From: Escherichia phage LHE83
Strand: one strand, 5' to 3'
DNA length: 64,000 bases
Sequence record: OQ561750
A program made the position numbers and the translations under genes. Shown here one piece after another: positions 1 to 64,000 of this stretch. Within the stretch, counting starts at the first letter, position 1; the number at the start of each line of letters is the position of its first letter. The notes beneath the pieces were generated by a model. The model was given only the letters and a program-made list of their open reading frames with translations. It ran no database searches and was not told the origin of the DNA.

Positions 1-1076
1 ATGGTCCCGGCTGCCGGAGATACTTCACTACCTAAACGGCGGTTGATATCAGTAACTTGGAAACGTAAGCCATCACTTGAACTAACACCTACTATGGTTT
101 TAAGGTCATTTACATCAGTACGAAGACCGCTTAAACGTCCATTAATAGAAGTAGGAGTTGATTCAGAACCTATTTGGGTTTCAATTGATGTTACACGAGG
201 TTTTAAATCAACGTTGACTGAATTTTCTAGGGTAAGAGTTTTGCTTTCTAAAGTAGTTACTCGGTCCTTTATAGGCATACCGGAGAAATCAATATCAGCC
301 TTAATTTCGTCGATAGATGTATTAAAATTAATTGCAGCCGTTTCTAATACAGAAATTCGGGTATAAGCCTGTTGTTTACCTACCGTATCGGAATGAGGAC
401 CTAATTCAGCACGAATTTCATTTAATTTAATACCTAGTTGCCCGACGTCAGAATCTTCATAATTCCTTTCAAGGGTATCAATGCGAAGACGATGGTCGAC
501 CAATTGAGTGGTATTATCAATGATGCGACGTTTCATACCAGTGGCTTCGCTGGTTTCACCAGGAGGCAATGGATTGCCATTTATATCCTGGTTTTCATAA
601 TGACCTATTTCGGTTTTAAGAAGAACAATATTTTCACGTAAAGTTAAATATGGGCCGTCTTGTAAAGGGTCATGGTAACCAACGTCTTCTTTTAGGTGGT
701 CTAAATTTATGGTTAAATTGTTTAGCCCAGTAGTGGTTTCGCCTTCTACTCTCTTAAGCTCTACGATATCAACACGGTTTTTCTCAATTTGTTGGATGAC
801 GGAAATATCCGTAGCCATTTCTAAGGCATCATTGATATTATTAACGTTTTCTACCAGTTCGTTAACTTTATCTGCGGTTTTCAAATCATTCGCATCAAGA
901 GCTTCAACGTTTTTCTGAACTCCTAAAGCAGCAGCGTTCAAATTACCTTCATTGCCGTATTTTGTTTTTGCTGCAGACATACAATCACCCTCGCGTATCC
1001 ATTGGATACGCTTTTGAGGAGCATCAGGTACGCCGTCAACAAATGGTAACTCACTAAGTTCCAATTTGTTAATCAT
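1..1076 (-). CDS. wac: Fibritin (whisker antigen control), N-terminal part; gene continues beyond window start
   Basis: ATG at 1076 (minus) 10 nt after gp12 stop; N-terminus MINKLELSELPFVDGVPDAPQKRIQW read from reverse complement, with GQDINGNPL and SGMKRRIIDNT segments resembling T4 fibritin; frame appears open to window edge; absent from ORF track because no stop in window. Confidence 0.7.
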   Translation of the reverse strand, partial: MINKLELSELPFVDGVPDAPQKRIQWIREGDCMSAAKTKYGNEGNLNAAALGVQKNVEALDANDLKTADKVNELVENVNNINDALEMATDISVIQQIEKNRVDIVELKRVEGETTTGLNNLTINLDHLKEDVGYHDPLQDGPYLTLRENIVLLKTEIGHYENQDINGNPLPPGETSEATGMKRRIIDNTTQLVDHRLRIDTLERNYEDSDVGQLGIKLNEIRAELGPHSDTVGKQQAYTRISVLETAAINFNTSIDEIKADIDFSGMPIKDRVTTLESKTLTLENSVNVDLKPRVTSIETQIGSESTPTSINGRLSGLRTDVNDLKTIVGVSSSDGLRFQVTDINRRLGSEVSPAAGT

Positions 1077-1085
1077 TTTTTACCC

Positions 1086-2612
1086 TTATTCTACTTTAAT
1101 AATAAAAAGAACGGACATTGTCCATGGACGTGTTTCGTTGGCAATAAGACCTTCACTATTCAATGTGGTATGTCCATCACGGTTCCAAGGATCGGTGGTC
1201 TCAAAACCTTCGTTGGTATAATAACTACGGTTATCCCAGTCAAGGCCTTTACGAGTACCAACATATCCGGAGTTAGCGGTGTTACCAAAAGCGCCATAGT
1301 TATCATGTTCACCAAAACCACCAGCATGTTTATGATAACGTAATGCTTGGGCTTGAACGGAAGATTGCGGGAAAGAACCAACACCATTACCTAAACGGGC
1401 TTTACCTTTACCGTCTTCTCCTCGGTTACCGGCAATATGCGGGTTAACTTCGCCTTCAGAATATCCACCGACCATGTTAGCGCCACGAGGATATAATCCA
1501 CGGAAATCTGGAATAGCACCCCACCATCCCCAACGCCCACCAACAGCATTTAAATATGCACCACCAGTGTAAGTCCCACCTACACAAGCACGCCATTTAC
1601 CAGGTATATTACCTTCATTGCCACCCCACATGCAAATAGTACCCACCGGAACGCTATCTGATAATTGGTCATGGGTAACAACATCAACACCATTACGACG
1701 TAATGCTCCATTAACGTTTAAAGTACCCCATATTTCGCCGCCTGAAGTAGAAATAACGTTAGCATTATAAGCCAGCGCCGTATTACCATCGCCTTGGCCT
1801 ACAGTAGTAGATAAACGAACCAACCCAATACGTCCAGTATTACCTGTACGAGCTAACAAAGAAGCCGGTGTAACTGCGGCGGTATGGTCGGTACCATTAG
1901 ATACCATATCCCAACCTGCGAGTTTAATAATACCGCTTCGTTCTTCGGTGGAAGTTAATGTGGCTAATCCTGCCGGAGAAATAGCGATACCTACAGAAAG
2001 ATTTCCATTACCAACTTCAGCATTAGTCGCTAAACGAACTAAACCTTCATTTGTAGTCGTTGCCGTAGAATAAACCGGTAAAGCTGCTGTCGCTGCACCA
2101 ATTGCTTGCGATACTTTAAGTGGGGACATCGCTGTGGTATCATCGGTACCAGCTAATGCAGCAGGTGTAGTTGAAATCTTGATAACGCCTGTGGCGTTCT
2201 CTGTTGATAAACGGTTCTCAAATGTATAATCCATTACCGCTTTCAAAGAGGTTGCTACGATTGCGGCCTGGGGCTCTGTGCCTGCTATAGCTTCAGCGTT
2301 AGTAGCGTAACGGGTGATACCTACATAAGTTTCTGTTGCCTGAGTAGGAATATCTAAACGGGCTTTTAAAGTTGCTGGGGTCACTGCACTATAAGCATCC
2401 AATCCATCCATTACTTCTTGTGTTGTGGCCAGACGAATAATACCTTGGGATGTTTCTGTGGCTGAAGGAACATTACCTGTGACACCGATTAATGAAATAG
2501 TTGCCAATGCTTCTTGAACATTAGTAATATCAGGCGGGAAATTCGACCCAGTAGGGTCGAATGATTTGAATTCCGATTTATCACTAATGTGTTTTAGTGT
2601 GTTTGTTGACAT
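1086..2612 (-). CDS. 12: Short tail fibre protein gp12
   Basis: 508 aa; position after gp11 in conserved order; His-rich HKHAGGFGEHDNYG segment near C-terminus consistent with gp12 metal-binding receptor domain. Confidence 0.75.
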   Translation of the reverse strand: MSTNTLKHISDKSEFKSFDPTGSNFPPDITNVQEALATISLIGVTGNVPSATETSQGIIRLATTQEVMDGLDAYSAVTPATLKARLDIPTQATETYVGITRYATNAEAIAGTEPQAAIVATSLKAVMDYTFENRLSTENATGVIKISTTPAALAGTDDTTAMSPLKVSQAIGAATAALPVYSTATTTNEGLVRLATNAEVGNGNLSVGIAISPAGLATLTSTEERSGIIKLAGWDMVSNGTDHTAAVTPASLLARTGNTGRIGLVRLSTTVGQGDGNTALAYNANVISTSGGEIWGTLNVNGALRRNGVDVVTHDQLSDSVPVGTICMWGGNEGNIPGKWRACVGGTYTGGAYLNAVGGRWGWWGAIPDFRGLYPRGANMVGGYSEGEVNPHIAGNRGEDGKGKARLGNGVGSFPQSSVQAQALRYHKHAGGFGEHDNYGAFGNTANSGYVGTRKGLDWDNRSYYTNEGFETTDPWNRDGHTTLNSEGLIANETRPWTMSVLFIIKVE

Positions 2613-3277
2613 TAATATAATCTCTTATAGTAATATAAAGGAATCGTGCCGTTAACTGTACCACCTGCTAACGATTGGGTAGAGTTACCTAAGTATTCCC
2701 ACTTACCGTATCCAGCCCTTGGCTGTTGGACTATAGTATGGGAAATTGTACAACCCGATTGTTTATATGGTGAAAAAATATGATTCTGATAGTCATTGTA
2801 TTTAATATTCAAGGTAGATTGGTCTAAGGCATCAATAGCAGTTTCGGCCAAAATATAGCTATTAGCAATAGCGTCTAAAAACACATCATTTACTTTAGAT
2901 GCAACCAATACAGATGAATCGCCAACTAAGACCTCTACAGGAAGCCCAAACACTTTAATAATAACCGGGTCGCCAAGTTCACCGCCCGAAGAAATAGAAC
3001 CGGTAAATGTAATTTTATCAGATTGTTGGATAAATCCAGGTGCTCTGTTTTCTGTGGTAATAATAACAGAGTTCACAGGAAGCTCTGTTCTAAATGCAAT
3101 ATCATCTATTGCACTTTGGACCGTAGGAAAATAAACACCCTTCTGGGTTTGGTTTGCAGAAGGGCCACCAATAGGTCGTTGGTCAGCGACAGCAGTAGGC
3201 TTGTCACTGGTATAAGATAATTCCAAATAATCAGCTAAGCGGGATTTTAACCCGCTTTTCATTTCAGTTAAAGTCAT
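2612..3277 (-). CDS. 11: Baseplate wedge protein gp11
   Basis: 221 aa (T4 gp11 219 aa); start/stop overlap with gp10 and gp12; synteny. Confidence 0.7.
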   Translation of the reverse strand: MTLTEMKSGLKSRLADYLELSYTSDKPTAVADQRPIGGPSANQTQKGVYFPTVQSAIDDIAFRTELPVNSVIITTENRAPGFIQQSDKITFTGSISSGGELGDPVIIKVFGLPVEVLVGDSSVLVASKVNDVFLDAIANSYILAETAIDALDQSTLNIKYNDYQNHIFSPYKQSGCTISHTIVQQPRAGYGKWEYLGNSTQSLAGGTVNGTIPLYYYKRLY

Positions 3278-5088
3278 TATGCAATCCTCATCCAGCGATG
3301 AACAGTTAAGTATGGTGGTAGAGTATTAACCGGGATAGGAGTGGTTCCTTGAGCCTTATTAATACCGGCTTTATCTTCACGATATTTTGTATAAGCTGGT
3401 CCTTGTGAATCAGGGTCAACTAAACATCCACCTACAAAAATAGGGCCATCGTTATCAGCAATAAGGACTTTATCATCGGTATTAAGTTCAGGGATATTCT
3501 CATATTTCAAATTAGCCACATGAGCACCACCAGTACCACCGGCAGTTGACTGTGGAATACCAGCAGAATCCAGATCGTTATTATTTGCATTAAACAAAGA
3601 AGCCGCGTCTGGAGACCAACCTACCAAGAACACATCAGATAAACGCTTCCATGAACCAAAGCCCATATAAGTTTTAGGGTTATTAGGGTTCACCGTGTTC
3701 TCATAGATAGTTCCTATAGGGTAAATTAAATCAAAAAATGTTGCTGCTGTGTCTATTGTAATATTAGACGAGGCAACCGGCTCAACGTTAGGTGCAAAAG
3801 GATTATCTACATCAGTAATACGAACCTGGCCTGTTATATTAATAGATGGGCCTTTAGAAATATAGATGTTGTTGGTGTAATCCAAAATCTCATCAATTTC
3901 CATGGTAGTACCGATATCATTATTGTACCAAATTACTGTAAGAATATCACCATGTTCAAAGTTACGTCCAAATTCGATGGATTCAATCTTGTCTTCAGGA
4001 GTCAAATTAAAAATATAGTCTGATTTAGATTGGGTCCATTGACCACCTGCATTAAAACACTCGGTAGCAGTACGACCATCAGCACCTTCACAATAAAACG
4101 AAGGAAGTCCTGCCGTACCAGCTTGATGAAGTAATGTGCTATTCAGCATAACTTGGCAAGCATTTGGGTTGATAGGACTATTAACAGAAATATTCAAATC
4201 TGCGGCCGATATAACATGCGAAGTATTCAAATCAGCCACGAAAGAAGAACCAGGAACAGAAACGTTTTTAGTCAATTCTGAACTTTGGATTGTTATATCA
4301 CGGCGGTTATAAGAACTGCGCCATTGAGCAAGCCCGTCATTATATGATTTGATAATAACAGTATCACCTGCTTCACAAGGATATTTTAAACGGATGTCTT
4401 TACCATTCAAGGCAACCAATTCACCTGGTTGAGCACCCGGAGAACCGAACTCTGCAGTAGCCGCATCAAAAATATCATCAACACCGTAGAACAAATTGTT
4501 ACCACGTTGCGAAACGCTTAAACTTGCTACGTTATAAGAAAGCCCTGGGAAAATGTCTAGAAAATCTGTTTGGCCTTCAGTGGCAATAAACTGCTTAGTT
4601 GCTACAGTAGCGAGGTCGTTATTTGGAATACGGTTTACTTGCTTATTTTCAACGTATTCCCATCGTCCTGGGGCACAATAAACTAATTCAAGGTCCGAGA
4701 AGTTGCGAGCAATTTCTACTTGAGTAGCTGAACCCTTAATGGTATCACCCGTGGCAGGGATTAGGGTTACAGGGTTAGCTTGCCATGAGGAATACACGTC
4801 ACGTACACGGATAACAAAGTTATATTCTTCAGGAGAGCCTTTAGGAAGCTGAACGTTAATACGCCCACCTTGAGTATTAAGGGTATAGCTATGACCCATT
4901 ACGGCGTTCAACAAAGCACCATCTTCAGTAGAATGTTGTTTCCAAGCACCTGCTGCATGTGGGTTATTGCCATCGCCTAATTGGTAATAAAGCTCATTGA
5001 AGTTGTTATTAATTTTAAGACCACCTGCGCGCAGGTAATCACCGGACCCGTCATCAACAGCGGAACCTACTTTTAAGTCTTGTTTCAT
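3277..5088 (-). CDS. 10: Baseplate wedge protein gp10
   Basis: 603 aa (T4 gp10 602 aa); synteny, translational coupling to gp9 and gp11. Confidence 0.7.
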   Translation of the reverse strand: MKQDLKVGSAVDDGSGDYLRAGGLKINNNFNELYYQLGDGNNPHAAGAWKQHSTEDGALLNAVMGHSYTLNTQGGRINVQLPKGSPEEYNFVIRVRDVYSSWQANPVTLIPATGDTIKGSATQVEIARNFSDLELVYCAPGRWEYVENKQVNRIPNNDLATVATKQFIATEGQTDFLDIFPGLSYNVASLSVSQRGNNLFYGVDDIFDAATAEFGSPGAQPGELVALNGKDIRLKYPCEAGDTVIIKSYNDGLAQWRSSYNRRDITIQSSELTKNVSVPGSSFVADLNTSHVISAADLNISVNSPINPNACQVMLNSTLLHQAGTAGLPSFYCEGADGRTATECFNAGGQWTQSKSDYIFNLTPEDKIESIEFGRNFEHGDILTVIWYNNDIGTTMEIDEILDYTNNIYISKGPSINITGQVRITDVDNPFAPNVEPVASSNITIDTAATFFDLIYPIGTIYENTVNPNNPKTYMGFGSWKRLSDVFLVGWSPDAASLFNANNNDLDSAGIPQSTAGGTGGAHVANLKYENIPELNTDDKVLIADNDGPIFVGGCLVDPDSQGPAYTKYREDKAGINKAQGTTPIPVNTLPPYLTVHRWMRIA

Positions 5089-5948
5089 TATACTGGAACT
5101 CCAATAGTTTGGGTTTCTACGACCTTAATTGCAAGCCTCATAGGGTTGACAGAAGAAGCGGTCGCGATAATATAGTTTGATGTATCGAATTTAAAATCTA
5201 GAGAATAAATTTCGTCATCATCTGAAGTTTGTCCACGTTTAATAACACCGTATTCAGTGGAATAAATCTTTTTAGCTTGGTTGTCGATAAACACAAGATA
5301 TTCTGAAGCTTTGTAAATGGTTTCATTAGCATTCACTGCCGTAACTAAAAGTTTGAGCAATGAGTACTGGCCGGAATAAACCACCGGGATATCACGAGCG
5401 ACAGAAGATATATTATATGTCTTATTTAATGGAACTCGTTTATCGCCAAACATACTTTCAATTGAATAATCCCATACCGCAACGCCGTTTGTATCCGATA
5501 CACACCATAAAAGAACTCGTGTATAAGGTGTTACGATGCGCAAAGTCGAAGTTGAATGGCTTGCAAAAGTATCCAATATACGGATTTCAAGATAATTAGT
5601 GGAAGAAATACTTCCATTAGAGTTGATAATCTCGATTCCTTCACCGACTGCACCTTTTACAGTGGTTAATACGATAGAACCGGTAGAAGCATCGATATCT
5701 ACCAAGGAGCCTAAATCAACTGAACTTGCTTGGTCGGTATCACCAAATTTTTGATAGTAGCCTGTAGCGTGTAATTTCTGACCTGTTAATTCGCCGGTTA
5801 AAGCAGTTTTACGTTGGTCGCCAAAAGTATTATAGATGTTGTTTAAGTCAGTGTTCAGTTTAACACCGCCGTCATAAAGAATGTCGCCGGTGCTGGCATT
5901 ACCAATTTCACCGACGTCAATTAGTTCTTTACCAGTTTGCTTAATCAT
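5088..5948 (-). CDS. 9: Baseplate wedge / long-tail-fibre attachment protein gp9
   Basis: 286 aa (T4 gp9 288 aa); synteny. Confidence 0.7.
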   Translation of the reverse strand: MIKQTGKELIDVGEIGNASTGDILYDGGVKLNTDLNNIYNTFGDQRKTALTGELTGQKLHATGYYQKFGDTDQASSVDLGSLVDIDASTGSIVLTTVKGAVGEGIEIINSNGSISSTNYLEIRILDTFASHSTSTLRIVTPYTRVLLWCVSDTNGVAVWDYSIESMFGDKRVPLNKTYNISSVARDIPVVYSGQYSLLKLLVTAVNANETIYKASEYLVFIDNQAKKIYSTEYGVIKRGQTSDDDEIYSLDFKFDTSNYIIATASSVNPMRLAIKVVETQTIGVPV

Positions 5949-5993
5949 AGGTATGCCTCATTATTGATATACTGTATTTATTAAACCCCGAAA

Positions 5994-6007
5994 GGGCCTT
6001 GCGGCCC
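5994..6007 (-). terminator. GC hairpin (GGGCC-N4-GGCCC) followed by U-rich tract between gp8 and gp9; possible attenuator/terminator or RNA-stabilising stem
   Basis: Perfect 5-bp GC stem seen directly after gp8 stop on the minus strand; U-run is interrupted so termination efficiency is uncertain. Confidence 0.35.
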
Positions 6008-6010
6008 TTA

Positions 6011-7015
6011 TTAGAATTCGAAGATAATGTTAATTTCTTCTGTTTGGTCCATGGAACGAATAACCGGAGGACGGTTTTCCATATAAATCATTTCACCTGA
6101 ATGGCGGGAGAGGTCTATAACATCATAGTACTCTTTTTCGGCTTTAATGATCGGATCGGATGGGTGAGCTTTAGCTTCTAATGGATTAGAAATTATCGAA
6201 AGCTGTCTAAATCCTTTGTTACCAGGAAGACTAAATTCAGGGAAGTAAACTGAATCTAAGAATGCTTTAAAACGAATGGTATTGCCTTTAATACGATAAA
6301 TCAATCCATAATCGTCTTGCTGCCAAGTAAGATTATTCTCGTATCCCCAACGTTCTGGGTCTTCAGCAATTTCTTCTGGCCATGGAACCACAATATATTC
6401 ATTAGTGCAACGGTTGATACTTACATCAGGTGGAATCTCATACAAATATTCCCAGAGATAACCATCTCCTGTATCAACCATACCTTCCGTATCGCCTTGT
6501 CCTGCAGGGGCTTTAACCGACTGTACATTTGAAGTCCATTTACCACCAAGTTTAATACACTCGGTTTTATTATCAAGGGATAAAATAGAACATGTACCTG
6601 ATTCAGGAATATCTACACAACGATAAACCATCCATCCGGCGCCGACATCAGTACGGTTTTGCGGCTGGCTGTTCGCCACTACAATTTCACCAATCTGGAA
6701 AGTAAACGGGTTAGGATAAGAGGTGTCACCCCAGTCTTTGCGAGGGACAACACAATCCAGCATACTCTTATAAACCTTAACACAACCCATCATGTTGGTC
6801 CAGACGTCTTCTACGCCTTCAGAATCATCTACAGGATATGGTGGTGCAAAACCTGGGTCATTTTCGTTATCGGCCCATGGTCGGGCCCTTCCGAAAGATA
6901 CATACATAGTGTTCTGGTCTTCACCATCACCTATTGTTCTGTAAAAGTTGTACATTTTTTCCGTTCTAAATTTTGAAGTAACAATAGAACGGTAAACTAC
7001 TGTAGAATTAATCAT
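6011..7015 (-). CDS. 8: Baseplate wedge protein gp8
   Basis: 334 aa, identical in length to T4 gp8; synteny. Confidence 0.75.
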   Translation of the reverse strand: MINSTVVYRSIVTSKFRTEKMYNFYRTIGDGEDQNTMYVSFGRARPWADNENDPGFAPPYPVDDSEGVEDVWTNMMGCVKVYKSMLDCVVPRKDWGDTSYPNPFTFQIGEIVVANSQPQNRTDVGAGWMVYRCVDIPESGTCSILSLDNKTECIKLGGKWTSNVQSVKAPAGQGDTEGMVDTGDGYLWEYLYEIPPDVSINRCTNEYIVVPWPEEIAEDPERWGYENNLTWQQDDYGLIYRIKGNTIRFKAFLDSVYFPEFSLPGNKGFRQLSIISNPLEAKAHPSDPIIKAEKEYYDVIDLSRHSGEMIYMENRPPVIRSMDQTEEINIIFEF

Positions 7016-10000
7016 TAATTTTTACCTGAGTTGGAACTTTAGGGTCTCTAGGATTTCCAATATCGTCTTTAAGACGTTTATCAACCAGTGCACGCCAATT
7101 GGCAAAGGTCACAGCACTTTGGTCAAACAATGGACTATGCTTTTTAATACGTTCGTGTGGTAATTGACCTTGGAATACAGAGAAATCGTTTTCTGCATCA
7201 TAATCGGCAGGAATATCAAACGGTTCACCTGCTTTAGGGCCGACGTTGTACATCGGAGCACCTGTACGAGGGTCTCGTTCTATATTACCATCAAAACCTA
7301 TTACAGCAACTCTATCATACCATTCAGATGGCAAACCAGAGTCCCATTTGTAGTTCTTAAGGACATTAATAATAGTTTCTGTATGTTTTAGCGTTAAACC
7401 AACGTTAACAAACATAGAAAGCAAAGTTATACCTACAAAGCCGAAACCTACCGGATGGACAAATCTCAAAACATCGTTGCGATAACGAGAGGTAGGGAGA
7501 TTAGACTTAATAGTCATCACATAATAAGAACGGTTACGGTTGATATAGTCGATATTGTTACTCAAAAGCTCTTTACCACGTACGCCCTGAACAATCATAC
7601 CCTTGAACGAAGTACGTTCAGATTTAATTTCCTGTCCAACTATAAAACGACCTAAAAGATTATGAATGGTTAAACGCCATTGCAGTTTACCATCTTTATA
7701 ATTTCGTTCTATATAAGTAACATTACTACGACCCGTAGGAGTATAAATCGTTTGGCCTACGATATCTTCACTGATATTATCGGATTCTACGATGATATCA
7801 TATTCGATAGAGTTCTTGGACTCGATATCAATTTCGACATCTTCGTTGTAAAGCAATTTAAACAGGAATTTATATGAAGCTTCGGTACCTTTTGTAGACC
7901 AAAAATCGGTTTGGCGCGCCTGGAAAAAACGAACTACTTCGTCGCGTTTTTCTTTCGACAAATAGATATTACGCTTATAGATTTCCGACCACAAATATTC
8001 CCATGAATCTTCTTCACGTGGGTATTGGTTACGAATAAGATTCAACAAATTATTATAGTGTGTACCTGAGCCATCACTAATAAATTGGAGATAGTATTCG
8101 CAGAATTTTTCAAAGTTGCTATCTTGAAGCAAATAACTATCTGGAATCATTTTAACCAGTAAAGGCTGGAGGTCCGGGTCTTGCTCACCAACTTCCTCTT
8201 TGGGTTTCCACGGGATTTCATGTTCTTGGTTTTGCAATTCAGCCGTAAACATAATTTCTTTAGGCTTCCAAATAACACGGACTTCATCGCGTACACGATA
8301 GTCGAATTCAAAATATCCAACCAATTCACCTGTAGATTTGTGAATCATCATTCCGGAAGAATATTTCTTAAAGCCGTTGAACTCTATATTAGGAGATGTG
8401 ACTTTACAAAAACCTTTATTCCAAATCTCATGAACAATACGTTCAGGTGAAGAACCACTGTTCAGGTCGATAATTTTCTGGTATAAAGCATCATTATAAA
8501 CAACCATCGCATGGTCGCTAGTAGTAATCCACGAACGGGTTCCATCGCGTCGAGACCAACTAAAAAATGGTTCGGCATAATAAGCCATACGCCCAGGTTT
8601 AAATTCTTTGAAATCGGATTTAGAGTTAGACCTAAAACTCATCATCAAATAATGTTTATCGTGAATCCATTGTTCATCTTTAACATATTTAACGGCGGAG
8701 GTGACAATTTCAGGGTATTCCAAAGGAAGCTCAGAATCAACCTCTACTTCATATCTAAAGTTGCTTGAACTGAAAAATAATTCCTCTCCATCAGTAGACA
8801 TGCTGGTATATCCATGCTCTATACGACGACGTTCTTCTTCAGTGTTTCCAAATACACGGGTCCATGTATCAGTTGAAGTGTCTAACCAATAAACACCTTT
8901 GGATTCAGAATCAACCACATTGGATTCGACCGTAGGGTCCATTTTTTCTTCTTTAACTTCACCTGTAATTAAAGCAAATGTATGGCCTTGGATAGAATCT
9001 AATTTATAACAAACTGCTTTAGGGTTCCCTGTGATAGTCGAATATCCGCTTTCAAATATCTTCTCTCCATAAGTCGGAGAACTAGGGTCGGTGTCTATAG
9101 GTGCCTCAGATGTTTTTGCTTTATAAACTCTGTCTCTACCTGCAACATAAATGAAATCATCAGAAGCGCATATAGCTTCAGCAATAGTGGAAATAGGCAA
9201 AGGAAGTTTTGCATATGACCCAAATATCTCGATTTCAAATGGAAGGTCGATATCACTACCTATTTTAGCAAATGTTATATCTTGGGAGCTAAAACGGACA
9301 TCATCAGCAGACCAACGAATATCACTTGATTTACGTCCGTAAAATATTTGGTCATAACCTAGAACATACGTAGTAGTTTCAGTTTGGTAATGTGCTGTAC
9401 GCGAAACAGGGTTACCTACTCGGTCATTAAACAAACGGATATAATGCCAGTTCTGCCCTTTATCATTAGAAACCTTAGCAGTACTTTGGAATCTTTCTAA
9501 AAGGTAAAGTACACCACCAAGTTCCATTAAAATAGAACGTTTAGGGTCTTTACAAACCGCTTGGATGCTTCCTTGGATTTCATGGAAACGGTCGGCTTTT
9601 AAAACATAATTTGATATAGATGACAAATGCGAATACGCTGGCGTAAAGTTAAAATCTTCCGTCATTAAGGAAGCCATAATGGCATCGGTATTAAAGTTCA
9701 CATAATTCTGATTATTTTTTGTGAATTTTTCTTCAATAAATTTATTAGACAAAGTGAATTCGCGCATATGCTCAAATGTATATGCGTTGGTAGAGAAAGT
9801 TTCAAATTCTTCAGTGTAAACCCATTCGGACTGCTCAAACCCCTGGGCGGCCACCGCAACTCGCATTTTATAAAATGAATTAGGAGAAATGAATGCCTCT
9901 TCAAACCATTCGTTATTAGGGGTGTAACCTAAATTTCTCCAAAATAATCTATCGTCGGGAATTTCTACACCCGCATCCTTCGTTTGGGCCAGTTCTACGA

Positions 10001-10103
10001 AATAATAGAAGTTGGCGCCTACGTCATCCCAAAGAATGCTCACATGGTTAGCCGAGAGTTTATCAATTCTCAGACTAGTAACATAAGGCGCTTGTACAGA
10101 CAT
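7008..10103 (-). CDS. 7: Baseplate wedge protein gp7
   Basis: 1031 aa (T4 gp7 1032 aa); synteny. Confidence 0.75.
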   Translation of the reverse strand: MSVQAPYVTSLRIDKLSANHVSILWDDVGANFYYFVELAQTKDAGVEIPDDRLFWRNLGYTPNNEWFEEAFISPNSFYKMRVAVAAQGFEQSEWVYTEEFETFSTNAYTFEHMREFTLSNKFIEEKFTKNNQNYVNFNTDAIMASLMTEDFNFTPAYSHLSSISNYVLKADRFHEIQGSIQAVCKDPKRSILMELGGVLYLLERFQSTAKVSNDKGQNWHYIRLFNDRVGNPVSRTAHYQTETTTYVLGYDQIFYGRKSSDIRWSADDVRFSSQDITFAKIGSDIDLPFEIEIFGSYAKLPLPISTIAEAICASDDFIYVAGRDRVYKAKTSEAPIDTDPSSPTYGEKIFESGYSTITGNPKAVCYKLDSIQGHTFALITGEVKEEKMDPTVESNVVDSESKGVYWLDTSTDTWTRVFGNTEEERRRIEHGYTSMSTDGEELFFSSSNFRYEVEVDSELPLEYPEIVTSAVKYVKDEQWIHDKHYLMMSFRSNSKSDFKEFKPGRMAYYAEPFFSWSRRDGTRSWITTSDHAMVVYNDALYQKIIDLNSGSSPERIVHEIWNKGFCKVTSPNIEFNGFKKYSSGMMIHKSTGELVGYFEFDYRVRDEVRVIWKPKEIMFTAELQNQEHEIPWKPKEEVGEQDPDLQPLLVKMIPDSYLLQDSNFEKFCEYYLQFISDGSGTHYNNLLNLIRNQYPREEDSWEYLWSEIYKRNIYLSKEKRDEVVRFFQARQTDFWSTKGTEASYKFLFKLLYNEDVEIDIESKNSIEYDIIVESDNISEDIVGQTIYTPTGRSNVTYIERNYKDGKLQWRLTIHNLLGRFIVGQEIKSERTSFKGMIVQGVRGKELLSNNIDYINRNRSYYVMTIKSNLPTSRYRNDVLRFVHPVGFGFVGITLLSMFVNVGLTLKHTETIINVLKNYKWDSGLPSEWYDRVAVIGFDGNIERDPRTGAPMYNVGPKAGEPFDIPADYDAENDFSVFQGQLPHERIKKHSPLFDQSAVTFANWRALVDKRLKDDIGNPRDPKVPTQVKIND

Positions 10104-10130
10104 TAAATCTCCTTAAACCTCCGAAGAGGT

Positions 10131-12089
10131 TTATATTGTAATTGGTTCCAACTCTATAGTTGTGTACTGAGGACGAAGGTCATCTTCAAATACGATTAAA
10201 GAACCGTCTTTGGTAAAGATGTTGTCTTGGTCTGGCCCTGCATAAAGTTCAATAGACTGGACTTCAAAACGGTCGGAAGTAAGGCCTATTGCGGCGATAT
10301 CCCAGAAAATAAAGTCCGAGTAATAATCAATTTCGCCAATAACATAGTAGACCGATTGGTCTGCAGGCGCTGCCATTTTATCGAAGTCATCTCCGGTGTA
10401 AGGTTGGATGTATTGGTTTTCAATTACATCGCCAGGTCGGAAAGGACCTATAACCATTTTACCATCGCCTCGTTCGTCTTTATCTGTGGCAACAATACGT
10501 ACGTTGTAAGATTTAACAACATCAGATACGTTTGTTGGGACGAACTCAAATTCACTAGAAGTTACAGAACGGTTGGTGTATTGATTATAGTATTTAATAC
10601 CTGCTTCAGGTGTTTTGAAGAAGTTTAATACCTCGCGAACCATTGTTACCGTAGCCGAAGAGCCAAGGATACTGTGGTCTGCATTATCAATATAAGTCAG
10701 CATTTTAGACTTGGCAAATCCGTGGTTGAATATTTCAACTTCGTTAATATAATAACGGTCTATTTGGGAAAGGATTTGAGCCGTTAACCATTGTTCGGAT
10801 TCCTGTAATTTGTTCAGTGCATATGAAACCTTAATTTTATGCTTCAAGAACAAGTAGTCAGGAGAAATAACCGAAGGGGTAATAGGTGCCAAGTTAAATT
10901 CTGAAAGATAATTTTGGATATCTTCGCGTTGAACCGCAGTCAAATACAATCCTGATTTAGGTTTAATGGTAACAAAGGCGTAACCCGGTTTATTTGGGTC
11001 TGTAAAGGTTTGTACTGCTTGTACAATAGAACCAAATCGCTCCGAAACGAATGTATCGTAATCTGTACCAGTTACAGCACGCATCTGGGCTTCACGTTTA
11101 ACTACAGCCAATTCACGAATACGTTCAATATCTTCAGGGTCACCACCACCATCAGCACCTACATAATCCGGGTTTTCATCGTAGTTTTCTGTAATTTTTT
11201 CAACTGTAATATACGCCAAAGAATCCGCATAACTAAAGTCCACTGCCCCGTTAGCAACTTCACCATCTGTACGAAGGTATTCTATAACAATGGTAGCATC
11301 TTTAACAGGTTTTAAACCACCAATATAATTAGCTTCTAATACCCCACCTGCAACTGATTTTTCAGCAACACCTTCACCAAAGAAGAATTCAGTATTACCA
11401 TCTACGGTTTCACGCATATAGTAAATTGTTGATGTACTACCAGCATGAACCATGGATTTATTAGTCCAGTTAGTCCATTCTGCGCCATCGACATAAAGTT
11501 TAACTTCCTGTCTATCAATATCCGGGTCACGAATAAGAATAGGAGTTTTAGGGTCATACTTAAGTTCAGTACGGATAATACGACCTTGTGCTAAAGATAC
11601 GATAGGAAGATATTGGTTATTAACATCACGTACGGCAATAACGTTTTCCGTGGTAACAAAAGCATACGGGTCTGCTGAAGTATCACGGGCATAGGCCAAG
11701 AATTTAGTACCACGTGGGATACGAATATTCTTTTCATTCAGGGCTTGGGTACAGGTCAACATGATACTTGTTTTGGCTGCTGATTTAGAACTTGGCAAAT
11801 AGCCGTTATCCTGTGCAGCCTGGACGACGGAGGAACGCAAGTTAGCAGTACCGATGAAAGATTCATATACCGCGGTATTAGCAAACTGCTGCATATACAG
11901 GGTGTTGTAAGCTAACATGTCAATCAGGATATTCATTCGCGAACCAACGAAATCGTAATCCTTAAATTCGTCCTGGCTAGAAAGCCAATCGATAATATTC
12001 TTTTTAATCTCTTCAAACGTAGCTCCCACAAATACTTTTGGGATAGCGTTAACGGTTCTTGTTAATTGGTAATTCGTAGGAGTAGCCAT
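10131..12089 (-). CDS. 6: Baseplate wedge protein gp6
   Basis: 652 aa (T4 gp6 660 aa); synteny. Confidence 0.7.
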   Translation of the reverse strand: MATPTNYQLTRTVNAIPKVFVGATFEEIKKNIIDWLSSQDEFKDYDFVGSRMNILIDMLAYNTLYMQQFANTAVYESFIGTANLRSSVVQAAQDNGYLPSSKSAAKTSIMLTCTQALNEKNIRIPRGTKFLAYARDTSADPYAFVTTENVIAVRDVNNQYLPIVSLAQGRIIRTELKYDPKTPILIRDPDIDRQEVKLYVDGAEWTNWTNKSMVHAGSTSTIYYMRETVDGNTEFFFGEGVAEKSVAGGVLEANYIGGLKPVKDATIVIEYLRTDGEVANGAVDFSYADSLAYITVEKITENYDENPDYVGADGGGDPEDIERIRELAVVKREAQMRAVTGTDYDTFVSERFGSIVQAVQTFTDPNKPGYAFVTIKPKSGLYLTAVQREDIQNYLSEFNLAPITPSVISPDYLFLKHKIKVSYALNKLQESEQWLTAQILSQIDRYYINEVEIFNHGFAKSKMLTYIDNADHSILGSSATVTMVREVLNFFKTPEAGIKYYNQYTNRSVTSSEFEFVPTNVSDVVKSYNVRIVATDKDERGDGKMVIGPFRPGDVIENQYIQPYTGDDFDKMAAPADQSVYYVIGEIDYYSDFIFWDIAAIGLTSDRFEVQSIELYAGPDQDNIFTKDGSLIVFEDDLRPQYTTIELEPITI

Positions 12090-12090
12090 T

Positions 12091-14178
12091 TTAATTCCTA
12101 GTAGGAGATTCTAAACAAGGTATGCAAATGGAAAGGGATGGAAATGCAATCGTTAAACCGAATATTCCCAGCATCTTATTAATCCATTGTACCACCTTAC
12201 TTAAGGATAATGTTGATATTTGGTTATACATTGATTTGCACAAGTCTTTCATTGACCTGGAACCATCAGTAAATTCGTGATATAAAGATTTTGCTTTAGT
12301 TACTGAGTTCTCGTATATAACCATGATATCATCTACAGTAGCTCCGAGCATACCGAGAAGTTCTTCCATTTGAGCCACAATAGGAAGTTTTTTGAATTCT
12401 TCTAAAGCCATATCTAATACATCAGAAACGGAGGTTTGACTTTCGGTAATAGAGTTCTTAATCTGATTATATTTATTCTTTAAAAGTTCGAGTGCAGCTT
12501 CAGCTTGTGCTAATGCGGCTTCCTTCTGAGCAGTTAGCTCGTCTGTAACTTTTTCGTACATTCCTGAAAGATATTGTTTAAATTCAATAGCTTGTTTTTG
12601 TACTTCTTGCTTTTTGAGCTTAATCTCATTCCACAGATTGAGTGCCTGGGTTTTAAGAGCCTCAATCATTGCATAAGCTTCGTCTATTTTCTGGTCTACC
12701 TTTTCCATAACCATTTGATAAACATCTGATGCTGTGAATCCTGGAAAGTTACCGCTCATTATCATGTCCAGTGGTTTAACTTGCTTCATCATTTCCTTGA
12801 CCGCAGTAATAACGCTCCAAACTGGGTTCGGAACTATAGGAGGCATACTCCATATTTGAGCGAGGTCTACACACAGTTTTGATAATGCAACCCCAGCCAT
12901 AAGCAATTGAGACCAGGCCCAGTCATACAAGTCTGTAATTGCATCAATAAGGTCACGCGAATACATCTTGACGCGTTCAACCGAATAATCGTATGCAGAC
13001 CCAATGGCAGAATAAATCGATTGGATGGTTTCTTCTAAATTAAAGTTTTTCCATGCTTCTTTTAATTTCTGTACACCATCACCTGAAGTGCAGAGGTCTT
13101 CTAGGTCAATAGTCATGCCCATAATAGTAATCGAGGGTAAAAAGCTTTTAAGTAAGTCCCACCCACCGCCAACAATATTCAAGACCTGTGATATGGCATC
13201 TTTAAATGCAAGAAAAGCCATTTGCTGAACATATTGACACATAGCAACAGCCGAGTTGCCTAGCTCTTCCATTGCGACCGATAGCTTACTATAACCAGAA
13301 TCGAAGAATTTTTCCCAATCGGTTCCACCAGATGATGGCCATCCAGGGAGCATATCCCAATATAATTTGAATGAATTCCTAGATGTATTCCATGAAGCCA
13401 TAATCGCATTGGTCAATCCGTTGTAAGGGAATTCCGCTGTAAAAGGAACACAGCTTATTGCCCTGGCTCGCCCGGTTATTTCTGGCGGTAAAGACCCGAT
13501 GGATACCGGTCCCGGAATCGGAGTTCCTGGGATACTCATATCAACATCTAGATTTAATACCAGTCCAACATAAGTACAAGGTTTTGTCTCATAGTACTTC
13601 AAATAAGCCCTGCGGGAGTCACCAAGGCCGTTAAAGTTGACATACATATGATAATCAGCCGTAACTGCAATCATCGTCCTGGGGTCCATTCTGGGGCCTT
13701 GTGATGTCCATACACCACCACAGTTTTCGATGCGATACATATCATATTCAATAGATGTTTTATACAATACAGATTTTGATAAATCAGCACCGTACCAATC
13801 ATTACCGGGCAAAAGAGTTGCACCAATCGATTCTACATAATTTTCTAAATCCAATTGCGTAATAAAGAATATTCCGAGTTTAGCACACCAGATACCTTGA
13901 CTTGTTCCATCTTCCGGCGGGGGAGGTGCAGGAAAAGTTTCGGACTTATTACCAAATGGATTTTGTGTGTATAAATGTGTAGCTAGTGGAATAATCTCGG
14001 TATCCCATTCAACGCCATTCCCAGGTTGAATAAAAGCACCTGTTGGGTTATATAATTCCCATTTAACCCGGCGATATTCACCGGGTCCTACTGCGTCATC
14101 ACAGGGACTTGTTACAGTCCCTACCACTTCATCAACTTTATCGTAGTAATTCATATTAACCGACCTGTACGTTGCCAC
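12091..14178 (-). CDS. Large hypothetical protein in baseplate operon (695 aa) occupying the position of T4 genes 5.1-5.4
   Basis: Uninterrupted ORF abutting gp6 start and overlapping gp5 stop; GTG at 14178 or ATG at 14154 one nt after gp5 TAA; long coiled-coil-like C-terminal half and hydrophobic C-terminal tail; no homolog recognised. Confidence 0.65.
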   Translation of the reverse strand: MATYRSVNMNYYDKVDEVVGTVTSPCDDAVGPGEYRRVKWELYNPTGAFIQPGNGVEWDTEIIPLATHLYTQNPFGNKSETFPAPPPPEDGTSQGIWCAKLGIFFITQLDLENYVESIGATLLPGNDWYGADLSKSVLYKTSIEYDMYRIENCGGVWTSQGPRMDPRTMIAVTADYHMYVNFNGLGDSRRAYLKYYETKPCTYVGLVLNLDVDMSIPGTPIPGPVSIGSLPPEITGRARAISCVPFTAEFPYNGLTNAIMASWNTSRNSFKLYWDMLPGWPSSGGTDWEKFFDSGYSKLSVAMEELGNSAVAMCQYVQQMAFLAFKDAISQVLNIVGGGWDLLKSFLPSITIMGMTIDLEDLCTSGDGVQKLKEAWKNFNLEETIQSIYSAIGSAYDYSVERVKMYSRDLIDAITDLYDWAWSQLLMAGVALSKLCVDLAQIWSMPPIVPNPVWSVITAVKEMMKQVKPLDMIMSGNFPGFTASDVYQMVMEKVDQKIDEAYAMIEALKTQALNLWNEIKLKKQEVQKQAIEFKQYLSGMYEKVTDELTAQKEAALAQAEAALELLKNKYNQIKNSITESQTSVSDVLDMALEEFKKLPIVAQMEELLGMLGATVDDIMVIYENSVTKAKSLYHEFTDGSRSMKDLCKSMYNQISTLSLSKVVQWINKMLGIFGLTIAFPSLSICIPCLESPTRN

Positions 14179-15943
14179 CAGATACTTTAGCTAATGAACC
14201 GCCATCCATATGCACAGTATTTGATGCGTTTAAATTAATGTTCGTCGCTGCAAAATTTAAATCTTGTTCGACATTTACATCCATATTTTGAGCATTGATT
14301 GTGGCCTTTTGTTTAACGCTTATATCTGCATTCTGGTTGACATTAACTGTTGTATCTTTTTCAACCGTAATATATGCTTCTTGTTCAACAGTTATATCAG
14401 CAGTACCCATAATAACTATTTTAACGTTTCCTTTAACAAGCAGAGTTCCATTACCTTCTACAGTTTTGGTTTCATTCCCTCGAATATGAATGCTTTCAGA
14501 CCCATCAGTTTGACGGCGCACGTTTGCCATATTATAATAGGTTTCATCGCCACCAACGTTGACTTTATTATTACCACCAACATAAGTATTTGAATCGCCT
14601 TGGGTCATATAATAACCATCGGCTACCGTCTTAGAAGTTTTACGTCCATCAGGAGCAACTTCTTCATAACTACCGGTAGGATGGATTAAACGGTATCGTT
14701 CTTGCCCTGGGGTATTATCGAATTCTTGGATATGCCCGCCTTCAGTTTGCATGGTTTGGACATATGGATATTCGCCTTTATAACTAGAATCAGGTTCTTT
14801 AAAAAGAATCCTTGTGTCTTCTGGAGTCCACGGGTCGGCAGGGTCTGAATTTGTAGGGGCCACAAAGGTTTGAATCATTCTATACGAACGGCCATTAAAT
14901 GACCTTTCTTTAGGGGCCATAATACCATATGATTCCATGTTACCTGTGAGGATAATCATTGACACCCTTGATGCGCGACCTTTAGTTTGGTTAAACCATA
15001 CTGAATTACGAGCTTCCTCAAATGCCTTTTTATAATCGCCTATTAGCATTGCACTAAGCATTCCACGGAATTTAGCAAGCCCGCCTAACCCCATTTGGAA
15101 AGCCATGTTTTCAAGAGCCATTTGTCTTGAACGGTTTTCTTTATTGTAAACAGGACCCACAACACTATGCCGGCCTATATCATTTTGGACTTTTTTAAGG
15201 TCTTCTTGGAATAACTTAGAAGCCTCGTCCATTGATATTGCACCAGGGTTACCTTTAACTTCTCGTCCTACCTGATTAGATAATATTTTGTTTATTTGAT
15301 TCATATCTCTAATAGGTTGTGGTGTAATAAGGTGACCTATACCGATAGTAGGGTATCCTTCGGTGTCCCAATATACCTTCAGTCGAAGCCCTTCATCACG
15401 GTGAAGCATGTTTTCTATTGTGAAATTAGGATTATCATCAGGCTTAACCTGGCTCAAATCTAAACCGTCCGGATTAATACCTACATCAGTGTTTGCATCT
15501 TGTATTACGTTGGAAGTGGCATCATATCCAACTTCACCACCTCGGTTTAAAGCCGCGGCATCATTACCTAAATAAAGTGGGTATTGACCTGTCGGGTCGC
15601 TAAAACCTTCATTAGGATTAGCCTTTTGTCTTGAAGCGGAACCGTATGTACCAAGGACAAGTCCGTTTAATTTCCACTTATCAAGAAAGTGACCATAAAC
15701 TTGTGTACCGGGGACCATACCAGTCATAGCGGTTTGGATACCTGAAACAGAGGCAGAAGATGTAGGCATTAATACCGACATCCATGGTAAATCTTCTGTA
15801 CGAAGGCCTTTTACAGGGCCTTGTACTTTTTCATATGGATGCATACCCCATACGCGCACGCGTACTCGGCCTTGTTGGAGTGGGTCCATTCGGTCTTCAA
15901 CTACACCGACGAACCAACTTACATTATCAGACATGTTAATCAT
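14156..15943 (-). CDS. 5: Baseplate central hub / cell-puncturing protein gp5 with lysozyme domain
   Basis: 595 aa; N-terminus MSDNVSWFVGVVEDRMDPLQ; internal lysozyme domain DEGLRLKVYWDTEGYPTIGIGHLI matching T4 lysozyme catalytic region; C-terminal V/N-rich beta-helix repeats. Confidence 0.85.
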   Translation of the reverse strand: MINMSDNVSWFVGVVEDRMDPLQQGRVRVRVWGMHPYEKVQGPVKGLRTEDLPWMSVLMPTSSASVSGIQTAMTGMVPGTQVYGHFLDKWKLNGLVLGTYGSASRQKANPNEGFSDPTGQYPLYLGNDAAALNRGGEVGYDATSNVIQDANTDVGINPDGLDLSQVKPDDNPNFTIENMLHRDEGLRLKVYWDTEGYPTIGIGHLITPQPIRDMNQINKILSNQVGREVKGNPGAISMDEASKLFQEDLKKVQNDIGRHSVVGPVYNKENRSRQMALENMAFQMGLGGLAKFRGMLSAMLIGDYKKAFEEARNSVWFNQTKGRASRVSMIILTGNMESYGIMAPKERSFNGRSYRMIQTFVAPTNSDPADPWTPEDTRILFKEPDSSYKGEYPYVQTMQTEGGHIQEFDNTPGQERYRLIHPTGSYEEVAPDGRKTSKTVADGYYMTQGDSNTYVGGNNKVNVGGDETYYNMANVRRQTDGSESIHIRGNETKTVEGNGTLLVKGNVKIVIMGTADITVEQEAYITVEKDTTVNVNQNADISVKQKATINAQNMDVNVEQDLNFAATNINLNASNTVHMDGGSLAKVSGGNVQVG

Positions 15944-16545
15944 TAGAGGGCTTTCTCCATTTCTCTAATTAAAGCGGAAACAAAGGACTCGATGTCATTA
16001 GGGTCTATAATCTTTATTTCGCGCTTATATTCATTTTTACGAATGGCGTCCTCGTAAATATCTACTGCAGCCAAAGGACCTTCATATTGAGGATAACGTT
16101 TTTCTGTATCACCTTTATCGTACCAAGTATAAGGATTTTCCGGAGTATTTACTAGATTCCAGAATTTCTCACCCTTTTCATTGACATGATAAAGGACTTG
16201 GTTTCCGCCTGCAGTAGCATAACGTTGAATAGCTGCTTGATACGCAGATTCTTGGCCTGTAATCCAGCCGTAATAAGGGTCATAGATATTGTTACACATT
16301 AAAAGGACCCAATATAATTGCACGTTACCATAAAGTTGATGGGCTAATTCTTCTGGACGAGGGGCCCCACTGATATAATATGTTTTAAGTGTATAATTTT
16401 TAGCCACTTTATCAAAATATTCTTTATAGTTTCTAAATATATCAGTCATCGGTACGCTCAGTACATCGGCATCAGTTAATGAGCCGGAATCTGGCTTGAC
16501 TGTTTTTGATTCGTAATTTATAGGATCGAAAAATGAGAAGAGCAT
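15943..16545 (-). CDS. 53: Baseplate wedge protein gp53
   Basis: 200 aa (T4 gp53 196 aa); immediately upstream of gp5 with ATGA overlap; late promoter upstream. Confidence 0.65.
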   Translation of the reverse strand: MLFSFFDPINYESKTVKPDSGSLTDADVLSVPMTDIFRNYKEYFDKVAKNYTLKTYYISGAPRPEELAHQLYGNVQLYWVLLMCNNIYDPYYGWITGQESAYQAAIQRYATAGGNQVLYHVNEKGEKFWNLVNTPENPYTWYDKGDTEKRYPQYEGPLAAVDIYEDAIRKNEYKREIKIIDPNDIESFVSALIREMEKAL

Positions 16546-16557
16546 AGTGCCTCCGAG

Positions 16558-16565
16558 TATAAATA
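16558..16565 (+). promoter_or_regulatory. T4-type late promoter (TATAAATA) for gp4
   Basis: Exact TATAAATA 25 nt upstream of gp4 ATG, followed by AGGAGG SD. Confidence 0.6.
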
Positions 16566-16572
16566 ATATTAA

Positions 16573-16580
16573 TATTTATA
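16573..16580 (-). promoter_or_regulatory. T4-type late promoter (TATAAATA on minus strand) for gp53-wac operon
   Basis: Reverse complement reads TATAAATA about 28 nt upstream of gp53 start; divergent with the gp4 promoter. Confidence 0.6.
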
Positions 16581-16590
16581 AGGAGGCACT

Positions 16591-17040
16591 ATGGCCTACT
16601 CAGGGAAATTTAAACCTACAAACTTACAAAAATATAAAGGTGATTGGAAGAAAATCCAATATCGTTCCTCTTGGGAAGCATGGCTTATGCGTTGGCTTGA
16701 CAACCATCCTAATGTCGTCCAGTGGAACTCGGAAGAGGTTGTGATTCCATATTTTAGTAACGCTGATGGAAAGAAACGTCGGTATTTTATGGACTTCTGG
16801 GTGAAGTTCGACAATGGTCAACAATTCTTTTTCGAAGTCAAACCTTTTAAAGAGACCCATCCTCCAGCGGCGCCTGCTAAAATGACTACAGCTGCTAAAA
16901 AGAGATATATCAACGAACATTATACATGGAGTGTAAATAAAGATAAATGGAAAGCTGCTAAAGCTACAGCAGATAAAATGGGAATTAATTTCAGATTGAT
17001 TACCGAAAACTCACTGAAAAAATTAGGATGGAAAGGATGA
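16591..17040 (+). CDS. 4: Head completion protein gp4
   Basis: 149 aa (T4 gp4 150 aa); divergent from gp53 as in T4; strong SD. Confidence 0.65.
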
Positions 17041-17864
17041 GTATATTTTCTTACATCAACGAGGCTACTGAAACTACAAAAGGTTCCAAGCCTACTCGTT
17101 CAGAACAACAATGGATAACTTTAGGCGTTGAATATGCCAACGCTAAGGCTAAAGGTGTTTCGGCTAAGAAATTCGCTGAAGATAAAGGCATCAAGTATTC
17201 TAGCTTTACATCTGCGATGTCTCGATACTCGAGTCGAATTAAAACTGCTGTACAGGTTGAAAAACTTCAGAAGAAACCTGGCAATAAATTAACCAAAGCC
17301 GAACGTCAATTAATTTTGGTGAATAGTTTTAGAAAGAGTATTCGCGATAAGATTGCTAACGAAGGCGCTGCCGTAAACAATAAATCAGCTAAATGGTTTA
17401 CAGAAACATTAAAGAAAGGAATTCGTGGACACCAGGTATCTAAACCGTCTCCTGGTAAGCTTTATGCTTATATCTATGATGCCAAACATAAGGATACCCT
17501 ACCATACTGGGACAAATATCCTTTAATAATTTATCTTGGGTTAGGTAAGCATAATTTAATGTACGGACTGAACTTACACTATATTCCACCTAAAGCACGT
17601 CAGCAATTTCTGGAAGAATTGCTGAAGCAATACGCGAGTACGCCTACCATTACGAACTCGACTAAATTAAAAATCGATTGGAGTAAGGTAAAAGGATTCG
17701 CTGGCGCCGACGTGATGATTAAGGCTTATATCCCTGGAAATATTAAGGGACCTTTAGTAGAGATAAAACCGTCTGATTGGGCTAATGTAATAGGATTACC
17801 ACTCCAGCAATTTGTATCGAAAGGTAAGCGTTATTCAGCTCAGAAAGTATGGAAGAATTCATAA
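17028..17864 (+). CDS. 2: DNA end protector protein gp2
   Basis: 278 aa (T4 gp2 274 aa); synteny 4-2-3-1; alternative start at 17037 (ATGA overlap with gp4 stop). Confidence 0.65.
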
Positions 17865-17946
17865 TCTATTATCCCAGCCAGTTATTGAATGGAACAGACC
17901 TAGGACCATTATACACTGTCTGGGACTTAAGCAATATAGGAACCCT

Positions 17947-18537
17947 ATGAACGGTTTATTTAACCAAACTAACACTACTAACTTTATCTTAGAGGTTAGT
18001 GACGCAGGAATGACACAGGCATTCAAATTGAACGTACAAGATGTAACACTACCGGGTATCCATATTCCGGTCTCAGACGTCCCAGGATCGACCCAGGGCA
18101 TACATCGTGCTAAGCTGCCAGGTTCTACTGTAGAATTCGACCCATTGATTGTGAACTTTCTTGTGGACCGTGAATTGAAATCGTGGCTTGACGTTTATAA
18201 GTGGATGTTGTCATTAAACAACTATGTAACCCATGATTCAGAAGCCTGGCATCCTAAAGGTCAACCGGAAGCTATCACCCTCCACATCCTTGATAACAAC
18301 AAACAGAAAATCGTAATGAGCATTCATTATTACGGTGGTTGGCCATCCGACCTCTCGGAAATCCAGTATTCGTATAAAGAAGATTCTGACCCTGCGATAA
18401 TCGCTACAGCAACATTCAACTTCAAATCGTTTGCTGTAGAAATAGATGGTACAATAGTTACAGGTCGTCCACAAATTGATTCGTATGCCGAACAACGAGT
18501 GGCTCGTATGTCTATGCATCCATCTATGAGAAAATAA
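17947..18537 (+). CDS. 3: Tail completion / sheath stabiliser protein gp3
   Basis: Internal ATG with AGGAA SD chosen (196 aa; T4 gp3 176 aa); synteny. Confidence 0.55.
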   Translation: MNGLFNQTNTTNFILEVSDAGMTQAFKLNVQDVTLPGIHIPVSDVPGSTQGIHRAKLPGSTVEFDPLIVNFLVDRELKSWLDVYKWMLSLNNYVTHDSEAWHPKGQPEAITLHILDNNKQKIVMSIHYYGGWPSDLSEIQYSYKEDSDPAIIATATFNFKSFAVEIDGTIVTGRPQIDSYAEQRVARMSMHPSMRK

Positions 18538-19290
18538 TGAAACTAATATCAATTGTAGGAATCAAACGTAGCGGTAAGGATACCGTTGCTAACTATGTAA
18601 TCGAAAATATGGATTCGGTAAAATTTCAGCTCGCAGGTCCTATTAAAAAGTATCTGGCTGAAGCCTATGAATACATCTCTGATGACCCTGTATTCGACCG
18701 TAGTTACATGCCTAAACTAGATTTTAACTGTTTTGAAGGTATCGGTTACGACCGTGAAGAAATCATTCCTTTAAAACCATATGATGTGATTGATATCTTT
18801 GAAAATGCTATTGTCAAACTGAATAATATCCTTCCTATTCCAGGAATGGATGTTCGTACCGCATATCATTATGGTCTTACCCCAGTCCAGTATCTGTCTG
18901 AAGAAACAAAAGACCAACTGTTTGAAGTAATAAATAAAAATAACAATTGGTCAGTACGTCGTCTCATGCAGACCCTTGGGACTGATATTATTGTTAACCA
19001 ATTTGATAAGATGTATTGGGTTAAGTTGTTCGCTTTAGACTATTTTGATAAAATATACTCTGATGCGAAATACTATGTCGTACCTGATGTTCGTCAAACA
19101 CACGAAATTGATTCGCTCAGAGCGATGGGTGCTACGATTATTCATGTAGTTCGCGCTGAAACCGGTCAAGTACAAGACTCGCACATCACTGAAGCGGGTC
19201 TACCAATTTTACCTGGTGACGTTGTTGTTGAAAATAACGGCACTCTTTCTGAACTATACACCACTATTGATAAATTATTAGGAAATAAAA

Positions 19291-19298
<8 letters not shown>
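18537..19298 (+). CDS. 1: Deoxynucleoside monophosphate kinase gp1
   Basis: 253 aa; N-terminal P-loop GIKRSGKDT; synteny after gp3. Confidence 0.75.
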
Positions 19299-19991
<693 letters not shown>

Positions 19992-20002
19992 TTTAAAAAG
20001 GT

Positions 20003-20031
20003 GTTTACAAGGTCTATAGGCATGATACTAT
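20003..20031 (+). promoter_or_regulatory. Early promoter (GTTTAC-N17-TACTAT) with conserved TATAGACCTATCAA box
   Basis: -35 GTTTAC and -10-like TACTAT at 17-nt spacing, 37 nt upstream of ATG 20069. Confidence 0.55.
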
Positions 20032-20068
20032 AGACCTATCAAAACAAACTAACCAAACGGAAATCAAA

Positions 20069-20293
20069 ATGAAAACTTATCAAGAATTTATTACCGAAGC
20101 TAAAAGACATGAAGATGAACTGCCAATTGTTACAAAAACCTTTGATGGCACACTGGCTGATTTTAAAAAAGTCCCTAGTGATAAGCTTGCTAAATTGACT
20201 GGCTCTATCAATGAAAAAGATGGCAAGGTCACGTTTTCTGCTGGCGGCATAGCCAATCTTAAAAAACTTTTGAAAGCCGCTGGCGCTGAATAA
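20069..20293 (+). CDS. Internal-protein-like capsid protein (ipI locus), N-terminal capsid-targeting sequence MKTYQEFITEA
   Basis: 74 aa; N-terminus matches T4 internal protein CTS (MKTYQEFIAE); located next to 57B like T4 ipI. Confidence 0.6.
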   Translation: MKTYQEFITEAKRHEDELPIVTKTFDGTLADFKKVPSDKLAKLTGSINEKDGKVTFSAGGIANLKKLLKAAGAE

Positions 20294-20294
20294 A

Positions 20295-20567
20295 ATGAAA
20301 TCATACCAAGAATTTATCGCTGAATCTATTCTTAATGAAGAAGTAAAAATTAACAAATCTGTTAAGACCATGATTGATAATATAAATCATCTCTATAACA
20401 TCGATTTGACTAATCACGTAACTTTAGGCAATAAGCGAAACTTTTTTGTTTTTGATACTTCAGAACTCGACCAGAATCAAATTAACAATATTGAACGTTT
20501 TGCTAATGAAAAAGGGCTGCGCCACGAGACGGCTGGTTATAAAAAATATGCAATTTATTTAAAATAA
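20295..20567 (+). CDS. Second internal-protein-like gene (CTS MKSYQEFIAES)
   Basis: 90 aa; same CTS-like N-terminus, divergent body; 1-nt spacing after previous gene. Confidence 0.55.
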   Translation: MKSYQEFIAESILNEEVKINKSVKTMIDNINHLYNIDLTNHVTLGNKRNFFVFDTSELDQNQINNIERFANEKGLRHETAGYKKYAIYLK

Positions 20568-20569
20568 TT

Positions 20570-20599
20570 GTTTACAACGGGCTTTAGTGATGGTACTAT
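20570..20599 (+). promoter_or_regulatory. Early promoter (GTTTAC-N18-TACTAT)
   Basis: Motifs upstream of ATG 20636 with conserved CTATCAAAACAA box and GGAGAATAAA SD. Confidence 0.5.
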
Positions 20600-20635
20600 A
20601 GCCCTATCAAAACAAATGAGTGATTGGAGAATAAA

Positions 20636-20821
20636 ATGAAACGTTGTGAATTAATTAGAAATGCTACTGCACTGGCCGCTGTTACTGCTTTTGGCTTTAG
20701 TATGTTTGCAGGATTCATGCTCGATATGCTTTCAACTTCCGAGAATATAATCTCTTTAGTAGTGGCATTCTTAATTGGTTCAATTTCTTTCGTTATGGAT
20801 AAAATCTCTAAAGGTGAATAA
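20636..20821 (+). CDS. Small membrane protein (61 aa)
   Basis: Internal ATG after SD GGAGAA; hydrophobic TM-like segments. Confidence 0.45.
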   Translation: MKRCELIRNATALAAVTAFGFSMFAGFMLDMLSTSENIISLVVAFLIGSISFVMDKISKGE

Positions 20822-21228
20822 TGAACATTGAATATTATGTATATGCGGATTATGAAAATAATCCGTCTAAAGATGAAGATAACCGTTTAGGTGTAGATGC
20901 TTTTGAATCCCCTGCTGCAGCTTGGCAATGGGTTGAAAGTACCGATATTCCTTACCGTTATATTGAAGTGGTAGACCAAGCAGGAAACAAGTATCCTAAG
21001 GAAGCATATGTTCCTTCTGGTAAAGTAAATTTCCTTCTGTTCGCAGGTGATAACTATTATCCACGTGGCGGCTATACCGATTTAATCGCTAAAGCATTTT
21101 CTGAAGACGAACTACGTGATATTATTAACGAAAATGAGAAAAAGCCTCGTTACGGTTCTAATCGTTTTGACTGTGACTGGTGGCAGATTGTTAATGCTAA
21201 TACCCATACTATTGTAGACGAGGGTTAA
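20821..21228 (+). CDS. Hypothetical protein (135 aa)
   Basis: ORF with TAATG overlap to upstream gene; no recognised motif. Confidence 0.45.
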   Translation: MNIEYYVYADYENNPSKDEDNRLGVDAFESPAAAWQWVESTDIPYRYIEVVDQAGNKYPKEAYVPSGKVNFLLFAGDNYYPRGGYTDLIAKAFSEDELRDIINENEKKPRYGSNRFDCDWWQIVNANTHTIVDEG

Positions 21229-21519
21229 ATGCTATACGTTAAGGTTACTAATCCAGAGAATGGCTATAATTCAGACCAGGTTGCAGCAGAGCTACTGATT
21301 CGCAACTTTGGCAAAGGTGCTGTGCTTGATGTCCAACAGGTTAATATTGGTCGTAGTTCAAGCGACGTTAAACTAAAAGTTAATGGTCGCCGTTATAATT
21401 CTGTTAACTTTACTTTCTACACCGCAACTGAAAACAGATTGATCGAATACGACATCTTTAAAAATCCTTTGAAGATTGCTTCTATTAAACTTGATTACAT
21501 TAATATGTGGCCACAATGA
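21229..21519 (+). CDS. Hypothetical protein (96 aa)
   Basis: ORF immediately after previous stop (TAAATG). Confidence 0.45.
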   Translation: MLYVKVTNPENGYNSDQVAAELLIRNFGKGAVLDVQQVNIGRSSSDVKLKVNGRRYNSVNFTFYTATENRLIEYDIFKNPLKIASIKLDYINMWPQ

Positions 21520-21693
21520 ATCAAATTTGACCAGACTATTCCTAAAAATAGTAATATGCTTTAAGAGTAATGTGTTATTATTACTCTATCATTAATACCC
21601 TCTATTACCAAAGGTTCTTCCCTCAAAGAACCTTTCATAATAGACAAGGTCTATTAATCAAACTTACTTTACTTAATTTTATTTGAGGTGTTT

Positions 21694-21960
21694 ATGTTAG
21701 TATTAAAATTAGCTTTTTATGACCCGGCAACCAAGACAACCACTACCAAACGTTGTTCTATTTCGTATGAATGTCAATTTGGTGAAGTTGAGACCGACGG
21801 CGAGCCCTTTATGGCAATTGCCGATAGCACATTCGCTAAACCAAAAATAATTCCACTAGTTAACGCTGCGGCTTATCTGGTTGCTCCTGAAGAAATGACT
21901 TATCATACAATTCAGCACATGGCTAAAGATGATAATGCTCCTGCTGGATTTGTAGTTTGA
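21694..21960 (+). CDS. Hypothetical protein (88 aa)
   Basis: ATG after GAGG SD; ends 5 nt before tRNA. Confidence 0.4.
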   Translation: MLVLKLAFYDPATKTTTTKRCSISYECQFGEVETDGEPFMAIADSTFAKPKIIPLVNAAAYLVAPEEMTYHTIQHMAKDDNAPAGFVV

Positions 21961-21965
21961 TTTAA

Positions 21966-22039
21966 GGCCCTGTAGCTCAATGGTTAGCAGCAGTCCCCTC
22001 ATAAGGGAAAGGTTACCGGTTCAAATCCGGTCTGGGCCA
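21966..22039 (+). tRNA. tRNA with anticodon CAU (Met, or Ile2-type reading AUA as in the T4 tRNA-Ile)
   Basis: 74-nt cloverleaf: 7-bp acceptor stem (one U-U mismatch), anticodon loop CUCAUAA, T-arm ACCGG-TTCAAAT-CCGGT; position matches T4 tRNA cluster. Confidence 0.65.
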
Positions 22040-22080
22040 TATTTTAAGAACATAAATACTCTTAGAAATAGGAGATATTT

Positions 22081-22746
22081 ATGTTCCATTACACTTATAA
22101 AATAACAAACAAAATTAATAATAAAATCTATATAGGCGCCCATTCAACCGAAAATTTGAATGATGCATATTTTGGTTCTGGTAAACTCTTAAAAAGGGCC
22201 CAGGCCAAATACGGTATAGAAAATTTCTCTAAAGAAATATTAGAGTTCTTTGACGATAAAACCTCTATGTTTGAGTCAGAAAAGAATATTGTGACTAAAG
22301 AGTTTTTAAAGCGCCCCGATGTTTATAATTTGAAATTAGGTGGTGAAGGTGGTTGGGACCATTTAAACACTGAAGAATATTTAGATAAAAAGAAAGAAGC
22401 TTCCTTAAAAGGAGTTGCCGCTTTTAAAACCAGATTTGAGAACGACCCAGACCTTAAAGAAAAATATCGTAAAATGGGTTCAGAAAAGTTTAAACAACTT
22501 TGGGATAATCCTAAGTATAGAGAGAAATTTTCAAATACTAAATCTTTCTTGGGTAAGACCCATTCAGATGAAACCAAAAATAAAATGAAAGAATCTCACG
22601 CCAGAAATAAACATCAACAAGGTGAAAATAATTCCGGATACGGAAAAATGTGGATTCATTCTTTAGAAGAAAAAGTTTCTAAACGTATTAACAAAACGGA
22701 TATTATTCCTGAAGGTTGGAATAAAGGTCGTAAAATAAAATTTTGA
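22081..22746 (+). CDS. segB: GIY-YIG homing endonuclease, SegB-like, inserted in tRNA cluster
   Basis: 221 aa; N-terminal HYTYKITN...NKIYIGAHS...YFGSGK GIY-YIG pattern; basic NUMOD-like C-terminal repeats; same location as T4 segB. Confidence 0.6.
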   Translation: MFHYTYKITNKINNKIYIGAHSTENLNDAYFGSGKLLKRAQAKYGIENFSKEILEFFDDKTSMFESEKNIVTKEFLKRPDVYNLKLGGEGGWDHLNTEEYLDKKKEASLKGVAAFKTRFENDPDLKEKYRKMGSEKFKQLWDNPKYREKFSNTKSFLGKTHSDETKNKMKESHARNKHQQGENNSGYGKMWIHSLEEKVSKRINKTDIIPEGWNKGRKIKF

Positions 22747-22751
22747 ATTAC

Positions 22752-22826
22752 GTCCCGCTGGTGTAATGGATAGCATACGATCCTTCTAAGTTTGCGGTCC
22801 TGGTTCGATCCCAGGGCGGGATACCA
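22752..22826 (+). tRNA. tRNA-Arg (anticodon UCU), CCA encoded
   Basis: 75 nt; 7-bp acceptor stem, anticodon loop CUUCUAA, T-arm CCTGG-TTCGATC-CCAGG, 3-prime ACCA. Confidence 0.7.
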
Positions 22827-23205
22827 AATGAAGACTATTATATAGTCAAGCCGTCGTATGAAGACTGATTACCAGCATTCACCGGCGCAACAAACAAGAA
22901 ACCGGGTCGCTACCGGTAAGTCGTCGGACTGATGTTCCCTGTTTAAGGACCGGCATTAATAAATCTTTACGATTCGTTAATGTCCCCTTACATCACAACA
23001 GAAACGGCGCACAGAATTATCGATTCGAGGAAATATCTTTGCCGTAAGCCGAGTAGCGTTTTTGACGGAACGTTCGGATATGGTCGAGATATGGCCTTTT
23101 AAAAATATTGAGCGGCGTCAACTACTTAATAACCGGGTTCGAATCCCGGCGTTTCGTACAAACACTTGCCTAGCAGGTGGAACCCCGACAAGGTTACCCT
23201 AGGTT
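22827..23205 (+). ncRNA. ORF-free structured region after tRNA-Arg; candidate small stable RNA(s) analogous to T4 RNA C / RNA D
   Basis: About 380 nt with no ORF, higher GC than surroundings, tRNA-like T-arm element (CCGGG-TTCGAAT-CCCGG) near 23137-23155, ends at intrinsic terminator. Confidence 0.4.
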
Positions 23206-23206
23206 A

Positions 23207-23236
23207 AAGGCCCTTCCGAAAGGTTGGGCCTTTTTT
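23207..23236 (+). terminator. Intrinsic terminator (GGCCC...GGGCC + T6)
   Basis: GC hairpin followed by TTTTTT; identical copy at 23832. Confidence 0.65.
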
Positions 23237-23237
23237 G

Positions 23238-23245
23238 TATAAATA
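23238..23245 (+). promoter_or_regulatory. T4-type late promoter TATAAATA
   Basis: Exact TATAAATA 28 nt upstream of ATG 23274. Confidence 0.5.
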
Positions 23246-23273
23246 TGTAAGTTAAACTAACCTAGGAAATAAT

Positions 23274-23828
23274 ATGAAACTTTTAAAATATTTTAGTTGG
23301 GTTCTGTTGGTCCCACTAGATTTTATCTCTATGGTTCTGGCTGTTATCCTTGCACCATTTGTGGTTCCTTTCCACAATAAAAAGACAGGTAAATTACCGT
23401 ACGGCTTTGATTGGATGATGACATACGATAATCCAATTGACGGTGATAAAGGTCATATTAAACGTTGGGCTAACATCAGGAAAATGCCTGGTGGTGTTTA
23501 TCTCCAGAGGGTAGCTTGGCTATGGCGAAATAAAGCTTATAACTTTGCTTACCATAAACTTGGACGCGATTGTAGCTCAGAATTCCATTATCGTGGTAAT
23601 CCTGACGTTGAATCCGGTTCTCCTGATAAAGCTCATCATGGATGGTTATGGATGTGGAATGACGAAGCATGGGGAGTCTTTGCTTCAGTTCCGTATCTTA
23701 AAGTAGGTGGGATTACCTTTTACCTTCGTGTATACTGTGGTTGGAAACTTAAGAGTCTTTTGTCTCGTAAAATCCCTAAGGCTATGTTAGCCTTCCACAT
23801 AAACCCATTCCGGTTCTACAAGAACTGA
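23274..23828 (+). CDS. Membrane protein (184 aa), late-promoter driven, flanked by identical terminators
   Basis: N-terminal hydrophobic helix (WVLLVPLDFISMVLAVILAPFVVPF); Trp/His-rich body. Confidence 0.55.
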   Translation: MKLLKYFSWVLLVPLDFISMVLAVILAPFVVPFHNKKTGKLPYGFDWMMTYDNPIDGDKGHIKRWANIRKMPGGVYLQRVAWLWRNKAYNFAYHKLGRDCSSEFHYRGNPDVESGSPDKAHHGWLWMWNDEAWGVFASVPYLKVGGITFYLRVYCGWKLKSLLSRKIPKAMLAFHINPFRFYKN

Positions 23829-23831
23829 TTC

Positions 23832-23861
23832 TAGGCCCTTCCGAAAGGTTGGGCCTTTTTT
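23832..23861 (+). terminator. Intrinsic terminator, duplicate of the 23207 terminator
   Basis: Same GGCCCTTCCGAAAGGTTGGGCC + T-run sequence directly after stop codon. Confidence 0.65.
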
Positions 23862-23886
23862 GTTTCTAAAAAGTTTAAAAAAAGAT

Positions 23887-23915
23887 GTTTACTCTTTCGT
23901 AGAACATGATACTAT
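23887..23915 (+). promoter_or_regulatory. Early promoter (GTTTAC-N17-TACTAT) with TATAGACCTATCAA box
   Basis: Motifs upstream of ATG 23951. Confidence 0.55.
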
Positions 23916-23950
23916 AGACCTATCAAAACCACAGTGTGAAGGAGAGTAAA

Positions 23951-24214
23951 ATGGATAATTATGGTGAAGTGTTTAATTTCTTTATGAAATGCGTTCCTGA
24001 AGAATTTGGTGCTACTGTTAACGATATTAAAGTTATCGGTCCTGAACACCCGGTGTATGAAACCTATGCAGTAATGGGTAATGAAGATGGACAGTGGTAT
24101 ACAATTAAAGTTGTGATTAATATGTTCTCAGCTGAAGGTTACGCCAAATCGTCTACCAAAGTTTACCATGGTAATGATTTTGATGCAGAAAATTATTTCA
24201 ATAATATGAAATAA
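23951..24214 (+). CDS. Hypothetical protein (87 aa)
   Basis: ATG after GAAGGAGAG SD. Confidence 0.45.
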   Translation: MDNYGEVFNFFMKCVPEEFGATVNDIKVIGPEHPVYETYAVMGNEDGQWYTIKVVINMFSAEGYAKSSTKVYHGNDFDAENYFNNMK

Positions 24215-24217
24215 AAC

Positions 24218-24248
24218 GTTTACATGGGCTCATGATTAAGATATTATG
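24218..24248 (+). promoter_or_regulatory. Early promoter candidate (GTTTAC ... TATTAT) overlapping inverted repeat GGGCTCAT/ATGAGCCC
   Basis: -35 GTTTAC seen; -10 assignment uncertain (spacing about 19). Confidence 0.4.
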
Positions 24249-24272
24249 AGCCCATAATTTGAGGAGAACATA

Positions 24273-24671
24273 ATGAATATCGAAGATAAAGAAATGCAAG
24301 AGTTGTATAATTCATTAACACCTGAACAACAAAAATATGCCAAAGAACTAGAGAAAGCTCTTACTTTCAACTTGGCAAAAACTGATTGGGCCGCGATGTA
24401 TGAAGAAAAAACTAGATTAGAAATTGAAGCTGCTGAGAGAAATGAATGGGTTGTCGAAACCAAGATTTCTGATGGTGGTTGCTCTGTTGAGGTGTCAGCT
24501 GTAGTTAAAGGTACTCATGGCGAAAAATCATGGGGCTGGCATAATGAAGCAAACAAATGTATTGTTCTCTCAACGTCAAAAACTTATGGCCAAAGGGCTC
24601 CTGTATCCAAAGCTATTATTAAGCAAGCTCAATGGGAAGCCAATGAAATCTGCCTCGCAAAAATGAAATAA
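24273..24671 (+). CDS. Hypothetical protein (132 aa)
   Basis: ORF with GAGGAGAA SD. Confidence 0.45.
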
Positions 24672-24674
24672 AAT

Positions 24675-24704
24675 GTTTACAAACCTCAGAGGACAGGGTA
24701 TAAT
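24675..24704 (+). promoter_or_regulatory. Early promoter (GTTTAC-N18-TATAAT), -10 embedded in GGACA/TGTCC inverted repeat
   Basis: Consensus hexamers seen. Confidence 0.55.
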
Positions 24705-24747
24705 GTCCTCATGGATTACAAAATATCAACCAACTGAAGGAAATACT

Positions 24748-25341
24748 ATGAACACTTTAAAGAAAATCGTTGAATTCATTCGTTCTAAACTGGGCACCGC
24801 AATGGCTCAGAACCTGTCAATCGAAGACCAATACACCAAAGCTGCTTCTACTCTGATTGATAAAATCACTGAACTCCAGACTGCTCATGTTAAGTCTGTG
24901 AATGAAGAAAAACGTATTCGTGCATTGGCTAATGAAAAAGACCAGCTCGCTGCTTCTAAAGAACGTGAAATTCGTAAACTGATTGCCGAAGGCGCTGATG
25001 TCCAGGTACATGCTAAACTTGGCCTCCTTTATCGTCGTACAGCTACCCAGCTTCGTAAGAAAGCCGATGATTATATCGAAATGCGTAATGAAATTAAACT
25101 GAAGGTTAAGGAACTTGATGACTCTCGTCAGGAACTGGCTGTTAAGCTCGAGTACATCCGTGAAACTCGTAATATGGCTGCCCTTGGTATTGCTACTGCC
25201 GACGATGTTGTTGAAATTGCTGCACTGACCAAGATTGATATCGAAGACACCCTGATGCGCGTAGAAACGTTTAAAGGCCCGCAAGTTGGAATGGATACGA
25301 CTTCTGCTGATATCGAAGACTACATTAATTCACTTAAGTAA
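24748..25341 (+). CDS. Coiled-coil protein (197 aa)
   Basis: Internal ATG with AAGGAAA SD downstream of promoter; heptad-rich helical sequence. Confidence 0.45.
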
Positions 25342-25348
25342 TGTTACC

Positions 25349-25371
25349 GGGAGACTTCGGTCTCCCTATTT
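25349..25371 (+). terminator. Intrinsic terminator (GGGAGAC-TTCG-GTCTCCC + TATTT)
   Basis: 7-bp GC stem with TTCG tetraloop right after stop. Confidence 0.55.
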
Positions 25372-25389
25372 GGAGGAGAGGAGAATATT

Positions 25390-25926
25390 ATGAGTTTATA
25401 TGACGACCTGATATCAAATATTGATTGGTTTAAAAATAGTGGTCTTTCCCATGAAACCAATTCAGTTCTTTATAGAATTCGCCAAGACCTAGGCTATTCA
25501 AACGATTTCTTAAGCAGAACATCTAGCCGTGGCGATACTACCAAATTACCTTTTATTTTTGCTTTAGCTGAAGACCTTTCTTTTGAAGATGCTTTGGAAA
25601 TTATTGACGTAAATCTGGCTATTCAACGAGTGGAATTCGCTGGGCTACGCTATTCAGTATACTCTTTAAATGAACCAAGCGATTATAAACAGCTTGTTGA
25701 TGCCGACGATGATTACCATTTAGTATGCTATTTGATGTTAGAAAATGGTGACCACTTTGGTATGGTCGACCGCCGCCCGAGTTATTCGGATATTAAAAAT
25801 TACGATAAAGATGAGCTTATTATTTTAGCCAATGAGTATACATCAGAGATTCGTAAACAACAACGTAAACTTAATCGTTTTATTACTGAATGTCGCGAAT
25901 ACGCTAAAGAGGTTCAAAATGCATAA
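25390..25926 (+). CDS. Hypothetical protein (178 aa), C-terminus FITECREYAKE
   Basis: ORF with GGAGGAGAGG SD. Confidence 0.45.
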   Translation: MSLYDDLISNIDWFKNSGLSHETNSVLYRIRQDLGYSNDFLSRTSSRGDTTKLPFIFALAEDLSFEDALEIIDVNLAIQRVEFAGLRYSVYSLNEPSDYKQLVDADDDYHLVCYLMLENGDHFGMVDRRPSYSDIKNYDKDELIILANEYTSEIRKQQRKLNRFITECREYAKEVQNA

Positions 25927-26272
25927 GCCTAGTAAAACCGACCCTGGTTACGCATTAGCAGATTATGATATAGCTATTTCCTTATTCCTCGGCATTGCTA
26001 CTAGTATGACTGCAGGGATAATTGGATTTCTTGTCGGTGGGATTATTAATGGTATGCCTCGCCATCCGTTTGAAGATATGAGCCTTGCATGGATTTGGGT
26101 TCCGGCTTTAATAGGATTTTTTATCCCATGGGTCTTTGATATTGCCCAAACTAATAAAATAAACAAGCCACGTAAAAAGAGATATGCTTTAGCTATGGCT
26201 AATTATAATGAGTATGTAAAACAAACTAAACGTAATGACCTTGAAACCTTTATTAAGGAATGTAAATCATGA
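25919..26272 (+). CDS. Membrane protein (117 aa) with C-terminal FIKECKS motif
   Basis: Two hydrophobic helices; internal ATG overlapping upstream stop. Confidence 0.45.
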   Translation: MHKPSKTDPGYALADYDIAISLFLGIATSMTAGIIGFLVGGIINGMPRHPFEDMSLAWIWVPALIGFFIPWVFDIAQTNKINKPRKKRYALAMANYNEYVKQTKRNDLETFIKECKS

Positions 26273-26559
26273 ATAAAATTGAAATCGAAATCCCGGAACA
26301 CAATGACGAGAAATCTGCAGAAAAGGCTATCTATGCTCTTCTGAATAAAGCGAATACCATCGAACATGAATGTGAAGCTATTGCCGATAAGTATGGTATC
26401 CAATTCGGTACCGGTGATTATGGTTCAGGACGTACATATTATCCTATCGGCTATGAATGCTCCCAGTGGTTTAAAGATGAAATTGAAAACAACGGCGGTG
26501 AAGTTGAAAACGGCGTCGTTACAGTTGGTGCTTGGGTCTCCTCTTCAGCAATGTGCTAA
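26269..26559 (+). CDS. Small protein, tandem paralog 1 (96 aa), C-terminus AWVSSSAMC
   Basis: ATGA overlap with upstream gene; shares IADKY and G-x-G-D-Y motifs with paralog 2. Confidence 0.5.
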   Translation: MNKIEIEIPEHNDEKSAEKAIYALLNKANTIEHECEAIADKYGIQFGTGDYGSGRTYYPIGYECSQWFKDEIENNGGEVENGVVTVGAWVSSSAMC

Positions 26560-26568
26560 GGAAACGCT

Positions 26569-26850
26569 ATGATGAATGATTGCCGTAAAAATAAAGAGCT
26601 GGCTGACGCAGTAAATGATATCCACAAAGCTATTCGTCGTGCTGAGGAAATTGCTGACAAATATGAGACTCATTTTAATATATACCCTGCTCGCGGTATG
26701 GGCGGTGACTATTATTCTCCTGGCGCCTTGAAAGCCGACCTTGCCCACTGGGAAGAATACGGTGAAGCCCAGTACGCTATTGTAAACCAGCATGATTACA
26801 CCACCAGCCTAGAAAATGGCGGTTGGGTGTCCTCTTCTTCTGAATGTTAA
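26569..26850 (+). CDS. Small protein, tandem paralog 2 (93 aa), C-terminus GWVSSSSEC
   Basis: TAAGGAAA SD; motif EEIADKYETHF...GMGGDYYSPG parallels paralog 1. Confidence 0.5.
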   Translation: MMNDCRKNKELADAVNDIHKAIRRAEEIADKYETHFNIYPARGMGGDYYSPGALKADLAHWEEYGEAQYAIVNQHDYTTSLENGGWVSSSSEC

Positions 26851-26859
26851 GGAAATAAA

Positions 26860-27072
26860 ATGACTATTGATGAAATTGAAAAACAAATCCGCGAATTAGT
26901 ACGTAAAGGCCAGGCCGTGGCTGACGAAACGGGTGAAGAGTTCCGTGTTTCTGGTCGTGGAGAATACATTTCTCCAAAGAACCCGGAATATGATGATTAC
27001 GAATGGGTCCGTGATGACTACGGTATTCCGGAAGGTGAAGGTTTCTGGTTTACATCCTCTATGTCTTGCTAA
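26860..27072 (+). CDS. Small protein, tandem paralog 3 (70 aa), C-terminus FWFTSSMSC
   Basis: TAAGGAAA SD; GRGEYISP motif. Confidence 0.5.
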   Translation: MTIDEIEKQIRELVRKGQAVADETGEEFRVSGRGEYISPKNPEYDDYEWVRDDYGIPEGEGFWFTSSMSC

Positions 27073-27083
27073 GGTGATAAAAA

Positions 27084-27308
27084 ATGTCTGATATTAATGA
27101 ATTAGAAAAAGCTGCACTTGAACTGGCTGCACTGTATAAGAAAGTAAAAGATATGGCTTCTGCTCAAAGTTTTGGTGTTGAGCTCGACGATTATGACGGT
27201 GAAGTTCGTCTCGAAGATTGGCTGAATAGCTCGTGTTATGGCGAAGAAGCTGGACGCACCTTCGTTGCTCAGGCCGATGGTAAAATCTGGTATCCGAGCT
27301 CATGCTAA
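27084..27308 (+). CDS. Small protein, tandem paralog 4 (74 aa), C-terminus IWYPSSC
   Basis: TAAGGTGA SD; divergent body, same C-terminal W-x-SS-C tail. Confidence 0.45.
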   Translation: MSDINELEKAALELAALYKKVKDMASAQSFGVELDDYDGEVRLEDWLNSSCYGEEAGRTFVAQADGKIWYPSSC

Positions 27309-27529
27309 AATTAAAGAAAAGATACATTCGTAAAATAAATGGTCTTCTCGATTATGCCAAAGGTTGGCCGTTAAGTATTATTATGGCTGATAGACACCCG
27401 CGTTATAATACTGAGATGACTTATTACAAAAAGTACGATTCATATTGTCGGTCTAAAGCAGGTCGTTTAGATGGTTCTTATGAAGACTATTTCGGTAAAA
27501 AACCTACTCGTATTTCGTTAGGAAAATAA
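27302..27529 (+). CDS. Hypothetical basic protein (75 aa)
   Basis: ORF overlapping previous stop. Confidence 0.4.
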   Translation: MLKLKKRYIRKINGLLDYAKGWPLSIIMADRHPRYNTEMTYYKKYDSYCRSKAGRLDGSYEDYFGKKPTRISLGK

Positions 27530-27559
27530 TTTAACCACATGGATGTGGTAGGAGGACTT

Positions 27560-27889
27560 ATGCATAAAGATTCAGTATTCAAATATCTTTTGAAAACAAA
27601 TAAAGAATTCTATATGAATGGACAGGCCTTCTTGTTCGTTCGTGGTAAACGTGAGATGTTTTACAAATGCGACCTCTCAATGCACCATCATATGTATCAC
27701 ACCCATGGTGAGCCTATACTGGGATTCTCTGGTGACGAGACTAGACACATAGCTATGTACTACGACCATTTTAAGCTCAATGATTGCGGTGACAACGCTC
27801 TGGTCTGGAATCCATCTTGGCGTCGTTGGGATACAGTAGACAACGATAAATTATTTTTAGAATATTGCAGAAGTGATGTACAACTCTAA
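27560..27889 (+). CDS. Hypothetical protein (109 aa) with His-rich segment HHHMYHTHGE
   Basis: Internal ATG after AGGAGG SD. Confidence 0.45.
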   Translation: MHKDSVFKYLLKTNKEFYMNGQAFLFVRGKREMFYKCDLSMHHHMYHTHGEPILGFSGDETRHIAMYYDHFKLNDCGDNALVWNPSWRRWDTVDNDKLFLEYCRSDVQL

Positions 27890-27932
27890 AAATACGTGTT
27901 ACTATTACCTTACACAAACATGAGGAGTACAT

Positions 27933-28172
27933 ATGTGGTATTACGCCCCGATGTCCGATAAGTCTAATGAACCGGTACGCATTACTCGTGCCAAGTTTAA
28001 AAAGATTTATGGCTTCTCTTATAAGAAGTCTGATTACGGTGTTCGTTTTGAAGATGCCCACTGTATCAATGACCCTTATGCTGAAGAAATCTCTAATGAG
28101 ATAATTCCTATCATTAAGAATAATTCTGATGATATGTGGGAATTGCATAACGATTACGTTGCTGAAATTTAA
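27933..28172 (+). CDS. Hypothetical protein (79 aa)
   Basis: ORF with GAGGAG SD. Confidence 0.45.
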   Translation: MWYYAPMSDKSNEPVRITRAKFKKIYGFSYKKSDYGVRFEDAHCINDPYAEEISNEIIPIIKNNSDDMWELHNDYVAEI

Positions 28173-28193
28173 GTTTACTCTGAGGAAAATATT

Positions 28194-29153
28194 ATGATGT
28201 TAGTTATTGGTTCTCGTGCACTGCACCACGCTGGTCTGATTGAAAGTAAGCATATCGAAAATTCTGATTGGGATTTCATTGCCGACCAAGGCTCATGGAA
28301 TCACTTTAAAGCTCGGATGTTTGGTGCCCATGTTCCTGTGGATAACCCTGATGTCCAGGCTTTTAAATGCATGTACAATGGTAAAGAAACCTATTTTGAA
28401 GCTTATATCGTTCGTGCCCTGACTAACGTACGAGAAATTACCGGTGAGCTTCAAGACGAAGATTTCACCTCAAGTTATCGTCTCCTGAAATATGCCGAAA
28501 ATCATATTAAAAAGGACCGTCTTACAGGTTTCTATTGGGCCACGCCTGATATCTGTCTGGCTATCAAAACCTCTCATCGTTTCCTGAAGAATAATCCGTT
28601 CTTCTTGAAAACTATGTCCCACATCAAATACCTTCGTAATAAAGGTATCACCCTGAACGAAGAACTCCAGGAAATTATGCTGCAACGTCAAAAAGAAACG
28701 TTGAGCTATTCCCACCCTAAATTGGATGTAAACAAATCATCGTTCTTTAATGATACCATTTATACCCTAGACCACGACTCTATCCATGAAGCAGTGGCAT
28801 TGGCAGGGCGCCCTGCATATACCTTTTATATGAAGGAAGGTTCTGAAGTCATGACCTCTCGTGAGAAGTTCGAGGCTTTGCCTGAAGCTATTAAACTGGC
28901 TGGTGTGTATGAAGAAACTTGTGTCCTGGCACTAGAACGTTCACAGGTTCCTAATGACTTCAATATTTCACCATCATTAAGTTTCTATATGGCCCTTGAG
29001 AAAGTGTGCACCTCAATCACTTCAGGTTGGTTCCGCACTTATGCATGGGAAAACTACCAAGCTGTGGTTAATATGTACAAGACTTTAGGTGAAAACGACT
29101 ACATTGAACGGTTTAAGCGTAACCAACATTTAATTCGTCCTTTCGAAAAATAA
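28194..29153 (+). CDS. Hypothetical protein (319 aa)
   Basis: Long ORF with GAGGAAAA SD; no recognised motif. Confidence 0.5.
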   Translation: MMLVIGSRALHHAGLIESKHIENSDWDFIADQGSWNHFKARMFGAHVPVDNPDVQAFKCMYNGKETYFEAYIVRALTNVREITGELQDEDFTSSYRLLKYAENHIKKDRLTGFYWATPDICLAIKTSHRFLKNNPFFLKTMSHIKYLRNKGITLNEELQEIMLQRQKETLSYSHPKLDVNKSSFFNDTIYTLDHDSIHEAVALAGRPAYTFYMKEGSEVMTSREKFEALPEAIKLAGVYEETCVLALERSQVPNDFNISPSLSFYMALEKVCTSITSGWFRTYAWENYQAVVNMYKTLGENDYIERFKRNQHLIRPFEK

Positions 29154-29165
29154 TTGCACAAAACA

Positions 29166-29194
29166 GTGTACAAGGTCTATAGGTGTGATACTAT
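29166..29194 (+). promoter_or_regulatory. Early promoter (GTGTAC-N17-TACTAT) with TATAGACCTATCAA box
   Basis: Variant -35; same cassette as at 20003 and 23887. Confidence 0.5.
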
Positions 29195-29231
29195 AGACCT
29201 ATCAAAACAACAGAGTGAAATGGAGAATAAA

Positions 29232-29444
29232 ATGAAACTTTCTAACCAAGCAATCAACATGTTAAACGAAGTTCGTGCAGCTGGTGCTAAATGCCTGATG
29301 GTTAACACTCGTGACGGTGACCTTCGTCAAGCATTTGGTGAATTGAAATCTGCTGACCTGGTTAAATGTTCAGTTGGTATTGGTAACGCACTTCGTGTAT
29401 CCTTATCCCCTAAAGGTAAAATGTACTTTTTCAACAAAAAGTAA
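29232..29444 (+). CDS. Hypothetical protein (70 aa)
   Basis: ATG after GGAGAATAAA SD. Confidence 0.45.
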   Translation: MKLSNQAINMLNEVRAAGAKCLMVNTRDGDLRQAFGELKSADLVKCSVGIGNALRVSLSPKGKMYFFNKK

Positions 29445-29458
29445 GTGAGGAAAATATT

Positions 29459-30148
29459 ATGAACGGTCCAAAAATTTTTAATTCTAAAGCTCGTGCAGTA
29501 GGTGGTTTTGCTCAAGATATCAGTAATGATATGATTAAAAATGAGCCTATGTTCTTTAATTGCGATGCTTATTTTGCTCATAAACATGGCGGTCCTATTA
29601 CTCGTAGCTTTATTGAAAACCTGCCTGAAGATTGGCAATGTGGCCCTGATATTGTATTTGATTCCCGTGTACACATGTTAATGCCTGGCTGGTACCCTGC
29701 AATCCCAGGCTTCCACCATGATGATGTACCACGTCCGGATATTCCGGTTGGCCAACACTTTATTACCGCAGGGCAACCTGATTATGATAATCCTCGATAC
29801 CATTCTGAACATATTCTTGGTCTTGTTAACGCTGATGTGTGTCCTACTCATTTTGCAACCGGAACTGCACAGTTCAGTCAGATTCCTGAAGGCGAACTTA
29901 TCTATCGCCAGTGGCATAAAGAAGTTCTGGAAAAAATTGAGTCCAATGAATTAACCAAGTGGGATGCTCCTGACCGCACGTTGCTCCAGTTTGATTGGCA
30001 GACATGGCATACAGGTTCTCGTGCAGTAAGTAATGGGTGGCGCTGGTTTGGTCGGGTGTCTCGTAATACAGACCGTGTTAAAAAGATTACAAATGAAATC
30101 CGCGTTAATGCTCAAGTATATCTGGAATTCCCTATGGAGGGCTGGTAA
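29459..30148 (+). CDS. Hypothetical protein (229 aa) with possible metal-binding HHDD ... H arrangement
   Basis: PGFHHDDVPRPD and TWHTGSRA segments seen; fold assignment unverified. Confidence 0.45.
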   Translation: MNGPKIFNSKARAVGGFAQDISNDMIKNEPMFFNCDAYFAHKHGGPITRSFIENLPEDWQCGPDIVFDSRVHMLMPGWYPAIPGFHHDDVPRPDIPVGQHFITAGQPDYDNPRYHSEHILGLVNADVCPTHFATGTAQFSQIPEGELIYRQWHKEVLEKIESNELTKWDAPDRTLLQFDWQTWHTGSRAVSNGWRWFGRVSRNTDRVKKITNEIRVNAQVYLEFPMEGW

Positions 30149-30735
30149 TGGCCCTTTATGAACCTGGTTGTATGGGTATTGATACAAACTTCATCCGTCG
30201 GTCGGAAAATGCTGGAATTATTATCCCAAGTGGTGAGAATACGATTATTAAAAAGTCCTGGCGAAATATCGATGACTGCGATGAAGGAATTTCAGCCAGT
30301 ACAATAGATTGGTCAGGTTGTACTGCCGAAATGAAACAGCTTTTAATTGAGGAATATAAAATGGGCTATATTGTAAACGGCTGGCAAGCGGAACCACATA
30401 AAGAACAGACTCCAGACCCATTGATTTGTTATAGCAAAAAATACGGCTTCCGTGCCTGGAGTGATGAATACGACAAATTGGTGAGTTCTAGATTCTATGT
30501 TTGGATGGGTATATTATTTTTCCCACTCCTAGGGTTTTTCCTGACAACAGATAATGACCTGCCTATTTGTGTATTCGCTTCAGCGATGTCTGCTGCTATC
30601 TTAGGTCTTATCGCATCATTTTTATGGACCTCTGTTATCGAAGTACCTTTTCGTATTTCTAAAGTTAAAAAGGTATATGACGATATCACTAAGAAAAATA
30701 CATTAAACTCTTTTATTAAGGAATGCCGTAAATGA
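30148..30735 (+). CDS. Membrane protein (195 aa) with C-terminal FIKECRK motif
   Basis: Two C-terminal TM helices; C-terminal tail paralogous to 25919 gene. Confidence 0.5.
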   Translation: MALYEPGCMGIDTNFIRRSENAGIIIPSGENTIIKKSWRNIDDCDEGISASTIDWSGCTAEMKQLLIEEYKMGYIVNGWQAEPHKEQTPDPLICYSKKYGFRAWSDEYDKLVSSRFYVWMGILFFPLLGFFLTTDNDLPICVFASAMSAAILGLIASFLWTSVIEVPFRISKVKKVYDDITKKNTLNSFIKECRK

Positions 30736-30968
30736 GCATTGCAATTTATATTAAATCTGAGTCATGTGATTCTTATCTGTATTCCTATGATACCGGAACA
30801 TCAGAAGAGAAAATTAAAGAAGACTTAGAAAGCGATATGGATATGTTCTGTCCTATTGGTGACTATATGCTTCAAGTGTCTGATAGTGAAAGTCCATCAT
30901 CAGAAAATAGACTTCAAATTATTATGCAAGATATTTTTAAACAATCATGGGAACGAGACGATGAGTAA
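30732..30968 (+). CDS. Hypothetical acidic protein (78 aa)
   Basis: ATGA overlap with upstream gene. Confidence 0.4.
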   Translation: MSIAIYIKSESCDSYLYSYDTGTSEEKIKEDLESDMDMFCPIGDYMLQVSDSESPSSENRLQIIMQDIFKQSWERDDE

Positions 30969-31410
30969 GAAAGCTAAGGAATTATCGGCAGGTATTTTGT
31001 TCATGACCGTTGATAAAGAACTAGTTATGGGTCGTGTAACAGGCTCTCGTAATCCAGAGAACATGCGTCATAAATGGGACATTCCTAAAGGTCATGTCGA
31101 ACCAGGCGAAGAGCCTATTCAAGCGGCAATGCGCGAAACCGAAGAAGAGATTGGATTCACAGCATACGATCCTGCATTCCTGAAAGACCTAGGTGAGTTC
31201 AAATATTCAAGCAATAAGAATCTACATCTGTTCTTATATACAGTGCCTGTGGAACACGAGCAGTTCAAGGATTGCAAATGTACGGCTTACCATACGTTCC
31301 CTGATGGTCGTACTATTCCTGAATTCGATGCGTTCGCCTTGATTAAACGTCCGCAATGGGAATATGTCATGGGTAAGTCGATGTTTAAGGTTTTAGATTC
31401 GCTCTTTTGA
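30961..31410 (+). CDS. nudE: Nudix hydrolase (T4 e.1 / NudE-like)
   Basis: Nudix box GHVEPGEEPIQAAMRETEEEIG; adjacent to e as in T4. Confidence 0.7.
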   Translation: MSKKAKELSAGILFMTVDKELVMGRVTGSRNPENMRHKWDIPKGHVEPGEEPIQAAMRETEEEIGFTAYDPAFLKDLGEFKYSSNKNLHLFLYTVPVEHEQFKDCKCTAYHTFPDGRTIPEFDAFALIKRPQWEYVMGKSMFKVLDSLF

Positions 31411-31418
31411 TATAAATA
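31411..31418 (+). promoter_or_regulatory. T4-type late promoter TATAAATA for e, abutting SD-sequestering hairpin CCTCC/GGAGG
   Basis: Exact TATAAATA 22 nt upstream of e ATG; 5-prime arm CCTCC (31419-31423) pairs with SD GGAGG (31432-31436). Confidence 0.6.
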
Positions 31419-31440
31419 CCTCCTATACTCAGGAGGTATT

Positions 31441-31929
31441 ATGGATATTTTTGATATGTTACGTCAAGACGAAGGTCTTGATTTAAATCTTTATAAAGAC
31501 ACTGAAGGTTATTGGACTATTGGTATTGGCCAGTTAGTTACCAAGAACCCATCTAAAGACGTTGCTCGCGCTGAACTTGATAAGCTTATGGGTCGAGTTT
31601 GCAACGGTCGTATTACTATGGCTGAAGCTGAGCAACTCTTTAACCGATCGGTTGAAAATGCTCGTAGAGCTATTCTGCGTAATCCTAAATTGAAACCTGT
31701 TTATGATGTATTAGACGAAGTTCGTCGTTGTGCTTTAATTAACATGGTCTTCCAAATGGGTGAAGCAGGTGTAGCAGGGTTCACTAACTCTTTACGTATG
31801 CTCCAACAGAAACGTTGGGACGATGCGGCAGTTAACCTGGCTCAATCCCGTTGGTATAAACAAACTCCAAATCGTGCTAAGCGCGTGATTTCAACATTTA
31901 AAACCGGCACATGGGCTGCTTATAGATAA
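31441..31929 (+). CDS. e: Endolysin (T4 lysozyme, gene e)
   Basis: 162 aa; [30 protein letters not shown] with catalytic Glu11/Asp20/Thr26 equivalents; high similarity to T4 lysozyme along full length. Confidence 0.9.
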
Positions 31930-31934
31930 AAGCA

Positions 31935-31963
31935 GTTTACATCTCCTAGAATTGTGATAGTAT
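31935..31963 (+). promoter_or_regulatory. Early promoter (GTTTAC-N17-TAGTAT)
   Basis: Motifs upstream of ATG 32017. Confidence 0.5.
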
Positions 31964-32016
31964 ATCTACAGTTACTTGAACAGACCAATTAAAATATTTA
32001 CCTTTAAGGAATCCGT

Positions 32017-32613
32017 ATGAAAACGTATAAAGAATTTATCGCCGAAGCTTCTGTAGGAAAGGTCCAAGGCATTAATAAAGATGAGTGGACTTACAAAGGA
32101 AACGGCGTTGACAACCCAGGAAACGGTTTTGACGCTAAAACAGCTCCTATTGAACGGTATTTAGCTACAAAGGCTTCTGATTTTAAAGCTTTCGCCTGGG
32201 AAGGACTTCGCTGGCGTAACGACCTAAATATTGAAGCTGATGGACTTAAATTTGCCCATATCCAAGATGTTGTTGCTAGTAACTTGGACGCAGCTTTTGT
32301 TAAAGCTGACGGTGACCTTCGTCGCTGGAATTTAAAACTGTTCTCTAAACAGAAAGGTCCTGTATTTGTACCTAAAGCAGGTAAATGGACTATTGATAAT
32401 AAATTGGCTAAGGCGGTCAACTTCGCCGGTCTTGAATTTGCCAAGCACAAATCAGCATGGAAAGGTCTCGATGCAATGACTTTCCGTAAAGAATTTGCCG
32501 ATGTTATGGCTAAAGGCGGCTTTAAGGCAGAAATAGATACCTCTAAAGGTACGTTTAAAGACGCTAATATTCAGTACGCTTACGCCGTTGCTAATGCTGC
32601 CCGTGGTAATTAA
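32017..32613 (+). CDS. ipIII: Internal protein III-like (CTS MKTYKEFIAEA)
   Basis: 198 aa (T4 IPIII 194 aa); CTS N-terminus; position e-ipIII-ipII-denV as in T4. Confidence 0.6.
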   Translation: MKTYKEFIAEASVGKVQGINKDEWTYKGNGVDNPGNGFDAKTAPIERYLATKASDFKAFAWEGLRWRNDLNIEADGLKFAHIQDVVASNLDAAFVKADGDLRRWNLKLFSKQKGPVFVPKAGKWTIDNKLAKAVNFAGLEFAKHKSAWKGLDAMTFRKEFADVMAKGGFKAEIDTSKGTFKDANIQYAYAVANAARGN

Positions 32614-32654
32614 TAAAGCGAATACTCGGACCTATTTACATTTAAAGGAAACAT

Positions 32655-32957
32655 ATGAAAACCTATCAAGAATTTATCACCGAAGCGCGAGTAAGTGCGG
32701 GTAAATTAGAAGCCGCCGTAAATAAAAAGGCCCATTCATTTCATGATTTGCCCGATAAAGACCGTAAGAAACTTGTAAGCCTTTATATTGACAAAGAGCG
32801 TATTCTCGCTCTCCCAGGCGCTAATGAAGGTAAACAGGCCAAGCCTTTGAATTCTGTCGAAAAGAAAATTGATAACTTTGCTTCTAAGTTCGGTATGTCT
32901 ATGGATGACCTTCAGCAAGCGGCTACCGAAGCAGCTAAAGCAATTAAAGGTAAATAA
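32655..32957 (+). CDS. ipII: Internal protein II-like (CTS MKTYQEFITEA)
   Basis: 100 aa (T4 IPII 100 aa); CTS N-terminus; synteny. Confidence 0.6.
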   Translation: MKTYQEFITEARVSAGKLEAAVNKKAHSFHDLPDKDRKKLVSLYIDKERILALPGANEGKQAKPLNSVEKKIDNFASKFGMSMDDLQQAATEAAKAIKGK

Positions 32958-33017
32958 CGGTTTATTTTTACGATAGTTGTGATATAGTGTTCTCATACAA
33001 ACATGGAGAACACTAAA

Positions 33018-33425
33018 ATGACTCGTATCAACCTTACCTTAGTATCTGAATTGGCTGACCAACACTTAATGGCTGAATATCGTGAATTACCACGTGTTTT
33101 CGGTGCAGTTCGTGAACGTATTGCCAAAGGGCAAGGCTTCTCTGATATCCCTAAAGACTTCCGCCTTGGTTCAGGGCACGTCAAGTTCTTTTATGACAAA
33201 ATTGGTTTTTTGTTCTTGCGACAAAATGCAATAATTGAGGAACTTCTGAAGCGTGGTTACCAGATTCAAAATACCCATGTAGACGTAGCGGATATTCCAT
33301 TACGGCTTATGAACGATTTCACTCCAACCGAAGCTGATATAGCTTTAAGCCAAGCTCGTCTGGACGAAAAAATTGCACAGCGTCCTACCTGGTACAAACA
33401 TTATGGCAAGGCTATTTACGCTTAA
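33018..33425 (+). CDS. denV: Endonuclease V (pyrimidine dimer DNA glycosylase)
   Basis: Starts [31 protein letters not shown] and ends [15 protein letters not shown], closely matching T4 DenV; 135 aa from internal ATG. Confidence 0.85.
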
Positions 33426-33468
33426 TTAAATCCGTGATAGAATACTTCTATCAACTTAAGGAATAACA

Positions 33469-33768
33469 ATGAAAACTTATCAAGAATTTATCACAGAAGC
33501 CAAAGCTCCTAAAGCATTTCAAATTGGAGTTCAAGGCAATTTAGACCAAGAATATGTTGATGCTATTGTAGCAAGCCTCGGTAAACAGGGCGTACAAGTC
33601 GATTTTGTTGATTTTACCAAAGGTAATACTTTTAATATTGTTACATCTAAAGGTTCTTTAGCTAAAGTTAAAAAGGCCTTTGGCGTAGCACAAGCATATG
33701 AAATCGACCACTCCGAATTAGAAAATAAAGGTCGCCAGAACACAATTAGAGGTTCTGGTTCTTTCTAA
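33469..33768 (+). CDS. Additional internal-protein-like gene (CTS MKTYQEFITEA)
   Basis: 99 aa; identical CTS-type N-terminus, unrelated body; downstream of denV. Confidence 0.55.
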   Translation: MKTYQEFITEAKAPKAFQIGVQGNLDQEYVDAIVASLGKQGVQVDFVDFTKGNTFNIVTSKGSLAKVKKAFGVAQAYEIDHSELENKGRQNTIRGSGSF

Positions 33769-33864
33769 TAAAGGCAAGCCGGCCCTCTCCTCATGAACGT
33801 CGCGTCCTCTGAGTGATGGACCTTTCCCTACCTGTAATAAGGTCGAGCCCAAGTGCGGTAAAGG

Positions 33865-33893
33865 GTTTACATACGGATACATGGATGAATTAT
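33865..33893 (+). promoter_or_regulatory. Early promoter candidate (GTTTAC-N17-AATTAT) inside GC-rich spacer
   Basis: -35 GTTTAC seen; -10 weak. Confidence 0.35.
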
Positions 33894-33929
33894 GTGCCAA
33901 GGAACGGCCCCACCAACTAAGAGACAATT

Positions 33930-34457
33930 ATGAAATTTTTAACTCCCATTTATCTAACCTTAATGCACGCCTTCGCTGAACGCGCCATTGAACGTTTAGA
34001 CTCAGACCAATACACCTGGTATGAACCCGCTTCAAGAATGCAAGAGTTTGGTACTCTGAGACTTGACGGTGGGCGACAAACAGGTAAAACAAGTGCCATT
34101 GCGCAGTTTGCTGCGGATTGGGTTTCCAAGGGTAATGATGTGATTGTTATGTCGAGTTCTTCGCATCGCTCGCGAGAAATTTGTAATGTAATAAAACAGG
34201 TTTCTAAGGCACACCCACATCTCCAAGTCGAAGGTCCTGGTTTTGTTGTCTATGATACTGTGCGCAGTTTCCTTGATGAAGACAATTTCCATAAGTATCG
34301 TGGACTATCTGTTACTCGATTATTGATTATTATCGAAGAGCCAATGCGCCTTCCAGCGATGGATAAGTTCTATGAAGCTTACCAGGTAATGATTAATAAA
34401 TTTATGTGCCAAGGCGACAAGCCTTTGCCTCTGTTCTTTGTGATAGGAATGCAATGA
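33930..34457 (+). CDS. Small P-loop NTPase-like protein (175 aa)
   Basis: Walker A-like GGRQTGKTS and Walker B-like LLIIIEEP. Confidence 0.45.
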   Translation: MKFLTPIYLTLMHAFAERAIERLDSDQYTWYEPASRMQEFGTLRLDGGRQTGKTSAIAQFAADWVSKGNDVIVMSSSSHRSREICNVIKQVSKAHPHLQVEGPGFVVYDTVRSFLDEDNFHKYRGLSVTRLLIIIEEPMRLPAMDKFYEAYQVMINKFMCQGDKPLPLFFVIGMQ

Positions 34458-34750
34458 TGACTGATGAAGAACTTTTTGAGTTCTGTTATTTCTCACGTAA
34501 GGTTCGAAGAGAGGACCTTACTGCAAATTTCGAGTATGCTTATTTCTATCCATTAGAATATGTATTCATGACAGGGCCCTTTAAGGGCTCTCGTTTTAGA
34601 TGTCATGCCCCAAGCATCCGATTAATGAAACAGGTTCCTTACTTCACCCTCGAGTTCATCTCAGGGCCTTGTAAGGGTATTATAACTCGTAGTCTCTTGA
34701 CATATGACCAAGAGATTCATATGATTTCTGACTGGAAAAAATATGTCTAA
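34454..34750 (+). CDS. Hypothetical protein (98 aa)
   Basis: ATGATGA start/stop overlap with upstream gene. Confidence 0.4.
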   Translation: MMTDEELFEFCYFSRKVRREDLTANFEYAYFYPLEYVFMTGPFKGSRFRCHAPSIRLMKQVPYFTLEFISGPCKGIITRSLLTYDQEIHMISDWKKYV

Positions 34751-34961
34751 ATTGTCAATTGAAGGCTCTGATGAAGCTCTGAAGATGTTTGTTGATTGGT
34801 TCCACGAACAGGGCGAACAAGGCTTTTTGGAATGTTGGAATGGTGGACAATGGAACGGTAAAGAAACCGTTTATCCGAGCACATATATCTCTGTTCGTGG
34901 CGGACCCAACGGCCTTCGTTTAGTGGAATACGATATCGCAACTGGTGAGGAAGTAAAATGA
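34743..34961 (+). CDS. Hypothetical protein (72 aa)
   Basis: Overlapping start; compact array. Confidence 0.4.
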   Translation: MSKLSIEGSDEALKMFVDWFHEQGEQGFLECWNGGQWNGKETVYPSTYISVRGGPNGLRLVEYDIATGEEVK

Positions 34962-35236
34962 TTGAAGATATCAAGGGTTACAAACCACATACCGACGATA
35001 AAATCGGTAAAGTGAATGCTATTAAAGATGCCGAAATTCGGTTAGGGCTGATGTTTAAAGCTCTAGAAGAAGAACATGTTACCTATTATATGAACTTAGA
35101 TACCGAAGAGGTTTCTGAACAAGAACTAGACCAGGCTCATGAACGCATTACCCAGATTCGTAATGCAATTGACCGTCTTAAAGAAGCTAGTATGTGGGCT
35201 TGTCGCTCTGTGTTCCAACCAGAAGAAAAGTACTAA
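34958..35236 (+). CDS. Small helical acidic protein (92 aa)
   Basis: ATGA overlap; predicted helical by composition. Confidence 0.4.
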   Translation: MIEDIKGYKPHTDDKIGKVNAIKDAEIRLGLMFKALEEEHVTYYMNLDTEEVSEQELDQAHERITQIRNAIDRLKEASMWACRSVFQPEEKY

Positions 35237-35240
35237 AGCA

Positions 35241-35269
35241 GTTTACATCTCCTGTAGGTATGATACTAT
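35241..35269 (+). promoter_or_regulatory. Early promoter (GTTTAC-N17-TACTAT) inside 10-bp inverted repeat TCTCCTGTAG/CTACAGGAGA
   Basis: Hexamers plus conserved ACCTATCAA box; 3-prime arm carries SD of regB. Confidence 0.55.
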
Positions 35270-35297
35270 AAACCTATCAACTACAGGAGATTACAAA

Positions 35298-35756
35298 ATG
35301 TCAGAAATTAATTCAGAAGTATTCATCCGCCGCAATAAATTACGTCGTCAGTTCGAAACCGAATTCCGCGAACTGAATGCGTCCATCAAAAAAGCCGCCA
35401 TTAAGAGCGGAGTCCCAGCCTTCTTTATTAAGTACTCTAATCACTTGTTGGACCGTGCTATCCAACGTGAAATCGACGAAAAATACGTTTTTGCTTTATT
35501 CAAGCAACTCCATAACCATGTTAAAGAAATTCATGAATTTTTAATCCAGGAACCTCTGCCTGATGTAGAAGCCGAAATCATTCCTGGTAAAGTGTATCGC
35601 CCATTGCGTCTCGAAATTACCGATAAAACCTTATGGCTAGGTATGACTGTAGATCGTAAACATCCTGATAAAGGATACTCGTTAAAATGTCGTATGGCAT
35701 TTGTTAACTCTAAACGTTTAGAAGGTAAAACCAGCACGAAAGTAATCTATCTTTAA
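35298..35756 (+). CDS. regB: Sequence-specific endoribonuclease RegB
   Basis: 152 aa; EVFIRRNKLRR...HLLDRAIQREIDE...RLEITD...CRMA segments align with T4 RegB. Confidence 0.8.
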   Translation: MSEINSEVFIRRNKLRRQFETEFRELNASIKKAAIKSGVPAFFIKYSNHLLDRAIQREIDEKYVFALFKQLHNHVKEIHEFLIQEPLPDVEAEIIPGKVYRPLRLEITDKTLWLGMTVDRKHPDKGYSLKCRMAFVNSKRLEGKTSTKVIYL

Positions 35757-35768
35757 TAATGAGGTCTC

Positions 35769-36308
35769 ATGAAAAAAGTATTAGCCACTTTACTATTGAC
35801 AGTTAGTATGTCTGCCCATAGCGTAGAGCCTACTTTCAGTAATGAACAACTCGATAATTTACATTATGCGTATGCTTTCGGTGAACAATACCAAAAGTCG
35901 GGAAAGTTCAAAGAAACCCCTAATCAAAAAGGATTAGGATATATCATGGCCGGATTACTATGGCAGGAATCATCCGCCGGAATTAATCAAGGTTTAAATA
36001 AAGATAAGCACCATGCTTATGGCATGTTCCAAAATTACTTGCCTACGTTAAGAAGTCGTGTTCAACAGGTAGGTTGGAAGATGTCTGACAAAGAAATAAT
36101 TCGTATGGTCCAAAAACGACAGAACAGTGCCTCTTGGGCCTACATTGAACTGTCTTATTGGATTGATGTTCACAAAGGTGACCTGAGAAAAGCGATTGCT
36201 TCTTATAATGCGGGCTGGAACGCCAAAGCAGGCAGTAAATATGCTTCTGAAGTTCTAGAAAAGGCCAATTACCTAAAATCTAAAAAGATGTTTGAGGCGG
36301 TGTATTAA
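35769..36308 (+). CDS. Secreted lytic-transglycosylase-like protein (SLT-like motifs)
   Basis: Signal peptide MKKVLATLLLTVSMSAHS; motifs WQESSAG, GMFQ, SYNAGW resembling SLT family 1. Confidence 0.5.
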   Translation: MKKVLATLLLTVSMSAHSVEPTFSNEQLDNLHYAYAFGEQYQKSGKFKETPNQKGLGYIMAGLLWQESSAGINQGLNKDKHHAYGMFQNYLPTLRSRVQQVGWKMSDKEIIRMVQKRQNSASWAYIELSYWIDVHKGDLRKAIASYNAGWNAKAGSKYASEVLEKANYLKSKKMFEAVY

Positions 36309-36665
36309 ATGATTAAGCAGATGACTATAGCGCTTATGTTGATTGCTCCGGGAGTATTAGCGTCACAAGTTGATGATAGTAATAATTCAATTGTCGAGTA
36401 TGCTACCCGTACAGCAAAAGATTATTGTCATCCGAGTAATACTGAATGCATTATCGAATTCAGTTCAAAAATCACAGCTGCTTTTAAAGATGGCCAGAAC
36501 GACGTAGAGCATCGCCGAATGAAAGAGAAAACTCTTTCTAAAAGATACGAGCAACGTCTAAACGTTACTGAATGTATTCCATCTGATAAAAAGTACAAAG
36601 AAATGTGCGCGTCTATGGTAGACAGACTCGTTGATTCATACAACCGAGGATTAAACTCTAAATGA
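36309..36665 (+). CDS. Secreted small protein with signal peptide (118 aa)
   Basis: N-terminus MIKQMTIALMLIAPGVLASQ; TAAATG junction. Confidence 0.45.
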   Translation: MIKQMTIALMLIAPGVLASQVDDSNNSIVEYATRTAKDYCHPSNTECIIEFSSKITAAFKDGQNDVEHRRMKEKTLSKRYEQRLNVTECIPSDKKYKEMCASMVDRLVDSYNRGLNSK

Positions 36666-37129
36666 TTATTGATTATATTAAGGGCGATATCGTCGCCCTG
36701 TTTCTTCAAGGTAATAATGTTGCACACGGGTGCAACTGTTTCCACACAATGGGTTCAGGTGTAGCTGGGCAATTGGCTAAGGCTTATCCGCCTATTCTCG
36801 CTATCGATAAAACTACTTATTTAGGCAATTTGGCAAAACTTGGCACGTTTACTCAAGCTACAGGTAATAATGGCCAAATTTGCTATAATTTATATACCCA
36901 ATACGAACCAGGCCCTAATCTTGATTATGGTGCTTTAGTAAACTGTATGATAGAATTAAACCGTACCGCAAAAGGTCTTTTGTTTAAACCAAGAATTTAT
37001 ATTCCTCGCATTGGTTGTGGTATTGCTGGTGGTGATTGGGACAAGGTTTACCAATTGATTAATTTGTTTACTCCTGATATTAATTTAGTGGTGGTAGATT
37101 ATGAAAGCCCATTACCCGCATCCGTTTGA
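36662..37129 (+). CDS. Macro-domain protein (ADP-ribose binding/processing fold)
   Basis: 155 aa; GDI...NVAHGCNCFHTMGSGVAGQLAKAYP and PRIGCGIAGGDW parallel the GDIT...NAAN...GGGVDGAIHRAAGP and AFPAISTGVYGYP macro motifs (e.g. E. coli YmdB). Confidence 0.55.
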   Translation: MIIDYIKGDIVALFLQGNNVAHGCNCFHTMGSGVAGQLAKAYPPILAIDKTTYLGNLAKLGTFTQATGNNGQICYNLYTQYEPGPNLDYGALVNCMIELNRTAKGLLFKPRIYIPRIGCGIAGGDWDKVYQLINLFTPDINLVVVDYESPLPASV

Positions 37130-37313
37130 CCCTAAAAACAAAGCGGAAATTATTCGACGCTGGACCGAAACACGAGTAACTAAATGCCCTATAAAAAGTC
37201 AACACAACACCGATAAATGGTATATTGGTGAATATGTTGAATATACTTTTATAGATAAAAATAAACGTAAACAGCATGTAGAAGAATATTGCTTAAAGGT
37301 GCAATGGTTATGA
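37101..37313 (+). CDS. Hypothetical basic protein (70 aa)
   Basis: ORF overlapping macro gene 3-prime end in another frame. Confidence 0.35.
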   Translation: MKAHYPHPFDPKNKAEIIRRWTETRVTKCPIKSQHNTDKWYIGEYVEYTFIDKNKRKQHVEEYCLKVQWL

Positions 37314-37483
37314 GTCTGAGTAAAGAACAGAAAGATAAATTGTTTGAGCTTATCCATGAGCTTATGGAACTCAACATAGAATGTGAATTTGATAACTCTC
37401 TGGATTGGGATTGGAGAGGTGGTGAAGAGGATGAGTTTTCTAAAAAGGAAAATGAATTAATTGCTTATGTAAATAGTCTTTAA
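37310..37483 (+). CDS. Hypothetical acidic protein (57 aa)
   Basis: ATGA overlap start. Confidence 0.35.
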   Translation: MSLSKEQKDKLFELIHELMELNIECEFDNSLDWDWRGGEEDEFSKKENELIAYVNSL

Positions 37484-37492
37484 GAAGGTAAT

Positions 37493-38065
37493 ATGGCTCA
37501 ACTTTATTTTCATTATGCGGCGATGAATTCCGGGAAAACCGCTTCATTGCTAACGGCAGCTCATAACTACAAAGAACGTGGTATGGGCGTACTCCTTTTA
37601 AAGCCTGCGATAGACAATAGAGAATCAAGCCATAGCATTTCGTCTCGTATAGGGATTAGTCAAGAGGCTAATGCCGTGACTCCGGATATGGACCTATACG
37701 AGTTCTATCGTTGGGCTGAATCTCAAAAAGATATCCACTGCGTATTTGTGGATGAAGCACAGTTCTTAGAACCTGCACAGATAAAACAACTGGCAAAGAT
37801 AGTAGACAATTATAATGTTCCGGTTATGTGCTATGGGCTAAGAACTGATTTTCAGGGTAAACTGTTTCCTGGCTCTGCTGAATTACTCGCTACGGCAGAT
37901 AAACTCGTTGAGTACAAAGGTGTGTGCCATTGCGGCCGTAAAGCTACTATGACGGCTCGTATCCAAGATGGTATCGCAATTAAGGACGGAGCCCAAGTTT
38001 CTATAGGTGGCAACGATTCTTACGTGTCATTGTGCAGGAAGCACTGGATAGAAATAACGAGTTGA
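37493..38065 (+). CDS. tk: Thymidine kinase
   Basis: 190 aa; P-loop AMNSGKT, VDEAQF, C-terminal zinc ribbon CHCG...C..H. Confidence 0.85.
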   Translation: MAQLYFHYAAMNSGKTASLLTAAHNYKERGMGVLLLKPAIDNRESSHSISSRIGISQEANAVTPDMDLYEFYRWAESQKDIHCVFVDEAQFLEPAQIKQLAKIVDNYNVPVMCYGLRTDFQGKLFPGSAELLATADKLVEYKGVCHCGRKATMTARIQDGIAIKDGAQVSIGGNDSYVSLCRKHWIEITS

Positions 38066-38072
38066 GGGTACT

Positions 38073-38351
38073 ATGGACCTAAATTCAAAGATTTTAATTC
38101 TAGCGTTCGCTGTGGCTATTTCTTATATTGTTCTTTCGCCTATCATGGATGATGTGGCTTACAAAAGAGAGATAGAGGTTGTAGCAGCGACGTATAATGC
38201 TAATAATAAAGAGTGTCCTAATAAAAATGGGATGGATTTAATTAAAGCGCATTATATGCTTTCCATTACCTCGCCTATACAGAGGAATTGGGTTGAATAT
38301 AATTTTAACGACGTGTTCTATTCTTATTGTCGTAAGCTTAAAAAGCTATAA
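38073..38351 (+). CDS. Small membrane protein (92 aa)
   Basis: N-terminal TM helix ILILAFAVAISYIVLSPI. Confidence 0.45.
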   Translation: MDLNSKILILAFAVAISYIVLSPIMDDVAYKREIEVVAATYNANNKECPNKNGMDLIKAHYMLSITSPIQRNWVEYNFNDVFYSYCRKLKKL

Positions 38352-38354
38352 ATA
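38347..38354 (+). promoter_or_regulatory. Possible late promoter TATAAATA
   Basis: Exact octamer overlapping stop of 38073 gene, about 90 nt upstream of 38444; function uncertain. Confidence 0.3.
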
Positions 38355-38443
38355 ATAATACTAACCGTAGAGCTTTAGCTTTTGGTAATCGCTATCGGTT
38401 AAGGCCGAAAGGCAAATAGTATAAAACAACAAAGGACTTTTGT

Positions 38444-38737
38444 ATGGATATTTTCCGTACAGCGGCTTGTATCCTTATGGCGGGATGTTTAAGCCCTACA
38501 GTTTCACTAGCAAATGACACCAACGATAAATTGATGGATGCATTTGCTAGTAGTGCGATGCCTGTTTATGCGCAAATGAGTAGACCTAGCATAAAGGCCT
38601 CCGAAGACTATTGGGCCTACCTTAATGCTTCTTGGAAGGTATCAAGTTGTCAGACTATAGAAGCGTGCTCAATTGAAGGTCGTGCCATCGGAGAGCGTTA
38701 TGCAAAACTAATGAAGGTGGAAGATGAAGTTCAATGA
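38444..38737 (+). CDS. Putative lipoprotein (97 aa)
   Basis: Signal peptide with lipobox-like LMAGC. Confidence 0.45.
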   Translation: MDIFRTAACILMAGCLSPTVSLANDTNDKLMDAFASSAMPVYAQMSRPSIKASEDYWAYLNASWKVSSCQTIEACSIEGRAIGERYAKLMKVEDEVQ

Positions 38738-39107
38738 TTTCGTACCCGGTCGAGGGTCTGAAGTGGATTCTTATATTGGTTGGCTACTGGTTTCTTTAGC
38801 CTATTTTAAGTCAGCCCATTTAGAAACCAAAAGCTATGCAAGACACAAAGCATATGACTTCTATTATGTAGAAGTTCAAGGACCACTGGACCAATTTAGT
38901 GAGCAATATCTTGGATTCAGTGGCAAAGAATATAAAGCATCATTACCGTCTGCTTCAGACTTGCCTAAGGACCCGGTAGATTTTCTTGACGAGCTTCTTA
39001 AAGCATCTGATAAAATCTATGATACACTTCCTAAGGCCATCCAGTCGACTTTGGACGATATCACTGGTGTCTTTTACCAGACTAAGTATTTGTTGACGTT
39101 AGAATAA
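38724..39107 (+). CDS. Hypothetical protein (127 aa)
   Basis: ORF overlapping upstream stop; followed by terminator. Confidence 0.45.
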   Translation: MKFNDFVPGRGSEVDSYIGWLLVSLAYFKSAHLETKSYARHKAYDFYYVEVQGPLDQFSEQYLGFSGKEYKASLPSASDLPKDPVDFLDELLKASDKIYDTLPKAIQSTLDDITGVFYQTKYLLTLE

Positions 39108-39112
39108 TCAAA

Positions 39113-39138
39113 GGTCTCACTTCGGTGGGACCTTTTTT
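39113..39138 (+). terminator. Intrinsic terminator (GGTCTCAC-TTCG-GTGGGACC + T6)
   Basis: 8-bp stem, TTCG tetraloop, T-run. Confidence 0.7.
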
Positions 39139-39147
39139 CGTTTAGGT

Positions 39148-39176
39148 GTTTACATCCTCTAGGAACATGATACTAT
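39148..39176 (+). promoter_or_regulatory. Early promoter (GTTTAC-N17-TACTAT) with TATAGACCTATCAA box
   Basis: Same cassette as 20003/23887/29166. Confidence 0.55.
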
Positions 39177-39204
39177 AGACCTATCAACTAATGAGGAGAA
39201 CAGT

Positions 39205-39441
39205 ATGAAACTTACAAGTACTACGGTTTCATTAGAATATGAAATCAACGGTCGTATCCTTGAGATTAAGATATTCGACGACCGAAGTATCTTCGCTGAT
39301 TATCGAGGATACAGAATTCGTCTAGAAAAGGACGAGCTCAAGGAACCGTGGCTCCTTAAAGACACATTAAAGGGTTGTGGATGTAAACTGAAGACTACCC
39401 AAGCCCAAGAATTAATTTCTACTATCAACAAATACTGGTGA
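39205..39441 (+). CDS. Hypothetical protein (78 aa)
   Basis: ATG after GAGGAGAA SD. Confidence 0.45.
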   Translation: MKLTSTTVSLEYEINGRILEIKIFDDRSIFADYRGYRIRLEKDELKEPWLLKDTLKGCGCKLKTTQAQELISTINKYW

Positions 39442-39445
39442 TATT

Positions 39446-39628
39446 ATGTTAACTACTGAACAGATTGAACAAATCCTTAAACTAGCTACTGCTATTGAAC
39501 GTGATTCTTATGATAGTGCAGTAGAACATTGCGAAGGCTATTCATATTCCGGAATAGAGCAGTGTAAACGAGATTTGGCTAATTCTAAAGCGGCCTTGGT
39601 TGAGTATCTTAATGAGTTGAAAGCATAA
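39446..39628 (+). CDS. Hypothetical protein (60 aa)
   Basis: ORF 4 nt after previous stop. Confidence 0.4.
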   Translation: MLTTEQIEQILKLATAIERDSYDSAVEHCEGYSYSGIEQCKRDLANSKAALVEYLNELKA

Positions 39629-39653
39629 TGGCTGATGGCACAGGAGCCTGAAG

Positions 39654-39749
39654 ATGATTTATTACTTAGAACCCTGGGCTTGGTCAACAATGATTATAGG
39701 CCCTATTTTAATCGGTTTATTCTTTTCATGGTTAGCGAGGAAATTGTAA
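39654..39749 (+). CDS. Unannotated hydrophobic micro-ORF (31 aa, MIYYLEPWAWSTMIIGPILIGLFFSWLARKL)
   Basis: Below ORF-track cutoff; GGAG SD 8 nt upstream; stop TAA overlaps next ATG (TAAATG). Confidence 0.35.
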   Translation: MIYYLEPWAWSTMIIGPILIGLFFSWLARKL

Positions 39750-39947
39750 ATGTTATACGATCCAAATGGTTGTTCTGAAGATGGTGTGATTGCCCTTTTA
39801 GCAGATGTTGAAGAATCTGACGATGACGTCTTTGTTAAAGATTGGGAAGAAAAAGGTGGAATTACGCTCCAACAAGAAAATGATATGATTTGTCTGAATG
39901 CAGACCAAGTCGAAGAGCTTTATAGTATTTTAAAACATAACCGTTGA
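39750..39947 (+). CDS. Hypothetical acidic protein (65 aa)
   Basis: ORF in compact array. Confidence 0.4.
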   Translation: MLYDPNGCSEDGVIALLADVEESDDDVFVKDWEEKGGITLQQENDMICLNADQVEELYSILKHNR

Positions 39948-39957
39948 GGAATAGAAA

Positions 39958-40518
39958 ATGATTATTGAAACAACTGAATTGTTTGGCGAACTGTCCGCTG
40001 AAGTAGTTAATAACGCAATTGAGCTTTCACAAGAAGACGATAAAATCGTACTGACTATCGCTGATATTAAACCGCTTTATGATTTAATGGTTTTAGATAG
40101 ACACGATTATCTTAACGGTCGACATAGCGCTCCTATCGATATCAATGATGGTGTGTTTGCCTATATCTATAAAAATGAAACTGGGTTTAATCTGGAAAAT
40201 GGTATTGAATGTCTGAGCATCAGCGATTCTGATAAATTCTTTGATTGTATTTTCAAACTGTTCCAGGAAGAATGCAAGCCAGAAGTTGAATGGAAAGTCC
40301 CAGGTCAAGATGCACTGATTCGTTCTAGTGAAACGTTTGAAGGCGATGAAGAGGAATTAGATTATAATACTGAACTGACTGTGCTTCAACATCAGGGTCG
40401 TGATTTGCTATCCTTGACCCAAAGACACGATGGTGAAAGTGAAGTGGTATTTACTAAGGATGAGCTCAAAGCTTTAGTCTCTTATCTGAACTCTGTTATC
40501 CCAACTATGAACTCTTAA
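39958..40518 (+). CDS. Hypothetical acidic protein (186 aa)
   Basis: ORF with GAGGAA SD. Confidence 0.45.
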   Translation: MIIETTELFGELSAEVVNNAIELSQEDDKIVLTIADIKPLYDLMVLDRHDYLNGRHSAPIDINDGVFAYIYKNETGFNLENGIECLSISDSDKFFDCIFKLFQEECKPEVEWKVPGQDALIRSSETFEGDEEELDYNTELTVLQHQGRDLLSLTQRHDGESEVVFTKDELKALVSYLNSVIPTMNS

Positions 40519-40528
40519 GGAAAATATT

Positions 40529-40981
40529 ATGATTATCAATGCAAACTCTTGGCACGTTAAATTACACGACCGTTTTTATGACCGTCATTCTCGACCACAC
40601 TCTTTGTGTGCTTACTTCTGGAAAATGGTTTGGGCTTGTTTTGCTTGTGCTGTTGTTGCAGGTAGTACGCTTTTTGGATTAACTGTTGCAGGTGTTGGTG
40701 TATTAGAGCATTTCTTTGTATTAAGTACCCCTGTTCTGTTGAGTCTAGGGTTTGTTTTAGGATTGGTTGCAATAGCTCTTATTATTGCGCTATCCATTGG
40801 TTTGGCATTCGGTGTGATGAATTTACACTCATGGTATGATTTACGTAAAGAAGAAAAGGAATGGCAACTAATTAAAGCTAAACGTGAAGGAAAGGAAATT
40901 AAAGAAAACATTGTTATCCAATATATCAAAGCTCGTAAATCTAAGGTCTGTCCGGTAATCCACTTCGAGGACAAAGAATGA
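40529..40981 (+). CDS. Membrane protein (150 aa)
   Basis: Two or three TM helices (FACAVVAGSTLFGLTVAGVGVL; LLSLGFVLGLVAIALIIALSIGLAFGV). Confidence 0.5.
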   Translation: MIINANSWHVKLHDRFYDRHSRPHSLCAYFWKMVWACFACAVVAGSTLFGLTVAGVGVLEHFFVLSTPVLLSLGFVLGLVAIALIIALSIGLAFGVMNLHSWYDLRKEEKEWQLIKAKREGKEIKENIVIQYIKARKSKVCPVIHFEDKE

Positions 40982-41988
40982 GAACAGTTATGAAAGGCTA
41001 CTTCGGTAGCCACCTTTATGGAACAAGTACTCCAGAATCTGATGTCGATTTTAAAGAAATCTTTGTTCCACATCCGCGTGATATTCTGTTAGGTACGGCT
41101 ATGAACCATACCAACCTGAACACGAATAACACTGCTTCCAAAAACACCAAAGATGATGTAGACCATGAGCTTTACAGTCTGAAATATTTCTTTAAACTAG
41201 CGGCTGAAGGTGAAACCGTTGCTCTGGATATGCTTCACACTCCACCTGAACTAGTGGTTAAATCTGATTTACCTGATGTATGGAAATTTATCCAAGACAA
41301 CCGTTCTCGGTTCTATACAACCAACATGAAAGCCTATTTAGGGTACGTCCGTAAGCAAGCTTCTAAATATGGTGTTAAAGGTTCTCGTCTGGCTGCTCTG
41401 CGTGGTGTACTGGCAATCGTTAACCAGATTCCTGAACAGTGGATTGATTACCAAGAAGATGGTTCTACTAAACAACGTCGCACTAAGGTAGAAGATATCA
41501 AACATCGACTCCCTGAAAATGAGTTCTGTGAATGGGCATTCCATAACCATGAGAAAACAGGTCCTCAAACGTTCTATACTGTTCTCGGACGTAAATACCA
41601 AACCACTCTGTCATTAATCGAGCTCAAGCAATCTCTGAATAAGCTTGATGCCGAATATGGTGAACGTGCTCGTAAGGCTGAAGCTAACGAAGGTATTGAC
41701 TGGAAAGCTCTGAGCCATGCTTATCGTGCTGGTTATCAGTTGAAGGAAATCTATCAAACTGGTGACCTTCAATATCCTTTACGTACAGCGCCGTTTATCC
41801 TTGAAATCAAACAAGGGCTTCATGCTTTTAAAGATGTACAGGCCGAACTTGAAGCTATCGTTGATGAAGTCGAAACTAATGCTATCTGGGCCGCTAAGAA
41901 CGGTATGCCTGAGAAGGTAGACATGAAGTTCTGGGACAAGTTCGTTGAGCAGGTTTACCTAGAAAACCATAACTCGTATTATAAATGA
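40978..41988 (+). CDS. Pol-beta-superfamily nucleotidyltransferase-like protein (336 aa)
   Basis: N-terminal signature FGS-x10-DVD-F (GSHLYGTSTPESDVDF) = hG[GS]x9-13Dh[DE]h; ATGA overlap with upstream gene. Confidence 0.55.
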   Translation: MRTVMKGYFGSHLYGTSTPESDVDFKEIFVPHPRDILLGTAMNHTNLNTNNTASKNTKDDVDHELYSLKYFFKLAAEGETVALDMLHTPPELVVKSDLPDVWKFIQDNRSRFYTTNMKAYLGYVRKQASKYGVKGSRLAALRGVLAIVNQIPEQWIDYQEDGSTKQRRTKVEDIKHRLPENEFCEWAFHNHEKTGPQTFYTVLGRKYQTTLSLIELKQSLNKLDAEYGERARKAEANEGIDWKALSHAYRAGYQLKEIYQTGDLQYPLRTAPFILEIKQGLHAFKDVQAELEAIVDEVETNAIWAAKNGMPEKVDMKFWDKFVEQVYLENHNSYYK

Positions 41989-41992
41989 TAAA

Positions 41993-42010
41993 GGCCTTCG
42001 GGCCTTTTTT
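41993..42010 (+). terminator. Intrinsic terminator (AGGCC-TTCG-GGCCT + T6)
   Basis: Hairpin and T-run immediately after stop. Confidence 0.6.
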
Positions 42011-42029
42011 GGGTTTAGTGCAAAAAAGA

Positions 42030-42058
42030 GTTTACACTCTCGTAGAGCATGTTATTAT
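42030..42058 (+). promoter_or_regulatory. Early promoter (GTTTAC-N17-TATTAT)
   Basis: Hexamers plus GGACCTATCAA box. Confidence 0.5.
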
Positions 42059-42095
42059 GGACCTATCAAATCTACTGAGTGAAATGGAGAATATA

Positions 42096-43076
42096 ATGTT
42101 AACTATCAAAATCAACAAAGGTATCTATCGCGGTAATGTAATCTCTGGTACGTTCATGAGTTCAGGTAAAACCTGGTTCCCTAATAAAATTCATGAATCA
42201 GAAGCTCACCTCGGTGACGGCAAGGTATTCGTACAGATTGATGGTGTTGAACGTGGTGTATGGGTGTTCAAATGTGACGTTGAAATGGAAGGTGCTGAAG
42301 CTCCTGCAGTTGTTACTGAATCCGCTGAAGAAATGAAACATCGCATTAACAAACGTTTTAAAGTAATGAACATGATGACCAACGGAATCATCGATGGTAA
42401 AATTCGTTCCCTTATCATCTCTGGTGCCGCAGGTATTGGTAAAACGTATTCTTTGGATAAAGCATTACAAAATGCCCACGAAAATGAAACTATCGAATAT
42501 AAATCAATCAACGGAAAGATTAGTGGAATCGGTCTTTACGAGCAGCTTTGGAATAACCGCGGCCCTAATAGTGTTCTTCTTATTGATGATGTTGATGTAT
42601 TCTCTGATATGGATATCCTGAACCTGTTAAAAGCAGCATTGGATACCGGTGAAAAACGTAAGGTGTGCTGGAGCACTTCAAGTTCTTACCTCGATGATAA
42701 AAACATCGATAAAGAATTCGAATACGAAGGCACCATCGTGTTCATCACCAACGTTGATATCGACCGTGAATTAGAGCGTGGAACTAAACTTGCTCCACAC
42801 CTCCAGGCTTTAGTATCTCGTTCAGTTTACTTAGACCTCGGAGTTCACTCTAACGAAGAGATTATGGTCCGTGTTGAAGACGTTATCCTGTCCACTGATA
42901 TGATGCAAAACCGTGGTCTGACTGATGCCGAGACTTATCAAGCACTGTCCTGGATGAAGGCTAATGTATCTCGTCTTCGTAACGTATCATTACGTACAGC
43001 TCTTTATCTGGCGGACTTCATTGCCACCGATAAAAATGACTGGAGCGAAATCGCTGAAGTTACACTTCTGAAATAA
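42096..43076 (+). CDS. AAA/P-loop ATPase-like protein (326 aa)
   Basis: Walker A GAAGIGKT and Walker B VLLIDDVD; ATG after GGAGAATATA SD. Confidence 0.55.
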   Translation: MLTIKINKGIYRGNVISGTFMSSGKTWFPNKIHESEAHLGDGKVFVQIDGVERGVWVFKCDVEMEGAEAPAVVTESAEEMKHRINKRFKVMNMMTNGIIDGKIRSLIISGAAGIGKTYSLDKALQNAHENETIEYKSINGKISGIGLYEQLWNNRGPNSVLLIDDVDVFSDMDILNLLKAALDTGEKRKVCWSTSSSYLDDKNIDKEFEYEGTIVFITNVDIDRELERGTKLAPHLQALVSRSVYLDLGVHSNEEIMVRVEDVILSTDMMQNRGLTDAETYQALSWMKANVSRLRNVSLRTALYLADFIATDKNDWSEIAEVTLLK

Positions 43077-43086
43077 AGGTGAAATT

Positions 43087-43428
43087 ATGTTCGAACAATT
43101 TATTTACAATCTTTATAACGCAGGTCAGACTTTTTCCAAAGCCATGAAACAGTCTGTTGAAGACTATATTAATGAATGTAGTACTAAGTTTTCTGAGAAA
43201 TTCTATAAAAATCCGTGTAGTGGAGGAGACTTCAGGAGACTGCGCTTGGCCGTTAACACCCGGGCCTTAATAAATCTAGACCGCAAGCAGGTAAAGTTGG
43301 CAGGCGACTTCCGAGATGAACTCTGCGCCATCAGGAATGAATATCGCATTCGTATTGAACACCAACGGAAAGAGAACACTCAATCCGCATGGTTTAGTGG
43401 TCAAGCCGGTGAAAAAAGTTTCTATTAG
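43087..43428 (+). CDS. Hypothetical protein (113 aa)
   Basis: ORF with AGGTGA SD. Confidence 0.45.
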   Translation: MFEQFIYNLYNAGQTFSKAMKQSVEDYINECSTKFSEKFYKNPCSGGDFRRLRLAVNTRALINLDRKQVKLAGDFRDELCAIRNEYRIRIEHQRKENTQSAWFSGQAGEKSFY

Positions 43429-43430
43429 TT

Positions 43431-43459
43431 GTTTACATCTCCAGTAGAAATGATACTAT
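43431..43459 (+). promoter_or_regulatory. Early promoter (GTTTAC-N17-TACTAT) inside inverted repeat CTCCAGTAG/CTACTGGAG
   Basis: Same cassette architecture as 35241. Confidence 0.55.
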
Positions 43460-43485
43460 AGACCTATCAACTACTGGAGGTTATC

Positions 43486-44010
43486 ATGAACGCTAAAGAT
43501 ATTTTTTCACTGATTAATTTCAACAACGGTAATTTCAAATCTGAAAAACAAAGCAAGTTCTTTAATGATGTTGCTTGTGGTAATGAGATTACCGTATCTG
43601 GAGGAGAGATTTACAAAAGCCGTTGGAACTGGATTGTTATCATCGATTCAGTTGGTATTGTAGAGCTCTATAAAAACACTAACAAAAAACGTACTCTTCA
43701 CTGGAGTCGTGAAACCAATCAAGCTTATCAAGCTGAACGTAACAAACGTTTAATGCCTACCGAATCCGACCTGGCAAACGTTAAATCTGATATCGCTTAT
43801 TTCGATAATCTGATTGCAGAGGAACAAGCGGTTATTGATAAGTTTGACGAAATCAAAGCTTGTAAAGAGATTCCTGAATTTATGCGGGAATCAGTAAATG
43901 AACAGTACGCCCTCACTTCAGGTCGTATCGAGCAGTACAAATCGCAACGAGCTGAACGCCAAGCTCTGCTTCAGAAATTTGAAGAGCGTTTAAAGACGGT
44001 TCTCGCATAA
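43486..44010 (+). CDS. Hypothetical protein (174 aa)
   Basis: ORF downstream of promoter. Confidence 0.45.
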   Translation: MNAKDIFSLINFNNGNFKSEKQSKFFNDVACGNEITVSGGEIYKSRWNWIVIIDSVGIVELYKNTNKKRTLHWSRETNQAYQAERNKRLMPTESDLANVKSDIAYFDNLIAEEQAVIDKFDEIKACKEIPEFMRESVNEQYALTSGRIEQYKSQRAERQALLQKFEERLKTVLA

Positions 44011-44073
44011 ACGCTTTATACCAAGGATGGTATAATGGTTTTAGGTTCTTAATTACTTACTGAGGAAATTATT

Positions 44074-44916
44074 ATGTCACAGGCAATTAATCAAATTCGT
44101 TCTGAAGTTAAAAAAGTTGTTAAATTTGGTCGTATTCCGAGTTCTAAAGAAGTGGTTGAAAAGGTTCTATATATGATGTGGGACAAGTTCAATGTTTGTA
44201 CTGTTAAAGATGACTTCACTAAAATCTTTGATAAGACCAGGTCGTTTACCTTAGAAGACCGGGTCATGAAAACTCTTCGTAAAACAGGTATGTTGTCTCG
44301 TGCTAATGCCAAAATTATTCTTAAAAATTATAACAAAGGCTACGACCTCTATGGTCGTTTAATCCCGGCGATGTCATTTGACGAAGTGGTTCAAGACCTT
44401 CATGCCAACCAACGACGTCTACTAGCACTAGGTGCTCGCCTTGCAAAAGGTCAAGATAAACAAATGACCTTTAAGACTAATGGTTCAGGTGATTGGATTA
44501 TCTTTAGTATTGTTAACCACCCCAGAAATGAAAATGAGTATACCATTTCAACTTTTAGTGGTTGTCAATATGACAACTGGAAGTTCCATCTCCGATTAGC
44601 CTTGTCCGAATTAGAACAGCACGGTGTTCTTGGTTTTGGTGATGCCGAAACTGGGGTGGGTCAGCGTATTAAACTTTATAAAATTAAAGACCTGGCTGAA
44701 GAGCATTCAGAACAAGCTCCTAAACCGGAACCTGTGCCAGTGCGCAGCAATGAGAAGCATCAAGCCCAGATTGAGTATTTTAGCAATTTGCTTACTTGCT
44801 TGAATGTTACAATTCAACAACAAGATGATGAGATTTTCCGACTCTCTGGTCTGAATGCTAAAGCCAAGGCTGAACGTCAAAAATATATCGATATCCTAAA
44901 TCTTCTTAAGGATTAA
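44074..44916 (+). CDS. Hypothetical protein (280 aa), N-terminus MSQAINQ
   Basis: Leader ACTGAGGAAATTATTATGTCACA shared with gene at 51269. Confidence 0.5.
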   Translation: MSQAINQIRSEVKKVVKFGRIPSSKEVVEKVLYMMWDKFNVCTVKDDFTKIFDKTRSFTLEDRVMKTLRKTGMLSRANAKIILKNYNKGYDLYGRLIPAMSFDEVVQDLHANQRRLLALGARLAKGQDKQMTFKTNGSGDWIIFSIVNHPRNENEYTISTFSGCQYDNWKFHLRLALSELEQHGVLGFGDAETGVGQRIKLYKIKDLAEEHSEQAPKPEPVPVRSNEKHQAQIEYFSNLLTCLNVTIQQQDDEIFRLSGLNAKAKAERQKYIDILNLLKD

Positions 44917-44918
44917 TT

Positions 44919-45134
44919 ATGGAAATTATTGGTTTTATTCTTGCTTATCTTGTGATAGGATTTATTACTGCTTTGATTGCGCATAAAACAGGCGCGTGGA
45001 ACCCGGTTAAAATTGAATCAAGCTATGATGCGGTATTCATTACATTTGTATGGCCAGTATTTTGCTTTGCCTGGTTATGTATGCTAATTCTGTGGCCTAT
45101 CGCTAAACTCTATGAAAAATTATTTGGACTCTGA
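44919..45134 (+). CDS. Small membrane protein (71 aa)
   Basis: Two TM helices. Confidence 0.45.
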   Translation: MEIIGFILAYLVIGFITALIAHKTGAWNPVKIESSYDAVFITFVWPVFCFAWLCMLILWPIAKLYEKLFGL

Positions 45135-45135
45135 T

Positions 45136-46005
45136 ATGAACATTAAAACACGTAAAGAATATTCCATCTATGACCATGACACGACTCGTCGTATCGCTAT
45201 CGATCGGCTGGCAGACTTTGGCCATATTTGTAATGGTAATTATACTTATGGTGTAGGTCGTAAAGGGACTTATATTAGTTCTTTGAACGATTATTGCCGT
45301 TGCCCTGCTCATTTATTTGGTGCAACACTGCGAGCTAATATCAAAGACCTCTTGGCTACCGCAGGACGTATTTCTACGGTTCCTGTCAATATCAAGAATA
45401 TTAATTTTACGGCTCGTAACCTAGTCATTAATATTCTGCCTGACGGTATTCAAGTTCGTTTCCGTCCCACCTCAAAAGGCAATAAGGCTCTTCGTGAAGC
45501 ATTCGAAACCTTATTCAGGGAAGCAATGACTCGTATTAAGGCAGTAGAATCATATAAAGTTACAACCGATGAATATGCTGATTGTTTTGAGCGGGCTGAT
45601 GCAGTTTATTTTAATATTAAACTAACTCGTGAATATCTTTTGTCTTATGCCCCTTATCAATCCCAACAAAAGGAACCACAAATGGAACGTCGTATCTCTG
45701 CAGTATCATGTGACAGCGTAGGCCAGTATGCAGCCTATGACAAATTCAAAACCACTGCTGTACCAAGCCCATTCAATTCCGAACCGTATCATTGGAAAAT
45801 TAAACCTGATAATTCTTTGGTTATTACTAACCCTACGATGAAACCTATCGAGAAGTATCATGAGGACCACCTCCAGGAATCAATCCACCGTTTAAACGGC
45901 CAGATCGAAGATGAGAAAAAGAGTATTCAAGACGTATTGATTCGCATCAAGAACATGGAACTCCAGCGTGACAAGCTCCGCGCGGCAGTATTAGCTCTAA
46001 AATAA
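45136..46005 (+). CDS. Hypothetical protein (289 aa)
   Basis: Internal ATG 1 nt after upstream stop. Confidence 0.45.
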   Translation: MNIKTRKEYSIYDHDTTRRIAIDRLADFGHICNGNYTYGVGRKGTYISSLNDYCRCPAHLFGATLRANIKDLLATAGRISTVPVNIKNINFTARNLVINILPDGIQVRFRPTSKGNKALREAFETLFREAMTRIKAVESYKVTTDEYADCFERADAVYFNIKLTREYLLSYAPYQSQQKEPQMERRISAVSCDSVGQYAAYDKFKTTAVPSPFNSEPYHWKIKPDNSLVITNPTMKPIEKYHEDHLQESIHRLNGQIEDEKKSIQDVLIRIKNMELQRDKLRAAVLALK

Positions 46006-46006
46006 T

Positions 46007-46036
46007 GTTTACATCCAAGGACGGATGGAGTATAAT
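46007..46036 (+). promoter_or_regulatory. Early promoter (GTTTAC-N18-TATAAT)
   Basis: Consensus hexamers seen. Confidence 0.55.
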
Positions 46037-46063
46037 CTTTTTAAATCTACTGAGGAGAATATC

Positions 46064-47074
46064 ATGACTCGTACTGAATACATTAATGCCTTTACTACGT
46101 ATATCACTGCCAACACCCCTCCGTTAACCCCATACGAGGTAATAGTTTCTAATATCAATAAATGGGTCGACCAAATTGATGATGCATTATCGCGCTGTTT
46201 CAAAGCTGAAATCGAAAAGATTGCAGGCCGTTTGTGCATTCATGATATCATTAAAACATTTAAAGGTTCTCGACTGCTTTCGCGCCTGGTCAATAAGGAC
46301 ATCCTTTCTGAGTTCGGTAAAGAGAAATATCCAGGTTCCAACCGTGTTGTTAGCTACAAATGGTTTGGTGATACCATAAAAGGTTATATCAAAATTAAAG
46401 GTATGGACCCTAATAGTTTATTTCCGCAACGTTGGGTTAGCGAATTCAAGGCTAACTCTGCATTAATTCTCAAAGCGGCCTCTAAAACTATAGTTTCCGG
46501 TGATTGTCGTACTATTCACCCGATGGCTAATTGCATGATTAAAACAAATAGTTATAAAGGAAAAGCTATTATTTCTGTTATTTGGTCACCTAATAGGAAA
46601 CCTAAAGATGATGCGGAAGTTGTAAAGTATCAAGATATTGCTTACGATACCTTGAATACTATCGAACAAGCTTTAGCTCTGATGGATACCGTAGAGAAAT
46701 ATGAGACCCAAGAAGTTAAACACCACTTAGGCTGGAAAGGATATGAGGTCTTAGTAACAGTCCGTGAAATCAAATGTACCGTTCCAAAAACTGATGCTGA
46801 AATTTACAAAGAAAAATGTGAGGAAATTGTGAACACTGATAAAGAGCCTGCTACATTAGAAGATTTGATTAACGACTTGAACAGCCCTATCATGGCCCCT
46901 ACACCAATTACTAAATCCAAGTTACCGGAAGTCGTTGCCTTGGAAAAAGCGTATAAAGACGCCCTTGCTATCAACAAAAAACTGACTGGCCAATATACTG
47001 CTGCCAAGAAACTTTGGGAAGAGTCTACCAATCGTTTAGACCGTCTTGAACAGGCTCTGGAGCTGCTGAAATGA
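46064..47074 (+). CDS. Hypothetical protein (336 aa)
   Basis: ATG after GAGGAGAA SD; C-terminal coiled coil. Confidence 0.5.
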   Translation: MTRTEYINAFTTYITANTPPLTPYEVIVSNINKWVDQIDDALSRCFKAEIEKIAGRLCIHDIIKTFKGSRLLSRLVNKDILSEFGKEKYPGSNRVVSYKWFGDTIKGYIKIKGMDPNSLFPQRWVSEFKANSALILKAASKTIVSGDCRTIHPMANCMIKTNSYKGKAIISVIWSPNRKPKDDAEVVKYQDIAYDTLNTIEQALALMDTVEKYETQEVKHHLGWKGYEVLVTVREIKCTVPKTDAEIYKEKCEEIVNTDKEPATLEDLINDLNSPIMAPTPITKSKLPEVVALEKAYKDALAINKKLTGQYTAAKKLWEESTNRLDRLEQALELLK

Positions 47075-47382
47075 AACAACGTTTAGCTGAAGATATTGCT
47101 TCAGCATCTAATACTGGTTTATTGAAATTTATTAAAGCCGCGGATGTTGAAGTTGAATTGGTTGGTAAAATTCATGGTTGTGATGATTATGATGATGCCG
47201 TTAATTGGGATGCTGTAATGGCTATGGTCGCACGACGAGAACAAGCTTCTAAGAATGTTCCTAACTGTCCTAAGTGCGGCACAGAACAGGTTCAATTGGT
47301 CCATTGGCAGACTAGTAATCTTCGTTACAAATGCCGCCATTGTAAACATAAATTTGAGCGAGAAGAAAATGGCAAAGCGTAA
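47071..47382 (+). CDS. Small zinc-ribbon protein (103 aa)
   Basis: CPKCG ... CRHCKH four-Cys pattern. Confidence 0.45.
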
Positions 47383-47605
47383 AGAATATGTAGAGGCTGC
47401 CGATAAGGCAGTCCGCGAACTTACTTTAGCTTATTATAAAGAGCATGGTAAATTTCCGGACAGTTATTCAGTATTGAAATCTGCTTTAACTCGCTCGTAT
47501 AATAATATACTATCTGATGTGTATAATTTAAAATATGAGCACATGGAAAAATATGGAACAGAACTTGACCGTTCTGAAGCATTCAAACAAATATTAGGAA
47601 TTTAA
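47369..47605 (+). CDS. Hypothetical protein (78 aa)
   Basis: Internal ATG overlapping upstream stop. Confidence 0.4.
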
Positions 47606-47606
47606 A

Positions 47607-47870
47607 ATGTTTAAAGTTTATGGTTATGATTCAAATATTCACCGTTGTGTTTTCTGTGATAATGCCAAACGTCTGCTTGATGTTAAGAAACAACCTTACG
47701 AATTCATTAACGTGATGCCGGAAAAAGGCGTATTTGATGATGAGAAGATTGCTCAACTCCTGGCTGCGCTTGGTCGCGAATCTCAAATCGGTTTGACCAT
47801 GCCGCAAGTATTTGCCCCTGATGGAAGTCATATCGGTGGCTTTGACCAACTGCGAGCGTATTTCAAATGA
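47607..47870 (+). CDS. nrdC: Thioredoxin/glutaredoxin NrdC
   Basis: 87 aa; MFKVYGYDSNIHRCVFCDNAKRLL...TMPQVFAPDGSHIGGFDQL, near-identical pattern to T4 NrdC with CxxC active site. Confidence 0.85.
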   Translation: MFKVYGYDSNIHRCVFCDNAKRLLDVKKQPYEFINVMPEKGVFDDEKIAQLLAALGRESQIGLTMPQVFAPDGSHIGGFDQLRAYFK

Positions 47871-48028
47871 TTGAATTAATGTTGGTTGTTTTGTATCTTA
47901 TCATCGGTATTGGTTATGCTAAGACCCTAGCTAAATTAGATGATTCAGGTGACTTTTGTTGGTGGTTGACGTCTATGATTTGTTGGCCTTTATTTCTGGT
48001 TGGTGCTTCATTCTGGAACTTCAAATGA
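47867..48028 (+). CDS. Unannotated small membrane protein (53 aa, MIELMLVVLYLIIGIGYAK...)
   Basis: Below ORF-track cutoff; ATGA overlaps nrdC stop and next gene start; hydrophobic. Confidence 0.4.
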   Translation: MIELMLVVLYLIIGIGYAKTLAKLDDSGDFCWWLTSMICWPLFLVGASFWNFK

Positions 48029-48333
48029 TTGAATTAAACGAACAAACCATTTTTCTAGGTGATGGTACCGAAGATGACCTGGAATATAAACTATACGAAT
48101 ATATGGTTTGGTTGGCTAAAGCAGAAGGTATAGACTTTGCTGTAGCCCATCCATATGGCGAGAACACTGTTGTAATCGGCGGCACCGCTTACGAAGTCCA
48201 ATGGCAATACGTTGGCCTTGAATCTGAAGAATTTGAAGAAGATGAACACGGTGATTGGCATCCAGTCGGTCCTTGGTACTGGGAACACGGTGAACCTGAT
48301 TTTGAAGTAAGTAGTTGGTGGTGTGACCGTTAA
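48025..48333 (+). CDS. Hypothetical acidic protein (102 aa)
   Basis: Starts MIELNEQ, same 16-nt start sequence as 47867 ORF. Confidence 0.45.
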   Translation: MIELNEQTIFLGDGTEDDLEYKLYEYMVWLAKAEGIDFAVAHPYGENTVVIGGTAYEVQWQYVGLESEEFEEDEHGDWHPVGPWYWEHGEPDFEVSSWWCDR

Positions 48334-48440
48334 GCCATGGTATGTCGCTCGGTGGGATACGATAGAACCTACCGAGCCAGAGGAACCCGTTTACAACGAT
48401 TCCGAAATAGAGTATAATGAACCTTCAAACAATGATTTAA

Positions 48441-48650
48441 TTGATATGGAATATGGGTTTTACTATGAAAACTGAACTGATTTATACTGAAAAGTTAAAT
48501 GGCGGTAAAGTCTGGAAACTTCTTATTAAAGGAAGTCCTACTGATCAGTTTATGGCCACTTGTGTAGGGTTATACACCCGTCCTACTAAAAAGATGATTC
48601 GTCAATTTAAACGGTTGCATCGCTCGTTTTATAGTACATTTGAAAAATAA
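48441..48650 (+). CDS. Hypothetical basic protein (69 aa)
   Basis: ORF only; start uncertain. Confidence 0.3.
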   Translation: MIWNMGFTMKTELIYTEKLNGGKVWKLLIKGSPTDQFMATCVGLYTRPTKKMIRQFKRLHRSFYSTFEK

Positions 48651-48685
48651 TAAATACCCTTATCTAATAATGGTAAGGGTTTATT

Positions 48686-49159
48686 ATGTTGTTGACCGGC
48701 AAATTATACAAAGAAGAAAAACAAAAACTTTATGATGCACAATGTGGTAAGTGTTTGATTTGTAAACGTGAATTAAACCCTGATGTTCAAAGTAACCACC
48801 TTGACCACGACCATGAATTGAACGGGCCAAAAGCCGGTAAGGTTCGTGGTTTACTATGTAATCTGTGCAATGCTGCAGAAGGACAAATGAAGCATAAGTT
48901 CAACCGTTCTGGTCTTAAAGGTCAAAACGTTGACTACCTCGAATGGTTAGAGAATTTGCTGGTCTATCTGAAAGCTGATTATACTGAAAACAATATCCAT
49001 CCTAATTTCGTTCCTGATAAAACCAAAGAGTTCAGCAGGTTAGGTAAGGAAGAAATGATTGCTGAAATGCTTTCACATGGAATGACTTATAATGAATCTG
49101 ACACTAAGAAACAAATGGTCGATTCATTTAAAAAACAACTGAGGAAATCGCTTAAATGA
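48686..49159 (+). CDS. 49: Recombination endonuclease VII (Holliday junction resolvase)
   Basis: 157 aa (same as T4 gp49); CGKCLIC zinc motif and HLDHDHELNG catalytic H-N-H-like segment. Confidence 0.85.
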   Translation: MLLTGKLYKEEKQKLYDAQCGKCLICKRELNPDVQSNHLDHDHELNGPKAGKVRGLLCNLCNAAEGQMKHKFNRSGLKGQNVDYLEWLENLLVYLKADYTENNIHPNFVPDKTKEFSRLGKEEMIAEMLSHGMTYNESDTKKQMVDSFKKQLRKSLK

Positions 49160-49253
49160 TTAATTTTTATGCCTTAACCGAATCCATGAATGATATTATC
49201 CGGCGCATGGGTGTTGAGTATCCTGCTCAATGGTTATTTGTTGTAACTAATAC

Positions 49254-49481
49254 GTGGACTATCGTATGAACAAATTTCGTAATGCTGTCTCTGATATCCT
49301 GGCCAATATTACATTTGTCTTGTTTATCGTGTGCCTTTTAATCCTGGTCGTCCCATTTGGATTGCTGTTTATGATTATTGGTGCCCTGAGTACTGAAAAA
49401 GGTCTTGAAGGGTCTGAGTTCGAAAAACGAATCCAGTCTGTCCATGGTGTTATTTCTAAAATGATGAAGGTGAAAGAATGA
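49254..49481 (+). CDS. Small membrane protein (75 aa)
   Basis: TM helix ITFVLFIVCLLILVVPFGLLFMIIGAL. Confidence 0.4.
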   Translation: MDYRMNKFRNAVSDILANITFVLFIVCLLILVVPFGLLFMIIGALSTEKGLEGSEFEKRIQSVHGVISKMMKVKE

Positions 49482-49774
49482 AACGTTTTGAAGAATATGT
49501 AGCTACTAATTGGACCGCATGGGACAAATTCGGTGATGATTGGTACTTCCATGACTGTGACCTGAACCCGGAATTCTTTAAAGATAAGGAAGAAGACCTT
49601 AAAGACATCTATGTCCTGTCAGAGATTCATGGTATTAAACCGACTGTCTACTTCTCTTTTGATGACACCGGGTTCCTTATCCAGATTTACGTCCCGTATG
49701 GAACTAATGAGGACGAAGTTCTAAAAACCTGGGACTACCAAGGAGTTATTTCCTGTGGACCAAAAGTTAACTAA
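49478..49774 (+). CDS. Hypothetical acidic protein (98 aa)
   Basis: ATGA overlap. Confidence 0.4.
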   Translation: MKRFEEYVATNWTAWDKFGDDWYFHDCDLNPEFFKDKEEDLKDIYVLSEIHGIKPTVYFSFDDTGFLIQIYVPYGTNEDEVLKTWDYQGVISCGPKVN

Positions 49775-50072
49775 AATTGAGATTTACGGTATCCCTGAGA
49801 CAGTCATGCGCTGTCCAGGGTGCATTGCTGTTCTATCGCTCCTAAATTCCCTTTCTATCCCACATACTTTCTATCCTGTGATTAATCAGACGCCGTCAGG
49901 CGCAGTATATGACAAGCCTCTTATAGTATCATTGGCCAAACGTGCAGGCTTCAAGAGCTTAGCGATACGCTATCCTGTCATATTTGTCGATAATAAGAAA
50001 ATAGAAAATATTCCTGCCTTCAAATCGCTTTTGATTGAACTTGGTTATGACCGAGATTTAATTGAAGATTAG
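49755..50072 (+). CDS. Glutaredoxin/NrdH-like redoxin (CPGC motif)
   Basis: IEIYGIPETVMRCPGC thioredoxin-fold start. Confidence 0.45.
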   Translation: MDQKLTKIEIYGIPETVMRCPGCIAVLSLLNSLSIPHTFYPVINQTPSGAVYDKPLIVSLAKRAGFKSLAIRYPVIFVDNKKIENIPAFKSLLIELGYDRDLIED

Positions 50073-50073
50073 T

Positions 50074-50102
50074 ATTTACTTCCTCTCCTCACGTGTTATA
50101 GT
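50074..50102 (+). promoter_or_regulatory. Early promoter candidate (ATTTAC-N17-TATAGT) within inverted repeat CTCACGTGTT/AACACATGAG
   Basis: Hexamers and hairpin whose 3-prime arm carries SD GAGGAG. Confidence 0.45.
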
Positions 50103-50131
50103 CTATCCTATCAACACATGAGGAGAACATT

Positions 50132-50314
50132 ATGACTATCCAAGATAAAGAAATTAAAGCCGACCAGTATTATTCAGTAAATGGCTACCCTGTTCAAATA
50201 ACAAAGGTAACAAATCTCGATGTATGGTATCAACCTTTGACTCACCCTGATGCTCCATTGATGGTGTGCGACCGTCCTTTATTTTGTTCAGTAGCTAAGG
50301 AAATTAAATCATGA
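50132..50314 (+). CDS. Hypothetical protein (60 aa)
   Basis: ORF with GAGGAGAA SD. Confidence 0.4.
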   Translation: MTIQDKEIKADQYYSVNGYPVQITKVTNLDVWYQPLTHPDAPLMVCDRPLFCSVAKEIKS

Positions 50315-50565
50315 GCCTGAAATTACATTCAATGAAAAATGTCGTCACCCTTAATCTGGATGATGAGCGCCTGATTTTTCTCACCGTCACTGATAAGAAT
50401 ATTGAAATCGCCAACGGCCCGAAAACTTATTGCTGTCCTGTTAAGAATTGGAAACGTGTATCATTTCTTACTCTGACCGAACGCCTGAAAGATATTAAGT
50501 TAGATTTGGATGTCAAAGATGTCCAATACATTAAAAATCTTATTGGATACAAACTGCTGAGGTAA
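50311..50565 (+). CDS. Hypothetical protein (84 aa)
   Basis: ATGA overlap. Confidence 0.4.
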   Translation: MSLKLHSMKNVVTLNLDDERLIFLTVTDKNIEIANGPKTYCCPVKNWKRVSFLTLTERLKDIKLDLDVKDVQYIKNLIGYKLLR

Positions 50566-50567
50566 CT

Positions 50568-50861
50568 ATGGGTAAAACTATTCGTCGTAAAGAATTGTCT
50601 GTAAAAGATTTTTATTATTCCGGACGTCGTAAAGCACCGGACGGCGTAAGTCAGGAACTGGTTGAAGAAAATATCTTCCGTTCTGACAAGTGGAAACGTA
50701 TGCGCGGTGTTGATTCTGAAGTTAAGAACGAAATGAACCGCCAGCTTCGTAAAGAAGTGAGAAAGCTGAAAAAAGATGTTTACAATGACGATGAACCTGA
50801 TTACAATACTTCTCATCGAGTTGCAAAACGTAAATCAAACGAATGTTATCGTTATAGCTGA
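50568..50861 (+). CDS. Hypothetical basic protein (97 aa)
   Basis: Lys/Arg-rich ORF. Confidence 0.4.
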   Translation: MGKTIRRKELSVKDFYYSGRRKAPDGVSQELVEENIFRSDKWKRMRGVDSEVKNEMNRQLRKEVRKLKKDVYNDDEPDYNTSHRVAKRKSNECYRYS

Positions 50862-50868
50862 GGAAAAT

Positions 50869-51000
50869 ATGAATATCAAACGAATGCTTTTTAAGCAAGG
50901 ACTATACACTTTAAATGTTAGTCCAAAGGGCGATACAACCACGTGGTCAGTAAATGACTGGATTAAATTCATTGATAAACACGGAAACTGGAAAATTTAA
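50869..51000 (+). CDS. Hypothetical small protein (43 aa)
   Basis: Internal ATG with GAGGAAAA SD; the longer upstream reading would overlap previous gene. Confidence 0.35.
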   Translation: MNIKRMLFKQGLYTLNVSPKGDTTTWSVNDWIKFIDKHGNWKI

Positions 51001-51201
51001 ATGAATCCTGAATCTAAATTATCACAGCGAATTGCTGAAGCTCGTCGTCAGTTCTTTGAAAATATGATAGCCCAAGGTATTGATGACGAAGTTTTTCTGA
51101 ACTGGTTTTGGAACCACAAATATTCAAGTTGTTCAGGCGCTTTATTAATTTCAGCTGCATCTATGTACGAAGGCTGGAAAGGTGCAATGAGTCAAAAATA
51201 G
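51001..51201 (+). CDS. Hypothetical protein (66 aa)
   Basis: TAAATG junction. Confidence 0.4.
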   Translation: MNPESKLSQRIAEARRQFFENMIAQGIDDEVFLNWFWNHKYSSCSGALLISAASMYEGWKGAMSQK

Positions 51202-51230
51202 TTTACAAACTCTTGGGACCAGAGTATAAT
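51201..51230 (+). promoter_or_regulatory. Early promoter (GTTTAC-N18-TATAAT), -10 inside GGGACC/GGTCC inverted repeat
   Basis: Consensus hexamers seen. Confidence 0.55.
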
Positions 51231-51268
51231 GGTCCTACGGATTATAAATTTTAACTGAGGAAATTATT

Positions 51269-51598
51269 ATGTCACAAGCTATTAAAAACGTACTGAACTC
51301 TTTCGCTTTCGATAAAGTAAACGAACTGATGAAAACTGGTTTTGTAACTCCTCAGGTTCTTGACCAATGGGTTGCTGAACTGTTACCTATCATGCACTCT
51401 AAAGACCAGAAAATTGGTAAGAATGGTATTCGTGAAATCCTGGTTCAATATATCCTTGATGAATTCGATGTCGCTGCCTTTGGTGTCGAATCCAAAGCTT
51501 GGCACCCAGGTGAAATCACGGATAAAACTATCCGTCGTATGAAAAACCAACGTAAGAAAAAATTCGTTGACCTGAAAATTGTTAAGGCAGCGAAATGA
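51269..51598 (+). CDS. Hypothetical protein (109 aa), N-terminus MSQAIKN
   Basis: Shares leader and first codons with gene at 44074. Confidence 0.45.
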   Translation: MSQAIKNVLNSFAFDKVNELMKTGFVTPQVLDQWVAELLPIMHSKDQKIGKNGIREILVQYILDEFDVAAFGVESKAWHPGEITDKTIRRMKNQRKKKFVDLKIVKAAK

Positions 51599-51861
51599 TT
51601 AAAATAAAACTCTCTAATTACGATAAAAACTTGGAAATGATTGCTATGAAAGAAGAACTCTTGAATGATGTCCGCTTTACAGGTTATGCAGTTCAATTTA
51701 ATGGTGATGGGACTCTCCAGATTGAGGGTGACCACTTTATCATCGAATACGAATTTAAACAGTATTGGCTGTATGCAAAAGATGAGGTTGGCGGTGTTGA
51801 TTACGTCGACGAGTTCGATAACCTAGATGACGCATTGGAAGGAGCTCGATTCCTACAATGA
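51595..51861 (+). CDS. Hypothetical acidic protein (88 aa)
   Basis: ATGA overlap. Confidence 0.4.
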   Translation: MIKIKLSNYDKNLEMIAMKEELLNDVRFTGYAVQFNGDGTLQIEGDHFIIEYEFKQYWLYAKDEVGGVDYVDEFDNLDDALEGARFLQ

Positions 51862-52121
51862 AACCCATATCCACCACCCTCGCCTACGAAGGTCTCGGAT
51901 TTTTCTTAATAGATAACCGTATGGATGTTGAGTTTGTTTGTGGTGAGACTTCTTTAGTATGGAAGTCTCATATTTCCAAATACAACCATCGCGAATATCC
52001 AGGTCTTTTTAAAGAATTTTGTGGATATATGTCTGAACATGGATGTACTGATACAATTTCTTATTCCGAGTTCACACAAATCCTTGAAACCGTATTTCAG
52101 GCTTATTGCTTACTCCGTTGA
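51858..52121 (+). CDS. Hypothetical protein (87 aa)
   Basis: ATGA overlap. Confidence 0.4.
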   Translation: MKPISTTLAYEGLGFFLIDNRMDVEFVCGETSLVWKSHISKYNHREYPGLFKEFCGYMSEHGCTDTISYSEFTQILETVFQAYCLLR

Positions 52122-52178
52122 TGCTTTAAGCCAATTGGTATATAATAGATTCATTATTTAAATTAAAGATTAATCATT

Positions 52179-52874
52179 ATGCACTATTGTTATATGACCA
52201 CTATAAAATCCGAAAATGATACTTATTACTATTTCGGTAAACACACCGGATTTATAGATGACGGGTATGTCGGTAGTGGCAAATTCGTAGAAGATGCTAA
52301 GGCCTCAGGGAAATGCTCTTTTAATATAGAGGCCTTATGTTATTTTGAGACAAGTGAGCTTGCTTTTGAATTTGAAGAGCTTTTGGTAGAAAATGCCATG
52401 TCCGAAATAACTAACTGCGTCAATATGAAACCTGGTGGTATAGGTGGTTATGCTCCTCCGACACCGGAAAGACTTGAAGAACAGTCTAAAGAAGTTACCG
52501 AACGCTGGCAGGACCCTGAATATAAAGAGCGGGTTTCCAACTCTATTAAAAAGTCTTGGGAAAATGAAGAGCATCGAGAAATGATGCGTCGAATCCATAA
52601 AGAGTATAATGCTAATCCTGAAGTTAGAGAGGCCAAAAGTAAAAAGAACAAAGAATATTACTCTATAGAGAATTATTCCAAGTTTGCTAAAAATCCAACA
52701 TATGTATTATATGATGAGTTCCATGAACTTTGGATTAAGGAAGGACGCCCTAGTTATTCTAAATTCTGGCGCAAATGCTGTGAACTATGTTATCCATATA
52801 CGATAAATAATTTTAGACCACTAGTTGATAGGTTTAAGAGGGCTTATGAATCAGGTGAAGTTAACAAAAAATAA
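52179..52874 (+). CDS. GIY-YIG-type homing endonuclease-like protein (Seg-like), paralog of the 22081 gene
   Basis: HYCYMTT...YYYFGKH...YVGSGK...NMKPGGIGG parallels HYTYKITN...IYIGAHS...YFGSGK...NLKLGGEGG of the segB-like gene; basic C-terminus; 3-prime end overlaps gp55 start. Confidence 0.5.
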
Positions 52875-53403
52875 TTATGTAAATAACAAGGAGCTTCTTA
52901 AAGCTATTACAAGTTGGAAGCAGGAATTATATGCTAACACCGACCCTAATAAAATCATTAGACAAAATGATACTATAGGATTGGCTATTATGCTTATAGC
53001 AGAAGGCCTCAGCAAGCGTTTCAACTTCTCAGGATATACCCAATCTTGGCGGCAGGAAATGATAGCTGATGGAATCGAAGCTTCGATTAAAGGTCTTCAC
53101 AATTTCGACGAAACAAAATACGACAACCCACATGCATATATCACTATGGCTTGTTTTAATGCCTTCGTTCAGCGTATCAAAAAAGAACGTAAAGAAATGG
53201 CAAAGAAATATAGCTACTTCGTCCATAATGTCTATGACAGTAATGATGACGACATGGTAGGTATTGCAGATGAAACCTTTATCCAAGATATCTACGACAA
53301 AATGACTCAGTATGAAACCTCTTTAACTAAAGCACCAGGGTCTGATAAGAGTGCCGAACCTAAAGTTGGTGAACTGGATTTTTTATATGGAACATCAGAT
53401 TAA
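52846..53403 (+). CDS. 55: Late-transcription sigma factor gp55
   Basis: 185 aa from internal ATG; [12 protein letters not shown]...[30 protein letters not shown]...[10 protein letters not shown] closely matches T4 gp55. Confidence 0.85.
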
Positions 53404-53617
53404 TATCACTCCACTTTTAGATGGAATGGAAGACTTCGAAGCACTCCCTTATTTTATTAAATTGATATTACGGGATGTTAAAGGTCTTCCTATTGATATT
53501 GACCCACTTAACGTCAGGAATATTGAATTCACTTCTCCTGACAATAACGTAGATTATCGTTATCATGTTGAGAACGCTAATTTCTACTTCACTATTGAAT
53601 TGACTCCAAAGGATTAA
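53387..53617 (+). CDS. Hypothetical protein (76 aa)
   Basis: Internal ATG overlapping gp55 3-prime end. Confidence 0.35.
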
Positions 53618-53618
53618 T

Positions 53619-53930
53619 ATGCAAAGCCATGACATTTCTCAATTGACTGATGAGCAAATTGAAGAAGCCCAGCAACGTTTAGAAGAGCACAATATTAAAG
53701 AAGCTAATTCTCAAGCGGCTAAGATTCTTAAGAAAAATGCTCGTGAAATCCGTCGTTTAAATCTCCATGCCCAAGGCGCTGTACTTGAAAACAACTTTGA
53801 AGCATATAAGTACGCTTTAATTAAATTACGTGGTATTTACCGTCAACCTGTTACTGATGAACTTGTTCAATTGATGTGGAAATCTACCCGCAAACAAATT
53901 TGGGAAATCGTCAATGGCCCTAGTAAATAA
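53619..53930 (+). CDS. Hypothetical protein (103 aa)
   Basis: ORF 1 nt after previous stop. Confidence 0.4.
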   Translation: MQSHDISQLTDEQIEEAQQRLEEHNIKEANSQAAKILKKNAREIRRLNLHAQGAVLENNFEAYKYALIKLRGIYRQPVTDELVQLMWKSTRKQIWEIVNGPSK

Positions 53931-54114
53931 ACCCTTTAAACGGCTTCTTATTGGAGCCGCCTTTAGACTTCGCTCATACGGTAATATCTGTATTAAGCAG
54001 TCCGAAACCGAATATAAAATGGTCGGCCAGTATTCCGATGGAATTTTTCGGATTGAGCCCGTAGCCAAGGTTTGGGTAGATTCTCATCAACTTAAGAAAT
54101 GGTGGCAACGATGA
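53914..54114 (+). CDS. Hypothetical basic protein (66 aa)
   Basis: Overlapping ORF; weak support. Confidence 0.3.
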   Translation: MALVNKPFKRLLIGAAFRLRSYGNICIKQSETEYKMVGQYSDGIFRIEPVAKVWVDSHQLKKWWQR

Positions 54115-54172
54115 TAACGTGGACAGGCGGCTAATGAAAGACGAATACGAAAAAGTTTAAGAGGTTGTATGA

Positions 54173-54346
54173 ATGACGAATTCGATGGATTTTGATAAGA
54201 TTAAATCTGACAAAAATGAGATGATACTTCAATTTGAAGCCGCTCGTATTAAAGCAGAAAATGAAGGTACTATTACCTATAAGCCTATCAAGTTCAGGTC
54301 TTCTCACGAACCTCTGTACGGTGTATTGGTTGGTAAAGGAGCTTAG
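54173..54346 (+). CDS. Unannotated small protein (57 aa, MTNSMDFDKIKSDKNEMILQF...)
   Basis: Below ORF-track cutoff; AGAGG SD; stop codon embedded in terminator hairpin. Confidence 0.35.
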   Translation: MTNSMDFDKIKSDKNEMILQFEAARIKAENEGTITYKPIKFRSSHEPLYGVLVGKGA

Positions 54347-54357
54347 GCTCCTTTTTT
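54338..54357 (+). terminator. Intrinsic terminator (GGAGC-TTAG-GCTCC + T6)
   Basis: Hairpin plus T-run upstream of gp47. Confidence 0.6.
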
Positions 54358-54540
54358 GCTTTATATTTGGATGATAAAATGAACCAACTGAGGAGAACAT
54401 ATGGAACTACTTTTAGGATATGTCGTGTTATTCATGGCATTCTACACATTCACACGAGCTTGTTGGATAGGATTCTTTTCCACTCCTGACGGGTTCATTT
54501 CAATAATTTTATTTTGCATTGCAATAACGGCGCTTGGCTT

Positions 54541-55563
54541 ATGAAAATATTAAACACAGGTGACTGGCACCTTGGAGTGAAGGCCGATGATGTGTGGGTA
54601 CAAAATATCCAACGTCAAGGTATCCAAGACGCTATTAATTATTCTAAAGCAAATGGCATTACTGTATGGATTCAATACGGTGATATCTTTGACGTTCGTA
54701 AAGCAATTACCCATAAGTGTATGGAATTCGCTCGCGAAATCTCCGATTTGCTTAAAGCCAACGGCATTACCATGTATACGGTCGTTGGTAACCATGATAT
54801 GCACTACAAAAACACATTGACTCCGAACGCTGCTTCTGAAGTTCTGGGTAAATACGACCATATCAAGGTTATTGAGAAACCTACTACGGTTAATTTTGAT
54901 GGTACAGAAATTGATTTGATTCCATGGATGTGTGAAGAAAACACGACCGATATCATGGACCATATCAAAAATACTACTGCCGATTTCTGTATTGGCCACT
55001 GGGAATTAAATGGTTTCTATTTCTATAAAGGAATGAAATCACATGGTTTAGAACCTGATTTCCTTAAGAAGTATAAGCAAGTATGGTCTGGTCACTTCCA
55101 CACCATTTCTGATGCAGCAAACGTCAAGTATATTGGTACGCCATGGACCCTGACTGCAGGTGATGAGAACGACCCTCGCGGCTTCTGGATTTTCGATACA
55201 GAAACCCATAAGATGGATTTCATCATCAATGAAACCTGTTGGCACCGTAAGATTCATTATCCAAATGCGACTATCGATTACAAAGATTTTACAAATATCG
55301 CAGTTCGTGTTATAGTCGATAAAATTGATGACGGCCTTACTAAGTTTGAATCAGAGCTTGAAAAGGTCGTCCATTCTTTACGTATTGTGTCTAAGGTAGA
55401 TAACAGTGTTGATATCGATGATTCTGAAGAGGAAGATGAAGTCAAGTCCCTCTTGGATATGATGTATGATTATATCGATGCTCTTCCTGATGGCCACACT
55501 GAAGACGATGTTAAAGCCCTTAAGACTATGGCTGCACAACTTTATAATGAGGTTACACGATGA
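54541..55563 (+). CDS. 47: Recombination endonuclease subunit gp47 (Mre11-like)
   Basis: 340 aa from internal ATG (T4 gp47 339 aa); phosphoesterase motifs LNTGDWHLG, GDIFD, GNHD. Confidence 0.85.
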   Translation: MKILNTGDWHLGVKADDVWVQNIQRQGIQDAINYSKANGITVWIQYGDIFDVRKAITHKCMEFAREISDLLKANGITMYTVVGNHDMHYKNTLTPNAASEVLGKYDHIKVIEKPTTVNFDGTEIDLIPWMCEENTTDIMDHIKNTTADFCIGHWELNGFYFYKGMKSHGLEPDFLKKYKQVWSGHFHTISDAANVKYIGTPWTLTAGDENDPRGFWIFDTETHKMDFIINETCWHRKIHYPNATIDYKDFTNIAVRVIVDKIDDGLTKFESELEKVVHSLRIVSKVDNSVDIDDSEEEDEVKSLLDMMYDYIDALPDGHTEDDVKALKTMAAQLYNEVTR

Positions 55564-55823
55564 CTTTAGATGAATTCAAAAAATCAGGACTTGAACTGGA
55601 GCATGACTGCACAGTTATTGATGACGATAACCAAACGAATATCATTAAGTTCTGGTTTGAAGCCGTGAGCACTCGCGATACCAACGAGCTTATTAAAGTT
55701 TATGTTGCTACTGATTGGGCTGTGGAATTTAGCTTTAATGTAATGGTAGATGATACTCCAGAAACATTAATTCATATGGCTGAATCATGCATCAAGGATG
55801 CTTATAACGATGAAGACTTTTAA
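55560..55823 (+). CDS. Hypothetical protein between 47 and 46 (T4 46.1-like position)
   Basis: 87 aa, ATGA overlap with gp47 stop. Confidence 0.4.
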   Translation: MTLDEFKKSGLELEHDCTVIDDDNQTNIIKFWFEAVSTRDTNELIKVYVATDWAVEFSFNVMVDDTPETLIHMAESCIKDAYNDEDF

Positions 55824-57492
55824 GTTAAAGAAAGTAACGTATAAAAATATTATGTCGGTAGGCCAGCAACCTATTACAATCCAACTTGACAAGGTCCAAA
55901 AGACCTTAGTCACCGGTAAAAATGGTGCTGGGAAATCTACGTTCCTTGAAGCCGTTACATTTGCTCTGTTCGGTAAGCCTTTTCGTGATGTTAAGAAAGG
56001 GCAGTTGATTAACTCAAGTAATAAGAAAGACCTTTTGGTCGAACTGTGGATGGAATATGATGGCAAAGAATACTATATCAAGCGCGGGCAAAAACCCAAT
56101 ATTTTTGAAATCTCTTGTGGCGGTGAACGTCTTGATGAATCTGCCAGCAGTAAAGACTTCCAAGCAGAATTTGAACAGCTTATCGGAATGTCATATACCA
56201 GTTTCAAACAGATTGTCGTACTTGGTACAGCAGGGTATACCCCTTTCATGGGTTTGTCGACCCCTGCGCGCCGAAAGCTTGTGGAAGACCTCTTAGAGGT
56301 TTCTGTATTAGCGGATATGGACAAGTTGAACAAATCTTTGATTCGTGAGACTAATAGCCAAATCCAAGTAATCGACGTTAAACAGGATTCTATTATCCAG
56401 CAAATTAAAATTTATAATGACAACGAAGAACGTCAGCGTAAATTATCAGGTGAGAACGCAGCACGTCTACAAACAATGTACGATGAGCTCGTTAAAGAAG
56501 CCAGGACTGCGAAGGGCAATATAGAAAAACTGACTGATGAATTACTCAATGTCATCGTCGATGATGACCCTAGCAACTCTATGAGTGACCTGAGCAATAA
56601 AGGATTTGCAATCAAGAATGATATGGCAACCTTTACTAAGGTCGTGAAATTATACGAAACAGGCGGCAGCTGTCCTACGTGTATGCAAGGATTGGAAGAG
56701 CATGGAAACATCCTTACTAAAATTAAGGATAAGAACTTTGAGCTTCAAAAATCTTTGGATAAGATTAATGAGCAGTACCAAGAACTCAAGCTCATTAAGG
56801 ACCAAGTAACCGAACAACGTAATAAAGCGCTGGCTATTAAATCTCAGATAGCTACTCATAAGCAACAGGCCATTACTGCTGTAGAGAAAGCTAAAAAAGT
56901 TAAAGTATTAATTGACCAAGCAGCTGCTGAGTTCGTAAGTAATGCCGAAGAGATTGCCGCGCTTCAAGCAGAGCTTGATAAAATCGTCTCTACCAAATCG
57001 TCCTTGGTAATGGAAAAATACCATCGTGGAATTCTGACAGAAATGTTGAAGGATACAGGTATTAAAGGTTCCATTATTAAGAAATACATTCCTATCTTTA
57101 ATAAGCAGATAAATTCTTATTTGAAGATTATGGAAGCCGACTACGTCTTTACCCTAGACGAAGAATTCAATGAGACGATTAAATCACGTGGACGTGAAGA
57201 CTTTAGTTATGCTTCATTTTCACAGGGTGAGAAAGCACGTATTGATATCGCACTACTTTTTACATGGCGCGATATTGCTTCTAAGGTATCAGGTGTTAAT
57301 ATCAGCACGTTAATTCTTGATGAGGTATTTGACAGTGCTACTGACGCTGAAGGCGTTAAGACCATTGCAACCATCTTGAATAGCCTTGAGGATACGAACG
57401 TGTTCATTATCTCTCACCGAGACCATGACCCACAAGCTTATGGCCAACATCTTCAAATGAAGAAAGTTGGACGATTCACGGTGATGGAATGA
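55810..57492 (+). CDS. 46: Recombination endonuclease subunit gp46 (Rad50/SbcC-like ATPase)
   Basis: 560 aa from internal ATG (T4 gp46 560 aa); Walker A GKNGAGKST, long coiled coil with CPTC zinc hook, C-terminal signature/Walker B LILDEVFD. Confidence 0.85.
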   Translation: MKTFKLKKVTYKNIMSVGQQPITIQLDKVQKTLVTGKNGAGKSTFLEAVTFALFGKPFRDVKKGQLINSSNKKDLLVELWMEYDGKEYYIKRGQKPNIFEISCGGERLDESASSKDFQAEFEQLIGMSYTSFKQIVVLGTAGYTPFMGLSTPARRKLVEDLLEVSVLADMDKLNKSLIRETNSQIQVIDVKQDSIIQQIKIYNDNEERQRKLSGENAARLQTMYDELVKEARTAKGNIEKLTDELLNVIVDDDPSNSMSDLSNKGFAIKNDMATFTKVVKLYETGGSCPTCMQGLEEHGNILTKIKDKNFELQKSLDKINEQYQELKLIKDQVTEQRNKALAIKSQIATHKQQAITAVEKAKKVKVLIDQAAAEFVSNAEEIAALQAELDKIVSTKSSLVMEKYHRGILTEMLKDTGIKGSIIKKYIPIFNKQINSYLKIMEADYVFTLDEEFNETIKSRGREDFSYASFSQGEKARIDIALLFTWRDIASKVSGVNISTLILDEVFDSATDAEGVKTIATILNSLEDTNVFIISHRDHDPQAYGQHLQMKKVGRFTVME

Positions 57493-57680
57493 GTGATTTT
57501 ATAACAGGCCAGCATTTGTTGGCCGTTCCTGAACTAAAGCGGTATGTTTTAGTTAATAACTTCTCTGGAGACGAACATCTTGTTACTGAAGATTATCTCC
57601 GAAATGCTTTTAAGTCGGAGTATGATAGAATCATGTCGAACAGGAATCCTGCCTGGTTCGTTTATGAATACTTTGATTAA
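57489..57680 (+). CDS. Hypothetical small protein (T4 45.2-like position)
   Basis: 63 aa; ATGA overlap with gp46. Confidence 0.4.
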   Translation: MSDFITGQHLLAVPELKRYVLVNNFSGDEHLVTEDYLRNAFKSEYDRIMSNRNPAWFVYEYFD

Positions 57681-57740
57681 ATTAAGTGCTTTAAAATATT
57701 GATTTATAATACATCTACCAACCAAATGAGAGAAAATATT

Positions 57741-58154
57741 ATGTTTGCTAACGCTATTACTGTTAAAGATATCCAAGTTAAAACCATTCGTACTGATTCC
57801 AACCCACATAATCAAAACCGTATCCGTAAATCATGGGTACTGAATATTGATACCGACTCTGCACGTCGTCTGCAGTCTCTTCCACAAGAAACTAAGTTCA
57901 TGCTCTACGGTATCATTGATAACGACGTATCCGATAAGTGGGTAGAAATTATGCGTCGCCACTATAATGATTCACTGGCCGCAGGTGCTAAACTGGTTAT
58001 CGACCGTGATGGTTCTGAACGTCTCGAAGATGATTATTGTGTAGATTTTGACGAACAACTGCTTGAAGCTGGTGCTATTGTTGCTTCCCAGATTCCAGAG
58101 TATATTGAATCTCTGCCTGAATCCATTCGTAAACAAATGATCGTTATTGCTTAA
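57741..58154 (+). CDS. rpbA: RNA polymerase-binding protein RpbA-like (by position between 46 and 45)
   Basis: 137 aa from internal ATG with GAGAGAAAA SD; assignment by synteny only. Confidence 0.4.
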   Translation: MFANAITVKDIQVKTIRTDSNPHNQNRIRKSWVLNIDTDSARRLQSLPQETKFMLYGIIDNDVSDKWVEIMRRHYNDSLAAGAKLVIDRDGSERLEDDYCVDFDEQLLEAGAIVASQIPEYIESLPESIRKQMIVIA

Positions 58155-58182
58155 TTAATTTTTGACTTGATAAGGAAACATT

Positions 58183-58881
58183 ATGAAATTCTCTAAAGAA
58201 ACTCTGAACATTCTGAAAAACTTCTCCAGTATTAACCCAGGTATCATGCTTAAGCCTGGTAACACTATTCTAACTCGTTCAGTAACGGGTGCAAGTTATG
58301 GTGAAGCTACTGTAAATGACACCTTTGATATCGAAGCCGCAATCTACGACCTGAACGGCTTCTTAAGTATTCTGTCATTGGTATCTGAAAGTGCTGAAGT
58401 TTCGGTAAGTGAAGACCAAACCACTCTAATTATTAAAGACCAACGTTCAACTATTAAGTGGCCTATTGCCGACCCAAGCACAATTGCATTCCCAAGCAAA
58501 GCTATTCCATTCCCGGTGGCTGAAGTTATTTTTGACCTTAAAGCCGAAGATTACCAGCAGTTGATGCGTGTGTCCTCTGGACTGAGTATTGATACATTTG
58601 CTATTACTGTAGACAATGGTAAAATTGTAATCAATGGCTACAAACAAGTTGATGATAAGGACCTGGCCCGTCCATTGTATTCCTTAGTGGTTGCAGACCA
58701 TGATGGCCCTGAATTCAAATTCATTATCAACAAAACTAATATGAAAATGATGCCTGCCGATTACCATGTATTGTTATGGGCCCGTGGTGAAGGCCAGGAC
58801 GCTCGTTTCGCAGCCAAGTTTGAAGGTTCACAAGCTTCTTATGTATTGGCTATGGAAGCAGGCTCAAGCCACTCGTTCTAA
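58183..58881 (+). CDS. 45: DNA polymerase sliding clamp gp45
   Basis: 232 aa (T4 gp45 228 aa); LKNFSSINPGIMLK...VAIYDLNGFLSILSLV...QPGNYKLLLWA-type segments align with T4 gp45 throughout. Confidence 0.85.
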   Translation: MKFSKETLNILKNFSSINPGIMLKPGNTILTRSVTGASYGEATVNDTFDIEAAIYDLNGFLSILSLVSESAEVSVSEDQTTLIIKDQRSTIKWPIADPSTIAFPSKAIPFPVAEVIFDLKAEDYQQLMRVSSGLSIDTFAITVDNGKIVINGYKQVDDKDLARPLYSLVVADHDGPEFKFIINKTNMKMMPADYHVLLWARGEGQDARFAAKFEGSQASYVLAMEAGSSHSF

Positions 58882-58887
58882 AGCATA

Positions 58888-58916
58888 GGGAGGAAATTCC
58901 TCCCTTGGAGTATAAT
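58888..58916 (+). promoter_or_regulatory. Hairpin (GGGAGG-AAATT-CCTCCC) followed by -10-like TATAAT upstream of gene 44
   Basis: Perfect 6-bp stem and TGGAGTATAATG element; no GTTTAC -35, so possibly middle-type promoter or RNA processing/stability element. Confidence 0.35.
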
Positions 58917-58942
58917 GTAAAAACAAACCTGAGGAAATTAAT

Positions 58943-59902
58943 ATGCTTACAGTAAACAATAATGAATTCATGTGGGAACAGAAATATCGTCCAGGTACTT
59001 TATCTGAGTGTATTCTGCCTGCGCATGATAAAGAAACCCTCCAAGCCATTGTTAATAAGGGCCTAATCCCTAACATTATCCTAGTCTCTGCTTCACCAGG
59101 CACAGGTAAAACTACCGTAGCTAAAGCATTGTGTGCTGATACAAATTCAGACATGTTGTTTGTTAACGGTTCTGACTGCCGTATTGATTTCGTTCGTAAT
59201 GAACTTACTCGTTTTGCATCTTCCAAATCTATCGAAGGTAAGCGTAAGGTAATTGTTATCGACGAATTCGACCGCGCCGGTGTTGCTGAAGCTCAACGTC
59301 ACCTTCGTTCGTTCTTAGAAGCCTATTCCTCAAACTGTTCTGTAATTATTACAGCAAACAATATTGATGGTATTATCGGCCCACTTCAATCCCGTTGTCG
59401 TGTTATTAAATTTGGTGAAGCCACTCCAGCTGACCAAACATCCATGATGAAAGAAATGATTCATCGTGCTGTAGCGATCTGTAAAAACGAAAATATCGAA
59501 GTCGAAGACCTTAAAGTTATTGCTGCTTTAGTTAAACAAAACTTTCCTGACTTCCGTAAAACAGTTAACCAACTGGACCGTTACTCATCCAGTGGTAAAA
59601 TCGATACAGGCATTTTGAGTATTGTAATGAATACCAATTCGCCTATCGATGAAGTAGTGGCTGCACTTAAAGATAAAAACTTTAAAGAACTCCGTGCATT
59701 AGCTCCACGTCATGTCAACGATTATTCCAACTTTATTATGTCGCTGGCTAACGAACTCTATGGTAAATTGCCTGGGCCAAGCATTGTTAGAATGTACGAA
59801 ATTGTCGGTGAAAATAACCAATACCACGGTATTGCGGCTAACCCAGAAATTCACATGACTTATCTGTTCATCCAACTTGCTCTGGAGCTCCAATGGCTAT
59901 AA
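58943..59902 (+). CDS. 44: Clamp loader large subunit gp44
   Basis: 319 aa (same as T4 gp44); Walker A SPGTGKTT, Walker B VIDEFD, sensor SRC. Confidence 0.85.
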   Translation: MLTVNNNEFMWEQKYRPGTLSECILPAHDKETLQAIVNKGLIPNIILVSASPGTGKTTVAKALCADTNSDMLFVNGSDCRIDFVRNELTRFASSKSIEGKRKVIVIDEFDRAGVAEAQRHLRSFLEAYSSNCSVIITANNIDGIIGPLQSRCRVIKFGEATPADQTSMMKEMIHRAVAICKNENIEVEDLKVIAALVKQNFPDFRKTVNQLDRYSSSGKIDTGILSIVMNTNSPIDEVVAALKDKNFKELRALAPRHVNDYSNFIMSLANELYGKLPGPSIVRMYEIVGENNQYHGIAANPEIHMTYLFIQLALELQWL

Positions 59903-60465
59903 GTCTTTTTGATGATGACGTTGAACTGAACGAACATGAAGTTGCTTGGAAATCACGTAACGACGCTGCAATTCAAGCCTTGGCCGATTCATTTAAAGAA
60001 AAGGCTGAAAACGAACTGTTCGCCATTATGAACGATATCACATATGGTAAGAACCAACGTAACTTGGCTCAGTCGGAAAACTACAATCAATTTTGGCTCG
60101 ATAATAGTTTGAGCCAACATGTGGATTGTATTATGCAGGCTGCAATGGTTAACTGTCTGAAACTTGATGACCAAAGTCATTTCAACTATCTTTTACACGC
60201 TGTTCCTAAGGGTAAGAGGTTTGGTAAATGGGCTAAGGCCCATGATGATGAAGTTAGTGTAGTTTTTATTACTCGTTTATTGATGAAATACCATTCAATT
60301 AATAATGATGACGCTTATCGTTATCTCGAGACTTATAAAATTAAAGGCCATCTTCCGGCAGTGCTTAAGAAGATGAAAGGGTTGGTTACGGACGAATTCC
60401 TGAAATCCGTAACTAAAAATGTTAAAGAACAAAAAGACTTGAAAAAGAAAGCATTGGAATGGTAA
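59893..60465 (+). CDS. 62: Clamp loader small subunit gp62
   Basis: 190 aa (T4 gp62 187 aa); overlaps gp44 end; synteny. Confidence 0.7.
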   Translation: MAISLFDDDVELNEHEVAWKSRNDAAIQALADSFKEKAENELFAIMNDITYGKNQRNLAQSENYNQFWLDNSLSQHVDCIMQAAMVNCLKLDDQSHFNYLLHAVPKGKRFGKWAKAHDDEVSVVFITRLLMKYHSINNDDAYRYLETYKIKGHLPAVLKKMKGLVTDEFLKSVTKNVKEQKDLKKKALEW

Positions 60466-60471
60466 ATTAAA

Positions 60472-60834
60472 ATGATTGAAATTACTCTGAAACAACCTGA
60501 AGACTTCTTGAAAGTTAAAGAGACCCTAACTCGTATGGGTATCGCTAATAATAAAGAAAAGAAACTATATCAATCCTGTCACATTCTGCAAAAGCAAGGG
60601 CTATACTATATCGTCCACTTTAAAGAGATGTTGCGTATGGATGGCCGCCAAGTTGATATCGATGGTGAAGACTATCAACGTCGAGATTCAATTGCCCAGC
60701 TTCTTAAGGAGTGGGGACTGATTGATATCGTAGACGACTCTGAGCTGTTCGAAATCACTAATAATTTCCGTGTCATTTCCTTTAAGCAGAAAAATGACTG
60801 GGAACTACTGTCTAAGTATACCATCGGTAATTAA
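60472..60834 (+). CDS. regA: Translational repressor RegA
   Basis: 120 aa; MIEITLKQPEDFLKVKETLTRMGIANNKEKKLYQSCHILQKQGLYYIVHFKEMLRMDGRQV nearly identical pattern to T4 RegA. Confidence 0.85.
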   Translation: MIEITLKQPEDFLKVKETLTRMGIANNKEKKLYQSCHILQKQGLYYIVHFKEMLRMDGRQVDIDGEDYQRRDSIAQLLKEWGLIDIVDDSELFEITNNFRVISFKQKNDWELLSKYTIGN

Positions 60835-60835
60835 T

Positions 60836-61051
60836 ATGATTCTTGAAATTGAAATGTGTGAACGTCTTAAAGAGGTATACGGACTTTCCCCAACTCAAAC
60901 TGTTTTTGACCTTTCCGAAGAGCTCCAAATAGAATTTCAAAAAGAACTCCATAAGTTGCTACATCCGGGTCAGAAAGTCTTCCAGGCTATGATTAAAACT
61001 AAAGACGAAGATGGTAATTCAACCATTAAACGTCAAACAATAGAAATTTAA
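60836..61051 (+). CDS. Hypothetical protein (71 aa) between regA and 43
   Basis: Internal ATG 1 nt after regA stop. Confidence 0.4.
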   Translation: MILEIEMCERLKEVYGLSPTQTVFDLSEELQIEFQKELHKLLHPGQKVFQAMIKTKDEDGNSTIKRQTIEI

Positions 61052-61056
61052 GCAAA

Positions 61057-61075
61057 GGGACTTCGGTCCCTTTTT
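61057..61075 (+). terminator. Hairpin terminator (GGGAC-TTCG-GTCCC + T5) followed by TATAAT
   Basis: Stem-loop plus T-run directly after stop; -10-like TATAAT at 61080-61085. Confidence 0.5.
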
Positions 61076-61133
61076 GGAGTATAATGATTCATCAACAAAC
61101 AAAAGACAATCACTCGTCTATAAAGGAAATGAA

Positions 61134-63845
61134 ATGCAAGAATTCTATTTGACAGTCGAACAAATCGGTGATAATATTCTCGAACGTTACATCGATAAAA
61201 ATGGTAACGAACGTAGTCGTGAAGTTCCATACAAGCCTACAATGTTTATGCATGCTAATCCAGAGCAAGCCGTAAAATACATTGATATCTATGGTAAGGG
61301 TTGTGTTAAGAAAGAATTCGATTCTATGCGTGATGCATCCCAATGGATGAAACGTATGGATGATATGGGTCTCGAAGCCCTGGGTATGGACGACTATAAA
61401 TTAGCCTATTTGTCTGATACCTATCGTAAAGAAATCAAATATGATTCTTCTAAGATTCGTATTGCTAACTTCGACATCGAGGTAACATCTCCTGATGGAT
61501 TCCCTGAACCAGCTCAGGCTAAACATCCTATCGATGCCATTACCCACTACGACTCGATTGACGATAAATTCTATGTATTCGACCTTTTAGTTTCGCCTTA
61601 TGGTACTGTCGAAGAGTGGTCGATTAAAATCGCTGAGAAACTCCAAGACGAAGGCGGTGACGAAGTTCCACAAGAAATCATTGACAAAATCGTTTATCTT
61701 CCGTTTAATTCTGAAGAAGAAATGATGCTTGAGTACTTGAATTTCTGGCAACAGAAAACTCCTGTGATTTTGACTGGATGGAACGTTGAGTCGTTTGACG
61801 TACCATACGTTTATAACCGTCTGAAAAATCTGTTCGGTGAGAACACTGCTAAGCGATTAAGCCCACATCGTAAAACTCGTGTTAAAGTTATCGAGAACAT
61901 GTACGGTGCTCGTGAAATCATTACATTGTTCGGTATCTCTGTTCTGGATTATATCGACCTGTATAAAAAATTCAGCTTTACCAACCAGCCTTCTTATTCT
62001 CTGGATTATGTTTCTGAATATGAATTGAAAGTAGGTAAGTTGAAATATGATGGCCCAATCTCCAAGTTACGTGAGACGAACCACCAACGATATATTTCCT
62101 ATAACATTATCGACGTATATCGTGTAGTGCAGATTGATATGAAGCGTCAGTTCATTCTTCTGAGTTTGGACATGGGTTATTATGCCAAGATGCAGATTCA
62201 GTCGGTGTTCAGCCCAATTAAGACTTGGGACGCTATTATCTTTAATAGCCTTAAAGAACAAGGCAAGGTAATTCCACAAGCTCGCTCACACGTGGTCCAA
62301 CCTTATCCTGGTGCTTTCGTTAAGGAACCGATTCCTAACGCTTACAAATATGTAATGAGTTTCGACCTTACATCTCTGTACCCGAGTATCATTCGACAAG
62401 TGAATATAAGCCCAGAGACCATCGCAGGGACATTCGCTAACGCACCGATACATGAATATATTGCCGGAACTGCTCAGCGTCCTAGCGACACCTACAGTTG
62501 CTCTCCTAACGGCATGATGTACTATAAAGACCGTGAAGGTGTGATTCCGACAGAAATCACCAAGGTATTCTTGCAGCGTAAAGAACATAAAGGTTACATG
62601 CTTGCAGCTCAACGTAATGGTGAGTTAATTAAAGAAGCATTGGAAAATCCTAATCTCTCAGTTGATAGTCCACTGGATATCGATTATCGTTTTGACTTCT
62701 CTGACGAAATCAAAGCCCAGATTAAAGCACTGTCAGCGCCTTCTTTAAGAGAAATGTTGAAGAAAGCCGAGCTCACTGAAGTTGCAGGTAACACTGCTCA
62801 GATTAACCGTAAGTTGCTTATCAACTCCCTTTATGGTGCACTTGGTAACGTATGGTTCCGTTACTATGACCTCAGGAACGCAACTGCAATCACATTGTTT
62901 GGTCAAATGGCCCTCCAATGGATTGAACGTAAGGTTAACGAATATCTGAATAGCGTGTGTAAGACTGAAAACCAGAAGTTCGTGCTCTACGGTGATACTG
63001 ACTCCATTTATGTTAAGGCAGATGCAATCATCAATAAAGTAGGCGAAGATAAATTCCGTGATACTAACCACTGGGTCGACTTCTTAGATAAATTTGCACG
63101 TGAACGTATGGAACCAGCTATTGATGCAGGCTTCCGTGAGATGTGCGAATACATGAACAACAAACAACACTTGATGTTCATGGACCGAGAAGCTATCGCA
63201 GGTCCTCCACTTGGTTCTAAAGGCCTTGGTGGATTCTGGACAGGCAAGAAACGTTATGCACTTAACGTTTGGGACATGGAAGGTACTCGTTATGCTGAAC
63301 CACACTTGAAAATCATGGGTCTCGAAACTCAGAAATCAAGTACACCTAAAGCAGTTCAGAAAGCTCTGAAGGAATGTATCCGTCGTATGCTTCAGGAAGG
63401 CGAGGCATCTTTGCAAGAATATTTCAAACAGTTTAATAAGGAATTTAACGAACTCGATTATGTAAGCATTGCAGCAGTATCCAGTGCTAACAACATCGAG
63501 AAATATAATGAAGGTGGATTCCCGGGTTCTAAATGTCCATACCACATCAAAGGTTGCTTAGCTTACATGCGTGCTTCTGCAGGTGATTTGACTATGCCTC
63601 GTATCGTTGATGGTGAAAAGGTATATGTACTGCCACTTAAAGAAGGCAACCCGTTTGGTGAAGCTTGTATGGCATGGCCGTCAGGTATTGAACTTCCGGT
63701 TCAGATTCGTGACCAAGTCCTCCGTTGGATGGACTACAACGTACTGTTCCAAAAGACCTTTATCAAACCTCTGACCGGTTTTACTGAGTCTGCTAAAATC
63801 GACTACGAGAAAAAAGCAACATTATTTGATATGTTCGACTTTTAA
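61134..63845 (+). CDS. 43: DNA polymerase gp43 (family B)
   Basis: 903 aa from internal ATG with AAGGAAA SD; N-terminus MQEFYLTVEQIGDNILERYID; exo motif NFDIEV; polymerase motifs DLTSLYPSI and LYGDTDSIYV; colinear with T4 gp43. Confidence 0.9.
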   Translation: MQEFYLTVEQIGDNILERYIDKNGNERSREVPYKPTMFMHANPEQAVKYIDIYGKGCVKKEFDSMRDASQWMKRMDDMGLEALGMDDYKLAYLSDTYRKEIKYDSSKIRIANFDIEVTSPDGFPEPAQAKHPIDAITHYDSIDDKFYVFDLLVSPYGTVEEWSIKIAEKLQDEGGDEVPQEIIDKIVYLPFNSEEEMMLEYLNFWQQKTPVILTGWNVESFDVPYVYNRLKNLFGENTAKRLSPHRKTRVKVIENMYGAREIITLFGISVLDYIDLYKKFSFTNQPSYSLDYVSEYELKVGKLKYDGPISKLRETNHQRYISYNIIDVYRVVQIDMKRQFILLSLDMGYYAKMQIQSVFSPIKTWDAIIFNSLKEQGKVIPQARSHVVQPYPGAFVKEPIPNAYKYVMSFDLTSLYPSIIRQVNISPETIAGTFANAPIHEYIAGTAQRPSDTYSCSPNGMMYYKDREGVIPTEITKVFLQRKEHKGYMLAAQRNGELIKEALENPNLSVDSPLDIDYRFDFSDEIKAQIKALSAPSLREMLKKAELTEVAGNTAQINRKLLINSLYGALGNVWFRYYDLRNATAITLFGQMALQWIERKVNEYLNSVCKTENQKFVLYGDTDSIYVKADAIINKVGEDKFRDTNHWVDFLDKFARERMEPAIDAGFREMCEYMNNKQHLMFMDREAIAGPPLGSKGLGGFWTGKKRYALNVWDMEGTRYAEPHLKIMGLETQKSSTPKAVQKALKECIRRMLQEGEASLQEYFKQFNKEFNELDYVSIAAVSSANNIEKYNEGGFPGSKCPYHIKGCLAYMRASAGDLTMPRIVDGEKVYVLPLKEGNPFGEACMAWPSGIELPVQIRDQVLRWMDYNVLFQKTFIKPLTGFTESAKIDYEKKATLFDMFDF

Positions 63846-63847
63846 GT

Positions 63848-63877
63848 GTTTACATACCACAAGGAACGTGGTAGTAT
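63848..63877 (+). promoter_or_regulatory. Early promoter (GTTTAC-N18-TAGTAT) within inverted repeat CCACAAGGAACGTGG
   Basis: Hexamers seen upstream of ATG 63908. Confidence 0.45.
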
Positions 63878-63907
63878 CCTTCCTATCAACTACATGAGGA
63901 AATTACA

Positions 63908-64000
63908 ATGGAAGCTTTAATCGTTAGTGCTGGTGTTTTAGGATTCGGTTCTCTGGTTATTATGTTCATCGGTTACTTTTTACCATGGATTCTGGCTCTT
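63908..64000 (+). CDS. Small membrane protein, 5-prime part only (runs off window); position of T4 imm
   Basis: ATG after GAGGAAA SD; N-terminus MEALIVSAGVLGFGSLVIMFIGYFLPWILAL is a TM helix; imm assignment by synteny only. Confidence 0.4.
   Translation, partial: MEALIVSAGVLGFGSLVIMFIGYFLPWILAL

Follow-up and report, generated by a model that had tools for sequence, protein, structure and literature searches.

The window analysed here (the whole 64,000-nt stretch of DNA) comes from a T4-like phage (Dhakavirus). Its tRNA region holds, all on one strand, two tRNA genes, a segB orthologue, a small RNA module (mini-D), homologues of the T4 stable RNAs D and C, a conserved trailer and a terminator, and no further credible gene (Table 1). 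Alignment to T4 showed a collinear order, tRNA(CAU)-segB-tRNA-Arg(UCU)-rnaD-rnaC-terminator, which bears out a previous interpretation made from the letters alone (the sequence-only reading) that had proposed a T4-like distal tRNA subcluster followed by the stable RNAs C and D. Taken whole, the segment is very probably best explained as the Dhakavirus version of this T4 subcluster, and the cluster layout is already known, textbook T4 biology. The coordinates of RNA D and RNA C were transferred from the T4 annotation by the same alignment. The tail 3′ of tRNA-Arg (22827-23236; 800 homologous phage records) folds with a z-score of -4.6 against dinucleotide shuffles. It had been described as about 380 nt free of ORFs; the tail is 410 nt long and contains mechanical ORFs of 40 and 46 aa, but the absence of credible genes stands.

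Table 1. Features of the tRNA/RNA unit and its borders in the window.
Feature	Position	Strand	Evidence
Middle-promoter-like site: MotA box TATGCTTTA, 12 nt, TATTAT	21555-21581	+	Pattern search, consensus match
tRNA(CAU), T4 tRNA-Ile orthologue	21966-22039	+	ARAGORN; Rfam 58.6 bits; 71/74 identical to T4 gene
Hairpin enclosing segB Shine-Dalgarno (GGAG)	22054-22080	+	Fold; near-identical in T4, where X03016 annotates a potential stem-loop
segB orthologue, free-standing GIY-YIG homing endonuclease, 221 aa	22081-22746	+	Pfam; 75% identity to T4 SegB
tRNA-Arg (UCU, reads AGA), CCA end encoded	22752-22826	+	ARAGORN; Rfam 48.8 bits; 75/75 identical to T4
Mini-D, two hairpins, both ATGAAGACT copies	22827-22893	+	Fold z = -3.1; RNA D covariance model
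RNA D (T4 species 2 RNA) homologue	22894-23013	+	About 85% identity to T4 rnaD; covariance model R2, 138 bits
RNA C (T4 species 1 RNA) homologue, tRNA mimic	23020-23158	+	136/139 identical to T4 rnaC; covariance model R1, 160 bits
3′ trailer, two small hairpins	23159-23205	+	Near-invariant in window, T4 and Dhakaviruses; fold
Intrinsic terminator: AAAGGCCCUUCC-GAAA-GGUUGGGCCUUU, then U's	23206-23236	+	Fold about -17.8 kcal/mol; T4 homologue
T4-type late promoter motif TATAAATA	23238-23245	+	Pattern search; 4 plus-strand copies in window

ARAGORN and Rfam (gathering score of the tRNA model, 29) both called exactly two tRNAs in the 64 kb, those with the anticodons CAU and UCU that the sequence-only reading had named. 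The CAU tRNA is 96% identical to T4 tRNA-Ile, and its closest E. coli-borne relatives all carry the tRNA-Ile annotation. Judged by these relationships, it belongs with the Ile2-type tRNA-Ile of T4 and not with elongator Met tRNAs, and would be expected to read AUA once lysidine-modified. Its acceptor stem starts with GGCCC, giving the pairs C4-G69 and C5-G68, which we take to be a TilS determinant. The question of which tRNAs are kept, raised earlier, is answered by codon usage. ATA is used 9.2 times per thousand in the window versus 2.4 in E. coli (3.7x), and AGA 5.3 versus 1.5 times (3.5x); no other codon is enriched as strongly as AUA and AGA. The CAU and UCU tRNAs thus appear to be retained because they read the two codons whose use in the phage most exceeds that in E. 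coli. They would supply AUA decoding (tRNA-Ile2 type) and AGA decoding (tRNA-Arg UCU), respectively.

The gene that separates the two tRNAs, previously called segB-like, proved to be a true T4 segB orthologue in the same position as in T4. Its product aligns with T4 SegB without gaps over 221/221 aa, and Y17 and G19, the catalytic residues of SegB (PMC13096335), are present. In Pfam it scored 25.5 bits with GIY-YIG (PF01541; cutoff 22.6), while NUMOD3 (19.4 bits; cutoff 20.4) fell just under its cutoff and SegE_GIY-YIG slightly under its own. The likeness to the T4 and T6 proteins extends to equal length and to the insertion point between the CAU tRNA and tRNA-Arg, although the window gene is only 78% identical to T4 segB at the nucleotide level. 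The hairpin that encloses the Shine-Dalgarno sequence of segB is predicted from its fold and probably limits segB translation.

SegB of T4 and T6 cleaves T-arm DNA and homes in crosses (PMC2330249, PMC13096335), and we searched for the core described in these papers (GGTTCRANTCC; on the other strand RAWTSGAAC). Only two strict cores were found in the 64 kb, flanking segB: GGTTCAAATCC in the T-arm of the CAU tRNA (22018-22028) and GGTTCGAATCC in the T-arm of RNA C (23136-23146), both perfect. In contrast, the T4 CAU tRNA has the core with two mismatches (AGTTCAAATCT). By analogy, SegB of the window would be a selfish endonuclease that cuts T-arm DNA at the GGTTCRANTCC core, and its cutting may drive the inheritance of its own gene and of neighbouring genes in mixed infections. 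Among close relatives, AnYang, LQ5 and IME540 carry segB, KIT01 and ABTNLS3 do not, and target sites are found in the segB-less genomes.

Upstream of a small ORF and the tRNA cluster lies a MotA-type site at the place that PM2 has in T4 (annotated in X03016), and from this consensus match it may act as a middle promoter. A sigma-70 promoter scan returned fewer sites than in shuffles, none of them convincing within the tRNA/RNA unit. At the other end of the unit, the terminator noticed by the sequence-only reading is a GC-rich hairpin with a GAAA loop and a U run, homologous to the annotated potential terminator of T4. A consensus scan overlooked it because its stem, perfect in T4, has two U.U mismatches in the window. 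The trailer in front of it is retained even in relatives without RNA C. The late motif TATAAATA precedes the DUF7338 gene (23274-23828) and marks the end of the RNA unit.

RNA C shares 97.8% identity with T4 rnaC (about 139 nt), its place after RNA D and before the terminator, and a tRNA-like acceptor stem and T-arm; the second hairpin, however, differs by two substitutions (UA to CG), one of which breaks a pair (C.A). The cloverleaf parts are a 7-bp acceptor-type stem (23021-23027 with 23150-23156 in the MFE fold), a long arm, a second hairpin and a T-arm (23133-23149). This T-arm is the CCGGG-TTCGAAT-CCCGG element that had been picked out as tRNA-like, and it belongs to RNA C. A loop-loop contact joins UUGAC (23062-23066) with GUCAA (23117-23121). 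Among 28 distinct sequences, 94.6% of cells were paired versus 35-45% in slid controls, and double-change pairs numbered 32/50 versus 6-10. RNAalifold reported compensatory changes in 26 of 45 pairs, and the loop-loop helix was 100% paired, with two independent compensatory events. RNA C is, thus, a tRNA mimic of cloverleaf topology whose secondary structure is held by compensatory substitutions.

The mimicry covers the four-way cloverleaf topology, the 7-bp acceptor-type stem and the GGUUCGAAUCC T-arm of canonical tRNA. RNA C, however, lacks a D-loop, a 7-nt anticodon loop and an encoded CCA, its arms, which touch each other, reach about five and about two times the usual tRNA length, and its acceptor stem, unlike that of canonical tRNA, has tandem U.U mismatches. 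Without an encoded CCA or an anticodon-type loop, RNA C is unable to act as a tRNA. Neither ARAGORN nor Rfam RF00005 called it as a tRNA in the window, and its arms do not fit the sizes of a D-arm and of a 5-bp anticodon stem with a 7-nt loop. Part of one RNA C homologue was miscalled as a tRNA by ARAGORN, and the RNA C model weakly matches genuine tRNA-Gln genes. RNA C is found within the tRNA clusters of at least seven Tevenvirinae genera, and its pattern gave 0 matches in 185,579 bacterial and archaeal genomes. Presumably it resembles other tRNA mimics, such as the tRNA-like domain of tmRNA, the bacterial Y RNA YrlA and the tRNA-like structures of plant viruses. As a tmRNA or Y-RNA it was rejected, with no tmRNA called by ARAGORN and no match to tmRNA or YrlA in Rfam at E up to 10. 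Rfam searches of the whole window (gathering) and of 21600-23400 (E up to 10) returned the two tRNAs only; a weak match to BjrC68 (21 bits; gathering score 39) is simply the terminator hairpin.

RNA D lies directly upstream of RNA C, as in T4, and is identical to T4 rnaD (about 119 nt) at 101 of 119 positions. It folds into a 5′ hairpin and a long irregular stem, the closing helix of which is GUCGUCG/CGGCG(C)AC. The 5′ hairpin, the closing helix and the UCCCUG junction are identical to those of T4, whereas the apical hairpin differs in sequence with its pairing retained, and the 3′ end reads CACAG in the window versus CACCA in T4. For 21 sequences, in a model-guided alignment that leans to the structure of the model (MAFFT, applied to all RNA D types, shifted the register of the 5′ hairpin by one column), 94.4% were paired versus 29-51% in controls, and double-change pairs numbered 18/33 versus 5-7. 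RNA D is, thus, a covarying RNA family with a secondary structure kept by compensatory substitutions. The blocks or loops AAGUCGUC, UCCCUG and GGCGCAC are near-invariant across genera and families. Outside Tevenvirinae, RNA D occurs in W70-like Vequintavirinae and in contigs of 142-153 kb, and its core is kept beside differing neighbours (tRNA Arg, CAU or Asn, or after an ORF in RB69). In T4, Northern blots confirmed both RNAC and RNAD, which build up late (PMC9697503). Two further ideas about RNA D were rejected. A hammerhead ribozyme (CUGAUG ... GAAAC) would have no helix I, its motif is not kept in the Karamvirus type and Rfam gave no match. Pairing of the 3′ end of RNA D (GAAACG) with the acceptor strand of RNA C (CGUUUC) fails in other genera, where RNA C has CGUUCC and RNA D shows no matching change.

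Unlike T4, the window has an extra 66-nt module, mini-D, between tRNA-Arg and RNA D. The duplication of ATGAAGACT described by the sequence-only reading falls within it, with copies at 22828 and 22858 out of 4 on the plus strand of the window. Mini-D aligned end to end with the RNA D covariance model as its second-best match (10 bits; E about 0.016 for 601 nt, with rough calibration), and from this resemblance it is probably a shortened RNA D paralogue. It was found in 26 phage records only, confined to one Dhakavirus clade, and shows no covariation since all copies are at least 95% identical.

RB69 and other Dhakaviruses share the pair tRNA(CAU) and tRNA-Arg(UCU), with RNA D and RNA C behind it, so the two-tRNA set that had been called minimal is not unique to the window. 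RB69 and KIT01, unlike the window, are without segB; in RB69 an ORF separates tRNA-Arg from RNA D, and some Dhakaviruses carry an additional tRNA-Asn. The full combination of the window was found in no record of the phage collection (best coverage 92%).

By analogy with T4 and with general tRNA biology, the whole unit would be made as one precursor transcript from upstream middle or early promoters and cut by host tRNA-processing enzymes. RNase P would generate the 5′ ends of both tRNAs and of RNA C; the cut at RNA C is expected because its 7-bp stem, which stacks on a T-arm of 5 bp, has the shape of a minimal RNase P substrate. Exonuclease trimming to stable helices may then turn RNA D and RNA C into stable RNAs. 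These processing sites are derived from the T4 annotation and from the shape of the fold.

What RNAs C and D do was called open by the sequence-only reading, and papers up to 2025 agree (PMC3014915, PMC9697503, PMC12685909). Our literature search met no functional study of either RNA; the primary papers of the 1970s-80s on species 1 and 2 lie outside its coverage. A possibility that we take seriously, while holding it tentatively, is that RNA C, RNA D and mini-D are functionless themselves, being either stable leftovers from the transcripts of tRNA clusters or cis-acting scaffolds within them, with structures kept for correct processing or nuclease protection of the neighbouring tRNAs. In its favour, every occurrence of these RNAs is inside a tRNA cluster or attached to one, in the same orientation, three viable phages have lost RNA C by a precise deletion, and 50 years have passed without a reported function (PMC3014915, PMC9697503). 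However, the tertiary loop-loop contact that RNA C keeps by compensatory change would be needless in a mere spacer. The near-invariant blocks and loops across genera, and for RNA D across families, also argue against leftovers, as does an RNA D core that stays constant despite changing tRNA neighbours. The same holds for a convergent, adaptive SNP that arose in rnaD during adaptation of a T4-like phage to a semi-permissive host (PMC12685909).

The reading that we prefer, possible if somewhat doubtful, is that RNA C and RNA D may act in trans on a host tRNA-binding factor in an accessory role, one that would vary with the host and could be done without in some hosts. RNA C would then be an undecodable tRNA mimic. 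We count in favour the convergent rnaD SNP that followed adaptation to the semi-permissive host, and the natural loss of RNA C from AnYang, LQ5 and IME540, all segB carriers, by a precise deletion with an identical junction. The loss of RNA C in the three phages fits weak or absent function equally well. Deletions of the T4 tRNA region are viable, which again fits weak or absent function equally well.

A more specific version of the accessory role, unlikely as a whole, joins three parts: RNA C as acting in trans on a host tRNA-binding factor, RNA D as separately mobile, and SegB cutting as the explanation of RNA C loss. In this version, RNA C would be a tRNA mimic restricted to phages, in which the loop-loop contact locks the body that bears the acceptor/T-arm minihelix, and it might serve, for example, as a decoy for a modification or processing enzyme or for a defence nuclease that targets tRNAs. 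As for RNA D, it would be a second RNA of phage tRNA arrays, common to Tevenvirinae and Vequintavirinae-type phages. Cutting of the RNA C T-arm by SegB could lead to repeated or inherited precise loss of RNA C. A strict incompatibility of segB and RNA C was rejected, since the two occur together in T4, in many Tequatroviruses and in the window.

The SegB core also allows a reading at the level of DNA, in which the RNA C T-arm would persist because SegB recognises it, the site promoting homing, recombination or segmental amplification around segB. GGTTCGAATCC fits the published core on both strands (PMC2330249, PMC13096335), the sole other strict core lies across segB in the CAU tRNA, and the three phages that lost RNA C at an identical junction carry segB. 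We nevertheless regard it as improbable. RNA C shows compensatory changes at the RNA level in many segB-less phages (KIT01, RB69, phiR1-RT), Q7622 and Kc304 retain RNA C although their T-loop destroys the SegB core, and segB coexists with RNA C in T4 and many Tequatroviruses.

That the gene-free region encodes small proteins is scarcely credible: both ORFs (40 aa, 22980-23102; 46 aa with a TTG start, 23062-23202) exist mechanically and many phage records in GenBank have 'hypothetical protein' features over the region, but substitutions track base-pairing and not codons, the ORFs cross the RNA D/RNA C boundary and the T-arm and overlie covarying helices, for which we rejected them as genes, T4 has RNAs of the right size (PMC9697503), and the reference T4 annotation is misc_RNA.

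The window adds no new kind of system. For about 50 years no function has been known for T4 RNA C and RNA D, and Rfam has no family for either; the comparison provides handles on them: well-supported folds for both RNAs, the tertiary contact of RNA C, the invariant motifs of RNA D, a distribution across families, and natural RNA C deletions in very close relatives. If the trans-acting and mobile-RNA reading were true, both RNAs, neither of which is in Rfam, would be new functional classes of phage-host conflict. The cluster is also tied to current work in which phage tRNAs and SegB are seen as tools for countering defences that target tRNAs (PMC13096335).

Exactly two tRNAs, with anticodons CAU and UCU, were called by ARAGORN in the 64 kb, and the Rfam tRNA model agreed on both, as the sequence-only reading had anticipated; the GIY-YIG gene that it placed between them is likewise there. 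That reading had also likened the region to the distal tRNA subcluster and RNAs C and D of T4. Indeed, the gene order matches the T4 reference annotation, since alignment gives tRNA-Ile(CAU), segB, tRNA-Arg(UCU), rnaD, rnaC and terminator in both, with 75/75 identical positions in tRNA-Arg and 71/74 in the CAU tRNA. A gene-free tail ending at a terminator stood in part: the terminator hairpin closes the 410 nt, and two short mechanical ORFs lie within them. This stretch folds well below shuffled sequence (z = -4.6), and Rfam searches returned no known RNA family beyond the two tRNAs. Between 766 and 800 records, from T-even phages, match the region, the nearest being the Dhakaviruses AnYang, LQ5, IME540, QL01 and KIT01. 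The collinear alignment, the SegB orthologue and the literature on T4 RNAC and RNAD thus support the T4-like interpretation, and the feature is real.

Features of the tRNA and stable-RNA cluster (window coordinates)
Feature	Position	Remarks
MotA-box middle-promoter-like site	21555-21581	located as T4 PM2
tRNA, anticodon CAT	21966-22039	ARAGORN; Rfam tRNA 58.6 bits (gathering score 29)
Hairpin enclosing segB Shine-Dalgarno	22054-22080	virtually identical in T4
segB ORF, 221 aa	22081-22746	GIY-YIG domain above Pfam cutoff
tRNA, anticodon TCT	22752-22826	ARAGORN; Rfam tRNA 48.8 bits (gathering score 29)
Region 3' of tRNA-Arg, 410 nt	22827-23236	only two mechanical ORFs (40 and 46 aa)
mini-D, 66 nt	22827-22893	missing from T4
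Duplicated ATGAAGACT motif	22828 and 22858	both copies within mini-D
RNA D	~22894-23013	101/119 identical to T4 rnaD
RNA C	23020-23158	136/139 identical to T4 rnaC
T-arm-like CCGGG-TTCGAAT-CCCGG	23133-23149	
3' trailer	23159-23205	two small hairpins
Terminator	23206-23236	GC-rich hairpin, GAAA loop, then U run; ~-17.8 kcal/mol
Late-promoter motif	23238	probable start of next unit

The cluster itself is a further case of the already known T4 arrangement. Its interest lies in the long-standing puzzle of what T4 RNA C and RNA D do: both build up late, as validated by Northern blot (PMC9697503), and their function was given as unknown in 2010, 2022 and 2025 (PMC3014915, PMC9697503, PMC12685909). 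Comparative structures and natural deletion variants make this question somewhat easier to attack.

The tRNA pair should read AUA and AGA codons, given that the CAU tRNA is labelled tRNA-Ile in T4, that its nearest E. coli-borne relatives (78-82% identity) are all annotated tRNA-Ile, and that its acceptor stem begins GGCCC, like that of lysidine-dependent tRNA-Ile2. The GGCCC start is linked to TilS recognition. Those relatives (records H261-H271) lie mostly on plasmids of 47-93 kb. Codon usage was compared between ORFs of the window and those from 50 kb of E. coli K-12, both taken by one crude procedure. Of all codons, ATA showed the strongest enrichment (9.2 versus 2.4 per thousand, 3.7x), followed by AGA (5.3 versus 1.5, 3.5x). 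Over the whole 64 kb, minus-strand ORFs were about twice as rich in ATA/AGA as those of the plus strand (14.1/7.7 versus 6.8/4.1 per thousand). Because RB69 and KIT01 retain the same two tRNAs, the pair is a minimal state common to relatives rather than peculiar to the window; some Dhakaviruses have an additional tRNA-Asn.

The ORF dividing the pair aligns with T4 SegB over 221/221 aa without gaps (75% identity) and is a full-length orthologue, its SegE-type GIY-YIG and NUMOD3 scores falling slightly under their Pfam cutoffs. It conserves Y17 and G19, the residues whose mutation inactivates T6 SegB (PMC13096335). The SegB target is T-arm DNA with the core GGTTCRANTCC (PMC2330249), and SITE-seq gave the motif RAWTSGAAC on the complementary strand (PMC13096335). 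Only two strict cores occur in the 64 kb (~0.24 expected by chance, by simple arithmetic), in the CAU tRNA (22018) and in RNA C (23136), flanking segB on either side. At the core position the CAU tRNAs of T4 and KIT01 carry AGTTCAAATCT; in the window, a compensatory G-C pair in the T-stem creates a perfect core, GGTTCAAATCC, adjoining segB. Among close Dhakaviruses this tRNA has three alleles (the window compared with phage record L001 2503-2576, AnYang (L002), LQ5 (L066) and IME540 (L067)).

The minimum-energy fold of RNA C is a four-way cloverleaf. Its acceptor-type stem is 7 bp long and has two U.U mismatches at the centre. A long arm of 69 nt takes the D-arm position and a hairpin of 26 nt the anticodon-arm position, and the T-arm is canonical (5 bp, loop UUCGAAU); CCA is not encoded. 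RNAalifold on 11 sequences recovered this fold, with compensatory changes in 26 of 45 pairs. The set was then enlarged to 28 distinct sequences by IMG/VR scans and a covariance model. Pairing held in 94.6% of cells, against 35-45% when partners were slid by 1-3 columns, and double changes were seen in 32 of 50 pairs, whereas the slid controls had 6-10 such pairs (0/500 shuffles reached 32); this alignment is model-guided and hence biased towards helices, and an earlier one made with MAFFT agreed with it. RNA C is a tRNA mimic, and its fold is well supported. Homologues are embedded in the tRNA clusters of several genera, among them Kanagawavirus, Karamvirus, Tegunavirus, Winklervirus and Mosigvirus. 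A search with the RNA C pattern through 185,579 bacterial and archaeal species, each represented by a single genome, found no match.

At the tip of the long arm, the loop sequence UUGAC (23062-23066) complements GUCAA in the second-hairpin loop (23117-23121). Both loops are otherwise invariant, except that in Tegunavirus-type RNAs they read UUGAU and AUCAA; a further scan with both loops left free added three sequences with UUGGC and GCCAA. These variants represent two compensatory events that are independent of each other and affect two positions. Pairing was 100% in 28 sequences with no one-sided changes, and the alignment was not biased towards the contact, as its columns are unpaired in the covariance model. 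The two loops are therefore predicted to form a tertiary contact.

In Q7622 and Kc304, from two genera, the RNA C T-loop reads UGCAUGC or UGCAUUC, so that the SegB core is gone and the stem kept. In phage id4496 (L006 1551-1645), ARAGORN and the GenBank record label part of the homologue a 95-nt 'tRNA-Met', and 'hypothetical protein' CDS features cover RNA C and RNA D in many phage records; these labels look like annotation errors.

RNA D has a 5' hairpin with at least three different stem sequences, a closing helix of GUCGUC(G/C) with (C/G)GGCG(C)AC, a UCCCUG junction and a variable apical hairpin; the junction, AAGUCGUC and GGCGCAC are near-invariant. In a model-guided alignment of 21 sequences, pairing held in 94.4% of cells (29-51% slid), with double changes in 18 of 33 pairs (5-7 slid). 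Clear homologues exist beyond Straboviridae and T-even phages (loci L009, L036, L037, L043, L050, L058, L063). RNA D lies directly 3' of a CAU tRNA in W70 (L009 1418-1595), itself classified in Vequintavirinae, and in five or more further E. coli phages of ~140 kb, and it adjoins tRNA-Asn in viral contigs of 142-153 kb that carry 9-19 tRNAs. Diverged copies follow tRNA-Asn in Karamvirus and Jiaodavirus.

The extra module preceding RNA D, mini-D, folds as two hairpins (z = -3.1) and reads hairpin, AAG, CCGUCG ... GACUGAU ... CGGCGCAAC, the RNA D plan minus its middle. The RNA D covariance model aligns it end to end as the second-best match in the region (10 bits, E ~0.016 on rough calibration), and it was found in 26 records only, all at least 95% identical. 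That it is a shortened RNA D copy is plausible but weakly supported.

The comparisons establish the parts, their order, their homology to T4 and the conserved folds, and the following path can be proposed. A single precursor would be transcribed from upstream promoters, including the middle-promoter-like site, and would end at the terminator, with the next unit starting from the late-promoter motif. A strict scan missed this terminator because its hairpin contains two U.U mismatches. RNase P would generate the 5' end of each tRNA and that of RNA C, and exonucleases would trim back to stable helices. The RNA C ends in T4 record X03016 lie one nucleotide inside those of NC_000866, so that RNA C begins with the base paired at the stem top, the 5' end that RNase P would be expected to leave. 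Translation of segB would be limited by the T4-conserved hairpin enclosing its Shine-Dalgarno sequence, which probably holds the nuclease at a low level.

As to function, we tentatively favour, at a probability well below even, an accessory role in trans, in which both RNAs would be directed at a factor of the host that binds tRNAs. In its favour are the resemblance to tRNA, the invariance of the loops, the occurrence of RNA D in more than one phage family and a convergent adaptive SNP in rnaD (PMC12685909). Of similar weight is the main rival, by which RNA C and RNA D would be stable by-products of processing or scaffolds acting in cis. Phage can be viable without RNA C, since AnYang, LQ5 and IME540, all with segB, share an identical 146-nt deletion removing exactly RNA C (compared with window 23014-23162), its junction joining GCGCACCG to AACAC (listed also as GCGCACCG to AACACTTGCC). 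A role confined to the DNA level, as a site for SegB, is unlikely; the segB-less relatives KIT01 and ABTNLS3 retain RNA C. These five phages have between them three different CAU-tRNA alleles. A link between segB and RNA C loss is at best confined to one lineage, may come down to a single event and is a lead only, because T4 and many Tequatroviruses carry both. Within the phage collection, segB, mini-D, RNA D and RNA C occur together in the window only (best coverage 92%). A coding role, for which the region 3' of tRNA-Arg offers just its two mechanical ORFs, is also unlikely.

PV654520.1 ('Pseudomonas phage vB_PSGBLB0006'), a record of 142 kb whose label gives Pseudomonas aeruginosa as host, carries a T6-like region of tRNA, segB-sized ORF, tRNA-Arg, RNA D and RNA C that is almost identical to its T4 counterpart; the host label or the assembly looks doubtful. 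The 3' trailer is almost invariant among the window, T4 and Dhakaviruses and persists even in the phages with the RNA C deletion; trailer and terminator together resemble a small RNA derived from a transcript 3' end.

Follow-up and report, generated by a model that had tools for sequence, protein, structure and literature searches.

A candidate late-transcribed accessory cassette bounded by terminator repeats in a T4-like phage

Morons of lambdoid phages were reportedly described in 2000 by Juhala et al. and by Hendrix et al. In T4-like phages, hyperplastic regions contain repeated copies of the PeSL, an element that combines a stem-loop terminator with a promoter (Arbiol et al. 2010, PMC2839356; Comeau et al. 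2014, PMC4122927). Recombination among these copies removes, adds or exchanges individual genes, and experiments have detected the excised mini-circles (PMC2839356, PMC4122927). The published PeSL and PmSL carry early (sigma-70-like) and middle (Mot-box) promoters (PMC2839356, PMC4122927), and the 2010 PeSL paper nowhere uses the phrase "late promoter" (PMC2839356). Shuffling has also been described for the T4 internal-protein (IP) genes (Repoila et al. 1994, as cited in PMC4122927).

The window analysed here is a 64,000-nucleotide stretch of Escherichia phage LHE83 (OQ561750), and the region of interest is 95-97% identical to JS98-like T-even phages of the genus Dhakavirus. It contains a cassette of 625 bases, comprising a predicted late promoter, a membrane-protein gene and a terminator. 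By comparison with relatives, we consider it probable that this is an insulated, late-transcribed accessory cassette that is gained and lost at repeats, and that its product is a non-essential inner-membrane protein acting on the envelope. The features of the locus, numbered from the first base of the window, are as follows.

22081-22746, + strand: segB-like GIY-YIG homing endonuclease gene, between tRNA-Met and tRNA-Arg (Pfam GIY-YIG and NUMOD3; PHROG)
22752-22826, + strand: tRNA-Arg (UCU), last tRNA of the operon ended by copy 1 (ARAGORN, Rfam; 100% identical to T4)
22897-23012, + strand: rnaD homologue (blastn against T4 features, 86%)
23020-23158, + strand: rnaC homologue (blastn against T4 features, 97.8%)
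23208-23238, + strand: repeat copy 1, predicted intrinsic terminator (hairpin 23209-23230, T-run 23231-23236), ending the tRNA/rnaD/rnaC operon
23238-23245, + strand: predicted T4-type late promoter box TATAAATA, exact, 28 nt before the ATG
23264-23269, + strand: putative ribosome-binding site AGGAAA, read from the sequence; ATG at 23274
23274-23828, + strand: 184-aa DUF7338 gene (Pfam PF24027, phrog_2143)
23833-23863, + strand: repeat copy 2, predicted cassette-ending duplicated terminator (hairpin 23834-23855, T-run 23856-23861)
23888-23915, + strand: predicted T4-type early promoter of e.8 (TTTACT, 16-nt spacer, TACTAT), with copy 2 a PeSL-like element
23951-24214, + strand: e.8 homologue, the conserved right neighbour (81% nt identity to T4 e.8; annotated e.8 in JS98)

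The segB-like gene, which shares 77.7% nt identity with T4 segB, is context and lies outside the cassette. On the other side, the e.8 promoter has a homologue in T4 and one annotated as a T4 early promoter in phage SA79RD. From this arrangement, the cassette appears to be inserted between the stem-loop and the early promoter of a composite element that ends the operon and starts e.8. Three further observations were made in the surroundings. The tRNA-Arg and rnaC homologues are 100% and 97.8% identical to T4, as against about 80% in the surrounding genes, and in JS98 the tRNA-Arg differs and rnaC is missing; this near-T4 stretch may stem from an exchange with a T4-type phage, possibly through endonuclease-linked conversion. 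Between tRNA-Arg and the rnaD homologue, about 65-70 nt (22827-22896) have no T4 counterpart. Downstream, a 22-nt repeat consisting of a stop codon and a GTTTACA early -35 box is found at 24203-24260 and 24660-24681; after the copy at 24203, an inverted repeat (atgggctcat ... atgagcccat) separates the -35 box from the -10 box, and the 24203-24260 region may be another promoter-plus-stem-loop linker.

The original prediction placed an identical terminator of about 30 nt on either side of the 184-aa gene, and this was borne out. The 31-nt direct repeat AGGCCCTTCCGAAAGGTTGGGCCTTTTTTGT is identical at 31/31 positions between 23208-23238 and 23833-23863, with a hairpin and T6 in both copies. The 22-nt hairpin core had 2 matches in the 64-kb window with 3 mismatches tolerated, and 0 occurrences in 100 shuffles of the sequence; on this absence from the shuffles, a chance origin of the 31-nt repeat was rejected. 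Both copies fold into a GGCCC/GGGCC stem with a U-U internal loop and a CC-GAAA-GG cap (GNRA-type loop), followed by T6, with folding energies of -17.8 and -16.0 kcal/mol (z ~ -3.3; 0/200 shuffles as stable). A simple terminator scan missed both hairpins because of the internal loop, and they were folded directly. With a stable, G+C-rich hairpin directly followed by a U-run, each copy is predicted to be an intrinsic terminator, and a homologous element carries a terminator annotation in phage SA79RD. An Rfam search of 21500-24300 returned two tRNAs only, with no family for the hairpin, rnaC or rnaD.

Comparison with T4 placed the two copies within a wider terminator family. In T4, the homologue of copy 1, GCCCCGACCGAAAGGTTGGGGC followed by T5, occupies the same position after rnaC as a single copy. 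Since T4 rnaC has this homologous terminator and no gene there, copy 1 appears to be the ancestral terminator of the tRNA/stable-RNA operon and would not have been brought in by the gene. The T4 rnaC terminator reads GCCCCGACC-GAAA-GGTTGGGGC and copy 1 of the window GGCCCTTCC-GAAA-GGTTGGGCC, while the T4 uvsY.-2 terminator, GGCCCTTCC-TTTTT-GGTTGGGCC, has the stem of the window with another loop. A stem of the T4 uvsY.-2 type combined with a loop of the T4 rnaC type points to exchange or conversion among members of the terminator family. An additional exact copy of the terminator, placed between convergent genes behind uvsY.-2, is found in all Dhakavirus genomes examined (1501-1532 in one stretch). 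The terminator is thus a small dispersed family with at least two cargo types between pairs of copies, and not a private duplication. Of the proposed terminator duplication, the exact pair flanking the gene stands, but copy 1 appears ancestral and a third locus exists after uvsY.-2. As a separate observation, the identical 22-nt hairpin was found with a different tail in unrelated G+C-rich metagenomic viral contigs (4085-4106; 547-568), probably reflecting convergence on a stable GAAA-loop hairpin.

An exact late promoter had been claimed between the first terminator and the gene. The box TATAAATA was found there at 23238-23245, sharing the last T of copy 1 and abutting its T-run. The number of such boxes in the window is not above chance (5 observed vs 7.7 expected). 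However, non-coding sequence makes up 8.7% of the window and wholly contains 4/5 of the boxes, each 5' of an ORF, while the fifth overlaps an ORF end; the lysozyme gene e (31441) is among the ORFs preceded by TATAAATA. Placement is a stronger argument than count for a functional late promoter here. The box is retained in JS98 (twice), VR5, Gaprivervirus VR20 and Mosigvirus KMB38 despite divergent leaders, and in Karamvirus CATAAATA stands in its place. In relatives, the same leader of terminator and late box precedes genes whose products begin MKTYNEFL. T4 internal proteins need late synthesis to enter proheads, and a late-box leader before internal-protein-like genes fits a working late promoter. 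The further claim, that late expression is unusual in this early region, was not sustained: a late promoter there is not rare in T-even phages, and gene e has one. Elsewhere in the window, a palindromic intergenic region (tagtgcctcc ... ggaggcacta) between divergent ORFs contains two TATAAATA boxes (16558-16580), one on each strand and separated by 15 nt; they are likely divergent late promoters.

To compare the rnaC-e.8 site among relatives, the order of its elements was recorded in each. The window and PSD9 share the order rnaC, terminator, late box, 184-aa gene, terminator, early promoter, e.8. E33, WG01 and QL01 have two additions 5' of the 184-aa gene, namely a 154-aa internal-protein-like gene and a different terminator. 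The internal-protein-like gene of E33 has the leader used by the 184-aa gene in the window, and in E33-type phages the 184-aa gene stands behind the different terminator, without a TATAAATA box of its own; in these phages it is not an autonomous unit. Phage 005 has the gene order of E33 but a JS98-type leader. JS98 and IME281 carry the 184-aa gene, a second terminator with TATAAATA, and then a 205-aa internal-protein-like gene, while in VR5 the 184-aa gene is fused to a 3' remnant of this second, internal-protein-like gene. An internal deletion in PSD2002 and IME341 has left the first 15 and the last ~50 nt of the 184-aa gene. In T4, a spacer of ~190 nt that contains neither a gene nor TATAAATA separates rnaC and its terminator from the e.8 early promoter. 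Among the Tequatrovirus matches listed, homology to the window stops at or shortly after the terminator (~23236-23256). Finally, ABTNLS3, also a Dhakavirus, has the left flank of copy 1, a single terminator and the right flank of copy 2. This is an exact empty site, and exactly the product expected from recombination between the repeats.

Seven states of the rnaC site were seen in all, and they indicate that the 184-aa gene is dispensable, variably present and interchangeable in order with a second cargo. Relatives with one terminator and no gene, the comparison proposed with the original prediction, thus exist in T4 and ABTNLS3. Conservation of the ORF at this position in all relatives, which was to count against an acquired unit, was not found: the gene is absent from T4, deleted in PSD2002 and IME341, and at another locus in Mosigvirus. 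A literature search on JS98, late promoter and tRNA returned nothing relevant.

Most JS98-like genomes and Gaprivervirus VR20 have the 184-aa gene at the rnaC site, and Karamvirus has it at the equivalent position. It may be old at this site, and the locus alone fits gain or loss. An alternative explanation is that the gene has long resided in the tRNA-distal region and was lost in some lineages, including T4, with the alike terminators being ordinary and nothing mobile. Consistent with such a history are the distribution just described, the ordinary composition of the cassette and the substantial dS (0.48) vs the JS98 copy. However, the gene order is swapped between E33 and JS98, and the repeat copies are identical at 31/31 positions despite the diverged gene between them. 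The findings in Mosigvirus, where the same unit occurs at rI in a minority of records and the site is mostly empty, and where homology between the genera stops exactly at the terminators, are also contrary to long residence. We consider this explanation quite unlikely.

In Mosigvirus KMB38, a 184-aa homologue (76% aa identity) lies directly after rI. The sequence upstream of this gene is CTAATCAAA-GCCCCTTCCGAAAGGTTGGGGC-TTTTTG-TATAAATA, and that downstream is CTAATCAAA-GCCCCTTCCGAAAGGTTGGGGC-TTTTTT. The rI site is filled in 23 Mosigvirus records and empty, and 621 nt shorter, in ~138. The empty site of NHEP10 contains one copy of the identical 22-mer, and that of SA79RD contains the same stem with another loop. 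When the window was compared with KMB38 by blastn, 23206-23877 aligned at 73.5% identity, exactly from terminator to terminator; the flanks of the aligned cassettes (rnaC vs rI) are unrelated, and blastn found nothing beyond. At its own rnaC site, KMB38 has an internal-protein-like gene between two terminators of the same family. The left flank CTAATCAAA is present at both KMB38 copies and absent from every sampled Mosigvirus empty site. A single crossover into a sampled empty site, for lack of CTAATCAAA, does not reproduce the KMB38 junction, and its origin then requires either that the copies were converted by one another or that the recipient is not among the sites sampled. Collectively, filled and empty sites at two loci and homology bounded by the terminators suggest that the cassette behaves as a self-contained unit. 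The claim of an autonomous accessory unit of terminator, promoter, gene and terminator is supported by the empty sites and the second locus.

The segB-like gene could itself account for the presence or absence of the cassette, if a SegB-type endonuclease broke the tRNA region of a co-infecting phage and repair co-copied the cassette, the repeats being incidental. A segB homologue is located 530 bp upstream (22081-22746), and homing-endonuclease-linked transfer is a named route in T4-like phages (PMC4122927). The near-T4 tRNA-Arg and rnaC (100% and 98%), of which JS98 has a differing tRNA-Arg and no rnaC, are in keeping with such a transfer. However, the closest cassette carriers, PSD9 and E33, have no endonuclease gene at this place (a match covering the gene was found in AnYang and LQ5), the empty site of ABTNLS3 is cut exactly at the repeat, and no endonuclease gene adjoins the Mosigvirus rI site. 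Endonuclease-driven transfer as the cause of the pattern is in our judgement improbable, and the segB-like gene may be a helper in the spread of the region.

Under the preferred reading, an accessory cassette gained and lost at terminator repeats, copy 1 of the hairpin would stop early and middle transcription from the tRNA operon. Late in infection, phage-modified RNA polymerase would start at TATAAATA and transcribe the 184-aa gene, and copy 2 would end the late transcript, keeping the e.8 early promoter independent. The 31-bp direct repeats would serve as substrates for efficient phage homologous recombination. Recombination between them would delete the cassette precisely and leave one terminator. 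In the opposite direction, the cassette would enter at any terminator of this family, either by integration of an excised circle, a postulated intermediate, or by exchange with another phage during co-infection. The genomes compared show precise loss at the repeats and, between loci, homology bounded by the terminators, and from these we infer recombination as the likely mechanism. The product would be made late and would act most likely on the cell envelope, in lysis timing or in the protection of released progeny.

The gene had been described as encoding a 184-aa membrane protein, and one transmembrane segment was indeed identified. Hydropathy analysis detected a single strongly hydrophobic segment at about residues 8-33, corresponding to one transmembrane helix, and residues 2-33 are helical in the AlphaFold model (pLDDT 95.5). 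Beyond this N-terminal helix lies a basic, Trp-rich domain of ~150 aa. Across the family, the N-terminal flank has a charge of ~ +2.5 and the first 15 residues past the helix ~ +0.2; by the positive-inside rule, the N-terminus is probably cytoplasmic and the domain periplasmic, although the net charge of the domain, ~ +10, weakens the periplasmic assignment. The gene is under strong purifying selection (dN/dS 0.027-0.13). The GC content of the cassette is ordinary (40.4% vs 39.3% for the window), and a foreign origin was rejected as far as base composition is concerned.

Residues 1-183 match PF24027 with E 1e-62 and 211 bits, vs a gathering cut-off of 27. A profile search of 1.84 billion proteins returned 951 clusters, with all homologues among the matches listed being ~90-290 aa long, and the ten longest homologues, when scanned, had no extra Pfam domain. 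No sequence or fold relative was found among solved structures, and a literature search on DUF7338 found no papers. The family is widespread in virulent (enterobacterial) myoviruses. DUF7338 genes were also repeatedly associated with tRNA clusters, in Felix O1, Dhakavirus, Gaprivervirus and Karamvirus. The Felix O1 homologue, ORF109, lies within a tRNA array (region 2407-3142 of its stretch), with gaps of 18 nt to the preceding tRNA-Arg and 8 nt to the following tRNA-Gln, and has no terminator or promoter of its own. tRNA genes may be recombination anchors for the DUF7338 gene.

Two readings of the function of the product were weighed. One is a lysis protein, either a holin or a regulator of lysis inhibition. 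The predicted late promoter and the layout of one transmembrane helix followed by a larger domain would suit such a protein, and the layout of the T4 holin T, a transmembrane helix and then a larger domain, is loosely similar. The gene also adjoins rI in Mosigvirus; this adjacency, however, is explained by the terminator there. Two database records name homologues "holin", but the label was traced to an explicitly speculative statement (PMC9120918) and was rejected as evidence. The protein has one membrane segment, as in a holin, and was found to have neither similarity to a known holin family (Pfam returned DUF7338 only) nor linkage to an endolysin; no structural match was obtained, and the lysozyme gene e is 7.6 kb away. 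Further, the gene is dispensable and missing from most T-even phages, which lyse normally. A role in lysis of this kind is doubtful.

The other reading is that the product alters or masks an envelope component, resulting in superinfection exclusion or in less adsorption of progeny to infected cells and debris. It is consistent with the combination of a membrane anchor and a basic, Trp-rich domain, and with the spread of the family among virulent enterobacterial myoviruses. The homologue in a Chitinivorax prophage directly follows the genes for the tail fibre and its chaperone and is the final gene, a prophage-end position that is typical of conversion genes in P2- and Mu-like prophages; in other phages it stands alone, in the orientation opposite to its neighbours. 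The known T4 exclusion proteins are made early, however, and not late, and no family, defence-system or fold match backs any activity. We hold envelope masking as a tentative possibility.

A broader and speculative proposal, which we regard as rather unlikely in full, is that the terminator family is a dedicated docking site for small late-gene cassettes moving between rnaC and rI and between T-even genera, and that DUF7338 is an envelope protein of new fold, with a late role in lysis control or progeny protection, common to T4-like, Felix O1-like and jumbo myoviruses. If true, this would be a late-promoter counterpart of the PeSL mini-circles, with DUF7338 and internal-protein-like genes as cargoes. 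The locus offers a clean natural case of small regulatory repeats driving gene turnover in T4-like phages. It is also a convenient test bed: a 0.6-kb unit, filled and empty sites in two genera, two cargoes and two landing sites. DUF7338 is flagged as a widespread, conserved, predicted late membrane protein that could be taken up in studies of lysis or superinfection in therapeutic coliphages.

This kind of element is already known; what is new is the late-promoter version, the terminator family at two loci and in two genera, and the widespread cargo protein. The T4 operon of tRNAs and species 1 RNA has in its terminator the positional and sequence homologue of copy 1, but as a single copy with neither TATAAATA nor a gene after it. 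The likeness to IP gene shuffling lies in the second cargo, which in E33, JS98 and KMB38 starts MKTYNEFL or MKSYAEFL, resembling the capsid-targeting starts MKTYQEFITE and MKSYQEFIAE; the cargo of the window, in contrast, is a membrane protein without an IP-like N-terminus. Elsewhere in the window, at the ipI position, two tandem small ORFs (20069-20293 and 20295-20567) begin MKTYQEFITE and MKSYQEFIAE, the signature start of T4 internal head proteins.

As in a moron, an extra gene with what appear to be its own promoter and terminator lies between genes that are adjacent in T4 and ABTNLS3. The closest relatives, the Tevenvirinae, are strictly virulent. Unlike a moron, the cassette resides in a virulent phage, with no prophage expression or benefit to a lysogen; its promoter is of the phage-late type and not host-constitutive, and its GC content is not atypical (40.4% vs 39.3%). 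As with the PeSL, copies of the element flank insertions, deletions and swaps between relatives, the inserted gene would be transcriptionally separate, and copy 2 with the e.8 early promoter (23888-23915) is a typical element. In contrast to the PeSL, copy 1 is joined to a late TATAAATA box, with no sigma-70-like early or Mot-box middle promoter, and the linker is one nearly invariant terminator family with few copies per genome. Dhakavirus has these copies at rnaC, behind the cassette and behind uvsY.-2, and Mosigvirus has them at rI and rnaC. The idea of a terminator-promoter linker is thereby extended from early and middle to late promoters.

Follow-up and report, generated by a model that had tools for sequence, protein, structure and literature searches.

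We suggest that a family of small phage proteins ending in cysteine, which is nearly confined to the position just upstream of one nucleotidyltransferase (NTase) gene, points to an undescribed two-part phage system, and that the small proteins are probably functional partners of this enzyme. The near-obligate linkage to the NTase is the main functional clue, and it was absent from the original prediction. A sharply testable hypothesis, concerning a new phage use of nucleotidyltransferases, follows from three features taken together: a terminal Cys that is invariant, strict coupling of the genes, and the recurrence of an NTase with a tandem small-protein array in combination with two unrelated small families.

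Four tandem genes and their setting

The window analyzed here is a stretch of 64,000 nucleotides from Escherichia phage LHE83 (OQ561750). The ORF list and the raw sequence both bear out the tandem array that had been described, four co-directional + strand ORFs of 96, 93, 70 and 74 aa at 26269-27308, each with Cys as its last residue. The features of the locus are as follows.

26269..26559, + strand: ORF1 (type 1), 96 aa, pI 4.4, net charge -10; hairpin DYGSGRTYYP; tail GAWVSSSAMC; phrog_899 E 4.9e-23
26557..26568, + strand: stop/Shine-Dalgarno junction preceding ORF2, read from the sequence, TAAGGAAACGCT
26569..26850, + strand: ORF2 (type 2), 93 aa, pI 4.9; ARGMGGDYYSP; tail GGWVSSSSEC; phrog_899 E 2.8e-20, the nearest of the four types to the family consensus
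26848-26859, + strand: stop/Shine-Dalgarno junction like that before ORF2, TAAGGAAATAAA
26860..27072, + strand: ORF3 (type 3), 70 aa, pI 4.3; GRGEYISP; tail GFWFTSSMSC, with the terminal Cys as its sole Cys; phrog_899 E 4.7e-14
27070-27083, + strand: stop/Shine-Dalgarno junction like that before ORF2, TAAGGTGATAAAAA
27084..27308, + strand: ORF4 (divergent type 4), 74 aa, pI 4.2; terminal IWYPSSC; phrog_899 E 1.4e-9, profile A2 E 2.7e-13
27302-27529, 27539-27889 and 27933-28172, + strand: three interposed small ORFs (phrog_7065, 9796 and 3723, all annotated as of unknown function)
28194..29153, + strand: NTase-like partner, 319 aa; DUF7277 at residues 2-101, DUF7275 at 120-305; phrog_2141

The junctions between the small ORFs follow a layout for translational coupling that T4-like early operons typically show. 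They had been given as TAAGGA throughout, which is correct for two of the three, the third being TAAGGT. The ATG of ORF1 overlaps the stop of the upstream ORF (ATGA), and the stop of ORF4 overlaps the ATG of the downstream one (ATGCTAA). Of the residues in the + strand ORFs of the window, 1.3% are Cys, and Cys is terminal in five of the 111 such ORFs of at least 60 aa, four of these five being ORF1-4. The locus belongs to a group of accessory genes flanked by e.6 and e.2; there is no late-promoter motif from 23245 to 31411, with σ70-like promoters upstream, and since this stretch is devoid of late-promoter motifs, the module is probably expressed before the late genes. The interposed ORFs at 27302..28172 lie outside the conserved module: two of the three have no detectable DNA match in the close relatives L035 and L036, which retain ORF1-4 as well as the NTase.

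A tail conserved across distant phages

All four ORFs match phrog_899, on the C-terminal part of its profile, and this family of unknown function is their only family match, which upholds the view that they are true paralogs with no assigned function. BLASTP between pairs of ORF1-3 gives E values of about 1e-5, and ORF4 is joined to them by profile only. Searches of the small proteins against Pfam, NCBIfam, PADLOC and PDB sequences gave no meaningful match, the only ones, to designed helical proteins, being explained by composition, and literature searches on the motif, the PHROG and Pfam identifiers and phage MenT-like NTases found nothing relevant for either family. An exhaustive profile search recovered 241 representative clusters at E<1e-3, among which a 1373-aa repeat protein (P0048), aligned only to profile positions 15-55, is probably a spurious match from a low-complexity helix region.

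Tail statistics were taken from 149 distant representatives. Cys is exactly the last residue in 138 and the penultimate one in a further eight, and at least 134 of the 138 with a terminal Cys carry W at position -7 together with Ser at positions -4 and -3. Defined as W-x-x-S-S followed by Cys after zero or two residues, with Cys last or penultimate, the tail is found in ORF1-4 and in 146 of the 149 representatives, so that conservation at the amino acid level, a test set beforehand, is confirmed. ORF4 has its Cys straight after SS, with no two-residue spacer, and carries an extra internal copy of the tail, WLNSSC. Variants among the representatives include a residue added after the Cys, a Cys directly following SS and a relocated Cys (P0124). 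Because such variants shift the position of the Cys or add a residue beyond it, the conserved element would appear to be the thiol rather than the α-carboxylate, and a thiol-based role for the terminal Cys is plausible. The representatives have a median net charge of -8, and 94 of the 149 contain one Cys only.

Upstream of the tail, ORF1-3 share a helix ending in ...(E)xIAD... followed by an F.F...YGxGGxYYP hairpin, which reads A-Y-G-M-G-G-T-Y-Y-P in the family alignment; ORF4 retains the N-terminal helix and the conserved Asp without the Gly-rich hairpin motif. The G-x-G-(D/E)-Y-x-S-P motif noted earlier is thus real, with its register misplaced in ORF1, where the family alignment sets DYGSGRTYYP against ARGMGGDYYSP of ORF2 and GRGEYISP of ORF3. 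The accompanying (A/E)IADKY holds for ORF1 and ORF2, ORF3 having AVADET instead.

The Cys-tail family is a widespread, phage-restricted family of small, strongly acidic α/β proteins. It occurs in jumbo phages, in phages of ~60-100 kb and in T4-like phages, and across many host genera; the whole T4 genome contains no member of it nor of the DUF7277/75 NTase family. The earlier view of the array as a feature specific to a T4 hyperplastic region is therefore not supported. The T4 genes e.3, e.4 and e.5 are likewise ruled out as diverged homologs, the whole T4 genome being without either family, and T4 nrdC.11, although annotated "nucleotidyltransferase", is not a DUF7277/75 homolog.

Old paralogs under purifying selection

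ORF1-4 are real genes under purifying selection. Relative to related phages, dN/dS lies at 0.01-0.32 across the four (0.09-0.20 for ORF1, 0.13-0.32 for ORF2, 0.14-0.18 for ORF3 and 0.01-0.17 for ORF4). Each ORF of the window has its own ortholog in other T4-like genera at 40-68% identity, as against 24-29% between the paralogs themselves, and the copies are therefore old, sub-functionalised lineages rather than the diversifying paralogs originally envisaged. Among 80 related loci, orthologs of ORF1 are found in 47 (34-97% identity) and those of ORF3 in 33; type-4 orthologs of ORF4 (xIWxPSSC) occur in other T4-like genera.

These data also bear on the notion that the shared tail arises at the nucleotide level from the stop/RBS junction, or that the ORFs are not genes at all. 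The TAAGG(A/T) junctions do stand right after the Cys codon. However, the Shine-Dalgarno sequence begins in the stop codon rather than the Cys codon, distant representatives (146 of 149) retain the tail regardless of what follows it, dN/dS is far below 1 and the fold prediction is confident. Conservation of the tail at the protein level in distant phages, together with dN/dS, refutes such an artefact, to which we would assign a negligible chance.

Predicted fold of the small proteins

The AF2 model of ORF2 (pLDDT 88.4, pTM 0.75) predicts with confidence a novel α/β fold, with a helix at 9-32, a hairpin at 35-49, a second helix at 51-64 and a strand at 84-88 (GGWVS). In this model a small sheet packs against the long helix, with W-x-x-S-S as its third strand, and the end of the chain, three residues with the Cys among them, is predicted to be flexible (pLDDT ~50).

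Several known classes of small protein can be set aside. The model has no β-grasp fold and the proteins no C-terminal Gly-Gly, which separates them from sulfur-carrier and ubiquitin-like proteins (ThiS/MoaD). Neither sequence nor structure resembles the acidic DNA-mimic anti-restriction proteins Ocr, ArdA and Arn, and comparison of the model with known DNA mimics gave no structural match. The T4 internal head proteins (IPI/IPII/IPIII) share an N-terminal capsid-targeting sequence with a gp21 (L/I)xE cleavage site and are confined to T4-like capsids; the four N-termini here have no common leader, and the family is present in non-T4-like phages and absent from T4.

Linkage to a nucleotidyltransferase

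In the window, the NTase gene (family size ~315 aa) lies on the same strand as the small ORFs, 0.9 kb downstream. When loci were fetched through the small protein (with P0075 as query), a DUF7277/75 gene stood directly downstream in 22 of 22 evaluable cases; when they were fetched through the NTase, one to six tandem small ORFs stood upstream in at least 73 of 80, with two more rescued by eye. Copy number, which it had been suggested to compare among phages, does therefore vary. Five loci, and phage Mendera, have an NTase of the type that carries C272, with no detectable Cys-tail ORF within 3-4 kb. Linked loci come, among others, from T4-like phages, from a jumbo phage of 378 kb and from a PolA phage of 66 kb, and in phages that are not T4-like the NTase gene immediately follows the small ORFs. 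A Rosetta-stone search revealed no protein in which a small protein is fused to the NTase.

The module is phage-only and belongs mostly to large lytic types. The NTase, which makes up about 1,900 protein clusters, is encoded by at least 733 phage genomes sequenced to date, among them those of therapeutic-type T4-like coliphages, of jumbo phages and of phages infecting Acinetobacter, Klebsiella, Aeromonas and Pseudomonas, and a search of 185,579 cellular genomes gave only five matches, all on MAG contigs. The enzyme belongs to the Pol-β superfamily: it combines the α/β core fold of NTases with hG[GS]...D.[DE] and a third acidic residue, and in its family GS..DxD..E is invariant, with every catalytic residue of the superfamily kept. 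PHROGs v4 and Pfam provide entries without function (phrog_899, phrog_2141, DUF7277 and DUF7275), to which the ORFs and the NTase are assigned as members by HMM score.

It could be argued, much as in the original prediction, that the small proteins are independent host-takeover or anti-defence effectors, for instance acidic nucleic-acid mimics, and that the linkage reflects co-transcription in an early operon and nothing else. Their small size and very low pI (4.2-4.9) would suit such a role, as would the σ70-like promoters and missing late-promoter motif, the accessory-gene setting from e.6 to e.2 and a copy number that differs among phages. Linkage to one enzyme family across phage lineages with no other shared synteny would then be unexpected, however, as would the joint lack of both genes in T4; selection is purifying and not positive, and there is no match to PADLOC or known anti-defence families and no structural match to DNA mimics. 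We regard this account as improbable.

A residue of the enzyme tracks the presence of the small proteins: C272 is found in all 110 sampled NTases with a Cys-tail neighbor and is replaced by I or V in all six without Cys-tail partners, a correlation whose basis is only about two independent clades. C272, H174 and R281 are conserved only in the NTase clade with Cys-tail partners. One may imagine thiol or metal chemistry, in which the terminal Cys, with or without C272 and H174 of the NTase, would take part in a disulfide relay, act as a persulfide carrier or help build an intermolecular Zn or Fe-S site, the small proteins serving as thiol "swinging arms" that feed the enzyme. Most members have exactly one Cys, on a flexible end, whose position may shift while its presence may not, and several paralogs could contribute one ligand each; the clade-specific C272 fits as well. 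Against this, the small proteins have no conserved His or second Cys, the loci examined show no consistently linked sulfur or Fe-S accessory genes, and C243 of the NTase is unconserved, being Y, M, L, T or A with partners present. To our knowledge, no sulfur-transfer role exists for Pol-β NTases, and we consider this chemistry highly improbable.

Possible clients or regulators of the enzyme

We infer, from gene linkage only, that the small proteins bind the NTase. Our best explanation, offered tentatively, is that the small ORFs are old paralogs acting as dedicated clients of the enzyme, into which their tails reach. The flexible Ser-Ser...Cys tail would be delivered into the NTase, either at the catalytic cleft or at the C272/H174/R281 pocket, and the NTase would nucleotidylate or otherwise load each small protein, one enzyme thus serving many small substrates and maturing several distinct effectors. 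The covalent acceptor might be the tail or, conceivably, the conserved Tyr of the Gly-rich hairpin.

There are precedents for NTase-fold enzymes that modify small partners: MntA acts on a Tyr of HepT, CitX on a Ser of CitD and GlnD on a Tyr of PII. In MntA-HepT, CitX-CitD/MdcG-MdcC and GlnD-PII, a small, often acidic partner receives a nucleotidyl or nucleotide-derived group on a conserved Ser or Tyr. The likeness to the phage module is the pairing of a Pol-β NTase with a small protein; HepT, CitD/MdcC and PII have no detected homology to the phage proteins, no C-terminal Cys motif and no tandem arrays. The arrangement is also reminiscent of RiPP logic, in which tandem small genes with one conserved element and an otherwise variable sequence lie beside one highly conserved enzyme. 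In contrast to leader-core peptides, the phage proteins are confidently predicted as folded domains (70-96 aa here, 70-100 aa in general), and the arrays show no consistent linkage to genes for a protease, a transporter or immunity, for which reasons we reject RiPP precursors.

The best structural match to the phage NTase, at the fold level only, is MenT1 of the M. tuberculosis MenAT1 (MenA1/MenT1) pair. Neither component is related in sequence to the phage module, and a PDB profile search with the NTase returned no MenT; a Pfam scan gives DUF7277 and DUF7275 only, and not the DUF1814 of MenT/AbiEii. Unlike MenT1, the phage NTase bears at its C-terminus an additional helical domain of ~150 aa that lacks a structural match; unlike MenA1, the small proteins occur as one to six tandem paralogs, fold differently and end in an invariant Cys tail; and unlike MenAT1, the module is found in phages alone, chiefly large lytic ones. 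A precedent for modification is that MenT NTases place phosphate on a Ser/Thr in their own active site (PMC11375011). MenT1, on the other hand, is controlled by a small upstream-encoded protein of 68 aa that blocks its active site without being modified (PMC10435456).

This last point favors reading the small proteins as non-covalent regulators, antitoxin-like or specificity-conferring, whose acidic bodies would occupy an electropositive nucleic-acid groove and whose Cys tails would plug or ligate the catalytic center, so as to gate a MenT-like tRNA-3'-end NTase or to provide one paralog per target. Such a role agrees with the position of the small genes upstream of the NTase gene, often abutting or overlapping it, with their strong negative charge, with the arginines R129, R165 and R281, which are specific to NTases of the partnered clade, and with the tRNA genes near some loci. 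Yet a single inhibitor would be enough, and redundant antitoxins would hardly account for four to six old paralogs, each conserved in its own right; a classical toxin-antitoxin pair is of little gain to a lytic phage, and residues near-invariant over such divergence are rare in antitoxins. We hold non-covalent regulation to be somewhat unlikely, and the proposition that the small proteins are covalent substrates rather than such regulators to be itself doubtful.

Within the client reading, an unlikely but more specific version would have a MenT/ANT-fold NTase load nucleotides onto the tails of small-protein arrays, yielding conjugates directed against host translation or immunity, with an analogous actinophage system built on an unrelated small family. 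Such protein-nucleotide conjugates could be, for example, tRNA acceptor-end mimics or nucleotide-bearing decoys.

A second small family and tRNA genes

A sister NTase clade (phrog_6944), found in actinophages and a KVP40-like Vibrio phage, is accompanied by tandem arrays of a second small family. The actinophage family (A6) has no detectable homology to the Cys-tail family (hhalign probability 0.1%) and no Cys tail, so any chemistry shared by the two must use other residues.

As to the enzyme itself, its closest structural relatives act on tRNA 3' ends, aminoglycosides and lincosamides, and not on proteins, an observation that runs against the substrate view. Should the NTase act on tRNA 3' ends as these relatives do, the module would bear on phage attack on, or defense of, the tRNA pool. 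Actinophage NTases adjoin tRNA clusters or lie inside them, and 10 of the 51 diverse loci have tRNA genes no more than about 4 kb away, a proportion small enough that we take tRNA proximity as a weak hint.

Array of Cys-terminated proteins

The window, which shares 98% identity with phage MX01 across the region, comes from a T4-like coliphage of Dhakavirus type. Its locus flanked by homologs of T4 e.6 and e.2 contains the following genes.

Features of the locus
26269-26559 (+), ORF1, 96 aa, ending AWVSSSAMC
26569-26850 (+), ORF2, 93 aa, ending GWVSSSSEC
26860-27072 (+), ORF3, 70 aa, ending FWFTSSMSC
27084-27308 (+), ORF4, 74 aa, ending IWYPSSC
27302-28172, three interposed small ORFs, phrog_7065, phrog_9796 and phrog_3723, all without assigned function
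28194-29153 (+), nucleotidyltransferase-like protein (NTase), 319 aa, phrog_2141

The ORF listing and the raw sequence bear out the coordinates and C-termini of ORF1-4 as originally predicted; of the TAAGGA junctions said to join them, two stand and the third reads TAAGGT. The start of ORF1 overlaps the preceding stop, and the stop of ORF4 the following start. Cys makes up 1.3% of residues in the + strand ORFs of the window and terminates 5 of the 111 that reach 60 aa, four of these being ORF1-4. All four match a single PHROG, phrog_899 (function not assigned; E 5e-23 to 1e-9). The observation is real and non-trivial. The family is catalogued but uncharacterised; comparison with Pfam, NCBIfam, PADLOC and PDB sequences gave no meaningful match, and a literature search for the motif, PHROGs and DUFs found no mention.

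The array region would be expressed early or middle, since the late-promoter motif (TATAAATA) is absent between 23245 and 31411 and σ70-like promoters are present at 24219 and 24676. The sole late-promoter-like TATAAATA near the locus (31411-31418) closely precedes the lysozyme (e) homolog (31441), which fits a late-transcribed e and a pre-late unit containing array and NTase. The window also encodes tRNA-Met(CAT) (21966-22039) and tRNA-Arg(TCT) (22752-22826), 3.5-4.3 kb 5' of the array, and a small predicted membrane protein (25919-26272, phrog_2330) with two hydrophobic segments and an ATGA overlap with the ORF1 start, which is diverging faster than its neighbours (gapped alignments; dN/dS <=0.66 on short aligned pieces).

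Conservation of the tail

Close relatives found by word-indexed search all end in Cys, and an exhaustive profile search recovered 241 representative clusters at E<1e-3, of which the 149 representatives read provide the tail statistics. Cys is the last residue in 138/149 and is followed by one further residue in 8; among the 138, W occupies -7 in 134, Ser -4 in 136 and Ser -3 in 134. The consensus consists of an N-terminal helix with EAExIADExG at its end, then F.F..AYGMGGTYYP, a variable acidic/aromatic linker and G.W.SSS..C, in which W-x-x-S-S is the constant unit and the spacer to Cys is two residues, or none in ORF4-type proteins. This amino-acid conservation in distant phages, together with the variants in Cys position, rules out a stop/RBS junction artefact.

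Because the spacing of Cys varies and one representative has it shifted into the strand (WVCSSSQY), it is the thiol that matters and probably not its α-carboxylate. A single Cys is present in 94 of the 149. A thiol or metal role for the proteins strikes us as improbable. In ORF4 the unit occurs twice, as internal WLNSSC (residues 46-51, then YGEE) and terminal WYPSSC (residues 69-74), and in 35/149 distant representatives the acidic linker contains further copies of the form W-x-S-S or SS.CYGE(E/D); the tail unit therefore behaves like a duplicable short motif. A related subfamily of ~135-150 aa, which shares arrays with canonical members, ends not in Cys but in (G/E)YDYGWN(I/V) or GWDL and carries an internal SGSCSEWEES segment (L119:2270-2683, Pseudomonas phage REC gp160; similar ORFs in related phage loci L068, L069, L077, L079, L088, L089, L091, L092, L094 and L095).

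The AF2 model of ORF2 (80-sequence alignment; pLDDT 88.4, pTM 0.75) comprises helix 9-32, hairpin 35-49, helix 51-64 and strand 84-88 (GGWVS), with low confidence limited to the final three residues. The suggestion that the paralogs are diversifying did not hold: dN/dS is 0.01-0.32 against five relatives, and every ORF is matched by an ortholog of its own (40-68% identity) in T4-like phages of other genera, the paralogs being mutually 24-29% identical. ORF1-4 are thus old lineages, each maintained separately and retained to a varying extent (1-6 copies per phage).

Linkage to a nucleotidyltransferase

The original prediction missed the key contextual clue, a conserved NTase neighbour. A ~315-aa DUF7277+DUF7275 protein lies directly 3' of the small genes in 3/3 contigs of distant members (from a jumbo phage of 378 kb, a 66-kb contig with a family-A polymerase and one of T4-like type), and the 319-aa ORF of the window matches both domains (E 1.8e-26 and 4.5e-77). 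The enzyme is just downstream on the same strand in 22/22 evaluable viral loci retrieved via the small protein, and 1-6 small ORFs lie upstream in 73/80 loci retrieved via the enzyme; diverged members are recognisable by eye in 2 of the 7 "empty" loci. Our search found no fusion of the two proteins, and neither is found in the complete T4 genome. The enzyme is represented by 733 phage records and about 1,900 protein clusters; almost all are annotated "hypothetical", a few records "nucleotidyltransferase". In 185,579 cellular genomes it gave five matches, all on MAG contigs. Two of the three interposed ORFs lack a detectable match in the close relatives L035 and L036, which keep array and NTase; they seem to have been inserted later into a module that was once contiguous. 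Given this linkage, the Cys-tail proteins are likely functional partners of the NTase, and we consider it improbable that they are independent effectors.

G6-S7, D25-x-D27 and E69 are almost invariant in the enzyme, which is the signature of Pol-β NTases. Sequence comparison with solved structures found no relationship; the AF2 model (pLDDT 92.2, pTM 0.86) gave the matches below, its final ~150 residues being without a match.

Structural matches of the NTase model
MenT1, 10.2
ANT(2''), 8.7
TglT/MenT3, 8.6
MenT4, 7.8
LnuA, 7.2

MenT enzymes extend tRNA 3' ends (PMC10435456; PMC11375011), and in the case of MenT1 a 68-aa protein whose gene lies upstream blocks the enzyme (PMC10435456). Our module resembles small-protein/NTase pairs such as MenAT1 in layout, but at sequence and domain level it falls outside them. 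The MenA1 precedent and the strongly acidic character of the small proteins (median net charge -8 among the 149) speak for a non-covalent regulator or specificity subunit, which we regard as somewhat unlikely. The reading to which we commit, tentatively and at less than even odds, is that the small proteins are clients acted on by the NTase; it is favoured by the invariant, nucleophile-rich, flexible tail, by several paralogs each conserved individually, and by the repeated pairing of a single enzyme with multiple small proteins. That the module represents a phage protein-nucleotidylation system of a new kind is unlikely. tRNA genes lie within about 4 kb in 10/51 diverse loci, and several NTase loci adjoin tRNA clusters, among them L054, with seven tRNAs directly upstream, and the actinophage loci, in which the enzyme lies beside or inside such clusters; this hints weakly at a link to tRNA.

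Sister enzymes and variant loci

Shorter sister NTases (phrog_6944, 248-266 aa), from Gordonia, Arthrobacter, Streptomyces and Mycobacterium phages and a KVP40-like Vibrio phage, have no Cys-tail neighbours; beside them, in 1-4 tandem copies, is a different small family (phrog_18295/8206/13591), ~100-150 aa with the motif GGEG..Y.VF...(H/R)F(K/R)..GYY.S(W/Y).G...EV.P. The two small families have no detectable relation (hhalign probability 0.1%).

Loci with sister NTases flanked by second-family arrays
L117:4100-5297
L118:4121-5543
L120:3735-4064 and 4522-6049
L121:2692-3533
L122:3609-4704
L123:2567-2863

NTase position 272 is Ile or Val in the sister enzymes and Cys in all 110 sampled enzymes with a Cys-tail neighbour, a correlation that rests on about two independent clades; R129, R165, H174, S277 and R281 are also specific to the Cys-tail-partnered clade. 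Six Cys272-type enzymes lack a small ORF within 3-4 kb. At L082, L083, L087 and L105 (about 3209-3742; one phage lineage) no Cys-tail ORF is detectable, and a ~177-aa protein (MFKVGDRVEIAEGSRYYGQS...) without a Pfam match lies immediately upstream of the C272-type NTase. Pseudomonas phage REC gp162 (166 aa, weak SH3-like match) has a comparable position between array and NTase. Stenotrophomonas phage Mendera gp91 (L125:3950-4195, 81 aa), 3' of the NTase, lacks a Cys tail and carries YPYGGYGRTSYP, resembling the type-1 hairpin DYGSGRTYYP; possibly it is a member of the Cys-tail family that has degenerated or moved.

Follow-up and report, generated by a model that had tools for sequence, protein, structure and literature searches.

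The question raised by this locus is which reaction would be catalyzed by the product of a short phage gene that carries no functional name, and towards which kind of substrate. The gene lies in a 64,000-nucleotide stretch of DNA from Escherichia phage LHE83 (record OQ561750), which was analysed as a whole and is called the window here; it comes from a T4-like phage that belongs to the genus Dhakavirus. The open reading frame of 229 codons that an earlier note had placed at 29459-30148 is exactly as claimed there, with an ATG start and a GAGG ribosome-binding sequence in front of it. Its product is identical to gp225 of Escherichia phage Bp7 (AEN93731.1), labelled "hypothetical protein", and over the 690-bp interval the two phages are 99.3% identical in DNA (protein, 100%).

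The gene and its surroundings

The target gene is part of a co-directional series with the order DUF7277/DUF7275 gene, small ORF, target, e.2-like gene, 78-aa ORF, nudE and lysozyme gene e. The features of this region that matter here are as follows.

21966-22039, plus strand: tRNA-Met (CAT), about 7 kb upstream of the target
22752-22826, plus strand: tRNA-Arg (TCT), about 7 kb upstream of the target
28194-29153, plus strand: DUF7277/DUF7275 protein of 319 aa, upstream of the target
29154-29444, plus strand: small ORF (96 aa) just upstream of the target
29447..29450, plus strand: GAGG Shine-Dalgarno sequence, 8 nt 5' of the target ATG, read directly from the sequence
29459..30148, plus strand: coding sequence of the target, a predicted oxygenase (229 aa, 690 bp, ATG start, PHROG 1843)
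30146..30150, plus strand: TAATG, in which the target stop and the start of the e.2-like gene overlap by 1 base (from the sequence, the ORF list and the Bp7 annotation)
30148-30735, plus strand: e.2-like membrane protein, downstream of the target

The stop-start overlap of the target and the e.2-like gene is consistent with co-transcription and possibly with translational coupling, and we propose that the gene would be co-transcribed with its co-directional neighbours, in an accessory region extending from the tRNA genes to lysozyme. Scans of the window for promoters and terminators gave sites that were no commoner than in shuffled sequence, and the timing of expression was for this reason read from gene order alone. 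In the syntenic region e.1-e.8 of T4, a homologue of the target was not found.

The tRNA-Met/tRNA-Arg pair is the counterpart of the tRNA genes found ahead of the e.x genes in T4. The 319-aa protein encoded at 28194-29153 on the plus strand has DUF7277 as its N-terminal and DUF7275 as its C-terminal part, and its N-terminus contains GSRAL...SDWDF, which we take to resemble the G-S ... DxD motif of nucleotidyltransferases. Two adjacent plus-strand ORFs of 70 and 74 aa (26860-27072 and 27084-27308) share W-[FY]-x-S-S-(x-x)-C as their C-terminus, and the C-terminal half of each is acidic and rich in Tyr and Trp; to judge by these sequences they are possibly paralogues. Between lysozyme e and denV, the plus-strand ORFs 32017-32613 and 32655-32957 start with MKTYKEFIAEA and MKTYQEFITEA, respectively, and these starts presumably resemble the N-termini that target internal proteins of T4 to the capsid. 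In Bp7 only about 60 bp separate e from denV, so the window has an insertion of about 1 kb as compared to its closest relative.

Fold, conserved residues and enzyme class

The target protein had no match in Pfam, in NCBIfam or among the PADLOC anti-phage defence models, and sequence and profile searches of the PDB gave nothing significant (best E about 1). The one plausible match among the weak ones, at E about 1 in a PDB profile search, was to the lysine halogenase BesD, an Fe/2OG enzyme, with the H184-R195 segment of the target aligned to the His/Arg-containing segment of BesD. When 104 family members were searched against Pfam, a single PhyH match with an E value of 0.068 was obtained, the gathering threshold of PhyH (PF05721) not being reached, and among these 104 members no match was listed to the AlkB-type profile 2OG-FeII_Oxy_2 or to the TET/JBP profile PF12851. 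As judged by these searches, the family is a divergent one that lies outside the Pfam, NCBIfam and PADLOC libraries, and a literature search found no characterization of the PHROG 1843 family. In UniProt, orthologues from Aeromonas phages (82% identity) are named "Phytanoyl-CoA dioxygenase family protein", whereas the exact protein is "Uncharacterized"; via these names, the class assignment given below is partly present in public databases already and is not wholly new.

Structure prediction, which had been proposed as a check on the original suggestion, was more informative. AlphaFold2 gave a pLDDT of 86.6 with 30 sequences, and with 104 diverse sequences a model with a pLDDT of 95.2 and a pTM of 0.91, in which a double-stranded beta-helix, the expected jelly-roll core, is present. 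The strands of this model comprise residues 65-74, 117-123, 130-139, 166-169, 174-179, 183-186 and 193-202. A canonical 2OG oxygenase has its HxD sequence after the first long strand, its distal His in the penultimate strand and its Arg where the last strand begins; in the model, H86 is found in a beta-bridge past the first long strand (65-74), H184 on the last-but-one strand (183-186) and R195 at the opening of the last one (193-202).

A Foldseek search with the second model placed 49 of the 50 best matches in the 2OG-oxygenase group (best E 4e-4, TM 0.3-0.42), and with two programs and two models the nearest structures were PhyH-like enzymes that act on free amino acids, ectoine, aminoglycosides or polyketides. 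In a library of viral structures, family members ("uncharacterized") came first, followed by marginal matches to PhyH or 2OG oxygenases of giant viruses and cyanophages. The best structural matches are relatives of PF05721, namely EasH (4nao), EctD (4nmi), ColD (8xpf), H11 (7dzz), GriE (5nci) and PAHX (2a1x), where 7dzz is proline hydroxylase H11, 4nmi ectoine hydroxylase EctD and 2a1x human PAHX. The target shares with these enzymes the HxD...H triad and a single-domain build of 220-290 residues. The likeness is one of fold (TM 0.3-0.42), with no significant sequence or profile match, and the target differs in being shorter, in having a long conserved loop (89-116) between HxD and the next barrel strand, in being phage-borne and in ending with a near-invariant Gly-Trp.

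The original suggestion was based on two motifs, PGFHHDD and TWHTGSRA, said to be about 110 residues apart. Both are present, at residues 83-89 and 182-189, but the distance is 99 residues from start to start and 98 from H86 to H184. The loose pattern that they represent (HxD/E, 50-150 residues, H, 4-20 residues, R) turned up in 56% of 5000 composition-preserving shuffles of the target protein, and the motifs by themselves therefore carry no weight. It is by virtue of conservation, and not of pattern, that the iron-site motif can be considered real, as indicated by an alignment of 104 homologues with identities down to about 31%. In this alignment H86 is invariant (104/104), D88 and H184 are each present in 103 of the 104 sequences, and the intervening H87 is variable. 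The proposed HxD dyad and distal His thus stand, but the Arg has to be sought elsewhere than in TWHTGSRA: the majority residue at position 188 is Pro, and it is R195, 11 residues past H184, that is conserved instead, in all 104 homologues. The +11 spacing matches that of H264 and R275 in human PAHX, which we counted toward R195 as the 2OG binder, and from its conservation and position in the model R195 is predicted to bind the C5-carboxylate of 2OG. R199 and S/T201 are conserved as well (103/104 and 101/104, respectively). The family consensus at HxD, G-W-H-x-D-D, is similar to the WHxD motif of PhyH/EctD-type enzymes. The corresponding codons in the window are the following.

29714..29722, plus strand: codons of H86-H87-D88, which supply the HxD portion of the facial triad predicted to bind iron, with H86 and D88 as predicted ligands
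30008..30010, plus strand: codon of H184, the predicted distal iron ligand (103/104; strand 183-186)
30041..30061, plus strand: codons of R195-S201 (RWFGRVS) in the last long strand (conservation and strand 193-202)
30140..30145, plus strand: codons of the C-terminal G228-W229 (conservation)

Further near-invariant positions in the 104 homologues are E29, D68, R70, R92, Q106, H118, R215, Y221 and G228-W229, and such conservation outside the Fe/2OG site suggests a defined substrate pocket. The terminal residues (G228 in 100 and W229 in 102 of the 104) are always found at the extreme C-terminus; a role as a lid on the active site would be no more than a guess.

In view of the predicted fold and the conservation, it is very probable that the target is a non-haem Fe(II)/2-oxoglutarate-dependent oxygenase, and the earlier oxygenase-like reading is upheld at the level of enzyme class by the fold and by the 104 homologues. 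Sequence and model together place it in the 2OG-oxygenase superfamily, as a structurally PhyH-like member that is outside the profile-defined PhyH, AlkB and TET/JBP families of Pfam. The analysis shows the reading frame, its conservation, the predicted fold and the gene neighbourhoods; by analogy with the enzyme class, from which the mechanism is taken, we infer metal binding, 2OG binding, catalysis and the substrate class of a catalytically competent, stand-alone Fe(II)/2OG oxygenase of the PhyH-like structural group. The Fe(II) would be bound by H86, D88 and H184 and chelated by 2-oxoglutarate, of which the distal carboxylate would be taken by R195, possibly with help from R199 and S201. Oxygen-dependent decarboxylation of 2OG would then yield succinate, CO2 and a ferryl species, and the latter would hydroxylate or otherwise oxidize the substrate.

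Distribution of the family and its gene neighbourhoods

At 90% identity the family falls into 1469 clusters, and at 50% identity it has 717 representatives (E up to 1e-3); tblastn detected a copy in 472 of 50,697 phage records. The T4-like carriers are phages of Escherichia, Aeromonas, Klebsiella, Enterobacter, Serratia, Citrobacter and Erwinia; other carriers, siphoviruses among them, infect Stenotrophomonas, Acinetobacter, Bacillus, Gordonia and Mycobacterium. The family thus occurs in T4-like, T7-like and siphovirus-type phages with Gram-negative, Gram-positive and actinobacterial hosts. In cellular genomes (185,579 bacterial and archaeal species, one genome per species) only 24 loci were found, the annotated ones among phage genes. 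The proteins are mildly acidic (median pI 6.1) and are nearly everywhere annotated as "hypothetical protein". Three orthologues, from Escherichia phages vB_EcoM_005 (P0019) and vB_EcoM_ESCO10 (H38) and from Yersinia phage vB_YenM_P8 (P0282), are called "tail sheath monomer" or "baseplate hub subunit" in GenBank, and these names are almost certainly annotation errors.

A search of the family for domain fusions revealed no foreign domain: long homologues have N-terminal extensions that lack a Pfam match, or are tandem duplications of the oxygenase. In three of the latter (P0135, P0165 and P0218; 387-444 aa), an intact copy is fused to a degenerate one that has lost HxD and retains the C-terminal K-G-W, which hints that the single-domain protein may act as a dimer, and the fused form as an active with an inactive subunit. 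In Aeromonas phage 65 (H48; E5DSD9/E5DSE0) and in 44RR2.8t.2 and L9-6 (P0294, P0295), the orthologue is broken into pieces of 143 and 86 aa, or of 73 aa, a pattern in the sequences that suggests frameshifts or decay; the gene may accordingly be dispensable under laboratory propagation.

For a comparison of gene neighbourhoods, 188 loci were pooled from phage records, species genomes, IMG/VR and metagenomes, after which neighbours were clustered and recurrent ones annotated. The genes for e.2, DUF7275, the 96-aa ORF and NudE were near the oxygenase gene in 19-28 of the 40 T4-like loci (at least 74% identity) and in none of the 148 more distant loci, and the neighbours in the window were rejected as functional partners because this synteny is confined to T4-like phages. 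In other phages the oxygenase gene is placed in replication or accessory modules. Recurrent neighbours from replication and recombination are a DnaB-type helicase, a T7-type primase-helicase, DNA polymerase, SSB, RecT/ERF and methylases, and replication genes (DnaB, primase-helicase, SSB, DNA polymerase) form the majority of the remaining neighbours. Contigs assigned to Caulobacter, Paraburkholderia and Caballeronia (L013, L014 and L016) carry T7-like elements that encode a single-subunit RNA polymerase and in which the oxygenase gene lies between or beside those for primase-helicase and family-A DNA polymerase, within the class of DNA-metabolism genes.

A possible link of another kind is to NAD+ and ADP-ribose metabolism. 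It was examined in a sample of 82 loci, dereplicated at 90% and with at least 3 kb on either side. In 12 of these (about 15%), a gene for Nampt and/or a NatV-like NMNAT-Nudix protein is found within 6 kb on the same strand. Nampt is the commonest annotated immediate neighbour (5 of 69 loci). Its gene is directly upstream of the oxygenase gene in L062/L160, L069, L098, L103 and L132, with the Nampt stop overlapping the oxygenase start in L062, L069, L098 and L103, and genes for NatV, Nampt and oxygenase are on one strand in L085, L102, L103, L132, L136 and L183. The Nampt-linked oxygenases are mutually 45-59% identical, and their other neighbours differ. An ADP-ribosylglycohydrolase gene directly 3' of the oxygenase gene was seen in two loci, L183 and L029. 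The former, a metagenomic phage contig, encodes on one strand (L183:2223-7570) a NatV-like NMNAT-Nudix protein, Nampt, a 167-aa ORF, the oxygenase and the ADP-ribosylglycohydrolase; the latter (L029:7947-9706), with the oxygenase followed by the ADP-ribosylglycohydrolase, is on a contig binned with a Methanosarcinales MAG.

Known phage systems provide a baseline for these numbers. About 1.1% of phage genomes contain NARP2, an NAD+ reconstitution pathway that consists of Nampt and Nmnat (bioRxiv 10.1101/2024.02.11.579819), and in our own measurement a homologue of the Nampt/Namat family occurs in 4% of phage records. Against these baselines the enrichment of Nampt/NatV near the oxygenase is nominally strong, with naive binomial P values of 1e-10 to 1e-4 that ignore shared ancestry. 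The link is missing in 85% of the sampled loci, and neither Nampt nor NatV was found in the 64-kb window. Nampt also seems to occur often in phages that lack the oxygenase. In Alicyclobacillus phage KKP_3916, for example, which has a close Nampt homologue, no ORF of comparable size is annotated beside Nampt, so that the linkage does not appear to be obligatory, as far as this annotation alone can be read. In T4-like phages the target lies 0.8 kb upstream of nudE, and NudE of T4 is annotated as active on ADP-ribose and NADH; this proximity may be meaningful or coincidental. The NAD+/ADP-ribose neighbourhood, as read from gene order, should thus be regarded as a lead and not as proof.

Possible substrates and implications

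Our best guess for the substrate is a small metabolite of the infected cell, probably anionic, rather than DNA or protein. This leaning is due to the nearest structures being enzymes that act on small molecules and to the mildly acidic character of the family, while DNA could still be the target. Because related copies repeatedly adjoin genes for Nampt, NMNAT-Nudix and ADP-ribosylglycohydrolase, the metabolite may be linked to NAD+/ADP-ribose or nucleotide metabolism. A more specific proposal, which we consider rather unlikely, is that the family serves as an accessory enzyme of phage NAD+/ADP-ribose counter-defence, beside NARP2 and ADP-ribosylglycohydrolases, by oxidizing an NAD-derived molecule. 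The targets would be ADP-ribose, an immune signal of the cyclic-ADPR type or a pyridine by-product, and oxidation would remove a defence signal or feed the rebuilding of NAD+; in T4-like phages, the same purpose would be served without Nampt, near the NudE Nudix hydrolase. The described components of NARP2 do not include an oxygenase, and the text of the preprint mentions no oxygenase or dioxygenase (bioRxiv 10.1101/2024.02.11.579819). Most members of the target family also lack a NARP2-type neighbour, the linkage being restricted to 12 of the 82 loci and absent from the window.

The replication-gene neighbours would suit a DNA-directed role equally well. The target might be an AlkB-like demethylase that repairs phage DNA, RNA or tRNA, or a TET/JBP-like hydroxylase of bases in phage DNA, but on balance an oxygenase of nucleic acids seems unlikely. 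AlkB demethylases rank below the PhyH-like enzymes as structural matches and differ in the spacing of the Arg, and the target is acidic. The phage 5-methylpyrimidine dioxygenases of the TET/JBP family, as defined by the model PF12851, are likewise phage Fe/2OG oxygenases encoded among DNA-metabolism genes (PMC13229309). No TET or JBP structure is present among the best matches of the target, however, and a recurring methyltransferase, ParB or glycosyltransferase partner of the target family was not found. A connection with the arabinosyl-5-hydroxycytosine DNA modification of RB69-type phages was also weighed, and was rejected because the published gene set for it contains no such oxygenase. 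That the enzyme hydroxylates a protein of the host or the phage early in infection, for instance a ribosomal protein, a translation factor, a defence protein or RNA polymerase, is very improbable: structures of such hydroxylases score below the PhyH-like small-molecule enzymes, the search for a peptide-binding accessory domain or a fusion found neither, and the spread over Gram-negative, Gram-positive and actinobacterial hosts would need a universally conserved target, which nothing indicates.

There may also be no specific prime substrate at all, in which case the protein would rewire host metabolism by consuming 2OG and producing succinate, or would be a non-catalytic, cupin-like binder. Such a role would parallel a proposal for the PhyH-like and 2OG-Fe(II) oxygenase genes of cyanophages, which were suggested to modulate 2OG or to generate succinate (Sullivan et al. 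2010, PMC3037559). As 2OG dehydrogenase needs NAD+, conversion of 2OG to succinate without NAD could conceivably suit neighbours that act in NAD+ salvage. Yet the near-invariant residues outside the Fe/2OG site point to a defined pocket, and the invariant triad speaks against a non-catalytic binder. Uncoupled turnover generally inactivates enzymes of the 2OG-oxygenase class, and a protein without a prime substrate, or a non-catalytic one, is considered the most improbable of the readings discussed here. The cyanophage genes do resemble the target in encoding uncharacterized accessory oxygenases in T4-like phages (PMC3037559). They belong to a different sequence family, proteins of the cyanophages P-SSM5, S-SSM5 and S-RIM50 being only distant structural matches (Foldseek E 4e-3 to 1e-2, TM about 0.35), and the nitrogen/NtcA rationale proposed for them is inapplicable to coliphages.

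For PHROG 1843, the analysis provides a well-supported enzyme class, which in itself is an ordinary one. The naming of H86, D88, H184 and R195 should ease work with knockouts and point mutants in a tractable coliphage. If the NAD lead fails, an ordinary accessory oxygenase remains; if it is true, it would tie a 2OG oxygenase to the way in which phages cope with NAD+-depleting immunity.
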